From: Candidatus Margulisiibacteriota bacterium
GTDB lineage: Bacteria > Margulisbacteria > WOR-1 > O2-12-FULL-45-9 > XYB2-FULL-48-7
NCBI GenBank assembly: GCA_018822365.1
Contig: JAHJKL010000061.1
Coordinates: forward strand, 13,242 to 77,241
Direction of reading: 5' to 3'
Length of the DNA stretch: 64,000 bases
In this document: piece after piece, positions 1-64,000 of the stretch
How positions within the stretch are numbered: the stretch's first letter is position 1
How the letters are laid out: each line of letters starts with the position of its first letter
The notes under the pieces: generated by a model
What the model saw: only the letters and a program-made list of their open reading frames with translations
Told to the model about the DNA's origin: nothing
Database searches by the model: none
Translations under genes and position numbers: made by a program

Positions 1-412
1 CGACGTGGTGATCGGCAAAAGCGGGATCTCTCGCGTTATTAAATTTGAACTAGAGAGGATCTCGCGCTATACAGCTGATGGGATGATCTTTGCCACTGCG
101 ACCGGTTCGACCGCTTACAACCTGGCTGCCGGCGGGCCGCTCCTGGCGCCGCAGGCAACAAGCATTATCATTTCCCCGATCTGCTGTCATAGCCTCAACA
201 CCCGCTCCCTGGTACTGGACGGTCCGGCCGTTCTGCGGCTTACCCGGGGGGATGAAGTTATCTTGACTGCCGATGGCCAGCAAAAAGTGCCGGTCAAGGT
301 TGGAGATAGGGTAGTCATCAAGAGGGCAGCGGAAAAAACCAGGTTTATCAGATTGCGGGATTACGATTTTTTTGGTCGGGTAAGGGAAACCTTTGGCCTG
401 GGCGAGAATTAG
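1..412 (+). CDS. nadK: NAD(+) kinase, C-terminal part (gene starts upstream of window)
   Basis: The ORF is open at the window edge. It carries the conserved NAD-kinase C-terminal motifs (DGMIFATATGSTAYNLAAGGPLLAP, SPICCHSL...R.LVL). Confidence 0.8.
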   Translation, partial: DVVIGKSGISRVIKFELERISRYTADGMIFATATGSTAYNLAAGGPLLAPQATSIIISPICCHSLNTRSLVLDGPAVLRLTRGDEVILTADGQQKVPVKVGDRVVIKRAAEKTRFIRLRDYDFFGRVRETFGLGEN

Positions 413-657
413 TTGTTGAACTGGCCGCTGTTGAGCCCCAGCAGTCCGCCCAGGTCTTCGACCAGGACGATCGGGTGAGGGTCGGAAAGATTGGCTGCCG
501 CGGTGAATGGGAAGATCGAAAAGAGGGTGATCTTCCTGGTTTTCGCGTGGACGATCTTTTGGAAATAATTGAATGAACTGGTTTTTTCCAGGACCTCGAT
601 AACTTTTTGATTGTTCATAGTATTCATGGCTTTTCCCCTAAAAATAGCACTTGTCAC
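409..657 (-). CDS. hypothetical protein (possible C-terminal half of a frameshifted gene)
   Basis: An 82-aa ORF directly downstream of, and overlapping, the 638-829 ORF. No recognisable motif. Confidence 0.25.
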   Translation of the reverse strand: MTSAIFRGKAMNTMNNQKVIEVLEKTSSFNYFQKIVHAKTRKITLFSIFPFTAAANLSDPHPIVLVEDLGGLLGLNSGQFNN

Positions 658-829
658 TGATCGTGACAGTTTTGAGCTTGTTGGCTAGAATATCAAGAAA
701 AGGGGCGATAGGGAGCTGGTCTTTGCCGATAATAGTAGCGTCTTGAACGTAAGAGGCCCGTTTGGCTTTGTTAGGCCTGGTGATGAGGACAACATCGTAA
801 TTTTCTCTGCGGACATCTTCGTTGTTCAT
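638..829 (-). CDS. hypothetical protein (possible N-terminal half of a frameshifted gene)
   Basis: A 63-aa ORF that overlaps the next minus-strand ORF by 20 nt in a different frame. No recognisable motif. Confidence 0.25.
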   Translation of the reverse strand: MNNEDVRRENYDVVLITRPNKAKRASYVQDATIIGKDQLPIAPFLDILANKLKTVTISDKCYF

Positions 830-877
830 TGCTCTTTACCTCTCTCATATATATATCGGCAGGTTTAAAGGTAAATT

Positions 878-2098
878 TCAGGTTATTTGTCCAAAGAGGT
901 CGTAAGCGGTTGCCTTGGTGATAAGGGCTTTGACCAGGCTGCCCAGGGAGAGGGGCTTAGCAGACCTAAGGTGAAATATACCGTCTATTTCCGGGGCGTC
1001 GCGCCGGGTTCGGCCGAGATAGTTCGCCCCCTTTTTACTTTCGACCATGACCTCAACCTTTTGGCCAACCAGAGCGCGGTTGTTCGTCAGGGAGATTTTA
1101 GCCTGGGCGGACATGGCCAGCTGGCGGCGTTTTTCTCTGACTGTTAGAGGGACCTGGCCGGGAAGCTTGGCGGCGGCGGTCCCAACCTCGCGGCAGTAGC
1201 CAAAAACCCCGAGTTTCTCAAAACGAGCGGTTTTTATAAAATCGAGAAGCTCATTGAAGTCGGCCTGGGTTTCGCCGGGGAAGCCGACGATCAGCGAGGT
1301 GCGTAAAACTACTCCCGGAATATTCTTCCTCAGTTTGGCAAGAAGATATTCAAGGTCGTTCCGGTCGTAGCGCCGGTTCATTTTCTTTAGAACGGCAGAA
1401 CTGGCGTGCTGGACCGGGATGTCCAGGTATTTGACGATCTTTTTTTCGGCCGAAATCGTTTGGATCAGTTCGTCGGTGATATGGCCGGGGTGGGTGTACA
1501 TGACGCGGAGCCAGCGGATCCCCTTGGTCCTGGCCGATTGTTTCAGGATGGAAGGAAAGTCGGGGTGGGCGGTCGTATCCTGGGCGACAAAAATAATTTC
1601 TTTTGTCCCCCTTTTGGCCAGACCGGCGACCTCTTCTAAAATGTCTTTTTCCGGGCGGAGGCGGAGCTTCCCCCGAATGGTCGGGATCAGGCAATATGAA
1701 CAGCGGTTGTCGCACCCTTCGGCAATTTTAACGTAGGCGAACCATTTGGGGGTTGCTTTGAGCCTGGGGGTAGAACAGCTAAAGAGCCCGATGCTCTCAA
1801 CTTCACCGTCGATCGCCGGGAGCTTTAGATCGCCCACCTTTTTCAGCCATTGGGGGAGACAGCCGGCAATGTAGAGTTTGCGGCAGTTCCCTTTTTTCTT
1901 CCAGGCGGCCATTTCCCGCAGGACCTTGAGCGCTTCTTTCCGGGCCGGTTTTAAAAAGGCGCAGGTATTGACGATGATAATGTCTGCTTTGGAAGGGTCG
2001 GTGGTCAGGTCGTCCCCCCCGGCGGCTACCGAACCCATCATCACCTCGGTGTCGGCCAGGTTTTTTGGGCAGCCTAAACTGACAAAATGATATTTCAT
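878..2098 (-). CDS. rimO: ribosomal protein S12 methylthiotransferase RimO (MiaB-family radical SAM)
   Basis: N-terminal methylthiotransferase domain (MKYHFVSLGCPKNLADTEVM), radical-SAM CxxxCxxC (CDNRCSYCLIP) and a C-terminal TRAM domain. Confidence 0.85.
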   Translation of the reverse strand: MKYHFVSLGCPKNLADTEVMMGSVAAGGDDLTTDPSKADIIIVNTCAFLKPARKEALKVLREMAAWKKKGNCRKLYIAGCLPQWLKKVGDLKLPAIDGEVESIGLFSCSTPRLKATPKWFAYVKIAEGCDNRCSYCLIPTIRGKLRLRPEKDILEEVAGLAKRGTKEIIFVAQDTTAHPDFPSILKQSARTKGIRWLRVMYTHPGHITDELIQTISAEKKIVKYLDIPVQHASSAVLKKMNRRYDRNDLEYLLAKLRKNIPGVVLRTSLIVGFPGETQADFNELLDFIKTARFEKLGVFGYCREVGTAAAKLPGQVPLTVREKRRQLAMSAQAKISLTNNRALVGQKVEVMVESKKGANYLGRTRRDAPEIDGIFHLRSAKPLSLGSLVKALITKATAYDLFGQIT

Positions 2099-2174
2099 CC
2101 ATATATTATAACACCCGCCTCACCCAGCCTTCGCATTGGCGGATGGTGAGTGAGGTGCTATAATTTCGATACTT

Positions 2175-3215
2175 ATGGAACAGCTCCTCAAGAGCCGCTA
2201 CACTATCGGGGAGAAGATCTCCGAGAATAATTTTAGCGTCACCTATCGAGGGACCTATGTCGGGACCGACAAACCGCTGATCGTTAAGATCTACAAACGC
2301 GGCACCTTGAACTCCTCGCTGATCAAGGGGATGAAGTTTAGCGTAAAAGATTTTTCCCTTATCTCCCATTCTTCGGTCGCTAAAATGATCGATGGCGATT
2401 ACGGCTGGCAGGGGTTCTACTACATTCGCGAATATATTAACGGCAAAAGCCTGCGGCAGGTCTTAGCCGACGGTAAAATGGAAACGGAGCAGGCGCTGAT
2501 GATCGCCCAGCAGGTCCTGGCCGCTCTGGAAGCGACTGAAGCCAAGGGGGTTTTGCATGGCGCGTTAACCCCGGAAAATATTATCATTAACGACAAGGGA
2601 GAAGCTAAGATCACCGATTTTGTGATCAAGGGAGAGGTCAAAGAGGCCTTGCCGCAGAAGATCCAGGAGTTGTTGGTCGGCCTCCCCTACGCTTCACCGG
2701 AAAGCCTTGAGGGAGCCCCCCTGACGCCGGCCTCCGACCTTTATTCTTTCGGGATGATCTTTTTTGAAATGCTGGCAGGGCGACCGCTGATAAAGAACGG
2801 CGGAATCGCGGCCCATTTGCAGAAAATGAAAAGAGCGTCGCTGGTTAACAGGCCGGAACTGGCCTTTTTACCCGGCTATCTTGCCGATATTTTATTCAAA
2901 CTGCTGCAACGCGACCCGATCCTCCGGTTTCAATCAGCGGCGGTAGTTCGTGAGAGCCTGGCTTCCCAGTCCCTTCCTCTTCCGCCAAAGATCGGCGATG
3001 AATATCTAAAATTGTTTGAGGGGGTTGTGACCCAATATGGAGGAGAGGATCCGTCCCAGTCGCAACCGGCAAAACCTTCCGGCGAGACCAAGGAACAAGG
3101 AGAGCCGGCTTTGATGATCCCGGATAAAAAAGAAAGCCGGAGCTGGCTTTTTGCCATAATAATATTTATGAGCGTTGCGATCGGCGTGGTTTACGCCTTT
3201 TATTTGGGGAAATAA
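2175..3215 (+). CDS. PknB/PrkC-like Ser/Thr protein kinase homolog with degenerate catalytic motifs (predicted pseudokinase), C-terminal TM helix
   Basis: Kinase fold with the VAIK-type lysine retained (LIVKIYK). HRD is replaced by HGAL, DFG by DFV, and the Gly-loop is degenerate (SENNFS). The C-terminal hydrophobic helix is SWLFAIIIFMSVAIGVVYAF. An extended -10 box (TGcTATAAT) lies at 2155-2163. Confidence 0.75.
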   Translation: MEQLLKSRYTIGEKISENNFSVTYRGTYVGTDKPLIVKIYKRGTLNSSLIKGMKFSVKDFSLISHSSVAKMIDGDYGWQGFYYIREYINGKSLRQVLADGKMETEQALMIAQQVLAALEATEAKGVLHGALTPENIIINDKGEAKITDFVIKGEVKEALPQKIQELLVGLPYASPESLEGAPLTPASDLYSFGMIFFEMLAGRPLIKNGGIAAHLQKMKRASLVNRPELAFLPGYLADILFKLLQRDPILRFQSAAVVRESLASQSLPLPPKIGDEYLKLFEGVVTQYGGEDPSQSQPAKPSGETKEQGEPALMIPDKKESRSWLFAIIIFMSVAIGVVYAFYLGK

Positions 3216-3818
3216 ATGATCACAGGGTATTTAACCGCCTATTTGGTCTTTATCATAGTTGTTAGTGTGGTGATCAGCGTTCTTTTTCTTAGGTTAAAAC
3301 TGCCAGCGCCCAGGATTCTGATCCCATTGATCATATTTTTGATCTTATCTCCGGTTCTTGGCGGTTATTTGTATTTGACCTATTTTGATTCCATGCCGGA
3401 GATAGTCGTTCCCGACGTCACCGGTCTGACCAAGCAACAGGCGATCGTCAGGCTTGAAGAGGCCCAGCTCAAAGTTAATATTGCCGGAGAAGTAAAGCAG
3501 CCAAATGTTCCCGAAGGAGCGGTCGCTTCCCAGCGGCCGGAGGCGGGGCGTCGGGTTAAAGAGAACCGTGCCATTAGCCTGATGATCAGTTCCGGCAAGC
3601 AAAAAGTTCCGGTCCCTGATCTGGTCGGGAAAGAATTTAATCAAGCGACCAAAATGCTCGAGGCGGTTGGAATGGGTGCCGGGGATTTGAGCCATGAGAT
3701 CCATCTTGAACTGCCGGAAGGGGTTGTCCTGGCCCAGGAACCGCTTCCCGGCGAGATGTCAGCCATTGGAGAGAAGGTTGACCTGCTAATTTCAGTAGTA
3801 TCGGAGGAAATAAAATGA
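3216..3818 (+). CDS. membrane protein with two PASTA domains
   Basis: Two N-terminal TM helices followed by PASTA-like repeats (PDVTGLTKQQAIVRLEEAQLKV..., VPDLVGKEFNQATKMLEAVGM). The ATG follows the in-frame TAA stop of the kinase-like ORF immediately, in the same reading frame. Confidence 0.7.
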   Translation: MITGYLTAYLVFIIVVSVVISVLFLRLKLPAPRILIPLIIFLILSPVLGGYLYLTYFDSMPEIVVPDVTGLTKQQAIVRLEEAQLKVNIAGEVKQPNVPEGAVASQRPEAGRRVKENRAISLMISSGKQKVPVPDLVGKEFNQATKMLEAVGMGAGDLSHEIHLELPEGVVLAQEPLPGEMSAIGEKVDLLISVVSEEIK

Positions 3819-4465
3819 CGGTTAAAATCGCCCCTTCTATTTTGTCAGCCGATTTCCGGACGCTGGAGGCGGAGATCAAGAAAGTTGAAGCAGCCGGCGC
3901 CGACCTGATCCACATTGACGTAATGGATGGGCACTTTGTCCCAAATATCACGATCGGCCCGCTGGTGGTCAAAGCTTGCCGGAAGATCACGAAACTGCCG
4001 CTTGATGTCCATCTGATGATCGAGAATCCGGACCGTTTTATTCCTGACTTTGCTAAAGCGGGCGCGGATATTATTACGATCCATGTTGAAGCGGCAAAGA
4101 GCCTGGATAGCGATATCGAGCTGATCAGGCAGAACAATGCCAAACCAGGGGTGGTGGTTAATCCGGCATCCCCGGTGGAGTCGATCTTTCACGTGCTCGA
4201 CAAAGTGGTCATGGTTCTTTTAATGTCGGTCAATCCCGGTTTTGAAGGGCAAAAATTTATGCCAGAAGTCTTGCCTAAGATCAAAGCGCTTAAGTCGGAA
4301 ATTGTTGATCGTCAGTTGTCGGTTGATATTGAAGTCGATGGCGGTATTAATCCAGAGACCGCCAAAGAGGTGGTTAAAGCCGGGGCCAATGTTTTAGTCG
4401 CCGGTTCGGCGATCTTTTACGCCGCCGATCCTAAGCAGGCAATATGTGGACTGAAGACGATATAA
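3815..4465 (+). CDS. rpe: ribulose-phosphate 3-epimerase
   Basis: Full-length match to the Rpe family (HIDVMDGHFVPN, metal-binding His/Asp). Same prkC-rpe gene order as in Firmicutes. Confidence 0.9.
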   Translation: MTVKIAPSILSADFRTLEAEIKKVEAAGADLIHIDVMDGHFVPNITIGPLVVKACRKITKLPLDVHLMIENPDRFIPDFAKAGADIITIHVEAAKSLDSDIELIRQNNAKPGVVVNPASPVESIFHVLDKVVMVLLMSVNPGFEGQKFMPEVLPKIKALKSEIVDRQLSVDIEVDGGINPETAKEVVKAGANVLVAGSAIFYAADPKQAICGLKTI

Positions 4466-5535
4466 GGTTCATGCGCGAAGTGATTGACCTGGCCAAGTCG
4501 GCCGAAGGGCGAACCACCCCCGACCCAATGGTCGGTGCCGTTTTGGTCAAGGAAGGCCGGATCGTCTCCATGGGATATCACGGCGAAGTTGCCACCCCGC
4601 ACGCAGAAGCCTGGGCGATCGACAAAGCCGGCCTTGACGCTAAAGGAGCGACCCTCTACGTCAATCTTGAGCCCTGCTCCCATTTTGGCAACAATCCTCC
4701 CTGTGCCGACCGGATAATCAACGCAGGAATTAAAAAAGTATATATAGCGACGAAAGATCCCAATCCACTGGTCAATGGCCGCGGGATCAGGAAAATGATC
4801 AAGCACGGGATCAAAGTACAGGTTGGCCTGCTCGAAGACGAAGCAATAAAATTGAACGAGGTGTTTATTAAATATATTACCACCGGGCTTCCCTTTGTGG
4901 TGATGAAGACCGCTATAACCCTGGACGGAAAGATCGCTACCCGGACCGGCGCGAGCCGCTGGGTCGCAGGCCCTGCCTCTCTTCGCTACGCTCACCATCT
5001 CCGCAATCTTTACGACGCGATCCTGGTTGGGGTTGGAACGGTTTTGATCGACAACCCCAAACTTAATGTCCGACGGGTAAAAAAAGTTAAGGACCCGATC
5101 CGCATCGTGCTTGATACGATGGCCAGGACACCGCTTAAGGCCGATATCCTTTTCAAAGGCCAGCGGACGATCATTGCGGTTGGGCCAAAAGCCCCAGCTG
5201 CCAGGGTTAACGCTCTTCAGAAAAAAGGGGCGGAGATCATCAGCCTGCCGGTCAGCGGCGGGCATATTAGTGTTAAGGCGCTAGTGAAGAAACTTGGCGA
5301 AATGAAGATGACCAGTCTCCTGATCGAAGGAGGAGGGGAGGTTTATGCCTCGTTCCTGGAAGCCGGACTGGTTGATAAGGCCTTCTTTTTTATCGTTCCC
5401 AAGATCTTTGGCGGCCGCGACGCTAAAACGTCGGTCGAAGGGAAAGGGGTTTCCCTCCCCGCGCAAGCCAAATGGCTGAAGAATGTTCATGTGGAGAGGG
5501 TGGAAGAGGATATATTGGTTAGTGGGTATTTTTAG
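4444..5535 (+). CDS. ribD: bifunctional riboflavin biosynthesis deaminase/reductase RibD
   Basis: CMP/dCMP-type deaminase zinc motif (HAE...EPCSHFGNNPPC) followed by a RibD reductase domain. Confidence 0.85.
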   Translation: MWTEDDIRFMREVIDLAKSAEGRTTPDPMVGAVLVKEGRIVSMGYHGEVATPHAEAWAIDKAGLDAKGATLYVNLEPCSHFGNNPPCADRIINAGIKKVYIATKDPNPLVNGRGIRKMIKHGIKVQVGLLEDEAIKLNEVFIKYITTGLPFVVMKTAITLDGKIATRTGASRWVAGPASLRYAHHLRNLYDAILVGVGTVLIDNPKLNVRRVKKVKDPIRIVLDTMARTPLKADILFKGQRTIIAVGPKAPAARVNALQKKGAEIISLPVSGGHISVKALVKKLGEMKMTSLLIEGGGEVYASFLEAGLVDKAFFFIVPKIFGGRDAKTSVEGKGVSLPAQAKWLKNVHVERVEEDILVSGYF

Positions 5536-5595
5536 TCGACCGATATTTGGCTTCATGTGTTGCCCATCCCTTACAAGTCAAAAACAATAAATGCC

Positions 5596-5625
5596 TTGAC
5601 AGGTAGTTGTAGCAACATGTATAAT
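5596..5625 (+). promoter_or_regulatory. sigma70-type promoter of the vapBC operon
   Basis: Consensus TTGACA (5596-5601), an 18-nt spacer, then TATAAT (5620-5625). The spacer holds a GTTG-N3-CAAC inverted repeat (5606-5616), a possible autoregulatory operator. Confidence 0.55.
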
Positions 5626-5658
5626 CGTTTTAAGGTTTACCAGGGGGGAGGAAAAGCA

Positions 5659-5895
5659 ATGACGATAGAGACAACGGTCTCCAAAAGAGGGCAGACGGCT
5701 GTTCCGGCGGAAATATGTAAAAAGTATAATATTAAGGCGGGGCAGAAAATCGCCTGGTTGGATTTAGGCAGTATGGTCACAATTTTGCCCTTGCCGGAAA
5801 ACCCGATCAAGGCTTTTCGCGGAAGTTCAAAAGGGATGTTAAAGACCTTAATGGAAGAAAGAAAGAAGGAACGGGAAAGGGAACGTGGAAAATAA
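5659..5895 (+). CDS. vapB: AbrB/MazE-family antitoxin (VapB-like)
   Basis: SpoVT/AbrB-type swapped-hairpin N-terminus (MTIETTVSKRGQTAVPAEICKKYNIKAGQKIAW). A G-rich RBS precedes the start. It overlaps the downstream PIN gene. Confidence 0.6.
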   Translation: MTIETTVSKRGQTAVPAEICKKYNIKAGQKIAWLDLGSMVTILPLPENPIKAFRGSSKGMLKTLMEERKKERERERGK

Positions 5896-6295
5896 CTATG
5901 TTTTGGACACCTCGGCTATTTTTTGTTTGAAGGATGACGCCCCTGGTGCGGAAAAAGTTGAAGCCATCCTCTCGACCGCCCATCGCCGACGGCAGAAGGT
6001 TATTATTTCTTTTATGACGGCGATGGAATATCTTTATATCAATTTAATGCGACATGGGGAGGAAGCGGGCCATAAAGCTTATCTTGAATTAACGCTGTTG
6101 CCGATAGAAATTGTTGAAAGTGACGAGGATTTGCGATTAATCGCGGCCGAGCTAAAAGCGGCGCATAATATCTCTTTAGCGGACTCTTGGATAGCGGCAA
6201 CGGCCAAAAAGCATAACGCGACTTTGGTCCATCGGGACCCAGAGTTTGAGCCGCTAAAAAAGAGCCTTGATTCTTTGATTTTGCCTTATAAATAG
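5885..6295 (+). CDS. vapC: PIN-domain ribonuclease toxin (VapC-like)
   Basis: N-terminal PIN motif (VLDTSAIF) with conserved acidic residues. GTG start overlapping vapB by 11 nt. Confidence 0.7.
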   Translation: MENNYVLDTSAIFCLKDDAPGAEKVEAILSTAHRRRQKVIISFMTAMEYLYINLMRHGEEAGHKAYLELTLLPIEIVESDEDLRLIAAELKAAHNISLADSWIAATAKKHNATLVHRDPEFEPLKKSLDSLILPYK

Positions 6296-6381
6296 AAGAT
6301 ATTTTAGTTGCAGAGCAATTTAGTCGCCTTTATTGGTTTTCCCCCTGTACGTATTTAACTTTTTTGCACTCTTTTACGCCT

Positions 6382-6419
6382 TGTCCATTTTCTTTGTCCG
6401 GCAACAAAGAAAATGGACG
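6382..6419. repeat. 16-bp stem / 6-nt loop hairpin in an AT-rich non-coding region
   Basis: TGTCCATTTTCTTTGT-CCGGCA-ACAAAGAAAATGGACG, perfect apart from a terminal U-G pair. No flanking T-run. Confidence 0.6.
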
Positions 6420-6434
6420 AAAAGAAAATGCCTC

Positions 6435-6471
6435 GCGCATTTCGATTTTTCTTAAGGTAGGCGAAATGCGC
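6435..6471. repeat. 10-bp stem / 17-nt loop inverted repeat
   Basis: GCGCATTTCG ... CGAAATGCGC. Confidence 0.5.
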
Positions 6472-6711
6472 AGAACACGCTGAATTTATACGACGCAATT
6501 TGCACGATTAATGAGTAAAGCTTTCAAGCGGGTCTTTCGGTTGGAAGGACAGACATTTTTGTCCCTATTGGTTACGGTGCATTTTAAGGTCAATAAGCCT
6601 TCAATGGTTTTCTACTTAGGCATGGCATGTTTGAAAAACAGGAATAAAATCAAATGTGGCATTTTGTGATAGAATTATTTAAGAAGTATTAGCCGTGGCA
6701 AGGAGTGAAAT

Positions 6712-6984
6712 ATGTATCAAGTAATATTTAAGCTTGACGGCGTAACCATTGATAACATTCAATTAGGCATTAAGAGTAACGATGAAATACCTCGTATTTT
6801 TAATGAACTTAGGAAAATTAGCGATGTTGAGGTGATAGACAAAGAAGAAGATATTAAGAAATATGTGGAGGACATGGACAGGAATCATTTTCAAACTAAC
6901 CTCCCTATTTTTATAGGATTAAAAAACTTAGGTAGTACGATTGAAAAAATAGGAAATGAAATTAAGAATACATTTCAAATTTAA
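6712..6984 (+). CDS. hypothetical small protein (90 aa), AT-rich
   Basis: ATG preceded by an AAGGAG RBS (6699-6704). Low-GC composition unlike the core genes. No recognisable domain. Confidence 0.4.
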   Translation: MYQVIFKLDGVTIDNIQLGIKSNDEIPRIFNELRKISDVEVIDKEEDIKKYVEDMDRNHFQTNLPIFIGLKNLGSTIEKIGNEIKNTFQI

Positions 6985-7050
6985 TGGCTTTTAGTTGTTG
7001 TTCTAATGTTGGCCGACTCTCGACGGCAAAACGATGGTATAATAAACTAA

Positions 7051-8322
7051 ATGTGTTACGCTATCCCCGGGAAGGTCACAGAGATTAATGGAAAAACGGT
7101 CACCGTTGACTACTTTGGCGAGAAAAAAACCGCTATCAACGAGCTTTCAAAAATTAAAATTGGCGACTATGTTTTTGCCCAGGGTGGTTTTGTTATTTCC
7201 CCTGTTGCGGAAAAAGAAGCGCTTGAAACGCTAGAAGCCTGGCAAGAACTTTTTTTTGCCTTGAAAGAGACCGATATGCGAATGTCTCGCCTGACAAGAG
7301 GGGCCATAGGGGTTGATAAAAAGTTTAGCGCCATTCTCGATAAAGCGGCCGAAGGGAGAGAACTGAAACGCGAAGAACTATTGACCCTCCTTAAAACTGA
7401 AGATCCGGCCGAACAAGAGCTTCTATATAAGACCGCCAACTTCCTCCGCCAAAAATACTTGTCCAACTCGTGTTGTGTTCACGGGATAATCGAATTCTCC
7501 AGTTACTGCCAAAACGATTGCGCCTATTGCGGGATCCGCCGGAGCAATACGATGCTGAAACGCTACCGGATGAGCGACGACGATATTTTAAGGGCGGCAG
7601 GCGAAGCGATCGAAAAGTATGGCTTTAAGGCGCTGGTCCTCCAAGCGGGTGAGGACCCTGAATATACGATTGAGCGCCTGGTCGCGCTGATCAAAGAGAT
7701 AAAGCGGCGCCATGCCGTCCTGATCTTTATCTCGGTTGGCGAGGTCGGCAAAGAAGGGCTAGCCGCATTGTACGAAGCGGGAGCGCGAGGCTTGTTGATG
7801 AGATTTGAAACCAGCAACCCCCAGCTTTACGAGAACCTCCACCCAGGAGACAAACTGCAGGACCGGATCGATGCACTAAAACATGCTTATGAAATTGGTT
7901 ATCTTATCTTGACCGGCGGGTTGATCGGTCTGCCGGCCCAAACCGATGAAGACCTGCTAAACGATATATTGCTTACTAAGGAGCTCCATGCTGAAATGTT
8001 CTCCTTTGGACCGGTCCTGCCGGAAGGGCCAAAGACCAGCCTGGTGCTTAAAACCTTGGCGGTGGCGAGGATCGTTGATCCGGTCAACGCCAAGATCCTG
8101 GTTACGACCGGCTTTGAAACGCTCGACCAAGAGGCGCGGCGTTTTGGTTTGTTGGCGGGATGTAATTCGGTTATGTTGAACGTTACTCCGATGAAATATC
8201 GGAAACTCTACAGCATTTATCCCGATCGGGCGCATGTTGAGGAAGAGATTGGCGCGCAGATCAAAGAAACCTTGGACCTTTTGCAATCACTAGGTCGGGC
8301 GCCGACTGATTTGGGGATTTAA
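7051..8322 (+). CDS. HypC/HupF-like domain fused to [FeFe]-hydrogenase maturase HydE-like radical SAM enzyme
   Basis: The N-terminal 75 aa match HypC (MCYAIPGKV...VDYFG...GDYVFAQGGFVIS..EKEALETLEAWQEL). The remainder carries HydE signatures (IIEFSSYCQNDCAYCGIRRSN, LKRYRM, VLQAGEDP, LMRFETSNP, LIGLPAQTDEDL, NVTPMKYRKLYSIYP, LGRAP). Confidence 0.8.
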   Translation: MCYAIPGKVTEINGKTVTVDYFGEKKTAINELSKIKIGDYVFAQGGFVISPVAEKEALETLEAWQELFFALKETDMRMSRLTRGAIGVDKKFSAILDKAAEGRELKREELLTLLKTEDPAEQELLYKTANFLRQKYLSNSCCVHGIIEFSSYCQNDCAYCGIRRSNTMLKRYRMSDDDILRAAGEAIEKYGFKALVLQAGEDPEYTIERLVALIKEIKRRHAVLIFISVGEVGKEGLAALYEAGARGLLMRFETSNPQLYENLHPGDKLQDRIDALKHAYEIGYLILTGGLIGLPAQTDEDLLNDILLTKELHAEMFSFGPVLPEGPKTSLVLKTLAVARIVDPVNAKILVTTGFETLDQEARRFGLLAGCNSVMLNVTPMKYRKLYSIYPDRAHVEEEIGAQIKETLDLLQSLGRAPTDLGI

Positions 8323-8371
8323 TCTTTTAGATTAAAAGAAATGACCTCTAATTATAAAAATAATATCCCCC

Positions 8372-9361
8372 TTGATAAATGGTATAATTTCCCTTGTGAG
8401 TAAGAAAAAACTACAGGCATATAATCAAATAGTTGACATCTCAAATTGGCCTATTGATGATGTTTATTCAGGCATGTATCCAAAAGGAGCAAGAGAGAAA
8501 ATTGCTTGTTTTTGCCCAAAAGAGGGGTACGAATTTTTAATTCTGAATAGAGACAGTAAATATAGACATAGATATTTATACAAACTATCTAGGTCAGCTT
8601 ATCCTTCACAGTTTTGGGCGGAAATTGTTGCGTATAGATTCGGTTGTCTTATCGGGGTGAAGGTTCCACCTGCTTTTGTTGCTATTAATGATAAGGATCA
8701 CAATTGTGGTGCATTAATAGAGTTTTTCTTTAAGGATTATCCTTATGGGGACGAACAATACTATGTTGATGGTGGAATGTTCATGAAAAAATTAATTCCT
8801 GATTACGATTTAAAAAAAGGAACACAGCATAATTTTGAAACAGTAGAACGACTTCGGGTGTTGTGTGATAATTGGTACGAAGAATGGGCAAAAATATTTA
8901 CTTTTGATGCATTAATTGGCAATACTGATCGGCATCAAGACAATTGGGGATTAATTGGAAAGCTTAGGGACGCAACTCACGGGAAATTTGTGCTTTCGCC
9001 TGCTTTTGATAATGGGACAAGCTTGGGGCATGAAATTAATGAAGAAAATTTGTATAAATTTAACACAAATAAGGTTAGTGATTACATTAATCGTGGCCCA
9101 AATCATATGAAATGGAAAATGACCGATGAAAAAAGACCTCTAATGTTTGATTTTATTCGGATGTTTTGCTTAAATAAACCAGAGCAAAGGGAATTAATGT
9201 TGAAATGCATCTCGTTTTCTATCGATAATGTTAGGGAACTAATATATGAGTTAACAAAGTTTGATGTAAAATGTAGGTTGTCGGAGAAACGCGCAGAGTT
9301 TATGGTACAATTAATTCAAGCAAGACAAGCAAAACTAAGGGAAATATTGGAAAACAAATGA
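8372..9361 (+). CDS. HipA-like (HipA_C family) Ser/Thr kinase, short form
   Basis: Conserved HipA C-terminal catalytic motif (ALIGNTDRHQDNWGLI) and a downstream PAFDNGTS motif. AT-rich gene with a TTG/GTG start. Its stop overlaps the next ATG (ATGA). Confidence 0.65.
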   Translation: MINGIISLVSKKKLQAYNQIVDISNWPIDDVYSGMYPKGAREKIACFCPKEGYEFLILNRDSKYRHRYLYKLSRSAYPSQFWAEIVAYRFGCLIGVKVPPAFVAINDKDHNCGALIEFFFKDYPYGDEQYYVDGGMFMKKLIPDYDLKKGTQHNFETVERLRVLCDNWYEEWAKIFTFDALIGNTDRHQDNWGLIGKLRDATHGKFVLSPAFDNGTSLGHEINEENLYKFNTNKVSDYINRGPNHMKWKMTDEKRPLMFDFIRMFCLNKPEQRELMLKCISFSIDNVRELIYELTKFDVKCRLSEKRAEFMVQLIQARQAKLREILENK

Positions 9362-10065
9362 AGTGGATTGAAAATATAATTGAACCCCATCGATTGTTAT
9401 TAACTTGGCAACCGTCTGACACAAAAAATCGCTTACGAAGGATAATTGGAGAATTAATTAATGACGGAGAAAAAGTGAAAATGAATTATTTGATTGGCAC
9501 AAAAGATTATGAAGAGGCAAAAAAATTAGGATTTAATGGGTTTGCTTCTTTTTCTCTTGACTCGACAACATACGATAATGTTTTAGATGTATTTATGAAG
9601 CGGTTGCCGCCGCGAAATCGTAGCGATTTTAATAAATATATGGAAGCCATTCGTATCCCTATTGACAAGCAAATATCAGATTTTGCTTTATTAGGATATT
9701 CTGGGGCAAGATTGCCGGATGACGATTATACAATTGTGCACCCTTTTGAGAATGTGCAAGGGCGATGTGAAGTTTTAACTGAAATATGTGGCTTTCGGCA
9801 CAATGAAGGGGTTAAAAACGTCGATGAGCTAGAGATTGGACAAGCTGTTTTTTTAGCAAAAGAACCCAACAATCAATTCGATTCACTTGCCGTAAAAATT
9901 ATGTTTAATAACAAGCGCTTAGGATATATTAATAGGGTGCAGATTCAAGCATTTAATGAATGGATTAATAATAATTCTATTGAAGAAGTGACGATTGAAA
10001 AAATAAATGGTTCCAAGGAAAGTCCAAAGGTTTATGTTTTTGTGAAAGTTAACAATAAGACTTGA
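9358..10065 (+). CDS. HIRAN-domain protein (C-terminal HIRAN, N-terminal unknown domain)
   Basis: The C-terminal ~100 aa fit the HIRAN pattern (VFLAKEPNNQFDSLAVKIMFNNKRLGYINRVQIQAFNEWI). Translationally coupled to the HipA-like gene. AT-rich. Confidence 0.6.
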   Translation: MKWIENIIEPHRLLLTWQPSDTKNRLRRIIGELINDGEKVKMNYLIGTKDYEEAKKLGFNGFASFSLDSTTYDNVLDVFMKRLPPRNRSDFNKYMEAIRIPIDKQISDFALLGYSGARLPDDDYTIVHPFENVQGRCEVLTEICGFRHNEGVKNVDELEIGQAVFLAKEPNNQFDSLAVKIMFNNKRLGYINRVQIQAFNEWINNNSIEEVTIEKINGSKESPKVYVFVKVNNKT

Positions 10066-10111
10066 AGCTAATGGTTTTTGACAAACCGACGCGCCCCGAC
10101 CGATCTGGGGA

Positions 10112-12612
<2,501 letters not shown>

Positions 12613-12616
<4 letters not shown>

Positions 12617-14124
12617 TTGACCGTCTTTAAAAAGCTAATGATCAGTTCTTTGAGGGAAGCTTCTGTTTCCGGCGCGATATCCAGGCTGGTTTTTATGCTG
12701 GCCAAAATGTCCTTGCCGCGGGTCCGGCAATAATCAAAAAATCGGGCCTTATATTCTTTGACGCTATCCTTTGGCCAGGTGTTGAAATAGTTGTTGGAGA
12801 GCCCGTAGAGAAAGGCGATTTGCTCTTCGACAGGCAGGGGCTCATGTTTGCTTTGCTTAAGGGCCTCCACGAGGAGGGCGCCCTTGGCCAGCAGATCCTG
12901 GGTCTCTTTTTCCAGTTCGGATGAGAACATTTCAAACGACTGCTTTTCCCGGTAGCGGGCAAGGTCAAGCTTCAGGCTTCCGGAAACTTTGCGCATTGCT
13001 TTGATCTGAGCCTTTCCGCCGACCCGGGAAACGGAGATCCCGGCGTCAATGGCCGGCCTGATCCCCTGGTTGTAATAATCGGTCGACAGGAAGATCTGGC
13101 CGTCGGTGATCGAAATGACGTTGGTCGGGATGTAAGCGGAGACGTCTCCCAGCTGGGTCTCGATTATCGGCAGGGCAGTAAGCGACCCGCCCCCTTTTTC
13201 CTTGCTAAGTTTGGCGGAGCGCTCCAGCAGTCGGGAATGCAGGTAGAATACGTCCCCCGGGTAGGCTTCGCGGCCGGGAGGACGCCGCAAAAGGAGAGAG
13301 ATCATCCGATAAGCGTTAGCGTGCTTGGAAAGATCGTCGTAAACAATTAACACGTCTTTTCCCTGGTACATGAACTCTTCGCCGATCGCGGTCCCGGCAA
13401 AAGGGGCCAGATATTGCAGGGCGGCCGGGTCCGAGGCCGGGGCATCAACCACGACAGTATATTTTAAAGCGTCATGCTTGATCAAGGTGGCTACAGTTTC
13501 GACGACTGTTGAAGTTTTTTGCCCGATTGCCACATAGATGCAGATCACATTCTGGTCTTTTTGATTGATAATAGTATCAATGGCAATGGTGCTCTTGCCG
13601 GTAGACCGGTCGCCAATGATCAGCTCGCGCTGGCCCCGGCCGATCGGGATCAGGGCGTCAATGATCTTGTAGCCCGTTTGGAGCGGCTGGCTGACCGGGT
13701 GCCGGTCAATAACCGCCGGGGCAGGAGCCTCAAGCGGCCTGGTGCGGTCGGAATTGATCGGGCCGCGCCCATCAAGCGGCTGGCCTAAAGCATTGACCAC
13801 ACGGCCAAGCAGCGCATCGCCGACAGGAACTTCCATTAAACGGTTCAAGTTTTTTGCCCAGTCCCCTTCGCGGACCGAAACGTGGCCGGCCAGGATCATA
13901 GCGGTGATCTCGTCCCGCTCCAGGTTGCTGACCAGGCCAAAAGTGTTGTTGGGGAATTCGATCATGCCGCCGACCTGGGCGGAAGAGAGCCCGCGGATCC
14001 TGGCGATCCCGTCACCCGACTCTAAAATGATCCCAACTTCGTCAACTTTAGCCTGGGCCTCAAACTCTTCGATCCGCTTTTTGATGGCTTCGGAAATATT
14101 ATGGTAATTTTTTAATTCAGTCAT
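12613..14124 (-). CDS. atpA: ATP synthase F1 alpha subunit
   Basis: Walker A GDRSTGKS and full-length alpha-subunit similarity. Confidence 0.95.
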
Positions 14125-14138
14125 ATGATGCGCTCCTT

Positions 14139-14558
14139 TTATACCGGAATGCTGACCAGAGAGTTGTTTAGCTCGATCAGGGTTTTTTTCAGGCTCATGT
14201 CGATCCTGGTGCCGCCGATTATTTTTATGATCAAGCCGCCAAGGATCAATGGATTTACGTCGTTCTTAAGCTTAAAGGTCAGGTTGAACTGACGGTTCAA
14301 GGTTGCTTCGGCCCGGGCGATGGTTTTTTCGTCGAGCGGAAAAGCTGAAACGATCTGGCCAAAAGAGATCTTTTCCATTTCCGAGACCAACCTGGTGTAG
14401 CGTTCGGAAATCCTGCTTAACTGGTCGCTATGGCCTTCGTTGATCAGCAGGTCGGTTAGTTTAACAAAGATCGGCGATGGGTCTTTGGTGAAAAACTCGC
14501 GCAAGACCTCGATCTTGCGCTTTGCCGGCACCGCAAAGTCCTCGAAAAACAACCGCAA
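14139..14558 (-). CDS. atpH: ATP synthase F1 delta subunit (OSCP); annotated start is TTG, true start probably further upstream
   Basis: The C-terminal delta signature is present ([20 protein letters not shown]). The same frame stays open through the 106-nt gap up to the atpF stop, with no ATG/GTG/TTG in it. Confidence 0.7.
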
Positions 14559-14664
14559 TTCATAGTTTGAATAGATCAGCTTGCTTAGAAAATAAAGCTC
14601 TTCTTCGAGCTGCCAATGCAGGCCGTCTTCTTTAGCCCATTCGTAAATTATTTTATAATCGATC

Positions 14665-15165
14665 TCAATTTCCAGGGGAGCGCTCCTTTTCCAGTTCTAC
14701 CAGGCTTTCCATGACCAGGCGTTGTCCGTCTTCCGCGGTTAGCGATTTTTTAATGACTTTTGCGGTCGCCTGGGTGATCAAGAGAGCCGATTGGTTGCGG
14801 AGCTCTTCCAGTGCTTTGCGCTGTTCTTTGGATATTTCTTGCAAAGCGCTGTCACGCAGGGACTTGGACTCCAATCGGGCTTCTGTTACCAATTTATCCC
14901 TAAGCATCTGGACTTCCAGTCGGGCTTGCTCTTTTAGTTCGGCGGCTTCATGGTTGGCCTCTTTTAGCCGGACCTCGTATTGTTGAAGCATTTCCTCGGT
15001 GTCTTTTTTTACCTTTTCCGAATCGGCCAGCCGTTTGGCAAAAAAAGCTTCCCGTTCCTCCATAAATTGGACCAGGACAGGCAAGACAAACCTCCAGAGG
15101 AGGAAGAGCAATACTCCAAAACTGATCAGTGTCCAAAAAATAAGTCCGGTTTCTAGATCGAACAT
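14665..15165 (-). CDS. atpF: ATP synthase Fo subunit b
   Basis: N-terminal TM helix followed by a long charged coiled-coil. Operon position. Confidence 0.8.
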   Translation of the reverse strand: MFDLETGLIFWTLISFGVLLFLLWRFVLPVLVQFMEEREAFFAKRLADSEKVKKDTEEMLQQYEVRLKEANHEAAELKEQARLEVQMLRDKLVTEARLESKSLRDSALQEISKEQRKALEELRNQSALLITQATAKVIKKSLTAEDGQRLVMESLVELEKERSPGN

Positions 15166-15166
15166 A

Positions 15167-15397
15167 TTACTTTAATAGGATGAGCAGAAGCGAAACAACC
15201 AAGGCGTACAGGGCGATCGCTTCGACGAACGCGATAAAAAGGATCGCGGTCGTTCTAAGCTGATCGGACATCTCCGGTTGGCGGCTCATTGATTCGATCG
15301 CCTTTTGACCGATCAAACCGACCCCGATGCTCGCTCCGATACCGGCCAGACCGATCGCTAACCCCGCACCCAATGTGGCAAAATCAATTGGACTCAT
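15167..15397 (-). CDS. atpE: ATP synthase Fo subunit c
   Basis: Two-helix proteolipid with a GxGxGxG-rich first helix and a conserved carboxylate in helix 2 (FVEAIALY). Confidence 0.9.
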   Translation of the reverse strand: MSPIDFATLGAGLAIGLAGIGASIGVGLIGQKAIESMSRQPEMSDQLRTTAILFIAFVEAIALYALVVSLLLILLK

Positions 15398-15423
15398 AAC
15401 AATTCCTCCTTCAAAATATTTAT

Positions 15424-16158
15424 TTAGTGGCCGGAGCTTGTCGCTTCCGCCACGTAAACAGCCGAAAGAAACATAAAAATAAAGGCCTGGATAAACGCGA
15501 ACAGAAGCTCCAGGACCGAAACAATAACATGTCCGGCCAACGGGAGCGGTGCGATTAAAATGCTTTTAAAGATCAGGATCATGGAAATGAATGAGAGCAG
15601 GACAATATGTCCGGCAAAAACGTTGGCAAAAAGACGAACGGCCAGGGAGAACGGCCGGGCCAGCTGGCTTAAAACCTCGATCGGGATCAAGAGGGGGAGA
15701 ACAAGCGGCGGGATGCCGCTGGGAATGATCGATCGAAAATAATTAAAGAAACCGTGTTTGATGATCCCGGCCCCGGTCGCTACGATGATCACCATGATCG
15801 CCAAAGAGGCTGTGACGTTGATGTTGGAGGTCGCCGAAAACCAGTCAGGGATAAGTCCCGAGAGGTTGCAACCCAGGATAAAGAGAAAAAGAGTGAAAAG
15901 GAAGGGGAACCACTTCTTTGTTTCTTCCCCAAGAACACCGGCAAGCTGGCTTTGGAATATTTCAATGGTGACTTCGGCTAAATTTTGTATTTTTCCAGGG
16001 ACCATCGATAAGCGGCGGGTTGCCAGCCAGAAAAAAGCAAAGACAAGCAGGACAACGACCCACATGCTGACCACCGCTTTTGTTATTGACAAGTCAAAAC
16101 CAAGAAGCTGAAGATGGTAATAAACGGGCGCGCGAAAATGTTCTAAAATGTCTATCAT
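15424..16158 (-). CDS. atpB: ATP synthase Fo subunit a
   Basis: Polytopic membrane protein with the conserved Arg region (LSLAVRLFANVFAGH). Confidence 0.9.
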   Translation of the reverse strand: MIDILEHFRAPVYYHLQLLGFDLSITKAVVSMWVVVLLVFAFFWLATRRLSMVPGKIQNLAEVTIEIFQSQLAGVLGEETKKWFPFLFTLFLFILGCNLSGLIPDWFSATSNINVTASLAIMVIIVATGAGIIKHGFFNYFRSIIPSGIPPLVLPLLIPIEVLSQLARPFSLAVRLFANVFAGHIVLLSFISMILIFKSILIAPLPLAGHVIVSVLELLFAFIQAFIFMFLSAVYVAEATSSGH

Positions 16159-16168
16159 AAAATAAAGA

Positions 16169-16378
16169 TTATTTCAGTAGGCGGGCAGCGATCTTATAAG
16201 CGTTCCAAAAGCCAGCAATTGCTCCGAGGATGAGGCCAATGATCAGTAACCAGGGAGAAGTATGCCACATTTCGTCAAGCTTATATCCGACCAGGGCCCC
16301 AAGAAAAACCCCAACCGCGAGCTCAACACCCACGTTAAGTGCCAAGCCAACATCTTTACCAAGAAATGGACTTTTCAC
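16169..16378 (-). CDS. AtpZ/AtpI-family small membrane protein
   Basis: 69-aa, two-TM protein immediately upstream of atpB, as is typical for AtpZ/AtpI. Confidence 0.5.
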   Translation of the reverse strand: MKSPFLGKDVGLALNVGVELAVGVFLGALVGYKLDEMWHTSPWLLIIGLILGAIAGFWNAYKIAARLLK

Positions 16379-16425
16379 TTAAAATAACTATACTCCCGGA
16401 GGGGCAAAAAGTCAAATACGGCGGG

Positions 16426-18255
16426 CTATTCGACGGTGACGCTCTTAGCCAGGTTGCGGGGTTGGTCGACGTGACAGCCCCGTTTCAGGGCAATGTAATA
16501 GGCAAAGATCTGGAGCGGAACGACTGCCAGGAGGGGAGAGAGAGACTCGGTGGTGTTGGGGATGTAAAAGATCTCATCCGCTTGTTGGGCGATCGCCTCA
16601 TCACCCTCAGTCGCGATGGCGATGACCTGTCCGCCGCGGGCCTTGACCTCTTCAATGTTCCCCAGGACCTTTTCATAGCGGCGTCCGGCAAAGGCAAGGA
16701 TGACCACCGGCATGTTCTTGTCGATCAGGGCGATCGGCCCATGCTTCATCTCGGCGGCCGGGTACCCTTCGGCATGGATGTAGGAGACCTCTTTTAACTT
16801 CAGGGCCCCTTCCAGCGCGATCGGGAATCCTTTGCCGCGGCCAAGATAGAGGGAGTTGGTGGCGTGGCAATATTTTTCGGAGATCTTTTCGATCGCGCCC
16901 TCGCTAAGCAGGACTTTTTCCAGTTTATCCGGGATCTCGATCAGGTCCTGGATCAGCTTGGTCGCTTCATTTTCGGTGATCGTTTCGCGGATCTTGCCGA
17001 AAAGGAGGGCCAGGAGGTAAATGATGGTTAACTGGGTAGTGAACGCTTTGGTCGAGGCGACCCCGATCTCCGGACCGGCGTTGGTGTAAATTACGCCGTC
17101 AGATTCCCGGGCAATTGTTGAGCCGACAACGTTGCAAATGGAGATCGTTTTAGCCCCCTGGGCTCTGGCTTCCCAAACCGCCCCCAGTGTATCAGCGGTC
17201 TCGCCCGACTGGGTAATGGCGATCACCAGGGTATTCTTGTCAATGATCGGATGGCGGTAGCGGAATTCGGCGGCGTACTCTACCTCGGTCGGGAGCCGGG
17301 CAAATTGTTCAAAGAGATATTCGCCGATCAGACCGGCGTGCCAGCTCGTGCCGCAAGCGGTAAAAACAACCCGGTTGATCGTTTTCATCTCTTCCCTGGT
17401 CATGGTCAGTTCGTCAAAGTGGATCTTGTGGCTGTCCGGCTGGATCCGTCCGGCGATCGTTTTGCGAATAGCGTTCGGCTGTTCATGGATCTCCTTGCGC
17501 ATGAAGTGGGCATAGCCCCCTTTTTCGGCCGATTCCGGGTCCCAGGAGATCAAGGCAACTTCTTTGGCGATCTCGTCACCTTTCAGGTCGAAGAATTTTA
17601 CCCCATCCATGGTCATTTCGGCCAGTTCCCCGTTTTCAAGGTAGATCACCCGGCTGGTGTATTTGAGCATGGCCGGAATATCGGAGGAGAGGAAGAGCTC
17701 TTTCTCTCCCAGTCCGATGATCAGAGGACTGCCGGAGCGGGCTACTACGATCTTTTTTGGGTCGGCCTTGGTGATGACCGCCATGGCGTAGGTCCCGCGA
17801 ACCAGCCCGATCGTCTTGCGGACGGCGGCCAGAAGGTCACCGTCAAAATTCTCCTCAATTAGGTGAGCCAAAACCTCTGTGTCGGTTGAAGAAAGGAATT
17901 TGTGCCCCCGGACGCTAAGTTCTCGCTTGAGGTCCTGGTAATTTTCAATGATCCCGTTATGCACGACCGCCAGTTCAGACTTGCAATCCTGGTGGGGGTG
18001 GGAGTTCTCGTCCGAAGGTTGGCCATGGGTGGCCCACCTGGTGTGGCCGATACCGATCTTTCCGGTCAGCGGTTTTTGGGCAAGTTTGTCTTCCAGGAAG
18101 GATATCTTGCCAACACATTTGCTGAGTTGGATCTTCCCCCGGTTAATGGTGGCGACGCCGGCGGAATCGTAGCCGCGGTACTCAAGCTTTTTTAATCCTT
18201 CGATCAGGAAGGGGAGGGCCTCTTTACGCCCGATATAACCAAAAATTCCGCACAT
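16426..18255 (-). CDS. glmS: glutamine--fructose-6-phosphate aminotransferase
   Basis: N-terminal MCGIFGY nucleophile. Two SIS domains and the C-terminal KSVTVE motif. Confidence 0.95.
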   Translation of the reverse strand: MCGIFGYIGRKEALPFLIEGLKKLEYRGYDSAGVATINRGKIQLSKCVGKISFLEDKLAQKPLTGKIGIGHTRWATHGQPSDENSHPHQDCKSELAVVHNGIIENYQDLKRELSVRGHKFLSSTDTEVLAHLIEENFDGDLLAAVRKTIGLVRGTYAMAVITKADPKKIVVARSGSPLIIGLGEKELFLSSDIPAMLKYTSRVIYLENGELAEMTMDGVKFFDLKGDEIAKEVALISWDPESAEKGGYAHFMRKEIHEQPNAIRKTIAGRIQPDSHKIHFDELTMTREEMKTINRVVFTACGTSWHAGLIGEYLFEQFARLPTEVEYAAEFRYRHPIIDKNTLVIAITQSGETADTLGAVWEARAQGAKTISICNVVGSTIARESDGVIYTNAGPEIGVASTKAFTTQLTIIYLLALLFGKIRETITENEATKLIQDLIEIPDKLEKVLLSEGAIEKISEKYCHATNSLYLGRGKGFPIALEGALKLKEVSYIHAEGYPAAEMKHGPIALIDKNMPVVILAFAGRRYEKVLGNIEEVKARGGQVIAIATEGDEAIAQQADEIFYIPNTTESLSPLLAVVPLQIFAYYIALKRGCHVDQPRNLAKSVTVE

Positions 18256-18281
18256 AACCCTTTACCTTTCCAGCGGGATGC

Positions 18282-19619
18282 TTACTGCTGCTGGTTTAAG
18301 ATCGACTCAACTTCTTTTTTGGCCAGCTTGAGCTGTTTCTTGATCCTGGCCGGGTCATAGTTGTTGTCGGCAGTCGCCTGGTCCCACATGATCCCCAGGC
18401 GTCTGGTCAGGATCGGCTCCAGCAGTCCCCAGGCCGGGATGGCAGGGTAAGTCCTGCCGTAAAAGACCGCTTCTTTGAAAACCTTGAGGTTTGGATCGTT
18501 GGAGATAAAAGGATCTTTGAACGCTTCAATCCTGGCCGGAAGGAAGCCGGTGACCTTGGCATATTCCACCTGTGGTTTGAGTGAGGTCAAATATTGAATG
18601 ACCTTGAGGGCGTCCGCTTTATTCTTCCCTTGCTTGAAGACCGCCAGAGAAGAGCCGCCGACAAAAGTCATCCGCCCCTTGGGGCCCTTTGGATAACCAA
18701 TAACGGCGAAATTCTTGGCAGCCGGGGAGCCTCCCGCTCCGCCTTCGGAAGCTGGACGGGTCAAGGTTTTAACTTCGTAAGGACCGTCAAAATAGGAGGC
18801 GCAGGCGCCGCTGTTAAAGTTGGCGCTGACCTGGGCGGTATTAAGTTCAAGATAAGAGATCGGGACGTAACCCTCTTTGACCAGGTTCAGGTAGTAGACA
18901 ATTCCGGCGGCCGCGGCGTCGCTGTCAAGAACACAGGTTTTTCGGTCGGCGGAAAGAAAGTCTCCTCCAGCCATCCAGATCCACGGGGCGAGCGAATGAA
19001 TGACGTTCCAGTCGTTTTTGCCGGAGATTCCGAGCGGGGCCATCGGCTGATCGTCAAAGACCAGATCGGCTTCATACAGTTTCTTCAGCCCTTTCCTAAA
19101 TCCGTCCCAGGTTTGAAGCTCCGACGGATTAAGGCCGGCTTTTTTAAATGCGTCTGTTCTAATGAACAAGGCTCTGGCGTCGACGAACCAGGGGATCGCG
19201 CTGACCTGGCCGGATTTTTCAATGCCGGTGGTTTGCCAGGCAACCGGGACAAATGATTTTGATCCCCCCAAAGAAGAGATCGCTTCTTTAGAAAATGTTT
19301 CCAGTGCCCCCATCTTGGCGATGGCGGAAGTCCAGGTTGATCCCAATTGAACCATGTCCGGGACATCGCCCGAGGTTGCGGCGGTCGTGATCTTGCTCCA
19401 GGCTGCCCCCCAATCGACAGAGGTGACCTTGACCTTGATCCCGGTCTTTTTTTCGAAGGGGGCCAGCAGGTTTTCAATGTCGGCAACCGGGCTCAACGAG
19501 TTTGGCATTACCCAGAACTCGACAACCCTTTCGTTGGAGGTCGTTTTTGAGGGGGCGCAGCCTACTACCAAAAGAAGAGAGCCAAAAAGAACCAGCAGAA
19601 ACATTGTTCGAAGCTTCAT
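18282..19619 (-). CDS. ABC transporter substrate-binding lipoprotein (family 1, sugar-type), orphan
   Basis: Lipoprotein signal peptide (LLLVVGC) followed by an extracellular solute-binding family-1 fold. No permease or ATPase genes are adjacent. Start assigned to the internal MKLRTMF. Confidence 0.75.
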   Translation of the reverse strand: MKLRTMFLLVLFGSLLLVVGCAPSKTTSNERVVEFWVMPNSLSPVADIENLLAPFEKKTGIKVKVTSVDWGAAWSKITTAATSGDVPDMVQLGSTWTSAIAKMGALETFSKEAISSLGGSKSFVPVAWQTTGIEKSGQVSAIPWFVDARALFIRTDAFKKAGLNPSELQTWDGFRKGLKKLYEADLVFDDQPMAPLGISGKNDWNVIHSLAPWIWMAGGDFLSADRKTCVLDSDAAAAGIVYYLNLVKEGYVPISYLELNTAQVSANFNSGACASYFDGPYEVKTLTRPASEGGAGGSPAAKNFAVIGYPKGPKGRMTFVGGSSLAVFKQGKNKADALKVIQYLTSLKPQVEYAKVTGFLPARIEAFKDPFISNDPNLKVFKEAVFYGRTYPAIPAWGLLEPILTRRLGIMWDQATADNNYDPARIKKQLKLAKKEVESILNQQQ

Positions 19620-19767
19620 TAAGTTACCCCTTTCTAATATTTCTCGATGGAACAAATACAGATTAACTTATAATTGTACAGGAATTGTGAGATATATTCA
19701 ATGCGGGCTGGGTACAGGGGGTGAACCTTATATCTCTGAAATTGCCGCCAGATACCCGGGGAGGCTA

Positions 19768-19881
19768 ATGCCGTTCATAGCGCATCTGCCGGTTGAAGTT
19801 ATCCGCGCCTTCCGTTGTGACAATCCGAAGCGAATTCTATTTGCCGACGGTAAAATACCGGAGCGGATCCGCAGGTTTTAG
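19768..19881 (+). CDS. possible 37-aa small ORF (MPFIAHLPVEVIRAFRCDNPKRILFADGKIPERIRRF)
   Basis: A GGGGAGG motif lies 4 nt upstream of the ATG. It sits in a ~400-nt region with no other assignment. No homology recognised. Confidence 0.2.
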   Translation: MPFIAHLPVEVIRAFRCDNPKRILFADGKIPERIRRF

Positions 19882-20000
19882 GCAAGGCGCGATATTAAAA
19901 GTGTTCCGGATCTAATTTGAAATAAACTGAAATTATTGGAAAAACCTGCCGATATATACATAGAAGCGATGACATACCTTTTCACTTCTGTCGAGACAAC

Positions 20001-20038
20001 AAAACCGGGAACGCCTGTTTTCCCGGTTTTTTGTTTTT
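20001..20038 (+). terminator. rho-independent terminator hairpin
   Basis: AAAACCGGGAA-CGCCTGTT-TTCCCGGTTTT followed by TTGTTTTT. It lies 19 nt upstream of the rlmN start. Confidence 0.6.
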
Positions 20039-20056
20039 AGATGGTAGAATACAATT

Positions 20057-21061
20057 ATGGAAGATATAAGAAGTAAAAGTTTTGAAGAAATAATCGAGAT
20101 TGGCAATAAGCTTGGACTTGCCCCATTCAAGGCCAGGGAGCTGTACCGCGCCGTTCATGGCAAAGGGAAAGAAAAAATATCCGAGCTCACGACCCTGCAA
20201 TTAGCCGAGCGAACCAGGCTTGAGAAAAAATATCAAATAATCGTACCCAAAGCCCTTCAGGTTAAAAAGGGGAACCGGACGATCAAGGCGGCTTTTGAGC
20301 TGGTTGACGGGAAAATTGTCGAAGCGGTCATGATGGATTACGAGGAGGAAAGAAAGACCGTTTGCCTCTCTTCGCAGGTCGGTTGTCCGATCGGCTGCTT
20401 GTTTTGTGCCACCGGTCGCGGAGGTTTTCGCCGGAATTTAACGCCGGGGGAAATAGTTTCCCAGGTTTACTTTTTTGCCAAAATGCACCAAATAACAAAT
20501 TTGGTCTTTATGGGGATGGGAGAGCCGTTCCTTAATTACCACAATGTGATGATCGCCGCTAAGAATCTCAACAACGACCTGGGGCTCAACATTGCCGCCC
20601 GCAAGATCGTTCTTTCAACGATCGGGATACCGGCCGGGATCAATCAACTGGCCAGGGAGCCGGGGCAATATCGCCTGGCCTGGTCGCTGGTCTCTCCATT
20701 TGACCATGACCGGCGCCAATTGGTCCCGTATCGCAGTCTTCCCTCGATCGCCACCGTGGTTGAGGCGATCGGCGACTATCAATCAAGAACGAACCGGCGG
20801 GTAACGATTGAATATGTGGTGCTAAGAGGGGTTAACGATCGGATGAAAGATATTAAGGAGATCATTGCCATTAGCCGGCACCTTGATTGTCATATTAATT
20901 TGATCCCATACAATGTAACGGTCGCTGGCAAATTTGAGACAGGAAATATTGAAAAGATGTACGCCGAACTAAGGAATGCCCATTTAAAAGTTACGGTGAG
21001 ACAAAGCCTGGGGGGAGATGTCAATGGGGCCTGTGGTCAATTAGCGGCTAAACTTCGTTAG
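20057..21061 (+). CDS. rlmN: 23S rRNA/tRNA m2A methyltransferase RlmN (radical SAM)
   Basis: Radical-SAM CxxxCxxC (GCPIGCLFCATG) and the conserved C-terminal Cys (GACGQL). Confidence 0.9.
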   Translation: MEDIRSKSFEEIIEIGNKLGLAPFKARELYRAVHGKGKEKISELTTLQLAERTRLEKKYQIIVPKALQVKKGNRTIKAAFELVDGKIVEAVMMDYEEERKTVCLSSQVGCPIGCLFCATGRGGFRRNLTPGEIVSQVYFFAKMHQITNLVFMGMGEPFLNYHNVMIAAKNLNNDLGLNIAARKIVLSTIGIPAGINQLAREPGQYRLAWSLVSPFDHDRRQLVPYRSLPSIATVVEAIGDYQSRTNRRVTIEYVVLRGVNDRMKDIKEIIAISRHLDCHINLIPYNVTVAGKFETGNIEKMYAELRNAHLKVTVRQSLGGDVNGACGQLAAKLR

Positions 21062-21825
21062 GTTTTGCGGAATAGTGTTCCAACTTTTTCCCCGTTGACG
21101 ACCGCGTTCACTGCGTTTTTCCGTCGGCCGCTTACAATTGCCATATCGATCCCAGACTTGAAGCAGATCTCAGCAGCCTGAAGCTTGGTGACCATGCCGC
21201 CTGTCCCCACTTTGGTTGTTGGGTTGCCGGCCGCTTTGCGCACCGAGGCGGTTAGCTTGTTGATCTCCGGAACGATAGCAGAATTGCCGTGATCGTCATT
21301 CATGTAAAAGCCGTCAACATCAGTTAGCAGGCAAAGCAGGTCGGCGCCGATCATTTGGGCGGTTAAAGCGGCAAGGTTGTCATTGTCGCCGAATTTAATT
21401 TCATCAATTGAGACGGAGTCGTTCTCGTTAACTATCGGGACAACCTTTTCGGCCAACAAGGTTTGCAGGCAATGGCGGGAATTTTCGCGCCTTTTACGGT
21501 TGGTGACGACATCGCTGGTCAAAAGGATCTGGGCGACAGTGATGCCAAACCCTTCAAAAGCCTTTTCATACTGGCGCATCAGGCGGGATTGGCCAACGGC
21601 TGCGGCCGCTTGCTTCTCCGGGATCGATCTCGGTTGTCCCAGGTTCAATTTTTCCAGGCCGGTTATAATTGCTCCAGAAGTAACAATGACCAGTTTCTTT
21701 CCTTGTTCAATAAGTGAGGAGGTTTCGGCAACAATTCGCTTTAAGTTGCCATGGTCAAGCTTCCCTTCGGAAGTGGTGAGGGTGCTGGAGCCGATCTTGA
21801 TGACTATTAAATTATAGTTCGCCAT
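21058..21825 (-). CDS. proB: glutamate 5-kinase (short form without PUA domain)
   Basis: Amino-acid kinase fold (VIKIGSSTLT, GNGAIITG-like motifs). Its stop overlaps the rlmN stop (TTAG). Confidence 0.9.
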   Translation of the reverse strand: MANYNLIVIKIGSSTLTTSEGKLDHGNLKRIVAETSSLIEQGKKLVIVTSGAIITGLEKLNLGQPRSIPEKQAAAAVGQSRLMRQYEKAFEGFGITVAQILLTSDVVTNRKRRENSRHCLQTLLAEKVVPIVNENDSVSIDEIKFGDNDNLAALTAQMIGADLLCLLTDVDGFYMNDDHGNSAIVPEINKLTASVRKAAGNPTTKVGTGGMVTKLQAAEICFKSGIDMAIVSGRRKNAVNAVVNGEKVGTLFRKT

Positions 21826-22071
21826 TTAGGCTTGGGGAACAACGCTGACTCTCTTGCCGGTCTCAAAAACGACTTTGCCGGTAACCTTGGCGAAAAGAGT
21901 AAAATCAGAACCGATGCCGACATTGGTGCCGGGATAAAATGTGCTGCCGTGCTGGCGGACAATAATGCTGCCGGCCGGAATAACCTGGCTGCCAAAGGAT
22001 TTGATCCCAAGGCGCTGGCCTTTTGAATCTCTGCCGTTCCTGGACGCTCCCCCTGCTTTTTTATGCGCCAT
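21826..22071 (-). CDS. rpmA: 50S ribosomal protein L27
   Basis: [24 protein letters not shown]. The ORF-track start is an upstream artefact; the true start is the internal ATG. Confidence 0.9.
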
Positions 22072-22372
22072 GCTTGATCTCCTCGACTTGAATTCTGGTG
22101 TATGGCTGCCGGTGACCAATGGTTCGGTGGTAGTTTGTCTTGCGTTTATACTTAAAAGTGGTGACTTTATTATCTTTGCCAGTTCCAACGACCTTGGCCA
22201 GGACCGAAGCCCCTTTGACGTGTGGTGTCCCAACCGAGACTTTATCCCCATCTACGACCAGCAGAACATCTTTAAAGGTGACCTGGCTCTGGTTATCGAT
22301 CAATTCGATCTCCATGATGTCCCCTTTGGTTACCTTGTATTGTTTGCCACCAGTTTGAATAATAGCGTACAT
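22061..22372 (-). CDS. rplU: 50S ribosomal protein L21
   Basis: [15 protein letters not shown]21 signature. Confidence 0.9.
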
Positions 22373-22382
22373 AACCCTGACA

Positions 22383-22682
22383 TTATAGCAGATTTGCCCC
22401 TAGTACCGCAAGTCCCTTTGGGAGCTGGCGGTTCAGGCGGGTCATGATTTCATCCGGCGGCATGGGAACGGCCAGCTGGAGCTCAGCTGTTTCACCTTCC
22501 GATGAGGCGCCGACCTTAAGGGCCTGGCCCCAGGAGATCTTCATTCTGGGGTTAAAACCCTGCGAATAGGCGATGGGGATCTCCGCCCGGCGGATCGCCC
22601 GGCCAAAGGCTCGGATCAAATCGCGGTGGGAGATGTATTTGACCTCTTCCCCTTTGCGATATTTAATTTGGATTCGCGGCAT
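22383..22682 (-). CDS. DUF2344 (TIGR03936-type) protein
   Basis: Small protein found fused to or beside the TIGR03960 radical SAM protein. It overlaps the upstream gene by 20 nt. Confidence 0.65.
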   Translation of the reverse strand: MPRIQIKYRKGEEVKYISHRDLIRAFGRAIRRAEIPIAYSQGFNPRMKISWGQALKVGASSEGETAELQLAVPMPPDEIMTRLNRQLPKGLAVLGANLL

Positions 22683-24333
22683 TGGCTAACATCTCCTTGC
22701 TGATCCCGGTTTCGATGTAATCCCAGGGGAGGTCTTCGTCTTTGTTTCGCTCGCGCAGGTAAGCGGCTGGGTCGATCCCGCAGTCGGCAAAGGCTTTGAG
22801 CCAGCGGTCAAAATCAAAATTCTCCGACCAGGCGTCGAGCCGCGCTCCCAGCTCCCACGCTTTTTCGATGACCGGCAGGAGCCTGGCGTCCCCCCGGGAA
22901 AAGACCCCTTCCAGGAACGAGGCTTCCGCCTGGTGCCAGCGGACGTCTATGAACTTTTGGCGAATGCTTTCCTTAATTAAACGCTGTTTTTGCAGGGTTT
23001 CATTGATCGTGATCTGCCTCTCCCACTGGAAAGGGGTATGCGGCTTTGGGATAAAAGTCGATAAATTGACCGTGACCCTGACCCGGCGGGTATGACAGCG
23101 CCCGACTTCAAAGATCTTGCGGGCGAGCTGGCCGATCCCCAGCAGGTCTTCTTCGGTTTCGGTCGGCAAGCCGATCATAAAGTAGAGCTTGACCGCTTCG
23201 ATCCCGCTTGCAAAGACCGCCTGGACGCTTTCCATTATATTTTCCTCAGTCATTTTTTTGCCAATATAGTCGCGCAGGCGCTGGCTCCCTGCTTCCGGAG
23301 CGATAGTGATACTGCTGGAGCGGACCCGGGCGACCTGGTGGGCCAGTTTAACCGAAAAGGAGTTGGTTCTCATGGAGGGGAGGGCAATATTGACCCGCCG
23401 TTTTTCGTTCCGGTTTGCCAGCTCTTTGGCGAGCGCCTCGATCTGGCTGTGGTCACTACTGGAGAGAGAAATAAGGGAGAGCTCTTCGTACCCGGTATTC
23501 TTAACAAGCTCTTCTGCTTGTTGGATCAGAGTTTCCAGTTTCTTTTCCCTGACCGGGCGGGTCGTCCAGCCGGCCTGGCAAAATTTGCACCCCCATTTGC
23601 ACCCCCGCATAATTTCGATTACCGCGCGGTCGTGGACCGGTTCGGTAAAAGGGATGATCGGGGAGAGGGGATAGGGAACAGCGTCCAGATCATTTACGTG
23701 CCGTTTTTTTACCGACCGGCTAATGCCGGGAACATAAACCCCTTCAATGGTTGATAAAGCTTTTAATATCTCATTCCTGACTGGTCCCTGTCCCTTGGTC
23801 CCTTTGACCTTCTCTATTATTTCCACAATTGCCTCTTCCGCTTCGCCGATGACGATGAAATCAAAGATGTCGATGACCGGTTCCGGGTTAAAAAGGCTAG
23901 GGCCGCCGGCAAAGACCAACGGATCTGTTTCTCCCCTTTCCGTTCGGTGGAGCGGGACCCGGCCAAGTTTAAGCATATTAACGACATTGGTATAATTAAG
24001 CTCATAGCCTAGGCTAAAACCGATCAAGTTGAATCCGCTCAGTGGTTTCCAGGCTTCCAGCGAGAAGAGCGGCAACCTGTTAGCTGATAAGGCCGCTTCC
24101 ATGTCACCCCAGGGAGCGAAGACCCGTTCAGCGATGACGTCGGCCCTGGCATTAAGAATATGATAGAGGATCTGGACCGCCAGGTTAGACATCCCTATCT
24201 CGTAGAGATCCGGATAGGCGATGGCGACTTTTAATTGGTCTTGCCATTCTTTATGAACGGCGTTGATCTCGTTACCGATGTAACGGGATGGCCGCAAAAC
24301 TGTGGGGAGGATGGCCTCAATTAATTCGCGCAT
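22663..24333 (-). CDS. B12-binding-domain radical SAM protein (TIGR03960 family)
   Basis: N-terminal B12-like domain, radical-SAM cluster motif (MRGCKWGCKFCQAG), 556 aa. Confidence 0.8.
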   Translation of the reverse strand: MRELIEAILPTVLRPSRYIGNEINAVHKEWQDQLKVAIAYPDLYEIGMSNLAVQILYHILNARADVIAERVFAPWGDMEAALSANRLPLFSLEAWKPLSGFNLIGFSLGYELNYTNVVNMLKLGRVPLHRTERGETDPLVFAGGPSLFNPEPVIDIFDFIVIGEAEEAIVEIIEKVKGTKGQGPVRNEILKALSTIEGVYVPGISRSVKKRHVNDLDAVPYPLSPIIPFTEPVHDRAVIEIMRGCKWGCKFCQAGWTTRPVREKKLETLIQQAEELVKNTGYEELSLISLSSSDHSQIEALAKELANRNEKRRVNIALPSMRTNSFSVKLAHQVARVRSSSITIAPEAGSQRLRDYIGKKMTEENIMESVQAVFASGIEAVKLYFMIGLPTETEEDLLGIGQLARKIFEVGRCHTRRVRVTVNLSTFIPKPHTPFQWERQITINETLQKQRLIKESIRQKFIDVRWHQAEASFLEGVFSRGDARLLPVIEKAWELGARLDAWSENFDFDRWLKAFADCGIDPAAYLRERNKDEDLPWDYIETGISKEMLANAANPN

Positions 24334-26778
24334 CTACTTAACCACAAGGTTCAGCATCTTGCCGGGAATGTAGATGACTTTGACAACCTGTTTGCCGCTA
24401 GTAAAAGAGGCGACTTTCTCGCTTTTATCGGCGGCCGCCTTGACCTCATCTTCGCTTGCCTCGGCTGGCACGACAATTGTATCGCGGAGTTTGCCATTGA
24501 CCTGGATCGGGATGGTCATTTCGTTCTCTTTGACCAGTTCTGGGTCATATTTTGGCCAAGGCTGTTTATGGATCGACTCTTTATTCCCCAGCTGATGCCA
24601 GAGTTCTTCAGTCAGATGCGGCGCGAATGGGGAGAGGAGGAGTAGCAAAGCTTTTGACCCCTCTTGAGTTGAGCCGAATTCGTACATTGTATTGGTCAAT
24701 TCCATTAACTTGGCGATCGCCGTATTAAAAGAAAAACAATCGATATCTTTAGTCACCCCTTTGATGGTTTGGTGGGTTTTGCGGGTTACAGCCCTCACCC
24801 CGTCCTCGCTTTGCTCGGACACCCCTCTCCCTGAGGGAGAGGGGACGGGGGTGAGGGTTAGTTGAACCAATCTCCAGACTCTATTTAAAAAACGATAACT
24901 CCCCTCAACCCCGGCATCTGACCATTCGAGCTCTTTTTCAGGGGGGGAAGCGAAGAGAATAAAAAGCCGGGCGGTATCGGCGCCGTATTTTTCCACGATG
25001 TAATCGGGATCGATGACGTTCCCTTTGGACTTGCTCATCTTGGCGCCGTCTTTGACGACCATCCCCTGGGTCAGAAGGTTGGTGAACGGTTCGTTGGTTG
25101 GCGCCCAACCGGCGTCAAACAGGACCTTAGTAAAAAACCGGGAATACAGGAGGTGGAGGATTGCATGTTCAATTCCGCCGATATATTGGTTGACCGGCAA
25201 CCACCGTTTGGCTTTTTCCTTACTGAATGGCTCCTGGCTATTGCGCGGGTCGCTGTAGCGGAGGTAGTACCAGGAGGAGCAATTGAAGGTGTCGAGCGTA
25301 TCGGTCTCGCGGCGAGATGGGCCGCCACATTTAGGGCAGTTAACCTCCAGGAATGATTTGGATTGGGTGAGTGGCGAGGCCCCTTCGCCAGTGAACTTTA
25401 CGTCCATCGGAAGCTTGACTGGGAGCTCGGTTTCAGGAACAGGGACCGTCCCGCACTTCTCACAATAGATAATGGGAATCGGAGCTCCCCAGTAGCGCTG
25501 CCGCGAGACGAGCCAGTCGCGGAGTTTGTATTTGGTTTGCCAGGCGCCGAACTTGTCGCCGATCTTATCGAGCGCTTCATCGCTCGGAAGGCCGTTAAAT
25601 TCGCCGGAGTTGACCATGAGCCCTTCTTCGACAAAGGCCGCTTTCATCTCCTCGGTTTTAAGATCCGCGTTTAGAGGTTTAATGACCGGCTTCATTGGTA
25701 GCTTGTGGGTTTTGGCAAACTCAAAATCTCGCTGGTCGTGGGTCGGGACTGCCATAACAGCGCCAGTTCCATATTCCATCAGGACATAGTCGGCAAGCCA
25801 GATTGGGACCTGCTCGCCGGTTGCGGGGTTGATGGCGTAGCCGCCGGTAAAGACCCCGTCCTTGCCGGTCGAGACCGCCCGTTCATGGGTGCTTTCGTGT
25901 TTTACTTTTTCGATGTAGTCGCGGACCGCTTTTTCCTGTGCCGTCCCTTTTGCCAATTCCAGAGCGAGGGGATGTTCGGGCGCCAGGACCATGTAAGTGA
26001 CGCCAAATAGGGTGTCGGGCCTGGTGGTATAAATTGTTAGAACCTGCGGCTGAACGCCGCGGTTATCTTTGACCTTAAAATTGATTTCCACGCCTTCACT
26101 TTTCCCGATCCAATTCCTTTGCATGATCTTGACCGGTTCCGGCCAGCCGGTCAGTTTTTCCAGGTCGGCAAGGAGCCGATCGGCGTAGGCGGTGATTTTA
26201 AAGAACCATTGCTCAAGGTTGCGTTGTTCAACGGTTGAATCACAACGCCAGCATTTATCCTCTTTCACAACCTGTTCATTGGCGAGGACGGTGTTGCATT
26301 TGGGGCACCAGTTGACGACCGCCTTTTTTCGGTAGGCAAGCCCTTTCTGATACATTAAGAGGAAAATCCACTGGGTCCATTTATAATATTCCTCACTGCT
26401 GGTGTTAACTTCCCGCTCCCAATCATAGCTAATACCCAGTTTTTTGAGCTGGACGGTCATTCGCTCAATGCATTTTTCGGTCCAGGGCTTAGGGTGGGTT
26501 TGGTGTTTGATGGCGGCGTTTTCGGCCGGCATGCCGAAAGCGTCCCAGCCAATAGGGTGGAGGACCGCAAAACCGTTCATCCGCTTGAAGCGGGCGACAA
26601 TGTCGCCGATGGCGTAATTGCGGACGTGTCCCATATGGAGGTTCCCCGAAGGGTAGGGGAACATCACCAGATCGTAAAACTTAGGCTTATCGGTCCCTTC
26701 CGGGGTTTGGTAAAGCCTGGCTTTAGCCCATTCCTCCTGCCATTTGGATTCAAGCTGCGCGGGGAGATAGTCGCTCAT
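24334..26778 (-). CDS. leuS: leucine--tRNA ligase
   Basis: HMGH and KMSKS motifs, editing domain, 814 aa. Confidence 0.95.
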   Translation of the reverse strand: MSDYLPAQLESKWQEEWAKARLYQTPEGTDKPKFYDLVMFPYPSGNLHMGHVRNYAIGDIVARFKRMNGFAVLHPIGWDAFGMPAENAAIKHQTHPKPWTEKCIERMTVQLKKLGISYDWEREVNTSSEEYYKWTQWIFLLMYQKGLAYRKKAVVNWCPKCNTVLANEQVVKEDKCWRCDSTVEQRNLEQWFFKITAYADRLLADLEKLTGWPEPVKIMQRNWIGKSEGVEINFKVKDNRGVQPQVLTIYTTRPDTLFGVTYMVLAPEHPLALELAKGTAQEKAVRDYIEKVKHESTHERAVSTGKDGVFTGGYAINPATGEQVPIWLADYVLMEYGTGAVMAVPTHDQRDFEFAKTHKLPMKPVIKPLNADLKTEEMKAAFVEEGLMVNSGEFNGLPSDEALDKIGDKFGAWQTKYKLRDWLVSRQRYWGAPIPIIYCEKCGTVPVPETELPVKLPMDVKFTGEGASPLTQSKSFLEVNCPKCGGPSRRETDTLDTFNCSSWYYLRYSDPRNSQEPFSKEKAKRWLPVNQYIGGIEHAILHLLYSRFFTKVLFDAGWAPTNEPFTNLLTQGMVVKDGAKMSKSKGNVIDPDYIVEKYGADTARLFILFASPPEKELEWSDAGVEGSYRFLNRVWRLVQLTLTPVPSPSGRGVSEQSEDGVRAVTRKTHQTIKGVTKDIDCFSFNTAIAKLMELTNTMYEFGSTQEGSKALLLLLSPFAPHLTEELWHQLGNKESIHKQPWPKYDPELVKENEMTIPIQVNGKLRDTIVVPAEASEDEVKAAADKSEKVASFTSGKQVVKVIYIPGKMLNLVVK

Positions 26779-26824
26779 AAATACAATTTTAACATATTTA
26801 TTGATGAAGATTAGAGTTTTTTAA

Positions 26825-27585
26825 CTATTGAACAGCTTCAATGATGATGTAAGGGGTTCCCATTCCGCTTTCTAATCCTTCATAGCGGAGAAAGTCGTGT
26901 GGCTTCTCTTTGGTGAACCAAAAATATGTTTTAGGTACGAAGGCGCCGAAAATGTTCAAAGCCCCAAGGTCCGGGATCATCTGGATCTTGTGGGCGGCTA
27001 TCTCTTTGCCGTTGATTGTGACCGGCTCTTCACCAATATACTTAATGGTCATCGGATAGATCTTGGGTTCGTTGGTCAGCAGGTGGAAAATGAGGTCCCG
27101 TTTTTCTTTGAAGGGATAGTTGGCCAGGGCAAGTCCAAGCAATTCTTTGTCTATTAGGTCGCCTTGCAGATCATAAAGTGTTTCTTTGTTGTTTTCGCGG
27201 AAAAGGACCTTTTTTTGCGCCAGGTCAAATGACTTTTCGATCGTTTCCAGAATTTTGCCATCAGGCGACTTGTAAACCAGCTTGCCCTGATAGGGGATCA
27301 CGCTTGTTTTGTCGTGAATATAATAGGCGCGCGAACTCCAGCTTTTCTCTTTGTGGTCTTGCCCGTATATACCGGAACCATCTTCGGTAATATAAATAAA
27401 ATCTTTCCCCTTATCGGAAAGCCTAGCAACTTTAATTGTCGCGCGCCAGAGGAGCTTGCCGCTTGCTTTGTCTCTGGCCTGGTTCTTTTTTGTTTCTAGG
27501 AGGAGATTTTTATATTCAAAGAGTTCCGCTCCAGCCGCGGCCGACAGCCACAAAAAAAGCATTAACAGCGTGGCTAATATTTTCA

Positions 27586-27586
<1 letters not shown>
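26825..27586 (-). CDS. secreted hypothetical protein (DUF3108-like)
   Basis: Signal peptide followed by a predicted beta-rich fold. Weak resemblance to DUF3108. Confidence 0.35.
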
Positions 27587-30471
<2,885 letters not shown>

Positions 30472-30543
30472 ATTATTTTTTCCTTTCGATCTGTTTTAAT
30501 TGATGTCTTTTCGATTATAGTCGATAGGGCCATTTGCCGCAAC

Positions 30544-30840
30544 TCAGTCAAGCAATTCCTGGAACATTTTATCAATTTCAATGTCAAAACATTCGGCGAC
30601 CGTGAACAATGCTTTTACTCCAGCCAGGGTCAGGTTCATTTCGCCAATTAAATTGGAGATCTTTCTGACCATGGCCAGGTCGCTCTGCGAATAAAGCCGG
30701 TAGTTCTTGGGGGTCCGCTTCGGCTGGATCAACCCTTCTTCTTCGTAAATTCGCAAGGTCCGCGGGTGGCAGCCGACCAATTCAGCCGCGATGTGAATTG
30801 TGTAGACCGGTTTGTCGCTATCGTGAAGCCAACGGTACAA
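30544..30840 (-). CDS. hspR: MerR-family heat-shock regulator (HspR-like)
   Basis: MerR HTH (YTIHIAAELVGCHPRTLRIYEEEGLIQPKRT..YRLYS). TTG start with AAGGAGG 7 nt upstream. It lies directly upstream of clpC. Confidence 0.75.
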   Translation of the reverse strand: MYRWLHDSDKPVYTIHIAAELVGCHPRTLRIYEEEGLIQPKRTPKNYRLYSQSDLAMVRKISNLIGEMNLTLAGVKALFTVAECFDIEIDKMFQELLD

Positions 30841-30887
30841 ATATACACCTCCTTGGCGTTAAGACTACCAACGAAGGCAGTATAAAC

Positions 30888-30908
30888 CTTGACACAAACA
30901 GTGTCAAG
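30888..30908. promoter_or_regulatory. HAIR-like inverted repeat (CTTGACA-N7-TGTCAAG) overlapping the hspR-clpC promoter
   Basis: Perfect 7-N7-7 palindrome. Its half-site supplies the -35 TTGACA of a minus-strand promoter, with a 17-nt spacer to TATACT. The spacing matches the HspR HAIR element (CTTGAGT-N7-ACTCAAG). Confidence 0.55.
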
Positions 30909-30933
30909 GATAATGCCGAGAGTGGAATAGGTA

Positions 30934-30957
30934 AACCGCGGAATTAATTCCGCGGTT
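30934..30957. promoter_or_regulatory. 24-bp perfect palindrome AACCGCGGAATT|AATTCCGCGGTT
   Basis: Seen directly. It lies about 25 nt upstream of the extended -10 (TGTATAAT, 30983-30990) of dusB. Confidence 0.5.
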
Positions 30958-30999
30958 AAAGCAAAAAAGCTCAAATATTTGATGTATAATAAAGGTTAT

Positions 31000-31962
31000 A
31001 TGGTGATAATAGGCTCGGTAAATATCGGGAAGACCATTTTGGCCCCCCTGGCAGGTTGTTCTGACCTGCCGTTCCGCTTGATCTGCAGAGAGCATGGGGC
31101 GAGACTTGCTTTTTACGAGATGATTGATTGTAACTCCCTCCTTCACCATTCCCGTAAAACCGGGGAACTTCTCCAAACAACCGATACCGATCAGCCAATA
31201 GCCGCTCAGTTAATCGGGGGCGACGCTGACGATATGGCCAGGGCGGCCAAGATCCTGATAGGCATGATCAGGCCTCCCTTTCTTGATATTAACGCCGCTT
31301 GTCCGGTCAAAAAGATGATGAAGAAGGGGTCGGGGGCCAATCTGTTGCGTGAACCGTTAACCTTGTATAGCATAGTCAGGAAGGTTGCCGCCGCGGTTGA
31401 TATTCCGGTCACGGTCAAGCTAAGAATCGGTTATGATAAAAAGGATCACAAACGGATCGCGGCGATTGCCAGGAACTGCGAGAAGAACGGGGCGGCGGCG
31501 CTCTTTGTCCATGGCCGGACCAAAAGCCAGCTTTATTCGGGCGATGTCGATTACGGCGCGATCAAGGCGGTCAAAGAGGCGGTGACCATTCCGGTGTTTG
31601 GCTCAGGAAATGTCTTTACCCCTGAATTAGCGGCAAAGATGCTGGCGACTGGGTGTGATGGAGTAATGGTCGCTCGGGGGGCTTTTGGCAACCCCTGGAT
31701 TTTCCAACAAATAGAGCAGTATTTGGATGGTCAGGCGGCGGAGCTTCCATCATTAGCGGAGAGACGGGCAGTCTTGAAACAGCACTTGGCCTATACCCTT
31801 GAATATCGGGGCAAATACAAAAATAACCTGATCGGGTTGATGCGCAAGGTTGCGATCTGGTACTTGAAATCATTCCCTAATGCGGCGGCGGCCCGCGGCA
31901 GAGTCACAGAGGCGAAAAACTATCCGGAATTGCTGGAGACGATCGACCGGTTCTTAACATGA
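31000..31962 (+). CDS. dusB: tRNA-dihydrouridine synthase B
   Basis: Dus TIM-barrel with FMN-binding motifs. The ORF-track TTG start at 30979 lies within the promoter, so the ATG at 31000 is preferred. Confidence 0.85.
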   Translation: MVIIGSVNIGKTILAPLAGCSDLPFRLICREHGARLAFYEMIDCNSLLHHSRKTGELLQTTDTDQPIAAQLIGGDADDMARAAKILIGMIRPPFLDINAACPVKKMMKKGSGANLLREPLTLYSIVRKVAAAVDIPVTVKLRIGYDKKDHKRIAAIARNCEKNGAAALFVHGRTKSQLYSGDVDYGAIKAVKEAVTIPVFGSGNVFTPELAAKMLATGCDGVMVARGAFGNPWIFQQIEQYLDGQAAELPSLAERRAVLKQHLAYTLEYRGKYKNNLIGLMRKVAIWYLKSFPNAAAARGRVTEAKNYPELLETIDRFLT

Positions 31963-33275
31963 GCGAGAAAGTTTTAACGATCGGCCAATTGAACCAAGTC
32001 GTCAAGATGTACCTCAAAGACCTTGTCCCCGAAGGGCTTTGGGTCAAAGGGGAGGTTCTTGATTATAAATTAGCAGATGGAGGACGTTATAGCAGGTTTA
32101 TTCTTTGTGAAAAAGAAGCCGAATCAAACACGGTCATTGCTGAAATATTGGTGATGTGCTGGAAAAATGAATTGTTATTGGTTAATCAAAAATTAAAAGA
32201 TATTGGCCAGGATAAAGGGTTAGAAAATGGAATTATTGTTCAATTAAAATGTTCGGCTGACTTTTGGGTTGCAAAAGGAAGAACCCAATTAATTGTGAAA
32301 GATATCGAGCCGAGCGTGACGGTCGGGGAACTCCATCTTCTCCGCCTTAAAATCTATCAAGAGCTGGTCGCCCTCGGTGTCCAGGACCAAAACAAACATC
32401 TGCCGATCCCGCTTTGCCCGCTCCGGGTCGCCTTGATCACCGCCAAGGGGTGCGCCGGTTATAACGATTTTATCCACGAGCTCTGGAGCGCCCGTTATCC
32501 TTTTAAGATCGACCTCTACGATTCGGCGGTCCAGGGGGAGCGGGTCGAGCAAGAAGTATCCGCCGCCCTAAAAACGATCGCCCGCCGGAGCGGCGAATAT
32601 GACGTAATTGTTATTGTGCGTGGCGGCGGCGCGGTGACTGACTTGAAGTGGTTTGATAATAAAGCTATCGGTCTGGCGATTGCTCACTCTCCCTTACCGG
32701 TTTTGACCGGGATAGGTCACGAGATCAACCTGTCGCTGGCTGATATGGTTGCTTACTCAAACTTTAAGACCCCGACCGCTGCAGCGACTTTCCTGATAGA
32801 GAAAGTTAGGTGGTTCGAAGTAACGGTTGATGGGCTGGTCGAGGGAATAAACCAGTCGGCAGCGCTGATCTTAAGAGAGGACCGAAATGCATTGCGATCT
32901 TTGATCCGGGAGATCAAGGGGGAAGCCGAACAATATCATCTCAGACGGAGAGTTGCGATCGAAAATATTTCTAAAAATATGTTAACGGCCGGACTGGCAG
33001 CGATCAAACAGCAAGAAACCAGCCTGAACCATCTGGCGGAGAAGATCGCTCTTTTTGAACCGAAAAACACCATGAAGTTGGGCTATAGCATTACCAGGGG
33101 AGGTGATGGGCGGGTTTTGCGGCAAATTGGACAAGTAAAAGTTGGCGAGCAATTAACGACCCAATTGGTCGATGGTAAAATAATCAGCAATGTTGGATCA
33201 AAGGAGAAGGAAAATGGGAGCCAAAAAAGCGAAATACCAAAAATCGTTCGAGAGCCTGGAAAAGATCTACGCTGA
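31959..33275 (+). CDS. xseA: exodeoxyribonuclease VII large subunit
   Basis: N-terminal OB fold, catalytic domain and C-terminal coiled coil. Its start overlaps the dusB stop. Confidence 0.9.
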   Translation: MSEKVLTIGQLNQVVKMYLKDLVPEGLWVKGEVLDYKLADGGRYSRFILCEKEAESNTVIAEILVMCWKNELLLVNQKLKDIGQDKGLENGIIVQLKCSADFWVAKGRTQLIVKDIEPSVTVGELHLLRLKIYQELVALGVQDQNKHLPIPLCPLRVALITAKGCAGYNDFIHELWSARYPFKIDLYDSAVQGERVEQEVSAALKTIARRSGEYDVIVIVRGGGAVTDLKWFDNKAIGLAIAHSPLPVLTGIGHEINLSLADMVAYSNFKTPTAAATFLIEKVRWFEVTVDGLVEGINQSAALILREDRNALRSLIREIKGEAEQYHLRRRVAIENISKNMLTAGLAAIKQQETSLNHLAEKIALFEPKNTMKLGYSITRGGDGRVLRQIGQVKVGEQLTTQLVDGKIISNVGSKEKENGSQKSEIPKIVREPGKDLR

Positions 33276-33423
33276 TCTGCGGGAAGGAAAGATCGGGATC
33301 GATGATCTGGAAGAAAGCCTGAAAAAAGCCTTGGCTCATATTCAAACGTGCAAAGAGATTTTAAAAAAGCAGGAAAATAAAGCTTCAGACCTGATGAAGG
33401 AAATTGAACAGGAAATCCGGTGA
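33190..33423 (+). CDS. xseB: exodeoxyribonuclease VII small subunit
   Basis: Small helical protein (FEKSLEELEKIV-like: FESLEKIYADL). The real start is probably the ATG at 33214. It overlaps xseA. Confidence 0.7.
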   Translation: MLDQRRRKMGAKKAKYQKSFESLEKIYADLREGKIGIDDLEESLKKALAHIQTCKEILKKQENKASDLMKEIEQEIR

Positions 33424-33487
33424 AGTGGCCCGGCTTTATCGTTTTTCCTTGAATCTCAACCTCAGGTAACTTATAATAACAATTAAG

Positions 33488-34663
33488 ATGACTGCGCATA
33501 AATTCAGCGAATTACCGAACAATTCCGGCCACTTTGGGCGTTTTGGCGGCCGGTTCGCCCCCGAGACCCTGATGGGGCCGCTGGCCGCGGTCGCGGCTGC
33601 CTATCTAGCCGCCAAGCGTGATCCAGAATTCCAGCGAGAGGTAAATTATTATCTGGAAAATTATGTTGGAAGGCCAACCCCTCTTTATTTTGCCGAAAGG
33701 CTTTCCGATGAACTCGGCGGACCTAAGATCTACCTGAAGCGGGAAGATCTTTGCCACACCGGCGCCCACAAGATCAACAATACTATTGGTCAAGTCCTCC
33801 TGGCGCGGCGCATGGGAAAAAACCGGGTTATCGCCGAAACCGGCGCCGGCCAGCATGGGGTGGCGACCGCGACGGCGGCCGCTTTGTTTGGCATGGAGTG
33901 CGTTGTTTATATGGGGGAAGAGGATATCAAACGACAAGCGCTCAATGTTTTCCGGATGGAATTGCTCGGCGCCAAAGTTGTCCCGGTCCTAGCCGGGAGC
34001 AAGACCTTGAAGGATGCGGTCAACGAAGCGTTTCGCGATTGGATGGCTCATCCGACCGATACTTTCTATTGTCTCGGTTCCTGCGTCGGGCCTCATCCCT
34101 ATCCCCTGATGGTCCGCGACTTTCAGTCTGTCATTGGCCGGGAAGCCAAGGGACAACATTTCGCGCTGGAGAAAAGGGAGCCGGATTATTTAATTGCTTG
34201 TGTAGGTGGCGGATCAAACTCGATCGGACTGTTTTATCCTTTTCTTGAAGAGGAGAAGGTGAAAATTGTTGGCGTGGAAGCGGCTGGCGCTGCCCCGCTG
34301 GTTAATGGCAAGGTAGGGGTGCTGCAAGGCGCGCTGACTTATATTCTGCAAACGACAGAAGGACAAATAAAAACCACCCATTCGATTTCGGCCGGGCTCG
34401 ATTATTCAGGGGTTGGCCCGGAACACAGCTATTTGAAGGACTGTGGCCGGGTTGAATATGTGACCATTAACGATAAAGAAGCGCTGGTCGGCTTTGAATT
34501 GTTGTCAAGGACCGAAGGGATTATTCCCGCCCTTGAATCTTCTCACGCGATCGCGTATTTAGCCAAGACAGCCTCCAAACTTGACCGCTCTCAAACGGTT
34601 GTTGTCGGCCTCTCCGGCCGGGGGGACAAAGATGTGGAGCAGATAAAAACCCGCTTCAAATAA
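33488..34663 (+). CDS. trpB: tryptophan synthase beta chain
   Basis: PLP-lysine region (HTGAHKINN) and the GGGSN loop. 391 aa. Confidence 0.95.
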
Positions 34664-35561
34664 ACAGCCCGCTCCCGCGGAGCGCCAGGAAAAAGTCAGC
34701 GGCAAACCTGTCTATTGACGCGTCATTTCGGAAAAAATAATCTGGCGAGAGGGCCAAATTCCCCGCAACCGGGGAAAACCTGTTGTTTGTGAATTGTTGG
34801 AAGAATTGCCAAATCCCGTTTCTAAGATCGGTCGGGAAGTATTGGGCCAGACCGGGGCGATCGCTCGGATGGCGGCTGCCAAAATAGTCGGAGTCAAGGT
34901 CTATAACGGTAAAATTGGGATCAAGTTTGCCTAATAACTCCGGGAGCTCGCTGAATAGAAGGCAGCCTAAAAAAACCATTGGGTTCGGCTGGTCATTTTT
35001 TCTGACAATGATCGTTCCGGAAGCGTTGCAATGAGAGGTCAAATCGTTCGGGTTGAAAATTACTGGAAAAATATTATGGGGCATGCCGCCAAAGGTGTAA
35101 AGGTATTCATCCATATTGTCCCTGGTCACTCCTATTGGCAGAACCCAGAAGAAACGATTAATTACCCCATTGGAAAAAAGCGGATAAACAAAATCAGCTT
35201 CCGGATACTCGATCGATAGGGCTTCCTCCTGGGTTTTGGGGACCGGTTTTTGTTTGTCAATGCCTGATAGATCATGATGAGCGTCGAAATGAAGCAAAGT
35301 TGACCCAAAAGGGATGCGATCCTGCATCGCGGCAAAAGTTGCCATCCCAAAGAACTCGCCGTGATTGGATGAAAGAAAAAAGGGACGATTTGGAAGCTTC
35401 TGACTGGCAGTGAGCTTTTCGATCGATAATTTGCCCCCACTGGTTGAAACGAGATATTTACCTGGCAAGGCAGGTTCATTGTCGCCCAGCAAAGGTATTG
35501 CAGAGGAAAAATTACGTGGCCGGATAATAGACAGCCGGGTTGGTTTGACTGATAATCGCAT
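34656..35561 (-). CDS. arginase/deacetylase-fold protein (UPF0489-like)
   Basis: Arginase-type metal-binding motifs ([22 protein letters not shown]). Convergent with trpB, overlapping it by 8 nt. Confidence 0.45.
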
Positions 35562-35620
35562 ACACTGATATCGATCCGTTGATCGATCGATTTCAGGCAG
35601 GAATATGGTATACTTTTTCT

Positions 35621-36370
35621 ATGCTTTCAGAATCATTTTTAAAAAGAAAAGCTTTAGTAGCCTACATTACCGCCGGCGATCCCAGCTTGGCAGAGACAGA
35701 GAAGTTGGTATATAGCCTGGAAAAAGCGGGGGCCGACATTATTGAATTAGGGATCCCTTTTTCCGACCCCCTGGCTGATGGGCCGGTCATTCAGGCGTCG
35801 CACCAGCGGGCGCTAAAGAACAAGGTAGATTTGCCAAAAGTATTTAAGCTGGTTGGAAAACTGCGCCGACGGACCAATGTTCCGATCTGTTTTATGCTGT
35901 CATACAATCTGGTTTTGCAGTACGGATTGGAAAAATACTACAATGATTGCCGAAATTACCAAGTTAACGGAACGATCGTTCCCGACCTTCCCCCCGAAGA
36001 AGCGGGCTTGTCTGCGGCAGGGGTCGACCAGATATTTTTAGTCGCCCCGACCAGCAGCGATGAGCGGATCCGGCTGGCGGCGGCCAAGAGTTCGGGCTTT
36101 ATTTACCTGGTTTCGGCGGCCGGGGTGACCGGCGCGCGTAAAGAGTTGTCGCAAGATCTCTCCGGCCTGGTTTCGCGGATAAGAAAGATTTCTCAGTTGC
36201 CGGTCGCGATCGGCTTCGGAATTTCTTCCGCCAAACAAGCGGCGGGAGCGGCTGGGTCTGCCGATGGGGTTATTGTCGGCTCGGCGATAGTCGGCTTGAT
36301 CGGCCAGAAGAAAAACCGGGCTGCCATCAAGCTTATCGCTTCAATGCGCAAGGCGATAGATGCTCTCTAG
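35621..36370 (+). CDS. trpA: tryptophan synthase alpha chain
   Basis: TrpA signature (AYITAGDPS...ELGIPFSDPLADGP). An extended -10 (TGGTATACT, 35605-35613) lies directly upstream. The ORF-track TTG start at 35579 is judged upstream of the real ATG. Confidence 0.9.
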   Translation: MLSESFLKRKALVAYITAGDPSLAETEKLVYSLEKAGADIIELGIPFSDPLADGPVIQASHQRALKNKVDLPKVFKLVGKLRRRTNVPICFMLSYNLVLQYGLEKYYNDCRNYQVNGTIVPDLPPEEAGLSAAGVDQIFLVAPTSSDERIRLAAAKSSGFIYLVSAAGVTGARKELSQDLSGLVSRIRKISQLPVAIGFGISSAKQAAGAAGSADGVIVGSAIVGLIGQKKNRAAIKLIASMRKAIDAL

Positions 36371-36896
36371 GCTTATTTACCGGATAAAACAATTTTATTT
36401 CGCGATGTTCGCTGTTTATACGCCAAGTGACGAGAAATTCGCATTACTATATCTCAAGCCAAAAGAAAAAAAGCTTTTTGACCAACTGCCTGATTTTGAA
36501 AAGAAGCATTCAGTTATTGTCGCGCGTAAAATGCTTGCCCTTTCCCGGCTCCATTCGGAGGTTGAACCGGGAAAACTGGCCAGGATCGGCCTGCTTCACG
36601 ATATTGGCAAAATACTGGAAAAAAACACGATCATTACTAAATCGTGGCTGGTTATTATACGTTTTTTGTTGCCGGGCCTTTACGACCGGCTGGCAGTTCT
36701 AGGTGAAAAGGATGGTCGGTTCAGAAGGTTTTACCTGCATAAGCATCATGGCGCGAAAGGGGCAGAGCTTTTGGCCCCATTACAGGTTGACGACGATCTT
36801 TTATCCGCACTGAAAAACCACGACAACGATAAATTAACTGCTTCCAATGAATCGATCGAGATCAAACTGCTAAAGCAGGCCGACAGCTCGATCTAA
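36360..36896 (+). CDS. HD-domain phosphohydrolase
   Basis: HD motif (GLLHDIGK) and downstream His/Asp residues. Confidence 0.6.
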   Translation: MLSRLIYRIKQFYFAMFAVYTPSDEKFALLYLKPKEKKLFDQLPDFEKKHSVIVARKMLALSRLHSEVEPGKLARIGLLHDIGKILEKNTIITKSWLVIIRFLLPGLYDRLAVLGEKDGRFRRFYLHKHHGAKGAELLAPLQVDDDLLSALKNHDNDKLTASNESIEIKLLKQADSSI

Positions 36897-36920
36897 ACAG
36901 CGGCAATTAGCCGAAGGCGG

Positions 36921-37343
36921 TCAGGCAGCGGGCGGATATTCGGCGGTAACAGAAGTTTTAATCCCGCCGCGGACCTTCATTTCCGCGGTTACCTTGGCGG
37001 AACGCGGATTAGCGGCGGCCACAATGTCGGCCAGGATCTTGTTCGTCAAATGTTCGTGGAAAATCCCTATATCGCGATAGGCAAAGAAATACTCTTTTAA
37101 GGATTTGAGCTCCAGGCACCTTTTATTCGGGGAATATTCAATGATGATCGTGGCAAAGTCGGGAAGGCCGGTCTTAGGGCAGACGCAAGTGAATTCGTCG
37201 GTCTCAATATGGATAGCGTATTCCCGGTCGGCGTATTGATTCTCCCAAGTGTCGATCGGTGGCAGTTTTAACTCCTTGACGTTCTTTTGCAGCCCTTCAT
37301 AATTCTTTTTCCCCATGCCTGTTTCCCTCGTTTCCCTGCCCAC
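36921..37343 (-). CDS. queF: NADPH-dependent 7-cyano-7-deazaguanine reductase
   Basis: QueF type I motifs (EFTCVCPKTGLPDFA; E..K..LELKSLKEYFF). Confidence 0.9.
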   Translation of the reverse strand: MGRETRETGMGKKNYEGLQKNVKELKLPPIDTWENQYADREYAIHIETDEFTCVCPKTGLPDFATIIIEYSPNKRCLELKSLKEYFFAYRDIGIFHEHLTNKILADIVAAANPRSAKVTAEMKVRGGIKTSVTAEYPPAA

Positions 37344-37348
37344 CTGAT

Positions 37349-38143
37349 TTACCTGCTATCCCTATGCTTGTTTATCTCGTCACGAAGCTTTTTTGCTTCC
37401 GCGCGAGGGTCGTTGGCATATAGAATGCTGCGCGAGGCGTTGATCACCGCGCGCATTCCCTGTTTATTGACCCCAAATTTAACGGCGGCCGCCAGGTCTC
37501 CCCCTTGCGCGCCGACCCCAGGGATCAGGATCGGCATGTCGCCGGCAATTTCCCTGATCTCTTTTAGCTCTTCGGCCTTGGTCGCTCCGACCACCAGTCC
37601 GCAATTATCATAATGGTTCCATTCTTTAGCGTGGCGGGCAACGGACTTGTAGAGCGGCTCTTTGTTGCCGGAGTTTTGGAAATCGCGAAAACCGGCGTTG
37701 GAGGTCAGGCAGAGGATAAAGACCCCTTTTTCCTGGTATTCGATAAATGGCTGGATCGAGTCATATCCCATATAGGGGCTGACCGTGACCGAATCGGCTT
37801 TGTAAACTTCAAAGGCGGCTTTAGCATAAGCGCTGGATGAGTGGCCAACATCTCCCCGTTTGGCGTCAAGAATGACCGGCAGGCCGGCGGCATGAATGTA
37901 ATCGATGGTTTTTAACAGAGCATTGAGCCCGGAAAGCCCATACATTTCGTAAAATGCGGAATTCGGTTTATAAGCGCAAACCAGGTCCCTGGTCGCGTCA
38001 ATAATGCTTTTGTTGAAAATGAACAAAGGGTCTTCCGATCTGATGATAGAGGGAGGGAGTTTGCTTAGGTCGAGATCAAGGCCGACGCAGAGGAGGCTGG
38101 AGTTTTCTTTGGCCGCCTGGTCAAGCTGGTCGACAAACTTCAT
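37349..38143 (-). CDS. pyrF: orotidine-5'-phosphate decarboxylase (long type)
   Basis: OMPdecase family type 2 ([16 protein letters not shown]). Confidence 0.85.
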
Positions 38144-39615
38144 GTCGGGATTTCTTCTGAGCTTCCTTCCGCCGCTTCTTCCAGTAGTCCGTCCCGCTCG
38201 GCCTTGGCCCGCTCTTTTTCGGCGATCATGTCGCCGATCGTGACTTTCTTTTCTTCAACGGCGGAGGTTTGTTGGACTTCCTTGAGCGCCTGGCGTTCCC
38301 GTTCGACCTGGACCTGTTTGACCGACAGTCCGATCCGCTGTTCGTCAGGAATGACCCGGAGGATCTTGGCATCGACAACGTCGCCGAGCTTGATCGTGGT
38401 GCCGTCAGGGTGCTTGGCTTCTTCCGGAGTGGCTACTGGTTCTTTGGAAAGTTCGGAAATGTGGATCAACCCCTCCAGGCCATGGCCGAGCTCGACGAAA
38501 GCGCCAAACTTGGCGAAGCGGAGGATCTTGACCTTGATGATCTGGCCGGACTTGAAGTGTTCGGTGGCACTGGCCCAGGGATCGGGCTGGAGCTGCCTCA
38601 TGCCGAGAGCGACCTTTTTATTTGCTTTGTCGACCCCCAGGACAAAAACCTCCACCTCGTCGCCGAGTTTAACAACTTCGGATGGATGCTTGACCCGCTT
38701 CCAGGAGAGTTCGGAGAGGTGGACCAACCCTTCGATCCCTCCAAGATCGACAAAGGCGCCAAAATTCTTGAGGCTGACCACTTTCCCTTTTCTGATTTGG
38801 CCGACCTCTAATTCATTGATCAGCTTATTGTGGTCCTCTTTTTCTTTGTCACCGGCGGCCAGCCGATGAGAAAGAATGATCTTTCCCTGGTGGCGGTTGA
38901 CTTCGATGATCTTTAAAGGGATATTTTGACCGACAAAGGATTCAAAGGTCTCTTCGGGGCGCTTGTTGACCTGGGAGGCAGGGACAAAACCACGCAAGCC
39001 GTCGCAGTCAACGACCAGCCCCCCCTTGAGGGCTTGCAGGACTTTTCCTTCAAGCAGGGTTTTGTTCCGGAACGCGTTCATTGCGATCTTCCAGTGGCGT
39101 TCATGGTCGGCCCGAGCCTTAGAGAGAATGACATACCCCTCTTTGCTTTCCAGTTTTTCAATGAAGACCTCAATGATCTCGCCGACTTTAACGACCTCGT
39201 CGACCGAAGTATATGGATGAAGCGACAGTTCACCCGGGAGAATTAAGCCGTCTGATTTATACTTGATGTCAACAAGAACGCCGGTTTGGTCGACTTTGAC
39301 CACTTTCCCTTTGACGATGTCCCCAGCTTTATATTCATTGAAAGTCGCGTCGTAACTATTGGCCGGAACGGCTGGTTTGGCCGGGGTTGGCTGCATGACT
39401 GGCGATGTTGGCGCGGCCGGAGCGACCGGTTTTGGTGGAGAGGCGCTATAAGTTGTTGCTTTAAAATCCTCCTTAACCGCGGCCTTTTCTTTGCTTTCAG
39501 CCGGAGCGGAGACCTTGCTTTCTTCCAGGGTTTGGCGGATCAGCTCTTCAACTTCAGAAAGGGCCGAGTCCCCCTTGCCGCTACTGATTTGTGTCCCTTT
39601 TAGTTCATTATCCAT
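38140..39615 (-). CDS. rpsA: 30S ribosomal protein S1
   Basis: Four to five S1 repeats after a Pro/Ala-rich N-terminal region. Confidence 0.9.
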
Positions 39616-39761
39616 AATATATTTAGAATATCATAAATGGGAGGGGGGGTCAACAGCACTCCCCCGGCTGATATGGATTTCCCCTCATTTTTCTTGACAA
39701 ATCATGAATTCATTCTAAAATGTTAATGGTTCCCGGGAAAACAGCATAAGAATGGCGGAAA

Positions 39762-40184
39762 ATGATAAGAAATATTATTGAGCCGGCCTTTGGCTTCGGC
39801 TCGCATTTAATTGTTGATTGCTACGGCTGTTCCAAAGAAAAATTGGAGGATGTTCTTTTTGTCCACGATATGCTTGATACTTTTCCAGAAAAGATCGGCA
39901 TGACCAAGATCTCCGAGCCGCATGTTTTCCGGTCGACCGCCGGCGGAGAGGAAATGACCGGGGTTTCCGGGGTTGTTCTGGTCGCCGAGTCGCACATTTC
40001 GGTCCACACTTTTCCCGAGACTGGTCATGTTTTTATTGATATTTTCTCCTGCAAAGATTTTAATACCGAGTACGCCTCCCAATATTTGTCAGAGGTCTTT
40101 GTCTCCAGCCGCCACGAAGTTTCCCGCACCAGCCACGGGATAGAATTTCAGCCCCCCCGCGAGCGGGCGCTGGCGATCCACTGA
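39762..40184 (+). CDS. speH: S-adenosylmethionine decarboxylase proenzyme (class 1A)
   Basis: Self-processing site ESHISVHTFPE and conserved C-terminal core. Confidence 0.85.
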   Translation: MIRNIIEPAFGFGSHLIVDCYGCSKEKLEDVLFVHDMLDTFPEKIGMTKISEPHVFRSTAGGEEMTGVSGVVLVAESHISVHTFPETGHVFIDIFSCKDFNTEYASQYLSEVFVSSRHEVSRTSHGIEFQPPRERALAIH

Positions 40185-40188
40185 CCGC

Positions 40189-41001
40189 GTGAAATTTCTC
40201 GAGATCGAGCCGGAATATTACAATTATTCCAAGGCCAAATATGTCGTTGTCCCTTGTCCTCATGAGGCGACCACTTCTTATGGCAAAGGGGCCAGGAATG
40301 GCCCGGCAGCTATTCTCAGGGCTTCGCAGCAGCTGGAAACATTTGATGAGGAGCGGCAGTTTGAGCCTTATCAGGTCAGCCCAATATTTACGATCAAGCC
40401 GGTCTCGGCCGCAGGTTTAACGAAGAAGGTATCTTCAATATTAACTGACGGTAAAGTCCCGGTGATTTTAGGCGGGGAACATTCCCTGACCCCATTAGCC
40501 GTAAAAGCCTTTGTTGACCGCTATAGTGACCTGTCGGTCCTCTCTTTTGACGCCCATGCCGATTTGCGCGACAGTTACCTGGGGAGCAAACAAAGCCACG
40601 CTTGCGCTATTCGCCGAACTTTGGAGATGGCTCCGGTCGTTCAGGCCGGGGTCAGGAGTATTTCCAAGGAGGAATGGGACTTTGCCAAAAAGAGCGGCCA
40701 GTTGAACAGGATCCATTGGGCAGGGAAGATTAACACGAAAAAGCTGATCTCCCAGTTGAGCGGCAATCTGTATGTGACGATCGATGTCGATGTTTTTGAC
40801 CCGGCGGTCATTAGATCGACCGGCACCCCGGAGCCGGGAGGGTTGGACTGGAATGAAACGATCGATCTATTGGCCGCTATAAGCCAAAAAGTAAACATTG
40901 TTGGATTTGATCTGGTTGAGCTTTCCCCAAAAAGAGACGACCTGGCCTCTGATTTTACCGCAGCCAAACTAGTCTACAAACTGATCAGCCTGCTTTCATA
41001 A
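40189..41001 (+). CDS. speB: agmatinase (arginase family)
   Basis: Canonical motifs LGGEHS, SFDAHADLRD, TIDVDVFDPA. Confidence 0.85.
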   Translation: MKFLEIEPEYYNYSKAKYVVVPCPHEATTSYGKGARNGPAAILRASQQLETFDEERQFEPYQVSPIFTIKPVSAAGLTKKVSSILTDGKVPVILGGEHSLTPLAVKAFVDRYSDLSVLSFDAHADLRDSYLGSKQSHACAIRRTLEMAPVVQAGVRSISKEEWDFAKKSGQLNRIHWAGKINTKKLISQLSGNLYVTIDVDVFDPAVIRSTGTPEPGGLDWNETIDLLAAISQKVNIVGFDLVELSPKRDDLASDFTAAKLVYKLISLLS

Positions 41002-41062
41002 TGCCCTTCCACTACTGAAATTTATTTATTATTCGGTCGAAAGAGGACATAGGAGGCCTTTT

Positions 41063-42391
41063 ATGAACTCAGCGGTTCGTTTTCCATCGGCCAGATCATT
41101 GCATAGGCGGTTAAGGCAGCTTGAAACCCGGCAATATCGCAAAATAGCGGAGAATCAAAAACCAAGTTCGCTCTGGAAGATGATCGGGATCAATTCGCCG
41201 GAGAATTTATTTAATAATTTACCGGTCGCAGCGCATTTTCTTGGCGTTGATGGAGCTATCCTTGAGGTCAATCAACGCTGGCTGGACAACATGGGCTTTA
41301 CGCGGGCTGAAGTTATTGGCCGGCCGATCACCGATTTTGTACCGGTCGATCAGCGGGCTGAAGCAAAAGAGCGTTTTCGGGTCAAGGTGAACGGCGGAAA
41401 AGTGCAAAATCTCGCGACCAGGACCTACGTTAGAAATGACGGGAGCCAATTTTACGCGATCTCCATAGACACGGTTATACCAACATTAAGAGGGGGCAAT
41501 AAGGTTGTCCTAACGGCGGTGATCGATCTTAGTGATTACAAAAAGTCGATTTCCCGGCATTTAGAGGAAAGATATTTTCGCGATATTACTTCCGGGGTCG
41601 CCCACCGCCTTAACAACAGCTCCCCGATCATAACCCTGGCGCTCAACTTATTGGAAAAGGCAATAAAGGATAAAGAGCAATTGGGCCAGATCAGGGAAAT
41701 TAAAAAGGTTTTTAATAACTTTGAACGGCTGATCAGAGAGATGCTTCTTTATTTAAAGATGTCTTCTCAGGATAACTGGCGGGCGGAATTTGTGGTCGAA
41801 GACGCGATCAGCCAGGCGATCGATAACTGTCAGAGGCGTTACCAGGAAAAAGTAAACGTTGCGATCGCTCGTGAGTACAGTGCTGACCATGTCGTTTTTG
41901 GACGATACGATCTGATGGTTTTGGCCATTGAAAATATTATTGAGAATTCTTTTGAAGCGATCATGCAAAGGAGACAAAAATTAGAAGCGGAAGAATCAAA
42001 CAATATAATAAAAGAAAATTGGTCTGGACGGATCAAGATAGTGGTTGAGACCAGGTCGATCGACGAACGTTTCCCGGTGCGGGGCGGCACCCTTGAGCCG
42101 GGCCGCTATATTGCGATCTCGATCAGCGACAACGGGATCGGGATTGAGCTTAAAAAAGGACAAGGACATATGGCGCTTGAAAGCCTGGAAGGGATATTTG
42201 ATCCGTTCTATTCCGAAAGAGACCCCGCAAAAAAGAATGGGCTGGGGCTCTCCTGGGCGAAAAGCATGCTGGACCAGCTTAGCGGAGACGTCAGCGTGGA
42301 GAGCGAGGCAGGAAGCGGGACCACGATAAATTTGTTCATACCGGCCGATCAGCCAAACGGAAGAAACAGCCATGGATCAGGGAAAATATAA
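41063..42391 (+). CDS. PAS-domain sensor histidine kinase (orphan)
   Basis: PAS domain, then HisKA H-box (GVAHRLNN) and HATPase_c (G1/G2 boxes DNGIGI, GLGLS). No response regulator is adjacent. Confidence 0.8.
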   Translation: MNSAVRFPSARSLHRRLRQLETRQYRKIAENQKPSSLWKMIGINSPENLFNNLPVAAHFLGVDGAILEVNQRWLDNMGFTRAEVIGRPITDFVPVDQRAEAKERFRVKVNGGKVQNLATRTYVRNDGSQFYAISIDTVIPTLRGGNKVVLTAVIDLSDYKKSISRHLEERYFRDITSGVAHRLNNSSPIITLALNLLEKAIKDKEQLGQIREIKKVFNNFERLIREMLLYLKMSSQDNWRAEFVVEDAISQAIDNCQRRYQEKVNVAIAREYSADHVVFGRYDLMVLAIENIIENSFEAIMQRRQKLEAEESNNIIKENWSGRIKIVVETRSIDERFPVRGGTLEPGRYIAISISDNGIGIELKKGQGHMALESLEGIFDPFYSERDPAKKNGLGLSWAKSMLDQLSGDVSVESEAGSGTTINLFIPADQPNGRNSHGSGKI

Positions 42392-42540
42392 TCGCATTAA
42401 CGCATTTTATCAGCCCCTCCTTCCGCAGATGGAAGAATACTTTCCTTCTCCAGAGAAAGAGGTTCGAGCCTGGCTGTCGATCGTTCGCTGGTCGAGCCTC
42501 TTTGGGACCATGGCTGGGTTGGTTTATTTGTTTTTAGCTG

Positions 42541-43518
42541 TTACTGGCGGGCTAAAGTAAGCGTATTAATGACCGCGGACATTTCCTGAGGCATAGGGGC
42601 CGAGAATTCTACCCGGTTTCCACTGATTGGGTGATCAAAGGATAACCTGTAAGCGTGAAGAAGCTGGCCTCGGACCCGGAATTCTTCTTGTTTCCGTCCA
42701 TAGACAGGATCTCCAACTATCGGGTGGCCAATGTGGCTTAAATGGACCCTGATCTGGTGGGTCCGGCCGGTCAGGATCTTGACCTCAAGCAGAGAATATT
42801 TTCCCAAAACATCTTTTATCCGATAATGGCTTAACGCGGTACGCGAGCGATGGCTGCCGCTGGCCGCTAAGACCGCCATTTTCTGGCGATTAACCGGATG
42901 GCGTCCGATGTTTGCTTCAATTGTCCCCTCCATTGGTGATGGTGTCCCATGGACCAGCGCGAGATAAGTCTTTTCGATCGTCCGATCCTTGATCTGTTTG
43001 ATGAGCGAGCGATAGGCCAGGTCGGTTTTGGCGACAACGATCACTCCGGAGGTCTCTTTGTCGAGCCGGTGGACAATGCCTGGCCGCAAAGGGCCGCCTA
43101 ACGTAGCCAGTTGGCGGCAATGGGCAAGCAGGGCGTTGACCAGTGTTCCCTCATAATTACCGGGGGCGGGATGGACAACCAGTCCCTGGGGTTTATTGAT
43201 CACAATGATATCGTCATCTTCATGAATTATATCGAGTGGAATGGTTTCTGGTCTAGCGGTCGGCGGCTGTGGAGCAGAAATTTCAACGGTGATCAGGTCA
43301 CGGGGCTTGACCCTGGCGCTTGCTTTGCTCTGTTCCCCGTTTAGGCGTGCCAAACCATGGTCGATCAGTTCTTTGACCTGCGACCTGGAAAGGGCAAGCC
43401 CAGGTGAGCCCGCCAGGAACTGGTCAAGGCGTATTTGTTGAACGCTGTCTGGAACTATAAGCTCATGCCGTTCGGTCATTTTTATTGTAATACCATAAAT
43501 AGTAAAGGCTGATCCCAA
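42541..43518 (-). CDS. rluD: 23S rRNA pseudouridine synthase RluD (RluA family)
   Basis: S4 domain plus the catalytic motif HRLDKETSGV. The start is probably the internal ATG (MTERHEL). Confidence 0.9.
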   Translation of the reverse strand: MGSAFTIYGITIKMTERHELIVPDSVQQIRLDQFLAGSPGLALSRSQVKELIDHGLARLNGEQSKASARVKPRDLITVEISAPQPPTARPETIPLDIIHEDDDIIVINKPQGLVVHPAPGNYEGTLVNALLAHCRQLATLGGPLRPGIVHRLDKETSGVIVVAKTDLAYRSLIKQIKDRTIEKTYLALVHGTPSPMEGTIEANIGRHPVNRQKMAVLAASGSHRSRTALSHYRIKDVLGKYSLLEVKILTGRTHQIRVHLSHIGHPIVGDPVYGRKQEEFRVRGQLLHAYRLSFDHPISGNRVEFSAPMPQEMSAVINTLTLARQ

Positions 43519-44227
43519 AAACCGGGATAACGATCCATTGGGAAGGGGTTAAGCCAAGCCAGTGCATCGGACTATAGCGAAGGAATTCAACACCAAAACG
43601 ATATGCCGAGTAAATGGCCAGACCGGAGAAAAAAACCTGACCGGGGAATTTTTTTCTCTGGTACAGGAAGAGAAGAAAAGCAAAAGCGACAATGATAATG
43701 GCGGAAGCGTAAAGCTGGGTGGGGTGAAGGTGTCGGTCGGGAAAGTAGCTTCCAGCCAGGCAGTCGCTTGGAAAAACGATCCCCCAGGGGAGAGCGGTCG
43801 GGAGCCCGAAACAGCAGCCATTGAGAAAACAGCCCAGTCGCCCGATCGCGTAGCCAAGAGCGGTTCCCGGCGTTATAGCGTCAAAAAGCTGAAGCAACGG
43901 GATCTGCCTGGCGCGGGCAAAATAGATGACTGTTGCCAGAACAAAGATCAAGCCGCCCAAAAAGACCATGCCGCCGCGCTGGATCATGATGATCTCCAAT
44001 AGATTTCCCCGGTAAAAACCCCACTGTCCGGCGACGTAAAGGAAGCGCGCCCCGACGATAGCTGCAACGATCACATAAAGGGCCAGGTCAATAATCGTTT
44101 CACTTTTGATCCCGGCCTGTTTGGCCAGGCGCAAAGAGACGGCGATCCCGGACAGAAAGCCGAGCGCGACCATAAAACCGTATGAATAAAGGGTCAGTGA
44201 GCCTAATTTTATCAGGATCGGGTGCAT
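43463..44227 (-). CDS. lgt: prolipoprotein diacylglyceryl transferase
   Basis: Lgt signature (GARxLYV; G..LGC.LNGCCFG) on a polytopic membrane protein. Confidence 0.9.
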   Translation of the reverse strand: MHPILIKLGSLTLYSYGFMVALGFLSGIAVSLRLAKQAGIKSETIIDLALYVIVAAIVGARFLYVAGQWGFYRGNLLEIIMIQRGGMVFLGGLIFVLATVIYFARARQIPLLQLFDAITPGTALGYAIGRLGCFLNGCCFGLPTALPWGIVFPSDCLAGSYFPDRHLHPTQLYASAIIIVAFAFLLFLYQRKKFPGQVFFSGLAIYSAYRFGVEFLRYSPMHWLGLTPSQWIVIPVFGISLYYLWYYNKNDRTA

Positions 44228-44228
44228 A

Positions 44229-44669
44229 TTATTCCTCCTTATTTTGGAACAGGATCGCCAGGATTATCAGGGCCACGCCAAGATTTATCATGATGTCGGC
44301 CAGGTTAAAGACCGGCCAAACCTTAAGATCGATGTAGTCAATTACATAGTGTCGAGCAAATCGGTCAAAAAGGTTGCCTATGCTCCCGCCCAACATCAAG
44401 GCCAGGCCGGTTTGAGCCACTTTTTCATTAGCCGGAAGGCGGTAGTGAAAATAGATCATCAAGGCGACCGCGACCAATCCAATGACGGACAAGAAAGGGG
44501 ACTTCCCAGTAAGAATAGAAAAAGCGGCTCCGGTATTCCGGACATAGGTCAAGGTCAAATATGGTCCGATAATCGGGATCGATTGGCCGAGTTGAAAAGT
44601 GTTGTGGACCAGCTGTTTGACCGCCTGGTCGGCAAGGCAGACGGACGCGGCCAGCAGGTAAAAAAACAT
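44229..44669 (-). CDS. lspA: lipoprotein signal peptidase II
   Basis: LspA motifs (NTGAAFS, NLFDR, FNLADI). Start assigned to the internal MFFYLL. Confidence 0.85.
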   Translation of the reverse strand: MFFYLLAASVCLADQAVKQLVHNTFQLGQSIPIIGPYLTLTYVRNTGAAFSILTGKSPFLSVIGLVAVALMIYFHYRLPANEKVAQTGLALMLGGSIGNLFDRFARHYVIDYIDLKVWPVFNLADIMINLGVALIILAILFQNKEE

Positions 44670-44670
44670 C

Positions 44671-44942
44671 TTATCTGACGCGGGGGAGAGGTTGTTTGGA
44701 GTAAACGTCGAGGAGTGTGCCGATCTGTTCAAAATAGTGTCCGACGACCGGGAAGTTGACCAGTTGAGCGATAACCCTGGTCAAGACAAAGAAAACGATC
44801 CCAAGTATCAGGGTCGTGCCGAGCGCAAACCCGACCCCTTGGGCAATTCCGTTAAGAAAGGTGAAAAGTATGTAGCGCCATGGTTGATGTTTGTCCCGGC
44901 GGACTCTTTCGATAGCTTCAAAGAGCCTGATATCTTCGTCCA

Positions 44943-44943
<1 letters not shown>
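44671..44943 (-). CDS. DUF5665 membrane protein
   Basis: 90-aa protein with one TM helix. Match is to a family placement, not a function. Confidence 0.5.
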
Positions 44944-46211
<1,268 letters not shown>

Positions 46212-46266
46212 TCATTCCTCCAAAATAATTAATTTGCTGACCAACAGTATAACATAAAAGAACTAA

Positions 46267-49059
46267 TCAGAGAGAGCCGACAACCTTGGCGCAACGGGCG
46301 CATAGGGTCGGGTGTTCCTTGTTTTGTCCCACGCTTTCGCGCCAGTTCCAACAACGCTCACATTTTTGTCCCGATGCGGGAGTCACTCCTATTACGGTGG
46401 AAGGATTCTGTTTGAGGGAAACTTTTGAAACGATAAATATCATTGGTAAAAGGTCTTCAACTGATTTTAGGATAGGATAATCATTGCTTGAGGCTAGTAT
46501 GCTCACGTCCGCGTCAAGGCTCGATCCAATTTCCTTTTTAAATCGGCTTCCTTCAAGCATAAAATTAACTTGTTTTTTTATGCCCAGAACAATTTCCCAT
46601 TTATCTTCTAATTTCCCATCAAGGTATTTCTGGTCTGCATTAGGCATTGTTGATAAAAATATACTACATTCATTTGTCATTAAAAACTTATTAATGTTTT
46701 CCGCCGTAAAAGAGAGGATCGGGGCCATCAGGCAGACTAACGCTTTAAGGACCTCGTTCATAGCGAATTGAGCGGAGCGACGCTCTGGCGAATCTTTGCC
46801 GCCGCAGTAAAGCCGGTCTTTGGAGCTATCAAGATAAAAAGCCGACAGGTCGTTGACGCAAAAGTCGTAAAGTGAGTGGTAAATCAGATGTAATTCGTAC
46901 TCATCGTACGCTTTGGTCGTTTTTTCAATTAAACGATGGAGGCGAAGGAGGATCCACCGGTCGATTTCCAGAAGTTGGTTGGCTTGGAACCCAGCGACAC
47001 TATCGTCGCGGTTTCCGGGAACAAAGTCGTACAAATTGCTCATCAAGAAGCGGCAGGTGTTGCGGATCTTGAGATAAGCTTCCTGAACCTGCTTGAGAAT
47101 GCTTTCCGAGGCGGCCATGTCGTTGCGGAAATCGGTCGAAGCGACCCAGAGGCGGAGGACATCGGCCCCATAGCGTTTTACCACATCCTGTGGATCGATG
47201 ACGTTCCCCTGCGACTTGCTCATTTTTTTTCCTTTATCATCGATGGTGAATCCGTGGGTCAGAACGGCCCGGTAGGGAGCAGCCCCTTTGTAGCCTACTC
47301 CGAGAAGCAGGGAAGATTGAAACCATCCCCGGTGCTGGTCGGACCCTTCCAGATAAAGATCGGCCGGCCAAACATGGCCGGGGATCGTTTCCAGGACCGC
47401 CGCATGGGATGAGCCTGACTCAAACCAGACGTCGAGAATGTCGGTCTCTTTGGTAAAATCGGAGCCGCCGCAATCCGGACACTTGGTCCCGGATGGGAGG
47501 ATATCTTTGGCTTCTTTGGCGAACCAGCCATTGGTCCCCTCCCTGAGAAAAAGGTCGCGGATCGCCTGGTTAAATATACCGGTCATCTGTGGTTTGTGGC
47601 ATTTTGTGCAGTAAAAGACCGGGATCGGCACTCCCCAGGCGCGCTGACGGGAGATGCACCAGTCGGGGCGTCCGGAGACCATCCCTCTGATCCGGTTTTC
47701 ACCCCAGGCGGGATACCATTTGGTCTGGCCGATCGCTTTTAGGGCTTCCTGCCTTAATTCGCGGTGATCAACCGAGATAAACCATTGTTCGGTCGCCCTA
47801 AAAATAACCGGGCTCTTGCAGCGCCAGCAGTGGGGGTAAGAATGTTTCATGAATTCCAGCTTGAGCAGAGTGCCGTCCTCTTTCATCTTCTCGGTGATCA
47901 GCTTGTTCGCTTTATCGTAATAAATGTTGATGAGCCAATCCGGGACGGTTGAGTCAAAATAGCCGCGCGGGTCGACCGGCATGATTATCGGGAGCTTATA
48001 CTTTAAGCCGACCTGATAATCTTCGGCGCCGTGTCCGGGGGCAATGTGGACCAGGCCGGTCCCTTGTTCCAGTGTGACCAGCTCGCCTAAAATCACCGGG
48101 ACCTGTCGGTCGATAAATGGATGCTGGCAAAGTATCCCCTCCAGATATTTTCCATGGGTCCGTTCAATTATTTTATGCTCTTTGATCTCCAGCTTTTGTA
48201 AAAAGCTTTCCAAAAGCCCTTCGGCTACGACATAGACGTTTTCCGCTTCCGGTGGTCCTGTACTGACAAAAACATACTCCAGCTCCGGATGAGCGCAGAT
48301 GGCGACATTGGCCGGCAGGGTCCAGGGGGTGGTGGTCCAGACGACAAAAAAGACCTGATCGTTGACTTTAGCTAATGGTGACTTGCGGTTTAAGACCAGT
48401 GATTTGTTGTCAACCACTTTGAATTTGACAAAGATCGATGGGGAGCGGTCGTCTTCATATTCAATTTCCGCTTCGGCTAGAGCAGTGGTATCATTGGGGC
48501 ACCAATGGATCGGTTTAAGTCCCCGGTAGACATAGCCTTTTTCCGCCAGAACGCCGAATAGGGCGGCGATATTTTCTTCGTATGAATGATTGATCGTTAA
48601 ATATGGGTTTTGCCAATCGGCAAAAACCCCGAGCTTTTTGAACTCACCCCGCTGCAGATCGACGTATTTTAAGGCGTAGTCCCGGCATTTTTCGCGAAAT
48701 TCCGAGATCGGCATCTCTTTTCGTTTTTCCCCGATCTCTTTAAGCAATTGAGTTTCAATCGGCAGTCCATGACAATCCCATCCCGGAACAAAGGGAGCAT
48801 GGAACCCTTGCATCGATTTATATTTAACCACAATATCTTTGAGTATTTTATTGAGCGCGTGGCCAAGATGGATATCACCATTGGGATATGGGGGGCCGTC
48901 ATGCAGGATAAATGGCTTGTTTTTGGCGTTTTTGTCCTGGATTTGTGAGTAAATGTTTTGTCCGTTCCAATAGGTGAGCATCTCTTCTTCGACCTTTCCC
49001 AGGTTCGCTCTGATCGGGAAGTCGGTCTGAGGCAGGTTCAGGGTTTTCTTGTATTCCAT
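46267..49059 (-). CDS. ileS: isoleucine--tRNA ligase
   Basis: HLGH and KMSKS motifs. C-terminal zinc finger (CERCWNW...CARC). Confidence 0.95.
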   Translation of the reverse strand: MEYKKTLNLPQTDFPIRANLGKVEEEMLTYWNGQNIYSQIQDKNAKNKPFILHDGPPYPNGDIHLGHALNKILKDIVVKYKSMQGFHAPFVPGWDCHGLPIETQLLKEIGEKRKEMPISEFREKCRDYALKYVDLQRGEFKKLGVFADWQNPYLTINHSYEENIAALFGVLAEKGYVYRGLKPIHWCPNDTTALAEAEIEYEDDRSPSIFVKFKVVDNKSLVLNRKSPLAKVNDQVFFVVWTTTPWTLPANVAICAHPELEYVFVSTGPPEAENVYVVAEGLLESFLQKLEIKEHKIIERTHGKYLEGILCQHPFIDRQVPVILGELVTLEQGTGLVHIAPGHGAEDYQVGLKYKLPIIMPVDPRGYFDSTVPDWLINIYYDKANKLITEKMKEDGTLLKLEFMKHSYPHCWRCKSPVIFRATEQWFISVDHRELRQEALKAIGQTKWYPAWGENRIRGMVSGRPDWCISRQRAWGVPIPVFYCTKCHKPQMTGIFNQAIRDLFLREGTNGWFAKEAKDILPSGTKCPDCGGSDFTKETDILDVWFESGSSHAAVLETIPGHVWPADLYLEGSDQHRGWFQSSLLLGVGYKGAAPYRAVLTHGFTIDDKGKKMSKSQGNVIDPQDVVKRYGADVLRLWVASTDFRNDMAASESILKQVQEAYLKIRNTCRFLMSNLYDFVPGNRDDSVAGFQANQLLEIDRWILLRLHRLIEKTTKAYDEYELHLIYHSLYDFCVNDLSAFYLDSSKDRLYCGGKDSPERRSAQFAMNEVLKALVCLMAPILSFTAENINKFLMTNECSIFLSTMPNADQKYLDGKLEDKWEIVLGIKKQVNFMLEGSRFKKEIGSSLDADVSILASSNDYPILKSVEDLLPMIFIVSKVSLKQNPSTVIGVTPASGQKCERCWNWRESVGQNKEHPTLCARCAKVVGSL

Positions 49060-49107
49060 TTTTAAATTTTATCATTTTCTAGCGGTAAAAACAACGAAGC
49101 GCGGTCG

Positions 49108-51057
49108 TTAAGCGGCCGGAAGCGTGACGGTAACAGTTGTGCCGCTTCCTTCGGAGCTGTCGATCTTGATCGATCCTCCTTGTTCTTCAAGGATCTTTTT
49201 CGTGATGGGGAGTCCGAGGCCGGTCCCCGCTTCTTTGGTGGTGAAGAATGGGTCGAAGATCCGTTTTAAGACTTTTGGCGGTATCCCAGGGCCGTTATCT
49301 TTAAAGGAAATATGATCGGAGCCGGAGTCCTGGATAAGCGCAATAGAAACTGTTCCGCCCCCCGGACCGATCGCCTGCAAAGCGTTGGCAAGAATGTTCA
49401 TAAAGACCTGGACGATCCGGTTTTTATCGGCCATGACCGTGATCGGACTGCCGCTGTCATATTCTTTGGTTAACTTAACACTGTTTTTCTTGATCTCGTG
49501 ACCGAGGATGGCGATCACTTTTTCCAGCACCGGGGCAAGCTGGACCGGTTCCGGCTTGAGGTTTTGCATTTTAGAATAATCAGAAAGGCCGTCTAAGATC
49601 AGCTTGATCCGCTCAACTTCGGCCGGAAGTATTTTAATGACGCTCTCTTTGAATTCCGGGTCGTCCCAGCGCTTGTCCATGGCATGGACGACGGTATAGA
49701 GAAAAGTAAACGGATTTTTCAGCTCGTGGGCGATGCCGGCGGTAGCTGTCCCGAGGGCGGCCAGCTTTTCCGCCTGGATGCAATAATCCTGGTTGCGTTT
49801 GAGCTCTTCAAAGATAAAAGCGTATTCAATGCTAAGGGTGATCTGATGGGCCAGGGCGGTCAGGAACTCAATGTCTTCCCGGGAAAAATCGTCGAGATGG
49901 AATTTTTCTCCCAGGTTAATTGTCGACAGCAGCATCGTTTTATTGAAATGACCGCTCTCGGAAATGCTTGGAATGATCAGGGTCGCCTTCAGCTTGTTCA
50001 TTTCGTTGATTATGGCCTGCAGGCGGAGACGCTCGGCGGGATGGTCTTTTCCTCTGATCTTCAGGAGCGCTTTGACTTCATCCAGGACGATCTCCCGTTT
50101 GCGGGCCAACAATTCTTCGATGAGCGGGGAATCTTCGGCGATCTCGATCCCTACCGTGTCGGCCGCTTCTCTTTCGCCCGCTCTAACGATATAAGTTTGT
50201 TTTTCGCGGTCAAGGACCATAGTTGAAGCGGCCGAGAGGAAGAGCTCTTTGGTCAGCAGGTATGGGGCAAGGCGGCAAAAGCGGTCAAGATCGACCTCCG
50301 GCTTGGCCAGGGCGGTAATGTATTTGCTGATGATCTGCTGGTAGTTTGGCCGCCGGCGGTGAGGGCTAAAACGAAAATTGAGAGGGACATCGACTGCTTT
50401 GACCCTGACGGTCGCGTAAATAACAATGCCGATAAAAAGCATGATCGCCAGATAACCGATCGGATATAACGGGGTTTCCGTCCGCTTAAATTGATCGATA
50501 AAACCGAGCAGGCTAGCGCAAAAAGCCAGCAATAAAAGAAGCGATTGCCGGGCCAATAGAGGCCTGGCCTGTTTCATTGCCCGGTGGTAATTCAGAAAAA
50601 GAAGAAAGAGCCCAAGGGCCGAGAGAGCAAATAAATAAAAGGAAAAGAGCGGGTAGAGGGGCCCGGCGACCGGATAAAATCCCCAGAAGTAATGAATAGC
50701 TTCTTGAAAGATCTGTTTAGTGAAAAAGGCAACGATCACAGCGAAGGAACTGGTGGCGTACAGGATAGTGAACAGCCAGCCAGGCAAACGAAGGCTGACT
50801 TGAGTCGCGATGAATTGAAAGGAGAAAACCGGAAGGAAGGCGATCCCGATAAATCCGAGCCGACTAAAAAGCAAGGCTAGATTCCTTTCCGGGGTTAAAT
50901 ACATCAGGCCGGAACAGATCAGCCACCAGGCGGCGCTCAAGGAAAAAAACGACAACGGAGCGATAAGTTTGGAGCGGGGGTTGCTGGATAGGATGAACAA
51001 GCCGAAAAACGCGGCCGCGGCGCCTACGGCTAGAGGGGGCAAGGCGTAAATGTTCAT
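49108..51057 (-). CDS. multi-TM sensor histidine kinase (orphan)
   Basis: Six to seven N-terminal TM helices and a GAF-like region, then an H-box (AGIAHELKNP) and HATPase_c. Confidence 0.8.
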   Translation of the reverse strand: MNIYALPPLAVGAAAAFFGLFILSSNPRSKLIAPLSFFSLSAAWWLICSGLMYLTPERNLALLFSRLGFIGIAFLPVFSFQFIATQVSLRLPGWLFTILYATSSFAVIVAFFTKQIFQEAIHYFWGFYPVAGPLYPLFSFYLFALSALGLFLLFLNYHRAMKQARPLLARQSLLLLLAFCASLLGFIDQFKRTETPLYPIGYLAIMLFIGIVIYATVRVKAVDVPLNFRFSPHRRRPNYQQIISKYITALAKPEVDLDRFCRLAPYLLTKELFLSAASTMVLDREKQTYIVRAGEREAADTVGIEIAEDSPLIEELLARKREIVLDEVKALLKIRGKDHPAERLRLQAIINEMNKLKATLIIPSISESGHFNKTMLLSTINLGEKFHLDDFSREDIEFLTALAHQITLSIEYAFIFEELKRNQDYCIQAEKLAALGTATAGIAHELKNPFTFLYTVVHAMDKRWDDPEFKESVIKILPAEVERIKLILDGLSDYSKMQNLKPEPVQLAPVLEKVIAILGHEIKKNSVKLTKEYDSGSPITVMADKNRIVQVFMNILANALQAIGPGGGTVSIALIQDSGSDHISFKDNGPGIPPKVLKRIFDPFFTTKEAGTGLGLPITKKILEEQGGSIKIDSSEGSGTTVTVTLPAA

Positions 51058-51223
51058 ATTTCTCCTTTGGGAACTACCCTTGGCAAATTATCCCATAATA
51101 GTTTGGTAATATCAATTTGATTGACGAATAATCGACAGTACACTTGTTGTGATATTTTAATATTAAGTTTATACTATTTAAATAGGAACAAAAAATTGAT
51201 TGAAACTTTAGATTAAGGAGTTA

Positions 51224-51976
51224 ATGATGAAAAAAATAATTGCTTTGGTCTTTACTTTTTTGTTGGTCTGCCCTGTTGCCTTTGCCGATTCAACGGCTTC
51301 GGTTGATCTGGTCGTTAAAAAGGTTCAGCAGAACCAGGACCGTATCAATGACATGTATGCAGAGACCACGACATTGATCAGCTCTAACCTGGCCTTGCCG
51401 GGGTCAGAAAAAAACGAACCTCAGAAGATGACCCAAAAAGGGAAGGTTTGGACCAAAGGGAAAGAGAAGTCAAAGGTTGAGATGCTTTCGCCTGTAAAGC
51501 AGGTAACTATTACTAATGGCGACAAAATGATGGTCGTTAATCCGGAGACCGGACAGAAAGTGGTCCAGGACCTGAAAAAACTGCGCGAGCAGAGCGGGAT
51601 GCCCGGTTCTTCCCAGCAAATGGACCTGGAGAAAGCAAAGCAATATTTTGACTTTACTGTTGCCAATAAAGGGGTGCCGGGAAAGGCGATCTATGTTATT
51701 TCAGGCACCCCAAGGAAAGAGAATAAATTCCTTTCCCGGATGGAGCTTTATATTGACGGTGAACGCTGGATCGCGACCAGGATCATGATGTACGGGAGCA
51801 AAGGAGAGCTGGTCAGCCAGTCTGACATTGATTATGCCATGATCAGTGGGGTTTGGATCCCCAAAAAGAACGTTTCTTTTGTCAGTACGCCGGCCGGCCG
51901 GATGGATGTGGAGATGGATTTTGATAACATCAAGGTCAACCGCGGGATCAGCGATTCGGTCTTTAAAGTAGAATAG
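51224..51976 (+). CDS. LolA-like / outer-membrane lipoprotein-sorting fold protein (putative)
   Basis: Signal peptide and a ~230-aa beta-rich domain resembling LolA/DUF4292. Tentative. Confidence 0.4.
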   Translation: MMKKIIALVFTFLLVCPVAFADSTASVDLVVKKVQQNQDRINDMYAETTTLISSNLALPGSEKNEPQKMTQKGKVWTKGKEKSKVEMLSPVKQVTITNGDKMMVVNPETGQKVVQDLKKLREQSGMPGSSQQMDLEKAKQYFDFTVANKGVPGKAIYVISGTPRKENKFLSRMELYIDGERWIATRIMMYGSKGELVSQSDIDYAMISGVWIPKKNVSFVSTPAGRMDVEMDFDNIKVNRGISDSVFKVE

Positions 51977-52837
51977 CTATTCAACGATCATTTTGACTAG
52001 GGTTTCTATCTCTTCGCGGCCGTGGATTGGGAGTCCCTGGCTCAGCTCGCTGATATGCAGGCCGAGAAGTATGGAGCCGCGCAGAAGCCGAGCGATCTCC
52101 AGTAATTTTTCACCTCGAAGCGGGACATCGGTGTCAAACGAAACAAAAACCGGCTTTCCCGCAAGATAAACCCCTGTGAGGGATTGACTGATCGTTACCC
52201 CGGCATTTTTAAGCAATGAATATTCGGCAAAATCCCTAAGCCGCCTGTCCCGCCTGATCTCCCTGATATTTATCGAAGGGTTGACTGCCGCCACATTGTC
52301 CGCCGCCCGGCGGGTGAATTCGGAAAATTCTTCAATAACCTGGTAATTAAAGAGCGCTCCGGCCGCCTCGCATTTATGCTCGCGAGCGAAAGCCTCGGCC
52401 TTTATTTGCTGACCGGAACCAATAATAAATAGATTGGTCGGTTTGATATGGTTAAGATAGATGCCAAATCCCCAAAAAGCCCAGTTGGTATAAGTCAGGT
52501 CCACCCCATCCAGGTGATTGTCAAGAGTGACGATGGCGATATCCTGGTCCGGATAGGTTCCGGCCAGCGCCTTGTAAAAGGGGAGGGAATAAAGGTGTTG
52601 GTCGGTCACCAGCAAGGGGATGGTTCCGGTTGTTGCCTCAAGACAATCGGTCATGAAGCGACGGTGCCGGCGAAAATCAGCGATGCTGTTGCTTAACCGG
52701 GCGGGAGGGGAAAGAAGGGAGAGTTCAGGGAGCTGGTCGGGCCTTTTTCCGGGCAAATCGATCCGGTGGGCCTGGGTGATCGGATGGCCATATGAATTTT
52801 GGACGATCAAGCTGATCTGCGGCCTGGTTATTAACAT
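51977..52837 (-). CDS. divergent arginase/agmatinase/formiminoglutamase-family protein
   Basis: Arginase-fold motifs with substitutions (VTLDNHLDGV in place of DAHxD; SFDTDVPL). Confidence 0.4.
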   Translation of the reverse strand: MLITRPQISLIVQNSYGHPITQAHRIDLPGKRPDQLPELSLLSPPARLSNSIADFRRHRRFMTDCLEATTGTIPLLVTDQHLYSLPFYKALAGTYPDQDIAIVTLDNHLDGVDLTYTNWAFWGFGIYLNHIKPTNLFIIGSGQQIKAEAFAREHKCEAAGALFNYQVIEEFSEFTRRAADNVAAVNPSINIREIRRDRRLRDFAEYSLLKNAGVTISQSLTGVYLAGKPVFVSFDTDVPLRGEKLLEIARLLRGSILLGLHISELSQGLPIHGREEIETLVKMIVE

Positions 52838-52950
52838 GAATTATTATCGTTCCAGTAGTTTAGGAATTTCATGGTTATCCGCCTATTAATTACATAGCCG
52901 ACTATTGACTTTATCGCGTTTGGCAGAGTATAGTTTAATAGGGTGTAATA

Positions 52951-53871
52951 GTGGCTAACCGAAAAAAGAAAAAACATTTTACTTTTATGATCGTGCCGCA
53001 CGACGCGCAGGGAGCGCCGATCAGCTTCAAGGTCCCGGCCAGCTGGCTGTATACCGGGGCTTTTGCTTTGGTCTTTTGCCTGCTTTTGGTCGGGTCGTCC
53101 ATTGTCTACTCCACATTAATATCGCGTCGTTTGGTCGGTTATACCCACGCCCTGGCCAAGAATGAAAAACAGGAAGCCCGGCTTTCCGCCTTTTCTCAAA
53201 AGACCGCTCAAATAATGGGGACCATTGATAAGTTGGCCTCCGAAGAGAACAACCTCCGAAAAATGCTCGGCTTAAAGAGCTGGAAGAACCAGGCACGACT
53301 CCCTTTTGATTTAAAGTCATCCCCTGAAGCTAAAGATAAAATATCTCTTGAACTTGGCCAGGCCGCGGTCAGGCTTTCCGAGCGAAGAGAGAGCCTAGAA
53401 GAACTTAGGTCATGGGTAAAAAAAGTCCAGGAACGGTTGGTGGAAACCCCAACCTCATGGCCGATCTATGGTAGAATAACTTCTGGGTTTGGATACCGGG
53501 TCTATCCATGGCGTGGCAGGCACACTGGAGTGGACATTCAGGCCAGTTATGGGGCTCCGGCCAGGGCGACTGCTGACGGTCATGTCTCTTTTGTCGGGTG
53601 GATCAGAGGTTACGGCAAAGCGGTCATCGTTCAGCATCAGAACGGCATTTCTACCTTATACGGGCATAATTCCAGGTTTGCCGTAGCCCAGGGACAGAGG
53701 GTAAGCAAAGGACAGATTGTTTCTTATATCGGTATGACCGGCTGGACGACCGGTCCGCATTTGCATTATGAAGTCAGGGTGAATAACGTAGCAAAAAATC
53801 CAATGGCGTATCTTGACATGAATGTCGTGACCGCCAGTCGGATGTGGAGGGGAAAAAATGGGAGTATTTAA
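52951..53871 (+). CDS. M23-family (LytM-type) peptidase with N-terminal TM and coiled coil
   Basis: HxxxD and HxH motifs (GRHTGVDIQ..., GPHLHYEV). Coiled-coil region as in EnvC/Csd1. Confidence 0.8.
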   Translation: MANRKKKKHFTFMIVPHDAQGAPISFKVPASWLYTGAFALVFCLLLVGSSIVYSTLISRRLVGYTHALAKNEKQEARLSAFSQKTAQIMGTIDKLASEENNLRKMLGLKSWKNQARLPFDLKSSPEAKDKISLELGQAAVRLSERRESLEELRSWVKKVQERLVETPTSWPIYGRITSGFGYRVYPWRGRHTGVDIQASYGAPARATADGHVSFVGWIRGYGKAVIVQHQNGISTLYGHNSRFAVAQGQRVSKGQIVSYIGMTGWTTGPHLHYEVRVNNVAKNPMAYLDMNVVTASRMWRGKNGSI

Positions 53872-54295
53872 CGGTTCCGGTAAAAAGGCGCCGCTTTTTG
53901 AAGGGGTCAATTCGGTCCTGGGGGAACATTCCACATTTAAAGGAGAGATCGTGACCGGTGGATCGATCAGCTTGAACGGTTTTTTTGAAGGAAAGATCAA
54001 GGCTGACGGCGAGGTTATGATCCTGCAAAGCGGCGTAGTTTCCGGTGAGGTATTTGGCGGTTCGATCGTTGTTTCCGGAAAAGTTGAAGGGAACGTCAGA
54101 GCGGCCGGCAACCTGGAGATCACCAAGACGGGGCGGGTACGGGGAGAACTTTGCGGCGAGCGGATCATTATTGAAGAAGGGGCAACCTATCACGGCAGGG
54201 TAACCGTTAACCCGGGGGCGAAAGAAGAAGGCTTTGGCGAAAACATGACCGAGAACGTTGCCGAAAACCGTAAAACGCCGATCTTTTCCAACTAG
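53858..54295 (+). CDS. bactofilin
   Basis: DUF583 beta-helical repeats (GxxIxGxVxxxG). Its start overlaps the M23 gene by 14 nt. Confidence 0.8.
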   Translation: MGVFNGSGKKAPLFEGVNSVLGEHSTFKGEIVTGGSISLNGFFEGKIKADGEVMILQSGVVSGEVFGGSIVVSGKVEGNVRAAGNLEITKTGRVRGELCGERIIIEEGATYHGRVTVNPGAKEEGFGENMTENVAENRKTPIFSN

Positions 54296-54991
54296 ATGTC
54301 CGGAACCCTTTATGTTGTCGCGACGCCGATAGGCAATTTGGAAGACCTAACTTATCGGGCCAGGCGGATCTTGTCTGAGGTTTCGCTCATTGCGGCGGAA
54401 GATACCAGACAGACCAGGATCCTTCTGGATCATTATGACATTTCCACCCCGCTGACCTCTTATCATAAATTTAATATTATGCGGAAAGCCGGACACTTGC
54501 TGGAAAAGCTACAAGCTGGAGCTGATTTGGCGATAGTGACCGATTCCGGGACCCCCTGCATCTCTGACCCTGGATATGAGCTGGTCAGGGCGGCCGCTGA
54601 GCAGGGCATTTTAGTTGTGCCAATCCCAGGCGCATCGGCGGCTATTGCCGCATTATCGGCGGCCGGTTTGCCGACCGACCGTTTTGCTTTTGAAGGTTTT
54701 TTGCCAAAACGGCCAGGTAAAAAGCGGAAATTGCTTGAAGCGTTGAAAAACGAAGAGAGGACGATTATAATCTACGAGTCTCCTTTTCGTTTGATAAGAA
54801 CATTAACGGAGATATTGGCGATCATGGGAGACAGGCAGGTTGCCGTTTGCCGGGAATTGACGAAAAAGTTCGAAGAGATAAAGCGAGGCCCGGCCTTGGA
54901 GGTTTTAGAGCATTTTCGATCTAAGACCGTCAAGGGAGAGATAGTGATCATTATTCAATCGGAAGAAGAAAAAAAGGAGGTGTCGCGGTAG
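54296..54991 (+). CDS. rsmI: 16S rRNA (cytidine1402-2'-O)-methyltransferase
   Basis: Tetrapyrrole-methylase fold (GTLYVVATPIGNLEDLT). Confidence 0.9.
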   Translation: MSGTLYVVATPIGNLEDLTYRARRILSEVSLIAAEDTRQTRILLDHYDISTPLTSYHKFNIMRKAGHLLEKLQAGADLAIVTDSGTPCISDPGYELVRAAAEQGILVVPIPGASAAIAALSAAGLPTDRFAFEGFLPKRPGKKRKLLEALKNEERTIIIYESPFRLIRTLTEILAIMGDRQVAVCRELTKKFEEIKRGPALEVLEHFRSKTVKGEIVIIIQSEEEKKEVSR

Positions 54992-55124
54992 TAAACCCGT
55001 CTTTGCGGATTTCTCAGCGGGAGAGAGTTAGCTAATAAGTAGGTTCTAGTCCTACTCCGATCGACGGGACGTGTTAGGGTTTTCCCGAGAACTCTATACT
55101 TCAAAATATCATGGGGGTATAGAG

Positions 55125-56942
55125 ATGAAAAATATTATTTTATTTGGTCTGGTTTTCTTTTGTTTTACATTTATGACCGCACAGGATTCATTTGCCGCTG
55201 CGCCAATATTTTACGGGCAGGAGGTTTTGGTTACAGGATCCCGTTTTCCCCAGCCGGTCACGCTTATTCCCTGGAATGCCACGATCATTAGCCAGATACA
55301 GCTGAAGGATTTTACCAATGTCGGCGAAGCGGTCAGAAATGTCGCCGGATTGGATGTGACCTCATATGGGTACCTTGGCGCGGTCACTTCGGCCCGTTTG
55401 CGCGGCGCCAACTCGACCCAGGTATTGGTCCTTTTGGACGGCAGGCGGCTGAATTCCCCGACACTGGGGACTTTTGATCTGGGAGATATTTTAACCTCGA
55501 GCATTGATCGGGTGGAGATCGTCCGTTCCCCGCTTTCCGCCCTGTACGGCTCTGACGCGGTTTCAGGCGTGATCAATATCATTACCAAGGAACCGAAGGA
55601 CGAAAGGTATATTTCTGTTACTAATAGTTCATATGGGACCTGGCAGTATGGGGTTAAAATAGGAGGCGGAAACTATCTGTTAACCGCCGATTACATCCAG
55701 TCGGATGGTTTTCGGCAGAACAGTGCCTACGCTGCCAGGAATGTGTATGGGAAATTCACTCTCCCGCTTGGCTTTGCCGACATTATTGTTGACGGGAGCC
55801 TTTATGACGCGCTCAAAGGGATCCCCGGAGTCCCGACCTCCGAAAGTGACCCGGCTTCCGCCACGGAACCAAGCGACCGGCAGGCGGACCGGAACATAAC
55901 GATAGGCGCCGCCTTAAGGAACGACGATTTTTCCCTGCGCGCTTACGCCAACACTCTTGATCAAAAGATCGATCCCTATATTTTTGGTGTTTCTTCCAAC
56001 AAAGGGTGGCGGAATGGCCTGGAGTGGCAGCAAAACCTTAATGTAGGGCTTGGAAAAACATTGTACGGCATTGAGCTTATTGAAGACAGAGGGGAATCGA
56101 CCCTGGCGGGAGCGCATTCGGTCAGCAATTATGCCGCTTTTGTTCAGGATGAGATATTATTTGGGCGGACCCTTTTCTCTCTTTCGGTCCGGGGAGACAG
56201 GCACAGTACCGCCGGGACATCGATCAATCCGCGGGCAGGCCTAACCTATCAGCTTGGCAGAAATTTAGCTCTCAAGCTTTCGGCCGGGAGCGCTTTCCGG
56301 GCCCCGACCTTGAACGAATTGTATTGGAATGACCCAGCCTGGGGGATGTTTGGCAACGCCTCTCTAAAGCCCGAAAAGTCGACATCATACAATATTGCGC
56401 TGGAAAGAAATATAAGCGACCGGCAGATCGTCCGGGTCAGCTACTACCAGGCAAATCTTACCGATATGATCCTATGGTCATACGACCCGGCGACCTTTCA
56501 GACGCTGGCGACCAATATCGGCGAGGTCCAGTCAAATGGGGTCGAATTTGACCTGGAGCATAAATTTGCCACCGGCAAAGGGTATGCCAATTATACCTAT
56601 CAGCAGGTGGTCGACAAAAAAGTCGCGGTCGATAAACAAGTTCCATATACCCCGCGCTCCAAGTACAATGTAGGGCTTATCATGGGGGGGAGCTCGATTC
56701 TGGCCCGCTATGTCGGGTCGCGCTATGTCGATTCCCAAAACACGATCGAACTTCCGGCATACACAGTGGTCGACTTCCACCTGACCAGGCCACTTTTCGG
56801 AGCGGAAGCGGTCTTTGCGGCGAACAACGTTTTTGACGAGCAATACAGCGAGGCGTTTGGCCTTGACCCGAACACTTACGCGATGCGCAAGTACCCGATG
56901 CCGGGGCGTAACTATTCATTGGGCGTGAAATGGACCTTTTAG
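55125..56942 (+). CDS. TonB-dependent outer-membrane receptor
   Basis: Signal peptide, plug domain (e.g. TonB-box-like region), 22-strand barrel, C-terminal W-T-F terminus. Confidence 0.85.
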   Translation: MKNIILFGLVFFCFTFMTAQDSFAAAPIFYGQEVLVTGSRFPQPVTLIPWNATIISQIQLKDFTNVGEAVRNVAGLDVTSYGYLGAVTSARLRGANSTQVLVLLDGRRLNSPTLGTFDLGDILTSSIDRVEIVRSPLSALYGSDAVSGVINIITKEPKDERYISVTNSSYGTWQYGVKIGGGNYLLTADYIQSDGFRQNSAYAARNVYGKFTLPLGFADIIVDGSLYDALKGIPGVPTSESDPASATEPSDRQADRNITIGAALRNDDFSLRAYANTLDQKIDPYIFGVSSNKGWRNGLEWQQNLNVGLGKTLYGIELIEDRGESTLAGAHSVSNYAAFVQDEILFGRTLFSLSVRGDRHSTAGTSINPRAGLTYQLGRNLALKLSAGSAFRAPTLNELYWNDPAWGMFGNASLKPEKSTSYNIALERNISDRQIVRVSYYQANLTDMILWSYDPATFQTLATNIGEVQSNGVEFDLEHKFATGKGYANYTYQQVVDKKVAVDKQVPYTPRSKYNVGLIMGGSSILARYVGSRYVDSQNTIELPAYTVVDFHLTRPLFGAEAVFAANNVFDEQYSEAFGLDPNTYAMRKYPMPGRNYSLGVKWTF

Positions 56943-56970
56943 TGATATAATAACCAAGGAGGAACAAAAC

Positions 56971-57480
56971 ATGAAAGAACTTACACTGCCGCGGCTCGGA
57001 CTTTTTCTGATCATGGGAATGGGGGGAGCAGCCGCTTTATTTTTTCTTAGAACAAATCTGGATGTTGATCGCAATTATCCGGTCTTTGCCGGAGCAGAGG
57101 TGCGAGCGGTTCAGGCTGTTGCCGCCCCGGCCAAGGCGGCGCCGGTAGCAGTAGCGAAAGCAAGCGAAGCCCGACAAACTCTGCGACCGATCAGGGCGGT
57201 TCCGCTGCCGATAGTTCCCCCGACAATTGCTCATCAGGTTGTTCCCCTATATCCTCAGGCGGCGCAGGAGAATGGATCTGAAGGGGTGGTTTTGCTGTCG
57301 GTTTACGTTAGTGAATTGGGCGAACCCTGGAAGGTTGATATAAAAAGCTCGTCAGGATATAGCGATCTTGACGCGGCGGCCTCCAAAGCCCTTTGGCAAT
57401 GGCGTTTCAATCCCGCCTCGCAAAGCGGCGGGGCGATCGCCAGCTGGTTCGAGGTCCCGGTGAAATTCGCACTGGAATAA
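56971..57480 (+). CDS. TonB-family energy transducer (C-terminal domain protein)
   Basis: N-terminal TM, Pro/Ala-rich linker, and a TonB_C fold (VVLLSVYVSELGEPWKVDIKSSSGYSDLDAAASKAL). Confidence 0.7.
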   Translation: MKELTLPRLGLFLIMGMGGAAALFFLRTNLDVDRNYPVFAGAEVRAVQAVAAPAKAAPVAVAKASEARQTLRPIRAVPLPIVPPTIAHQVVPLYPQAAQENGSEGVVLLSVYVSELGEPWKVDIKSSSGYSDLDAAASKALWQWRFNPASQSGGAIASWFEVPVKFALE

Positions 57481-57493
57481 AAGGAAATATTGG

Positions 57494-57712
57494 ATGGCTA
57501 TTGAGTCGTTAGGGCGGATGTTGATTTATATTGGGGTGATTGTCGTCCTGATCGGCGGGTTTCTTGTTCTGTCGGCAAAGGTTCCCTGGATCGGCAGACT
57601 GCCGGGGGATATTGTTTATCAGCGGGAAAATACGACGGTCCTGGTCCCGATCACGACCATGATCCTGGCGAGCATTGTCCTGACCATTATACTCAATATT
57701 ATCCGAAGGTAA
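57494..57712 (+). CDS. DUF2905 small membrane protein
   Basis: 72 aa with two TM helices. Match is to a family placement, not a function. Confidence 0.55.
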   Translation: MAIESLGRMLIYIGVIVVLIGGFLVLSAKVPWIGRLPGDIVYQRENTTVLVPITTMILASIVLTIILNIIRR

Positions 57713-57722
57713 ATTAAGGAAT

Positions 57723-57798
57723 CGGGGCGTGGCCCAGCTTGGTCTAAGGCGCTACCTTGGGGTGGTAGAGATCGTGGGTTCAAATCCCGCCGCCCCGA
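57723..57798 (+). tRNA. tRNA-Pro (anticodon GGG)
   Basis: Cloverleaf folded by hand: acceptor CGGGGCG/CGCCCCG, anticodon loop TTGGGGT, T-loop GTTCAAATC. No encoded CCA. Confidence 0.85.
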
Positions 57799-57810
57799 TT
57801 TATAAAATAT

Positions 57811-58134
57811 ATGAAAAAAGCTATATTGTTTTTACTGGTCCTTTCCTTTTCTTTTGGCGCTTTTGGGGCTACGAGCTGCCAAATGGAGAGCAAGTGCTGT
57901 TGTTCGGGCGAAGAGAGTTGCTGGGTAACTCCTCAACAGGTTGACGCCGTTTCCTCGGTCAATAAGCTCTTTGACCATTTGGCGGCGGCCCTTTTTCCGG
58001 CCAGCGCGACGGTCCAAGAGGTCGTCAATTACTTGCCGGTCATTGTTTGCCGGCATTTTAATGTTGCTTCGCCTCATTTGATAAGCAGGCTGGCCCATCC
58101 TTCGACCGCCCCTCCTTTTACTATTGGCTCTTAA
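57811..58134 (+). CDS. possible secreted protein with Cys-rich N-terminus
   Basis: Signal peptide then CQMESKCCCSGEESCW. Weak RBS and no clear domain in the rest, so it may be spurious. Confidence 0.25.
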   Translation: MKKAILFLLVLSFSFGAFGATSCQMESKCCCSGEESCWVTPQQVDAVSSVNKLFDHLAAALFPASATVQEVVNYLPVIVCRHFNVASPHLISRLAHPSTAPPFTIGS

Positions 58135-58160
58135 AATAACCAATATTAAAGGAGATAATC

Positions 58161-58385
58161 ATGAAAAAATTATTAGTTTTATTTCTTGGAATAGTTCTGC
58201 TCGCTTCAATGGCCCTGGCTGAATGCGGAAAGAGCTCAAAACAATGCGATTCAATCCGCGCTAAATTGCCTTGCGCAAAAAAGTGCAAAAAGCTCTGCGT
58301 AAAAGATGTTTGCGTGAAGACAAAGGACTGCGATAAGTGCGGTTGCCCGGCTGAATGCCAAAAGGGGGCCGCGAAAATAAAGTAG
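58161..58385 (+). CDS. small secreted cysteine-rich protein (about 15 Cys in ~52 mature residues)
   Basis: Good RBS (AAAGGAG), signal peptide, then CGKSSKQCDSIRAKLPCAKKCKKLCVKDVCVKTKDCDKCGCPAECQKG. A terminator follows. Confidence 0.55.
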   Translation: MKKLLVLFLGIVLLASMALAECGKSSKQCDSIRAKLPCAKKCKKLCVKDVCVKTKDCDKCGCPAECQKGAAKIK

Positions 58386-58405
58386 AGCTGGGAGTTACGC
58401 GTAAG

Positions 58406-58445
58406 GCGGCAGGGTTGGTCGCGACCCTGCCCCTTTTTATTATTT
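58406..58445 (+). terminator. rho-independent terminator
   Basis: GGCAGGGT-TGGTCGCG-ACCCTGCC followed by CCTTTTTATTATTT. Confidence 0.65.
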
Positions 58446-58448
58446 ATT

Positions 58449-59486
58449 ATGAGAACAGCGAAATTTGATTATAATTTGCCCGAAGAGCTGATCGCCCAGG
58501 CGCCGTCCGCCGATCGAGACCACTCCCGGCTGATGGTCCTTGACCGCGCGGGGCAAACGATCGGCCACAAACATTTTTACGATATCGCTGACTACTTCCA
58601 ACCGGGCGATCTTTTGGTCTTAAACAATACCAAGGTGATACCGGCTAATTTGACCGGCTGTAAAATTGACGGCGGAGCGAAGGTCGAGGTTCTTTTAAGC
58701 AAGCAAATGCAGAATACCGATCCCGATAAAAAAATATTCGAATGCTTGGTCAAACCGGGGAAAAAGTTGAAGGTTGGCGATTGGATCGTTTTTAATGAAG
58801 GGGAAGTCTCCGGGGTGGTAATAGAAAAGACCACTAGCGGTGAACAGATCATTGATTTTAGAGGCGACCTTTGGGGTTACATGAAAAAGGAGGGGGAGCT
58901 TCCCTTGCCGCCATATGTAAAGACCAATCGCCACTCCCCGGAATTACAGGGACGTTATCAGACGGTTTTCGCGGAGAAGGAAGGGGCCGCCGCCGCCCCC
59001 ACTGCCGGCCTCCACTTCACCCCGGAACTCCTCGCCAAGATCGAAGCGCGCGGGGTGAAGATCGCTTACGTTACGCTCCACACCGGATTGGCGACCTTTA
59101 AGCCGATCTACGCCGAAAATATTGAGGACCATCATATGTATTCAGAGGCGTTTGAGGTCCCAGCCGAAACAATTGCTTTGTTAGGTGAGGCTAAAAGAGT
59201 GGTCGCGGTCGGGACGACCGCTATTCGGACTTTGGAGACGATTGCCGACCATGTTAAAGCGGGGAGCAGAGAGGGGGTCAAGGGAGAGACCGCCTTATTT
59301 ATTTATCCCGGTTATCAATTTAAGCTGGTTGACGCGATTATTACCAACTTTCATTTTCCCCGGACCTCGCTGATCGTTTTGGTTGCCGCTTTTGCCGGGC
59401 TGGACCTAACGCTTGAGGCATATAAAACAGCGGTTCGGGAAAAGTACCGTTTTTACTCTTTCGGCGACGCGATGCTCATCTTATGA
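58449..59486 (+). CDS. queA: S-adenosylmethionine:tRNA ribosyltransferase-isomerase
   Basis: QueA N-terminus (FDYNLPEELIAQ) and full-length similarity. Confidence 0.95.
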   Translation: MRTAKFDYNLPEELIAQAPSADRDHSRLMVLDRAGQTIGHKHFYDIADYFQPGDLLVLNNTKVIPANLTGCKIDGGAKVEVLLSKQMQNTDPDKKIFECLVKPGKKLKVGDWIVFNEGEVSGVVIEKTTSGEQIIDFRGDLWGYMKKEGELPLPPYVKTNRHSPELQGRYQTVFAEKEGAAAAPTAGLHFTPELLAKIEARGVKIAYVTLHTGLATFKPIYAENIEDHHMYSEAFEVPAETIALLGEAKRVVAVGTTAIRTLETIADHVKAGSREGVKGETALFIYPGYQFKLVDAIITNFHFPRTSLIVLVAAFAGLDLTLEAYKTAVREKYRFYSFGDAMLIL

Positions 59487-59518
59487 TGATATAATCTGAA
59501 TATTAGAGGGAGGATATT

Positions 59519-60490
59519 ATGAAAAACAAGAATATATGGGGATTATTGTTAATTGTTGTTGTTTTGGTTAGCTTGCAGTTCAAGGCCGAAGCTGAAAAGA
59601 AGAAAATTGTCCCGGCCGGAGGACGAAATCAACTGCAGGGATTACAGGGAAAAGTCGGGGAATGGCTGGCAAATGGGACATCGAAATTTAAAGTGATTAG
59701 TTTTGAATATCCGGAGGCCGGACCGAATGGAGAAAAAGCCGACAAAGCGAAAAAGTATATAGCGATTGAGGTTGAGCTGGTCAATAATCAAAAATTTACG
59801 ACCTCTTATGGCGGGCCAAATGGATCTTTAAACCTGGTCGATAAGGACGAACAGCTGTTCTCCAGAGTTTACAACGTGTCCAAAAGCGATTGGCGAAAAA
59901 GGGAATCTTCCCGACGCTTAAAACCCGGGGAGAGCTTGAATGTTTTTTATCTGGCGATAGTTCCCCAGGAGTACACCCCGATAAGAGTGGTTTATATACC
60001 TGGGGCAAAACTGCCTGTTTATCGGGTGAATTTGACAGATGAAGCGATGCCGGCTGTTTCCGACGGAAAAAAAGAGCTTCAAGGACGCGAGGGAAAGATC
60101 AATGAATGGCTTTTTAATGGGACAGCCAAATTCAAAATTTATAGCGTAAGTTATCCGGAAACCGATCCGCTTGGCGCGAAGGCCGCGACCGGTAAAAAAT
60201 GGATATTGATCGAAGCGGAAATAAGAAATGCCCATGATTTCACCGGCTCATTCGGCGGGCCTAATGGCGCCTTGGTCTTAATTGACAAGAATGGAGAGTC
60301 ATTTGATCAGGTCTACCACGCTAAAAAAAGCAATTGGCGAATGAGGGAGGGGTCAACCAGGCTGATCCCCGCCGCCGGCTTGAAGTTGCTGTATGTTGGA
60401 ATGATCGATAACGATTACGTTCCGACCAAAATGACCTTCTTGCCTGAACCCAAGGTTCCGCTTTTTGAGATCGACTTGCAAACGGAATGA
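59519..60490 (+). CDS. secreted protein with two tandem DUF4352-like domains
   Basis: Signal peptide then an internal duplication (…GKVGEWLANGTSKFKV… and …GKINEWLFNGTAKFKI…). It sits between queA and tgt and overlaps the tgt start. Confidence 0.55.
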   Translation: MKNKNIWGLLLIVVVLVSLQFKAEAEKKKIVPAGGRNQLQGLQGKVGEWLANGTSKFKVISFEYPEAGPNGEKADKAKKYIAIEVELVNNQKFTTSYGGPNGSLNLVDKDEQLFSRVYNVSKSDWRKRESSRRLKPGESLNVFYLAIVPQEYTPIRVVYIPGAKLPVYRVNLTDEAMPAVSDGKKELQGREGKINEWLFNGTAKFKIYSVSYPETDPLGAKAATGKKWILIEAEIRNAHDFTGSFGGPNGALVLIDKNGESFDQVYHAKKSNWRMREGSTRLIPAAGLKLLYVGMIDNDYVPTKMTFLPEPKVPLFEIDLQTE

Positions 60491-61572
60491 AATTTAAATT
60501 CGAGATCATAAAGAAATCAAGCAAGTCGAAAGCGAGAGTAGGGAAACTCTATACTCCCCACGGGGTTGTCGATACCCCGATGTTCCAGCCGGTCGGGACC
60601 TTGGGAACGGTCAAAACGATGACCTTCCGCGATCTCAATGAGTTGGAAGCCCAGATCATTCTCTCCAATACTTATCACCTCTACCTGCGTCCGGGGATCG
60701 AATTGATCAAAGCTGCCGGCGGACTGCATAGGTTCATGCGCTGGGATAAACCGATCCTTACCGATTCGGGAGGGTTCCAGGTCTTTTCCCTGGCCCATAT
60801 GCGGACGGTGACCGATAATGGAGTTGAGTTTACCTCCCACCTTGATGGGACCAAGCATTTCCTGACCCCGGAAAAGGTGGTCGACATCCAGACCGCTTTT
60901 GGCTCGGACATTATGATGCCACTCGACGAATGTGTCGCTTACCCATGCGGGAAGCAGGAAGCGGAAACGGCTTTGGTCAGGACGACCAGTTGGGCGAAGC
61001 AGGCTTATAAGTATTGGCAAAATAAAAAGCAAACGGAAGAGTGCCCAACCCTGTTTGGCATCGCCCAGGGGTCGACTTACAAGGATTTGCGGAAAATCTC
61101 GGCTGAACAGATCGCCGAGATCGGTTTTCCCGGCTATGGGATCGGTGGGTTGTCAGTGGGGGAGCCGCAAAATGAGATGTTTGAGATGCTTGATATTGTG
61201 ACCGATATTCTCCAGCCGGACCGGCCTCGCCATTTATTGGGGGTTGGATACGCTCAAGATATCTTAGGCGGGATTAAGCTGGGGGCCGACCTATTTGACT
61301 GCGTCATTCCGACCCGGCTGGCCCGGCACGGTTCTTTTTTGACCCTTGAAGGGAAAACAAGCATTAGACGAGCGGAGTTTGAAAAAGACTTCTCGCCGAT
61401 CGACCCTGACTGTGATTGCTTTGCCTGCCGCAACTTCACCAAGGCCTATATCCGCCATCTCTTCTGGGCGAGAGAGATCACCGCGATGCACCTCTTGACG
61501 ATCCACAACCTCCGCTTTTTTATGCGTTTGATGGAGAAGACCAGAAGAGATATCCTCGAAGACCGGATATAG
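60487..61572 (+). CDS. tgt: queuine tRNA-ribosyltransferase
   Basis: Catalytic Asp region and zinc site (CDCFAC). Confidence 0.95.
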   Translation: MKFKFEIIKKSSKSKARVGKLYTPHGVVDTPMFQPVGTLGTVKTMTFRDLNELEAQIILSNTYHLYLRPGIELIKAAGGLHRFMRWDKPILTDSGGFQVFSLAHMRTVTDNGVEFTSHLDGTKHFLTPEKVVDIQTAFGSDIMMPLDECVAYPCGKQEAETALVRTTSWAKQAYKYWQNKKQTEECPTLFGIAQGSTYKDLRKISAEQIAEIGFPGYGIGGLSVGEPQNEMFEMLDIVTDILQPDRPRHLLGVGYAQDILGGIKLGADLFDCVIPTRLARHGSFLTLEGKTSIRRAEFEKDFSPIDPDCDCFACRNFTKAYIRHLFWAREITAMHLLTIHNLRFFMRLMEKTRRDILEDRI

Positions 61573-61574
61573 AA

Positions 61575-61647
61575 TGGGCAGTGTAGGACTCGAACCTACG
61601 ACCTCCTCGGTGTAAGCGAGGCATTCAACCAGCTGAACTAACTGCCC
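61575..61647 (-). tRNA. tRNA-Val (anticodon TAC)
   Basis: Reverse-complement folds as GGGCAGT…CTTACAC loop…GGTTCGAGTCC…ACTGCCC-A. Confidence 0.85.
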
Positions 61648-61727
61648 TGGATAACTAACAACTGATTATCTTATAAAAACAACAAGTTGTTAGTTGTAGG
61701 CGCAACGCGCCGAGTTGTCAGTTAAAA

Positions 61728-61802
61728 TGGGCGGTACAGGAGTCGAACCTGTGACCTCCTGCGTGTGAAGCAGGCGCTCTAACCAGCTGAGCTAACCGCC
61801 CC
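61728..61802 (-). tRNA. tRNA-Val (anticodon CAC)
   Basis: Reverse-complement folds as GGGGCGG…anticodon loop TTCACAC…GGTTCGACTCC…CCGCCC-A. Confidence 0.85.
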
Positions 61803-61942
61803 AGGATAACTAACAACCGATGATATTACTCAAGTTCAGTTTAGCTTATATTGCAAGCACCAGTCAAGACGTGATACCATGTTATGTGGTTGTAGTCCGC
61901 CGGAGGCGGACGTGTTGTAAGTTGTTATTCGGCAGTTATTGA

Positions 61943-62014
61943 GGGCCCTTAGCTCAATGGTAGAGCGCTCGACTCATAATCGATTGGTTATAGGTTCGAA
62001 TCCTATAGGGCCCA
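61943..62014 (+). tRNA. tRNA with CAT anticodon (elongator Met or lysidine-type Ile2)
   Basis: GGGCCCT acceptor with G1-C72, so not an initiator. Anticodon loop CTCATAA, T-loop GGTTCGAATCC. Confidence 0.8.
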
Positions 62015-62040
62015 ATTTAATACTTAGGAGGGAGCTATTT

Positions 62041-62205
62041 ATGGTTGAAAAAGCAAAAAATATTGACGAACTGTTGGCGCAAATTGACGAGTTTGAGAAA
62101 ACGATCCATGGCTTGGGGGAAAATGTCGCTAAATTAAAGCAAAAACTTTTAGAGAACAAGTCCAAATATGGGCCGGATATTTCGGCATGGCCAAAAGAAG
62201 CCTAA
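62041..62205 (+). CDS. hypothetical small protein (54 aa, helical)
   Basis: AGGAGGG RBS 8 nt upstream of the ATG. The predicted sequence is coiled-coil-like. Confidence 0.35.
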   Translation: MVEKAKNIDELLAQIDEFEKTIHGLGENVAKLKQKLLENKSKYGPDISAWPKEA

Positions 62206-62669
62206 CGCTTTTATTAACGGCAGCCATTGTTGCTGCCTTGGCCTCCCCGATGCTTGCGAAGGGATCCTCTGTCTACCCTTCGCTCAAGGTCCTGGTTACC
62301 ACGTATTATACCCATAACTGGAGCGAGTTTGGCCGTTACAAAAAAGTTTCCCAAAACAACCACCGCCTTGGCAACTTTGTTGCTTTAAATTTTCTTCCGG
62401 GCGGCAGTATTATTATGATCCCCAGGTTATTTAAAGGCCAATTGTTTGAAGTAGCGGATACATTTGGCGGACGCGGCTACGACTATTTTAAAGGAGAACG
62501 CTATTGGAAGATCGATATATTGCGGGATAAAGGCGAATTTTACGAAGACATCGATTCTCCAGTCGATCTTTATATCGTTAAATACAACAAGCGGGGGGAA
62601 TTTAAGAACCGGGAGGTCAAACGGAACGCCCTGCTGATCTATAAACGCTTTGAGAAGCAATTTAAATGA
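62187..62669 (+). CDS. 3D-domain (MltA-like) cell-wall protein
   Basis: Signal peptide then a 3D domain (YYTHNWSEFG…VALN…DTFGGRG). Confidence 0.6.
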   Translation: MAKRSLTLLLTAAIVAALASPMLAKGSSVYPSLKVLVTTYYTHNWSEFGRYKKVSQNNHRLGNFVALNFLPGGSIIMIPRLFKGQLFEVADTFGGRGYDYFKGERYWKIDILRDKGEFYEDIDSPVDLYIVKYNKRGEFKNREVKRNALLIYKRFEKQFK

Positions 62670-63547
62670 CAATCTTCTTTTTTAACCGCGTAATTTATTG
62701 CGCGGTTACAGGCCTGTTGCTATTGTTTGTCGCCGGCTGTGCCCCTGGGCCGGTTGCAAAGAGCGCTCCACCGGCCAAAGCAGTCGCGGCCACCCATTCC
62801 TTCAAAAAATTCCCAGTCTTAGAATACCACCTGATCCGCCGGCCGGAGGCTCGCTGGTCGCGGACCCCGGAAAACTTTTGGCGCGACCTGGAGTGGCTAC
62901 GGTCAAACAATTATTATCCTTTTAACCTGCGCGATATTTTGGCCGGATTTCCTGGCTTGCCTCCGGGAAAGATTCCGGTCGTGTTGACCTTTGACGATTC
63001 ATCGTCGAGCCAGTTTCGCTATTTGCCAAACGGCGAAGTTGATCCGGAGTGCGCGGTCGGAATAATTAAAAGATTTAACGCGAAATACCCTGACTGGCCG
63101 GTCCGTGGAACTTTTTTTATTCTGGTTCAGACTAACAACCCCGATCGGAATATCTTCGGCCAGCCGGAAAATCCTGACTATAAGGCCAGAAAACTTCGCC
63201 AGCTGGAAGAGTGGGGGATGGAGGTCGCTTCTCACACCTATAGCCACGACCGGCTTTCCGATATTCCGACCGGCGACGCGGTTTATTCATTAGCCCGATC
63301 GCACCAGACATTAAGCGCCATGACTAGCCGTGATGTGGTTAGTCTGGCTTTGCCGATGGGGCTTTATCCCATAGACGAAGGGGTTTTTGCAAGACAGGGC
63401 CAGAAGGGGGGATATAATTTTAAATTGGCGGCCGAAGTCGCGGGAGGATTGCAGCCGGCGCCGTGGGAAGAAAACTTTAATCCCCGTCATATCAGAAGGA
63501 TACAGACCATCGCTTCAGAGTGGAAAAAATTCTTTGGCCGAGAGTAG
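62666..63547 (+). CDS. polysaccharide deacetylase (NodB/CE4 family) lipoprotein
   Basis: Lipobox (FVAGC), NodB motifs (TFDDS; ASHTYSH). Its start overlaps the upstream stop (ATGA). Confidence 0.75.
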   Translation: MTIFFFNRVIYCAVTGLLLLFVAGCAPGPVAKSAPPAKAVAATHSFKKFPVLEYHLIRRPEARWSRTPENFWRDLEWLRSNNYYPFNLRDILAGFPGLPPGKIPVVLTFDDSSSSQFRYLPNGEVDPECAVGIIKRFNAKYPDWPVRGTFFILVQTNNPDRNIFGQPENPDYKARKLRQLEEWGMEVASHTYSHDRLSDIPTGDAVYSLARSHQTLSAMTSRDVVSLALPMGLYPIDEGVFARQGQKGGYNFKLAAEVAGGLQPAPWEENFNPRHIRRIQTIASEWKKFFGRE

Positions 63548-63549
63548 CG

Positions 63550-64000
63550 TTATTTTAAGTACTCTTTAAGTTTGCGGGCGCGGGTCGGATGTTTTAATTT
63601 CCGCAAAGCCTTGGCCTCGATCTGCCGGATCCGCTCGCGAGTGACCGCGAAAACTTTACCCACTTCTTCCAATGTCCGCGGATGGCCGTCGTCCAGCCCG
63701 AAGCGGAGCTTAAGGACGGTTCGCTCGCGCTCGGAGAGGGTGTTCATGACCTCTTCCAGGTCGTCGCGCAACAATCCCTGCAGGACGATGTCGTCCGGCG
63801 CCTGGATGGTGATATCTTCGACAAAATCCCCCAGCCTGGAGCTTTCTTCGTCGCCGATCGGCGCCTCCAGTGAGAGCGGGACCTGTGAGATCCGCAGAAT
63901 TTCGCGGACCTTGTCGACTGACATCCGGGCGCGCTGGGCGATCTCTTTTTCGGTCGGCTTGTGCCCAAGCTGCTGCAGCAGGATGCGTGATGTTTTGCGC
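63550..64000 (-). CDS. rpoD: RNA polymerase sigma-70 factor, RpoD-like (C-terminal part; gene continues beyond window)
   Basis: Region 3.2/4 sequences ([18 protein letters not shown]; [41 protein letters not shown]). The frame stays open to the window edge. Confidence 0.85.

Follow-up and report, generated by a model that had tools for sequence, protein, structure and literature searches.

A conserved gene pair of Margulisiibacteriota encodes a predicted membrane-anchored pseudokinase and a separate PASTA protein, a likely two-subunit descendant of PASTA Ser/Thr kinases

Two adjacent genes, here called ORF1 and ORF2, lie on the forward strand of the window, by which we mean the whole 64-kb stretch of DNA that was analysed (Table 1). 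The ATG of ORF2 is the codon right after the TAA of ORF1, in the same frame. The end of ORF2 shares 4 nt (ATGA) with the start of rpe, which is followed by ribD, probably the last gene of the ORF1–ORF2–rpe transcription unit. Upstream of ORF1 lies the gene for RimO and not one for a PrpC phosphatase, as a first-pass annotation of this DNA had remarked; the TIGR01125 match bears out the former, and a Pfam scan that covered the majority of the ORFs in the first ~55 kb of the window returned neither PP2C nor FHA domains. A promoter-like site, called from a consensus scan alone that returned 6 sites against 3.2 expected, is suggestive of a true promoter; it ends 10 nt ahead of the ORF1 ATG, so that an mRNA starting from it would be leaderless or carry a very short leader. 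A terminator-like hairpin inside the end of ORF1 (3183–3197) was dismissed, because such sites occur in the region at chance level (4 found, 5.0 expected).

Table 1. Positions of the genes, motifs and predicted segments at the locus, in window coordinates
Feature	Position (nt)	Strand	Remarks
RimO gene	878..2098	opposite	upstream of ORF1; TIGR01125, 391 bits (cutoff 357)
Promoter-like site	2136..2164	+	TTGGCG, 17-nt spacer, TATAAT; TG before the -10
ORF1	2175..3215	+	346 aa; predicted membrane-anchored pseudokinase
Degenerate Gly-rich loop	2217..2240	+	S15-E-N-N-F-S-V-T22 on PknB GFGGMSEV; family consensus SENPFSVT
beta3 (VAIK) Lys K38, retained	2286..2288	+	invariant in 22/22 and 52/52 members
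Family signature G74-DYGWQGFYY-83	2394..2423	+	beta4-beta5, N-lobe; invariant across the family
Catalytic-loop remnant H128-G-A-L-T-P-E-N135	2556..2579	+	aligned, for HRDxKxxN
D148-F-V for DFG	2616..2624	+	metal-binding Asp kept
S174-P-E	2694..2702	+	aligned on the APE motif
ORF1 C-terminal TM helix, aa 321-346	3135..3212	+	Kyte-Doolittle maximum 2.46; AF2 helix 320-345
ORF1 stop TAA	3213..3215	+	abuts the ORF2 ATG
ORF2	3216..3818	+	200 aa; predicted PASTA sensor subunit
ORF2 TM1, aa ~5-25	3228-3290	+	by hydropathy; short N-tail before it
ORF2 TM2, aa ~34-57	3315-3386	+	by hydropathy; basic loop between TM1 and TM2
ORF2 PASTA-1, aa 64-125	3405-3590	+
ORF2 PASTA-2, about aa 129-196		+
rpe (ribulose-phosphate 3-epimerase)	3815..4465	+	TIGR01163, 294 bits
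ribD	4444..5535	+	TIGR00326, 332 bits; 22-nt overlap with rpe

ORF1 is recognisably derived from a Hanks-type kinase. Residues 9–259 match Pfam Pkinase (PF00069; 1.3e-27, 97.3 bits against a cutoff of 31.7), and its AF2 model (pLDDT 77.6, pTM 0.70) finds PknA, PknB and Stk1 as best Foldseek matches in the PDB, with target-normalised TM-scores of 0.80–0.81. The predicted kinase fold (aa ~9–265) is followed by a conserved post-kinase helix (aa 275–288), a linker modelled with low confidence and, at the C-terminus, a TM helix, which forms the single hydrophobic segment that had been noted at the end of the protein. As only ~2 residues lie past the membrane, this helix would serve as a tail anchor; it contains the invariant G337 as well as W324 and Y340, both conserved in an alignment of 22 sequences.

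The motifs were placed by aligning ORF1 to S. aureus Stk1, PknA and PknB, and these alignments show each of the replacements and retentions listed by the first-pass annotation, that is, HGAL for HRD, DFV for DFG, a degenerate Gly-loop, and a kept beta3 Lys and SPE(S). SENNFSVT occupies the position of the GxGxxG loop. H128-G-A-L (nt 2556–2567) sits on HRDV/HRDI, so the catalytic Asp is gone, with the His and Asn of the loop kept; the loop Lys is Thr in ORF1 and its clade (HGALTPEN). The alphaC Glu, absent from the earlier list, is lost as well, being Ser in ORF1 and Lys in most relatives. The activation segment is 2 residues shorter than that of PknB and contains a conserved PQK; where PknB has T171/T173, the family alignment shows no conserved Ser/Thr. 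K38 is followed by a near-invariant YKRGTLNS. With a predicted kinase fold and a family-wide loss of the HRD Asp, ORF1 appears to be a pseudokinase in the usual sense of the term.

ORF2 matches Pfam PASTA over two stretches (1.3e-25, 89.5 bits), and the ORF coordinates, hydropathy and Pfam results together uphold its earlier description as a protein that begins at the next codon in the same frame and combines two TM helices with two PASTA domains. The TM hairpin begins 4–5 residues from the protein start and is present in 52/52 partner proteins, with a conserved Tyr and Pro. Since the basic loop RLKLPAPR between the two helices should face the cytoplasm, the PASTA repeats are predicted to lie outside the cytoplasmic membrane. 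Both proteins have as their best match the PASTA-kinase model NF033483 (PknB_PASTA_kin), at adjoining positions, 2–354 for ORF1 (135.6 bits) and 337–500 for ORF2 (103 bits), which we count in favour of an origin from a PASTA kinase.

The pair is widespread in its lineage. ORF1 has 388 homologues, the best 120 of which are all 330–365 aa long at 43–100% identity and have names referring to Margulisbacteria, Saganbacteria or WOR-1; among the 71 homologues of ORF2, all matches of at least 41% identity are proteins of 163–264 aa with PASTA only. From GTDB species-representative genomes 53 loci were taken and 52 distinct loci analysed, nearly all of Margulisiibacteriota/Saganbacteria/WOR-1, at 29–86% identity. 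Each of the 52 has a kinase-like gene of ~340 aa followed by a separate PASTA gene, whose product has 1–3 PASTA repeats (two in the window). Protein searches returned no fused kinase–PASTA form of the family, including a profile search against 1.84 billion cluster representatives, in which the top 150 matches, dominated by multi-kinase-domain proteins because their domain scores add up, were filtered by the signature DYGW[QE]G; among the matches listed, only proteins of 326–354 aa and two 198-aa fragments carried it.

Gene order is also kept. In relatives at 44–50% identity whose gene tables were read, the order is pseudokinase–PASTA–rpe(–ribD), with nadK, the PASTA gene, rpe and ribD as neighbours; ribD follows in loci L003 and L005, and in L001 an 872-aa gene lies in between. 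In Firmicutes the prkC operon likewise has rpe downstream, as at the window locus. The remark that the arrangement matches prkC–rpe synteny thus fits for the relatives read, where rpe follows the PASTA gene, its Firmicutes side being background knowledge. Upstream neighbours vary (rimO in the window, a hydrolase gene in L003). Two small upstream ORFs are conserved neighbours with no family match, and they were left out of the module because variable genes separate them from it.

The catalytic lesions date back to the ancestor of the family. H-[GA]-x replaces HRD in every one of the 52 members, the glycine loop is likewise replaced in each, and the position of the catalytic Asp varies among A, G, S, E, C and N; 52/52 keep the beta3 Lys, the His and Asn of the catalytic loop, the Asp of DFx, and SPE. 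Most members have DF[VIL], DFG being confined to the most divergent clade, and most retain the loop Lys (HGALKPxN). Both genes are under purifying selection, with dN/dS of 0.06–0.14 for the pseudokinase gene and 0.07–0.21 for the PASTA gene, estimated from five pairs in which dS is not saturated. Within the pseudokinase, conservation is highest in a set of non-canonical N-lobe motifs; 17/88 positions are invariant in the N-lobe against 5/88 in the C-lobe.

Two ORFs that abut in one frame and jointly span one PASTA-kinase model could reflect an assembly or sequencing error or a recent pseudogene, that is, a normal prkC/pknB gene that is interrupted by a nonsense codon, spurious or of recent origin, and is decaying, as the first-pass annotation had considered. 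We give this account practically no credence. The split recurs in each of the 52 distinct relatives, even at 29% identity; none of them has HRD or a fused gene, and no canonical HRD/DFG kinase occurs at the locus in any of them; the same two proteins lie adjacent, exactly identical, in several independent MAG assemblies (MBU0629442/41, MBU1617176/77, MFH1389194/95); dN/dS in both genes is low (0.06–0.21); and a simple nonsense mutation would not have given ORF2 the start codon and conserved N-terminal TM helix that it possesses. When orthologues are compared at the stop, as had been proposed, the separation is constant and the stop codon itself varies, the kinase-like genes ending in TAA (36), TAG (10) or TGA (6). 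Programmed recoding, by readthrough or frameshifting into a single kinase–TM–TM–TM–PASTA polypeptide, would suit the 0-nt in-frame junction seen in the window and in 7 other loci, and a fusion with three TM helices is topologically consistent. However, the two genes stand in relative frame 0, 1 and 2 in 16, 13 and 23 of the 52 loci, leaving 36 with differing frames; most gaps measure −4 to +14 nt, with extremes of −59 and +54 nt (the two lowest values hinge on the automatic start-codon call); three stop codons are in use, with tandem stops in L001 (TAA TAG ATG); and the start and N-terminus of ORF2 are conserved. With such diversity of frames, gaps and stops no conserved recoding signal is compatible, which makes recoding very improbable and leads us to reject, as a conserved mechanism, the readthrough once suggested. 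Since the frame is shared in only 16/52 relatives, the in-frame abutment of ORF1 and ORF2 is best taken as chance.

Two further readings accept the two genes as truly separate and differ in what they do. ORF1 might be an atypical active kinase or a nucleotide-transferring enzyme with non-canonical catalysis, for which ORF2 would be the separate sensor. The invariant beta3 Lys, loop His/Asn and DFx Asp, the loop Lys of most members and the strong purifying selection would agree with such an enzyme, and SelO and SidJ are precedents of "pseudokinases" later shown to catalyse other reactions (PMC12599244). Against it stand the unconstrained catalytic-Asp position (A/G/S/E/C/N), the conserved ENPFS loop in place of the Gly loop, the change of the alphaC Glu to Lys or Ser, an activation loop devoid of conserved Ser/Thr, and the additional loss of the loop Lys in the clade of the window, so that we regard this reading as quite unlikely. 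Equally, the two genes might merely be neighbours that are transcribed together but function independently, the PASTA protein acting alone and the pseudokinase having an unrelated membrane role. Other taxa have stand-alone PASTA proteins, encoded next to rsmB–fmt–def with no kinase gene nearby (L059, L060), which indicates that a kinase-like partner is not an absolute requirement for a PASTA protein. Yet the genes are adjacent, with abutting or overlapping stop and start, in 52/52 loci across deep divergence and with varying upstream genes; both halves come from one PASTA-kinase architecture; and each subunit has conserved TM residues (G337, W324 and Y340 in ORF1, Tyr and Pro in ORF2). Independent function is thus, in our judgement, an unlikely explanation as well.

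We therefore favour, with a probability of about 0.7, the reading of the locus as a two-subunit descendant of a PASTA Ser/Thr kinase, conserved in Margulisiibacteriota/Saganbacteria and forming an obligate pair of a sensor and a pseudokinase that would signal without transferring phosphate. The presence of the pair in 52/52 loci, the purifying selection and the shared lesions support the true two-component arrangement, a membrane pseudokinase with a separate PASTA sensor, that was among the options first put forward. An ancestral kinase–TM–PASTA gene would have split in two long ago. Subunit 1 (ORF1) would be a cytoplasmic, tail-anchored pseudokinase. Its kinase fold, APE/alphaF/alphaH-I core, beta3 Lys, loop His/Asn and DFx Asp have been kept; the Gly-rich loop, the alphaC Glu, the catalytic Asp and the activation-loop phospho-acceptor sites are gone. 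Subunit 2 (ORF2) would be a two-TM hairpin that presents the PASTA repeats outside. The two may be translationally coupled. Shine–Dalgarno-like sequences before ORF2 are only moderately enriched in the family (58% against 24% in controls), which we do not count as strong evidence, and the window's own ORF1/ORF2 junction, GGGGAAATAAATG, has no Shine–Dalgarno score.

In the proposed two-subunit receptor, the three TM helices would form one membrane complex; a single-sequence AF2 model of concatenated ORF1 and ORF2 gave pLDDT 37.7 and pTM 0.23, too low to be informative. By analogy with PknB, PrkC and StkP, members of a class whose repeats bind muropeptides or lipid II, the PASTA repeats may bind peptidoglycan-derived ligands. 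The signal may be relayed with no transfer of phosphate, either by oligomerisation upon ligand binding or by a conformational change in the pseudokinase, whose conserved N-lobe surface would dimerise or recruit a cytoplasmic partner. Because Lys, Asn and Asp are retained, a nucleotide may serve as a structural ligand, and the same retention leaves room for residual or non-canonical catalysis. Searches for an intact eSTK paralogue, which had been called for, were negative in the regions covered: phmmer with the PknB kinase domain detected no second Hanks kinase in all six frames of the 64-kb window, and none of 57 related loci has a canonical Hanks kinase in its ~9-kb flanks. One may speculate, and we hold this as a tentative idea that is rather doubtful as it stands, that a phylum-level lineage runs PASTA wall sensing without phosphotransfer. 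Peptidoglycan-derived signals would then reach the cytoplasm purely by conformational or oligomeric switching of the dead, perhaps nucleotide-binding kinase domain of an obligate heteromeric receptor, a PASTA hairpin with a tail-anchored pseudokinase, and YKRGTLNS and GDYGWQGFYY would form a new effector-binding surface. If true, it would be a natural experiment in which the scaffolding and enzymatic functions of PASTA kinases are parted.

In Firmicutes and Actinobacteria, PASTA kinases have a central part in regulating growth, division, antibiotic tolerance and exit from dormancy, and it is still a matter of debate to what extent they act by catalysis and to what extent as scaffolds. The family provides a conserved example from nature, with the sensor apart from a predicted catalytically dead "kinase" and strong purifying selection on both. 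It raises the questions of how a PASTA ectodomain may signal across the membrane to a kinase-fold domain with no covalent link, what role the N-lobe of a Hanks fold may have once catalysis is unsupported, and how cell-wall sensing works in an uncultured sister phylum of Cyanobacteria, and it adds one more candidate to the short list of bacterial pseudokinase families. Our search of the literature on split PASTA kinases, PASTA-linked pseudokinases and Margulisbacteria kinases found no description of the family.

Among known systems, the PASTA Hanks kinases (PknB, PrkC, StkP, Stk1/PknB-Sa, IreK and PrkA; NF033483), termed the "KAPD" family in an atlas of bacterial STKs (bioRxiv 10.1101/2025.01.12.632604), share with the window pair the layout, predicted for the latter, of a cytoplasmic kinase-like domain, TM and extracytoplasmic PASTA; the closest folds to ORF1 are those of PknA, PknB and Stk1. 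They are, however, single polypeptides with one TM helix, whereas the window pair consists of two polypeptides with three TM helices in total; ORF1 lacks their catalytic Asp, Gly loop, alphaC Glu and activation-loop Thr sites; the locus has no adjacent PP2C phosphatase; and both scores (135.6 and 103 bits) fall far below the NF033483 equivalog cutoff of 450 bits. Their hosts differ too, being Firmicutes and Actinobacteria, whereas the phylum of the window's host belongs to the Cyanobacteriota/Melainabacteria group.

Three membrane pseudokinases of other bacteria resemble ORF1 in part. CD2148 of Clostridioides difficile is a PASTA-less, membrane-anchored, PknB-like putative pseudokinase that shows no autophosphorylation, modulates PrkC-dependent phosphorylation and is implicated in cell-envelope/division control together with a PASTA protein (PMC9674922). 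Like ORF1 it has a TM-anchored kinase-like domain, no PASTA and losses in the catalytic loop, but it lacks the loop Asp, the loop Asn and SPE (PMC9674922), while ORF1 keeps Asn and SPE; furthermore, it is not encoded beside a PASTA gene and acts with a full active PASTA kinase, whereas the PASTA partner of ORF1 has no kinase domain. The mycobacterial MviN/MurJ pseudokinase domain (ActPs3; PDB 3UQC) is a scaffold that recruits FhaA in peptidoglycan homeostasis (PMC12599244), and is thus a membrane-linked bacterial pseudokinase tied to the cell wall as scaffold and not as enzyme. It has lost all three triad residues and ~40 residues of the activation loop, is fused to a flippase and does not bind ATP; in contrast, the ORF1 family is stand-alone and keeps the Lys and DFx Asp, with an activation segment just 2 residues shorter. 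EssB/YukC, the membrane pseudokinase of type VIIb secretion, which scaffolds through dimerisation (PDB 6Z0F; PMC9600267), has an N-terminal cytoplasmic pseudokinase and a single TM helix, as ORF1 does, but it also has an extracellular domain of its own and belongs to T7SS clusters, whereas ORF1 ends 2 residues past its TM helix, with no T7SS genes near it or near its relatives.

Seven bacterial pseudokinase families have been published, ActPs1, ActPs2, ActPs3, GLW, CP1, DYD and DLHK, whose hallmarks include the GLW motif, large indels and fusions to COG3899 or helicases (PMC12599244; bioRxiv 10.1101/2025.01.12.632604). As in the ORF1 family, they are conserved, lineage-restricted and Hanks-derived, and several have a C-terminal TM region. 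Their VAIK-Lys is substituted in at least some members and they have hallmarks of their own (e.g., GLW for HRD), whereas in the ORF1 family the Lys is invariant and the hallmark is HG[AG] with GDYGWQGFYY, tied to a PASTA partner, with no GLW, large indel or fused domain. Judged by their published descriptions, the ORF1 family matches none of the seven. Public databases label ORF1-type proteins plainly as "serine/threonine protein kinase".

The kinase-like gene ORF1 and ORF2, the PASTA gene directly 3' of it, are listed with the ORF1 kinase motifs and neighbouring features in the table below. ORF1 matches Pfam Pkinase over aa 9–259 (1.3e-27), ORF2 contains two PASTA stretches (Pfam, 1.3e-25), and hydropathy places a single TM segment at the extreme end of ORF1 (aa 321–346) and another two where ORF2 begins. 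The best NCBIfam match common to both is the PASTA-kinase equivalog NF033483, of which ORF1 covers positions 2–354 (135.6 bits) and ORF2 positions 337–500 (103 bits), each far under the cutoff of 450 bits. ORF calls, Pfam, alignments and hydropathy exactly bore out the coordinates, motifs, TM and PASTA features given in a first-pass annotation, and neighbour gene matches agreed with its placing of rpe after the PASTA ORF and of rimO, not a PrpC phosphatase gene, before ORF1. Motifs were placed by alignment to the solved Stk1 and PknA sequences, plus PknB. A near-identical MAG protein (P0001 / MFH1389194.1) differs from ORF1 solely by H128Y (window 2556–2558), which replaces the HRD-remnant His that is otherwise invariant.

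Features of the window around the split module, with kinase motifs of ORF1
Feature	Position	Strand	Details
Small ORFs, 82 and 63 aa	409-657 and 638-829	both -	conserved, opposite strand, upstream of pseudokinase gene
rimO	878-2098	-	upstream of ORF1, opposite strand
ORF1	2175-3215	+	346 aa; TAA at 3213-3215
ORF1, Gly-rich loop position			SENNFSVT
ORF1, beta3 Lys			K38, kept
ORF1, alphaC Glu			lost: Ser in ORF1, Lys in most relatives
ORF1, HRD(V/I) position			H128-G-A-L
ORF1, catalytic-loop Lys			Thr (HGALTPEN)
ORF1, DFG position			D148-F-V
ORF1, APE position			S174-P-E
ORF2	3216-3818	+	200 aa; ATG at 3216, codon right after ORF1 TAA, same frame
rpe	3815-4465	+	overlaps ORF2 stop
ribD			directly 3' of rpe
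Antitoxin-like small ORF and PIN-domain (VapC-like) ORF	5557-6295	+	overlapping; directly after ribD
HupF/HypC + radical-SAM ORF	7051-8322	+	423 aa; aa 1-64 (7.5e-16); aa 147-304 (5.8e-19)
HipA_C-like ORF	8372-9361		3' of antitoxin-like/PIN-domain pair

The split arrangement is conserved across relatives. Among 388 detectable ORF1 homologues, the best 120 are all 330–365 aa long (43–100% identity) and, where named, belong to Margulisbacteria, Saganbacteria or WOR-1; ORF2 has 71 homologues, and every match of at least 41% identity is a PASTA-only protein of 163–264 aa. Gene tables of three distant relatives (44–50% identity) list the kinase-like gene, PASTA and rpe in that order, with ribD usually coming next. 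When one genome per GTDB species was scanned, 53 loci were obtained, and in 52/52 distinct loci a kinase-like ORF is followed by a separate PASTA ORF, with gaps that mostly fall between −4 and +14 nt. In a profile search covering 1.84 billion cluster representatives, the family signature DYGW[QE]G occurred, among the matches listed, in no protein other than those of 326–354 aa and two fragments. Taxon labels are the MAG depositors' own: L023 (MFFY01000004.1), a related locus labelled Candidatus Falkowbacteria, has ORF coordinates and HMM scores identical to L024 (METP01000046.1, WOR-1), so that its label is probably a binning or labelling artefact rather than an occurrence outside the phylum, and one 'Omnitrophota' locus may reflect a binning effect.

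The first-pass annotation had offered a decaying prkC, stop-codon readthrough or a two-component arrangement of membrane pseudokinase and separate PASTA sensor. A sequencing error or recent pseudogene deserves next to no credence given the universal split, dN/dS values of 0.06–0.14 for the kinase-like and 0.07–0.21 for the PASTA gene (five pairs with unsaturated dS), and several independent MAG assemblies carrying the identical protein pair as adjacent genes. Programmed recoding is very improbable, as the ortholog comparison recommended earlier revealed TAA, TAG and TGA stops (36, 10 and 6 loci), second genes in relative frames 0, 1 and 2 (16, 13 and 23 loci), and a tandem-stop junction, TAA TAG ATG, in the related locus L001; since all three frames are in use, the in-frame abutment in the window has no special meaning. 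That ORF1 and ORF2 are independent neighbours is rather unlikely, and the one observation in its favour is the existence of stand-alone PASTA proteins, about 30% identical to ORF2, at L059 (5001–5768, 255 aa) and L060 (5001–5855, 284 aa). These have no kinase gene nearby and adjoin rsmB, on the far side of which L059 carries fmt and def; as Firmicutes carry an rsmB-fmt-def block upstream of prpC-prkC, kinase loss is hinted at in these loci. The two-component arrangement is thus the reading upheld: at the level of sequence, the two genes are established as intact, always adjacent, under purifying selection and derived from a PASTA-kinase architecture, which supports a split PASTA sensor that is partnered by a pseudokinase throughout the phylum.

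A canonical HRD in relatives, named earlier as counter-evidence, is found in none of the 52 members; all have H-[GA]-x, and the residue in place of the Asp varies without constraint (A/G/S/E/C/N), which fits a position that has no catalytic role. All 52 also have a non-glycine loop (consensus SENPFSVT), and the segment that aligns with the T171/T173 phospho-sites of PknB is shorter by two residues, with PQK conserved and no conserved Ser/Thr across members. The beta3 Lys, catalytic-loop His and Asn, DFx Asp and SPE are retained in 52/52; Lys, Asn and Asp would suit an atypical active enzyme, but with the catalytic Asp position unconstrained and Gly loop, alphaC Glu and phospho-sites lost, such activity is quite unlikely. 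DFG itself is confined to the most divergent clade; the catalytic Asp was therefore lost before the family diversified, and DFG became DF[VIL] later. Judged by these residues, the kinase half has been catalytically disabled since the family's origin. The structural core of the C-lobe is preserved (SPE, alphaF SD[IL]Y, Arg of DPxxRF), and in the AF2 model of ORF1 (pLDDT 77.6, pTM 0.70) a kinase fold with the normal two lobes leads into a conserved helix (aa 275–288), a disordered linker and the TM helix; among solved structures the model is closest to PknA, PknB and Stk1 (target-normalised TM-score 0.80–0.81; 22–24% identity). Conservation is highest in the N-lobe (17/88 positions invariant vs 5/88 in the C-lobe), where invariant positions cluster in the non-canonical motifs LKS[RK]Y, K-IYKRGTLNS and GDYGWQGFYY-RE.

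In every PASTA partner a short N-tail is followed by TM1, a short basic loop and a TM2 in which a Pro and Tyr residues are conserved, the first repeat then opening with PE..VP; repeat number, judged by length, differs by clade (one, 138–158 aa; two, about 195–233 aa; three, 265–275 aa). By the positive-inside rule the basic loop of ORF2 should be cytoplasmic, leaving its N-terminus and PASTA repeats both outside, and hydropathy predicts that only about two residues of ORF1 extend past the membrane on the outside, so that the pair looks like one three-TM chain severed within a very short external loop. The single TM of NF033483 aligns with the ORF1 helix and with ORF2 TM2 alike; since canonical PASTA kinases cross the membrane only once, the extra ORF2 helix was presumably gained together with the split or later.

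A single operon, pk-PASTA-rpe-ribD, is suggested by overlaps between stop and start codons, by the lack of a convincing terminator and by a promoter-like site at 2136–2164 (+), whose −10 box ends 10 nt upstream of the ORF1 ATG. The ORF1 start has no visible Shine-Dalgarno sequence, and the module may have a leaderless or near-leaderless mRNA. Translational coupling would bring the tail-anchored helix and the helical hairpin to the membrane together, where the three helices could form a heteromeric receptor. By analogy with PknB, PrkC and StkP, the PASTA repeats would bind peptidoglycan-derived ligands, and the pseudokinase could read out ligand-dependent clustering or conformational change, its conserved N-lobe dimerising or binding an effector; in PknB, the N-lobe forms a back-to-back regulatory dimer. 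The retained Lys, Asn and Asp suggest nucleotide/Mg binding as a structural switch. Neither the 64-kb window nor the sequence flanking related loci yielded a canonical kinase, and Pfam scans of most window ORFs as far as about 55 kb gave no PP2C or FHA.

The split module behaves as a bisected PASTA kinase would, but it lacks the intact catalytic triad, single polypeptide and curated score that define PASTA kinases. A bacterial STK atlas and companion review describe seven pseudokinase families, ActPs1-3, GLW, CP1, DYD and DLHK, all with the VAIK-Lys substituted in at least part of their members and none PASTA-linked (bioRxiv 10.1101/2025.01.12.632604; PMC12599244). By these descriptions the present family, which keeps the Lys and has other hallmarks, is a previously undescribed bacterial pseudokinase family, and we found no description of a split PASTA-sensor/pseudokinase family in the literature. 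The nearest functional analogues are the MviN pseudokinase domain, EssB/YukC and CD2148 of C. difficile, a putative pseudokinase that is anchored in the membrane, has no PASTA domain and modulates PrkC (PMC9674922).

In the window genome, rimO separates the pseudokinase gene from a conserved block of nadK and small ORFs; in the related loci L001, L003 and L004 a hydrolase gene or nothing takes its place, so the module's upstream flank varies. The two small ORFs have no Pfam/NCBIfam match; of about 57 related loci, 37 keep the 82-aa ORF and 21 the 63-aa ORF, located between nadK and the module. Positions 5596–5625 match the sigma-70 consensus perfectly (TTGACA, 18-nt spacer, TATAAT), and the 423-aa ORF, a hydrogenase-maturation chaperone joined to a radical-SAM enzyme, looks an unusual fusion.

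Follow-up and report, generated by a model that had tools for sequence, protein, structure and literature searches.

Genes and features of the locus

The window, the whole 64-kb stretch of DNA that was analysed, contains two co-directional genes encoding a short HipA-family kinase and, directly downstream, a HIRAN-domain protein (Table 1). GC content over positions 8500-10000 falls to 0.32-0.36, as opposed to about 0.50-0.60 in the flanks, in line with a preliminary description of this DNA that had singled out both genes as AT-rich and compositionally unlike the core. The overlap of stop and start codons reported there is likewise evident in the sequence: the TGA of gene 1 (9359-9361) and the ATG of gene 2 (beginning at 9358) share the letters ATGA, and the two genes are read in different frames. 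Gene 1 was correctly recognised as a short gene of the HipA type, but the 329 residues then assigned to it correspond to the longest open reading frame, and translation most likely begins at the GTG at 8396, for a product of 321 aa. The consensus Met of the family aligns with V9 of the long form, the NCBI model P0121 begins MSKKKLQ, and residues 1-7 of the long form are predicted with pLDDT <50.

Table 1. Coordinates of genes, candidate signals and insertion scars at the locus (positions in the window)
Feature	Position	Strand	Remarks
Kinase gene, hipI-type (PDC-M03A)	8396..9361	+	321 aa from GTG at 8396
Kinase gene, longest ORF	8372-9361	+	329 aa from TTG at 8372
hipN-type gene (PDC-M03B)	9358-10065	+	235 aa; HipS-like about 1-130, HIRAN about 136-232
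Extended -10-like element TGgTATAAT	8380..8388	+	Candidate promoter, read from sequence; in the 73-nt spacer from hydE stop to GTG
Terminator-like hairpin and T-rich tail	10128..10156	+	Putative, from consensus scan only; 63 nt past gene 2 stop
Left direct-repeat copy	8296..8318	+	Last codons of the HypC-HydE gene (...GRAPTDLGI-stop)
Displaced relic of hydE 3′ end	10084..10125	+	Holds right repeat 10090-10112; overlaps atpC 3′ end on minus strand

The candidate promoter element upstream of gene 1 was not called by the consensus scan because it lacks a good -35. The same scan found no terminator-like site between hydE and gene 1, and read-through from hydE is therefore also possible. The left neighbour of the pair, initially termed HydE-like, is indeed a HydE-type gene and, according to Pfam, more exactly a HypC-radical SAM fusion. 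A bona fide VapBC pair had also been placed beside the two genes. Its PIN toxin is a solid assignment (E 1.2e-20), but the antitoxin resembles MazE/PrlF only weakly (E 0.02-0.04), and this VapBC-like pair lies 2 kb off, on the far side of hydE. The immediate neighbours of the kinase-HIRAN pair in the window are housekeeping genes, with no defence locus. According to the ORF list of the window, no ORF encoding an HTH protein lies in or next to the insert, in agreement with the earlier statement that a HipB-like antitoxin is absent, and no DEDD nuclease gene adjoins the pair.

Insertion into the 3′ end of hydE

The two genes are bounded by direct repeats of the hydE terminus. The copies at the left and right edges are identical at 19 of 23 nucleotides and differ only synonymously within their common RAPTDLGI codons. 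In the 64-kb window a codon-degenerate pattern of the repeat hits these two sites and no other, and in 100 shuffles it hits nothing, which led to rejection of a chance origin. The pair resides on a horizontally acquired cassette of 1.8 kb (about 8319-10089) that entered the HypC-HydE gene at its 3′ end and left a relic of the displaced terminus beyond gene 2. An integrase-bearing island was considered and rejected, since the ORF list of the window holds no recombinase or integrase ORF within the 1.8-kb insert.

The duplicated hydE end recurs elsewhere, at L099/L100, which has its own relic, and at L072. In a second lineage this site again holds the pair, at 64-66% identity and with both ORFs and their overlap retained, and in a third lineage it is occupied by an unrelated two-gene cassette. 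Two observations are new here: the insertion in hydE, flanked by the duplicated gene end, and the repeated use of this site as an insertion hotspot among related genomes.

A core-only HipA-family kinase

The motif on which gene 1 had been assigned a HipA C-terminal signature is present in its product, and Pfam HipA_C matches at 34.4 bits (cut-off 30.5). The PADLOC model PDC-M03A aligns nearly end to end (E 1.4e-39), with residues 19-327 of the protein matching positions 2-277 of the 280 in the model. All four HipA motifs are present: the Gly-rich loop (G39/K43; residues 31-35 of the 321-aa form), K71, D186-x-H188-x-x-N191 and D213. Gene 1 has each of the residues G39, K43, K71, D186, H188, N191 and D213, none of which varies among the 75 homologues compared. 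From these residues the product is apparently a short Ser/Thr kinase of the HipA family that is predicted to be active. Ile44 sits beside the Gly-rich loop at a position where 44 of the 75 homologues have Ser or Thr, so control by autophosphorylation may differ.

The N-terminal subdomain of canonical HipA is missing, as first proposed; neither Couple_hipA nor HipA_N gives a Pfam match to the kinase at E ≤ 1. Absence of HipA N-subdomain-1, small size and a Gly-rich loop near the N-terminus are features that the kinase shares with HipI. The structure models of both proteins are highly confident (AF2 pLDDT 90.9 for the kinase), and Foldseek ranks CtkA best for the kinase model, followed by Legionella HipT and then HipA. 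CtkA of Helicobacter pylori (JHP940, PDB 3AKJ/3AKK), which its PDB entry calls a proinflammatory kinase, is the nearest PDB chain by both structure and sequence (E 1.2e-10; TM 0.68-0.79) and thus the closest solved structure.

HipN, a HipS-like domain fused to HIRAN

The C-terminal HIRAN domain attributed to gene 2 is likewise upheld, by the presence of the quoted motif and by a Pfam match of 28.8 bits (cut-off 24.7) over residues 141-209. PDC-M03B covers most of the protein (E 2.5e-35; residues 10-232 against model positions 5-227 of 250). The N-terminal stretch of about 130 residues, previously said to belong to no recognisable family, indeed has no Pfam match but does show a recognisable HipS-like fold in structure and alignment comparisons, for which HipA N-subdomain-1 sequences were taken from the Gerdes et al. 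(2021) Table S1. The possibility, raised at the outset, that this region mimics HipS or the HipA N-subdomain is therefore borne out at the level of predicted fold: HipN provides in trans, as the HipS-like part of a fusion with HIRAN, the HipA N-terminal subdomain that the kinase lacks. In the alignment column that holds the Trp of the HipA motif FLWGLLPD, HipN proteins have Lys or Arg, and the inhibitory contact need not, therefore, copy that of HipS.

HLTF and Rad5 are structural neighbours of the gene 2 model in its HIRAN region, and in a profile-based alignment with HLTF, EPNNQFD falls opposite DPNNPYD. Equivalents of HLTF N91, D94, H110 and K113, which form the pocket for 3′-OH ends, are conserved in gene 2. 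Among 69 homologues, N172 and Y190 are kept in 67 each and D175 and R193 in 65 each. The stacking motif of the HIRAN domain reads H148/N149 in gene 2, with H148 at the position of HLTF Y72, in place of the Tyr-Tyr found in most homologues.

Relation to known systems

The pairing had been thought undescribed, and this proved incorrect. By domain architecture and PDC-M03 profile matches, the locus is a hipIN/PDC-M03 module. Gerdes, Baerentsen and Brodersen (mBio 2021, PMC8262856) defined hipIN as a HipI kinase with HipN, a HipS-like domain joined to HIRAN; they placed the kinases in Hip clade XI, classed HipN as a putative antitoxin and proposed that sensing of DNA ends leads to abortive infection. 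With the pairing on record since 2021, the locus adds a new member to a candidate toxin/phage-defence family that was already known. The present pair shares with those modules a core-only kinase (279-321 aa) with four motifs, no HipB, and a HipN gene immediately downstream of the kinase gene. The 14 published modules come from Actinobacteria, Firmicutes, Proteobacteria and Cyanobacteria, whereas that of the window is from Candidatus Margulisbacteria and adds a new phylum to the family.

In PADLOC-DB v2 (Payne et al. 2024 preprint), PDC-M03 consists of a HipA-like component A and a HIRAN component B and is listed as a candidate only. Nomination of the PDC systems rested on their position inside BREX, DISARM or type I R-M loci. 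The genes of the window are adjacent and co-oriented and match both models over nearly their full length, but they lie in housekeeping DNA rather than in such defence loci. Later papers cite the HipA and HIRAN pair as predicted defence. The literature consulted contains no experimental work on this pair or on any other hipIN member, the sources describing it as putative, untested or something that "remains to be investigated". NCBIfam profiles give no meaningful match for either protein.

Several related systems were compared and set aside. Canonical HipBA was rejected because no HipB HTH gene lies upstream and the kinase has 321 aa, compared with about 440 aa including N-subdomain-1. HipBST, known from E. 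coli O127 and Legionella, comprises HipB, the HipS antitoxin and the HipT kinase; it was rejected because the window has two genes in reversed order, kinase first, with the HipS-like domain fused to HIRAN and no HipB. The similarity of that domain to HipS is moreover below Pfam detection, and the kinase is structurally nearer to CtkA than to HipT. HipL (Gerdes 2021) has kinase, HipS-like and HIRAN domains in the same order but in a single chain, and it was rejected because the TGA at 9359-9361 splits the sequence of the window into two ORFs. HipAD/DS-6 (DefensePredictor, Science 2026, PMC13092281) is anti-phage by experiment, with a kinase residue required, and also couples a HipA-family kinase to a partner other than HipB. 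That partner, however, contains DUF3037 and DUF1829 rather than HipS-HIRAN, and the study has no direct bearing on hipIN.

Co-conservation and mobility of the pair

A survey of gene neighbourhoods demonstrates that the pair is co-conserved: of 61 loci, spread over many phyla, 54 have the kinase gene immediately upstream of hipN and co-oriented with it, and each of the 52 evaluable kinase/HipN junctions falls between -14 and +10 nt. At three loci (L019, L052 and L059) the kinase matches are only partial. Single-chain kinase-HipS-HIRAN fusions also occur, in P0316 (547 aa) and a protein of Escherichia phage 899 (519 aa), both of which match both PDC-M03 models. A P2-like coliphage carries the fused form between gene A and the portal gene, and in the C. 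difficile phage phiCDKH02 the pair lies between lysogeny genes and the integrase. The pair travels on mobile DNA of several sorts, namely a plasmid, a prophage and an inserted cassette, and at 30 of 44 loci it is poorer in GC than the surrounding sequence (Wilcoxon p about 1e-9).

Enrichment of defence genes nearby is weak, with type I R-M or MADS genes in about 3 to 4 of some 35 neighbourhoods. No conserved third component was found among 130 neighbouring ORFs. A three-gene cluster of DEDD nuclease, HipA and HIRAN was considered and rejected, as no such nuclease gene adjoins the pair and RNase_T-type families are not among its common neighbours.

Proposed mechanism and alternatives

The hypothesis favoured here, with moderate confidence, is that the cassette in hydE carries a hipIN module in which HipN restrains the kinase and HIRAN senses 3′ DNA ends, so that release of the kinase leads to growth arrest or abortive infection. 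HipI and HipN would be produced in a fixed ratio through translational coupling and would assemble into a complex, in which the HipS-like domain may keep the kinase inactive, much as HipS does HipT. Free 3′-OH ends, supplied by phage DNA as it enters or replicates, or by a degraded chromosome, would occupy the HIRAN pocket and lift this inhibition. The freed and putatively toxic kinase might then phosphorylate an essential translation component, possibly an aminoacyl-tRNA synthetase by analogy with HipA and HipT, and thereby halt the cell.

Use of the pair in addiction or stabilisation appears unlikely. In that role HipN would be the labile antitoxin of a type II toxin-antitoxin module, with HIRAN replacing the HTH domain of HipB at its own promoter, and the pair would stabilise the cassette or host element without sensing phage. 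This arrangement would account for the insert's lack of a HipB-like HTH and for carriage on prophage, plasmid and inserted cassette, and the union of a DNA-binding domain with a neutralising one is common among antitoxins, the class to which HipN was putatively assigned (PMC8262856). Characterised HIRAN domains, however, bind 3′-OH DNA ends rather than specific operators (PMC8262856), and the end-binding residues are kept here. Fused kinase-HipS-HIRAN proteins cannot make use of differential antitoxin degradation, and toxin-first order with tight coupling is atypical of autoregulated type II modules.

Somewhat more doubtful still is a switch for endogenous DNA damage or replication stress, in which HipN would respond to replication forks of the host cell that have broken or regressed, the kinase would induce dormancy or persistence, and phages would have no particular part. 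The HIRAN domains of HLTF and Rad5, the structural neighbours of gene 2, do work at stalled forks, and HipA kinases are classic persistence factors. According to the literature, a third of the Gram-positive DEDD deoxydinucleotide nucleases adjoin HipA and HIRAN pairs, an association that ties the pair to products of DNA breakdown; in the window, however, no such nuclease is adjacent. Patchy horizontal spread, foreign GC content, location in prophage accessory slots and derivation of the PADLOC candidate from R-M/BREX embedding point to a conflict system more than to a housekeeping response to stress. It is highly improbable that the cassette is a functionless passenger in decay: the insert is small and without integrase and partial kinase matches exist at three other loci, but here both ORFs are intact with all invariant family residues and highly confident models, and the second lineage, at 64-66% identity, keeps both ORFs and their overlap at the same site.

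If the favoured model of a hipIN module released by DNA ends were demonstrated, a HIRAN domain that senses such ends and steers a translation-blocking kinase via a detached piece of the kinase fold would constitute an unusual trigger. The locus reveals no new kind of system; it adds structural support for the HipS-like assignment of HipN and provides a cleanly bounded natural cassette with insertion scars. The fused homologues identified in P2-like coliphages are directly testable in E. coli.

A broader and rather speculative proposal, offered tentatively, is that HipS-HIRAN serves as a portable DNA-end sensor for varied effectors, and that two-gene cassettes, each bordered by a copied hydE terminus and with no recombinase of their own, are captured and exchanged at a dedicated site, the hydE 3′ end, in Margulisbacteria. 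HipS-HIRAN occurs with the kinase in trans, as at the locus of the window, in cis, as in the fused phage form, and, at one locus (L015), beside a DarG macro-domain gene with no kinase.

Identity of the cassette

Downstream of hydE, a HypC-HydE fusion gene, and ahead of atpC and atpD on the opposite strand lie two co-oriented genes (see table) that the preliminary description called AT-rich and translationally coupled. The ORF coordinates, the gene 1 stop/gene 2 start overlap in the window sequence (ATGA) and the GC profile, 0.32-0.36 over 8500-10000 vs ~0.50-0.60 in both flanks, agree with that description. Gene 1 most likely starts at GTG 8396, giving 321 aa, because V9 is aligned to the consensus Met of the family, an identical NCBI protein starts MSKKKLQ, and pLDDT is <50 for residues 1-7 of the long form in the AlphaFold model. 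No obvious Shine-Dalgarno sequence precedes either candidate start (TTG 8372 or GTG 8396). An extended -10-like element, TGgTATAAT, stops 7 nt short of the probable GTG (window 8380-8398) and, if used, would yield a nearly leaderless kinase mRNA.

Both cassette proteins are 100% identical to annotated proteins of a Candidatus Margulisbacteria MAG (98-kb contig). The short contig L001 (JAHJCN010000022.1, 2,125 bp), binned in a 'Patescibacteria group' MAG, matches the window with 100% protein identity from the end of hydE through both cassette genes to the end of atpC. It probably comes from the same population and was mis-binned, or else reflects an assembly break around a cassette that varies between strains.

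The assignment of gene 1 to the HipA C-terminal family is sustained by Pfam HipA_C (34.4 bits; curated cut-off 30.5). Among solved structures, a profile built from 75 kinase homologues retrieves H. pylori CtkA (E 1.2e-10) and HipT of Legionella, and the AlphaFold model (pLDDT 90.9) matches, in order, CtkA (TM 0.68-0.79), Legionella HipT and HipA. All catalytic elements are present. The Gly-rich loop begins ~30 residues from the N-terminus, so the kinase lacks N-subdomain-1, the canonical HipA N-terminal subdomain, as had been proposed. Directly after the Gly-rich-loop Lys stands I44 (329-aa numbering; window 8501-8503), a position held by Ser/Thr in 44/75 homologues; judging from this replacement in the sequence, the kinase may lack the site at which HipI kinases are proposed to autophosphorylate.

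The HIRAN domain of gene 2 likewise scores above its Pfam threshold (28.8 bits; curated cut-off 24.7). Its N-terminus, earlier said to have no recognisable family, matches HipA N-subdomain-1 sequences in the comparison that the same description had suggested (profile-profile E 1.1e-4 over 83 columns), with a sensible pairing of FMKRLPPR with FLWGLLPDN and of DFALLGYSGA with NPFALLxHVGEDCAG, and is therefore a HipS-like domain. In the HIRAN domain, N172, D175, Y190 and R193 align with N91, D94, H110 and K113 of the HLTF 3'-OH pocket; these predicted pocket residues are conserved in 65-67 of 69 HipN homologues, with H148/N149 in the stacking motif a member-specific caveat for the gene 2 product.

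Features of the window, of related insertion sites and of the gene 1 kinase
Feature	Position	Strand	Description
Antitoxin-like ORF, VapBC-like pair	5557-5895		Weak MazE/PrlF-type matches
PIN gene, VapBC-like pair	5885-6295		E 1.2e-20
AT-rich ORF	6712-6984		90 aa, no family; GC ~0.33
hydE (HypC-HydE fusion)	7051-8322		Upstream of cassette; HypC/HupF residues 1-64 (E 7.5e-16) + radical-SAM/BATS (HydE/BioB-like)
Left repeat	8296-8318	+	Last 23 nt of hydE, ending ...GRAPTDLGI*
Gene 1 ORF	8372-9361	+	329 aa from TTG
Gene 2 ORF	9358-10065	+	235 aa
Right repeat	10090-10112 (relic 10084-10125)	+	19/23 nt identical to left; reads as 12 residues
L099 repeat copies	2515-2534 and 4289-4308		
L100 repeat copies	3078-3097 and 4852-4871		
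L072 repeat copies	5246-5265 and 6250-6269		
Kinase Gly-rich loop	G39-A-R-E-K43		Invariant 75/75
Kinase ATP-binding Lys	K71		Invariant 75/75
Kinase catalytic motif	D186-R-H188-x-x-N191		Invariant 75/75
Kinase Mg-binding motif	F-D213-N-G		Invariant 75/75

Relation to described systems

The earlier view that this pairing is undescribed fails because two resources already cover it. hipIN modules, in which a HipI kinase is paired with HipN (HipS-like plus HIRAN domains), were defined, and 14 of them catalogued, by Gerdes, Baerentsen and Brodersen (mBio 2021; PMC8262856), and PADLOC-DB holds PDC-M03, a two-gene "phage defence candidate" whose kinase and HIRAN-protein models match nearly full length (PDC-M03A 1.4e-39; PDC-M03B 2.5e-35). 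PDC systems are predicted candidates, recognized through "guilt-by-embedding" in BREX, DISARM or type I R-M loci (Payne et al. 2024). Later papers mention the HipA+HIRAN pair solely as predicted, and our literature searches found no published experiment on hipIN or on HipL, the single-chain kinase-HipS-like-HIRAN form. HipAD/DS-6, another HipA-family kinase system, is validated as anti-phage (PMC13092281) and differs in its partner, which carries DUF3037 and DUF1829. The window pair adds a new member, from Margulisbacteria, to the bioinformatically described hipIN/PDC-M03 family, whose function is putative: the preliminary observation was correct and its structural reading largely so, but the kind of system was known. 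What is chiefly added is structural confirmation of the HipS-like domain, quantified co-conservation with fusion evidence, and the insertion-site architecture.

Co-conservation, fusion and phage carriage

Failure of the pair to recur elsewhere had been named as evidence against a module. In a scan of species-representative genomes, 61 loci with HipN-like proteins were recovered from Gammaproteobacteria, Planctomycetota, Nitrospirota, Margulisbacteria/Saganbacteria, Hydrogenedentes, Alphaproteobacteria and others; in 54 of them the next gene upstream is a kinase homologue on the same strand. The seven exceptions include L007, L013 and L034, where upstream sequence is too short to judge, and L061, a HipN fragment alone; the other three are true exceptions. 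L006 carries a YhcG nuclease upstream in place of the kinase, and L047 carries an orphan HipN-like gene. In L015 (4877-6729; Nitrospiraceae MAG), a full-length DarG macro-domain protein (PADLOC DarG 4.4e-137) replaces the kinase directly upstream. Immediately upstream there is no evident DarT but a Schlafen/AlbA_2-HATPase_c_4 protein; the arrangement may reflect a swapped effector or a defence islet that was rearranged. The kinase/HipN junction falls between -14 and +10 nt in 52/52 evaluable loci (ATGA overlap in 12, a 1-nt gap in 16), so tight coupling is a family trait. Among 130 neighbouring ORFs there is no conserved third gene, and type I R-M, MADS, DRT-like or helicase genes occur in a minority of neighbourhoods.

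When 1.84 billion representative proteins were searched exhaustively with a profile, 229 matched at E <= 1e-30 and 667 at E <= 1e-10, nearly all of them 216-258 aa long; a few of 538-547 aa match at the C-terminus, one of which, P0316, is a kinase-HipS-HIRAN fusion. Escherichia phage 899 (P2-like; L062 3492-5696, PV533660.1) encodes the same fusion as one 519-aa protein, whose gene has replication gene A on one side and the portal gene on the other. The gene directly preceding it encodes a DEDDh 3'-5' exonuclease; in Gram-positive bacteria, DEDD deoxydinucleotide nucleases are likewise reported to be associated with HipA+HIRAN pairs (PMC11706625). The record of Yersinia phage GMG73, equally long and unannotated, contains an equivalent match of the same size. 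Clostridioides phage phiCDKH02 carries the pair between ImmA/XRE lysogeny genes and the integrase, and a Nostoc plasmid has genes annotated HipA-like and HIRAN. Genomic context varies from genome to genome, and the GC content of the pair is below that of its flanks in 30/44 loci (mean difference -5.5 points; Wilcoxon p ~1e-9).

Proposed mechanism

Gerdes et al. proposed that HIRAN recognizes DNA ends of invading phage, leading to kinase activation and abortive infection (PMC8262856), the same mechanism as that guessed in the preliminary description. We consider this the best-supported reading of the pair and, by a modest measure, a probable one. We infer all of its functional steps: HipI would be an active kinase, restrained by HipN's HipS-like domain sitting where the N-subdomain is missing; sensing of free 3' DNA ends by HIRAN would relieve inhibition; and the freed kinase, by analogy with HipA (GltX) and HipT (TrpS), might block growth by phosphorylating a translation factor, with abortive infection as the outcome. 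The existence of fused kinase-HipS-HIRAN variants favours physical and regulatory coupling. The same variants argue against any mechanism needing a labile, separately degraded antitoxin, and a conventional addiction TA module with HIRAN used for autoregulation is unlikely. A response to endogenous DNA damage, or persistence, seems slightly less likely still. That the cassette is an inactive relic is very improbable.

Insertion at the hydE 3' end

The last 23 nt of hydE recur beyond the cassette. Nucleotide differences between the copies are synonymous within the common RAPTDLGI codons, and the codon-degenerate repeat pattern matches the 64 kb window at these 2 places only, with 0 matches in 100 shuffles. 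The C-termini of the closest hydE orthologues (85% identity) identify the left copy as the normal hydE end and the right as a displaced relic. The closest homologue of the pair (64-66% identity) occupies the same site in a second lineage, L099/L100, with flanking ribD and hydE ~73% identical to those of the window, GC of 0.36 vs 0.53-0.61 in the flanks, and a longer relic after the pair. A third relative, L072, has a duplicated hydE end (11 residues) around a different insert of ~1 kb and lower GC, with two overlapping small genes encoding 109 aa (weak SoFic_C match; possibly wHTH-like by eye) and 180 aa (weak DUF2204 nucleotidyltransferase match). The left and right copies resemble each other only over a ~25-nt core, and no recombinase is found in the inserts of the window, L099/L100 or L072. 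With the same kinase+HIRAN pair in two lineages and a different cassette in a third, each with a duplicated gene end, the hydE 3' end behaves as a site of repeated insertion for small, low-GC, two-gene cassettes that lack a recombinase.

The HypC/radical-SAM fusion itself is conserved at 55-85% identity in >30 metagenomic relatives. Downstream of hydE, its closest relatives (L064 5272-8924; L065 5220-8552) have three minus-strand genes, all absent from the window, encoding ~122-139, 553-702 and 334-346 aa, the two larger products without a Pfam match. In L065 these genes separate hydE from atpC; in the L064 locus no atpC was found. Upstream, the VapBC-like pair and the 90-aa ORF fill the ribD-hydE interval of the window (5536-7050), ribD abuts hydE directly in L099/L100, and in L064 the gap is taken up by a different minus-strand gene (292 aa); the ribD-hydE junction is therefore also variable.
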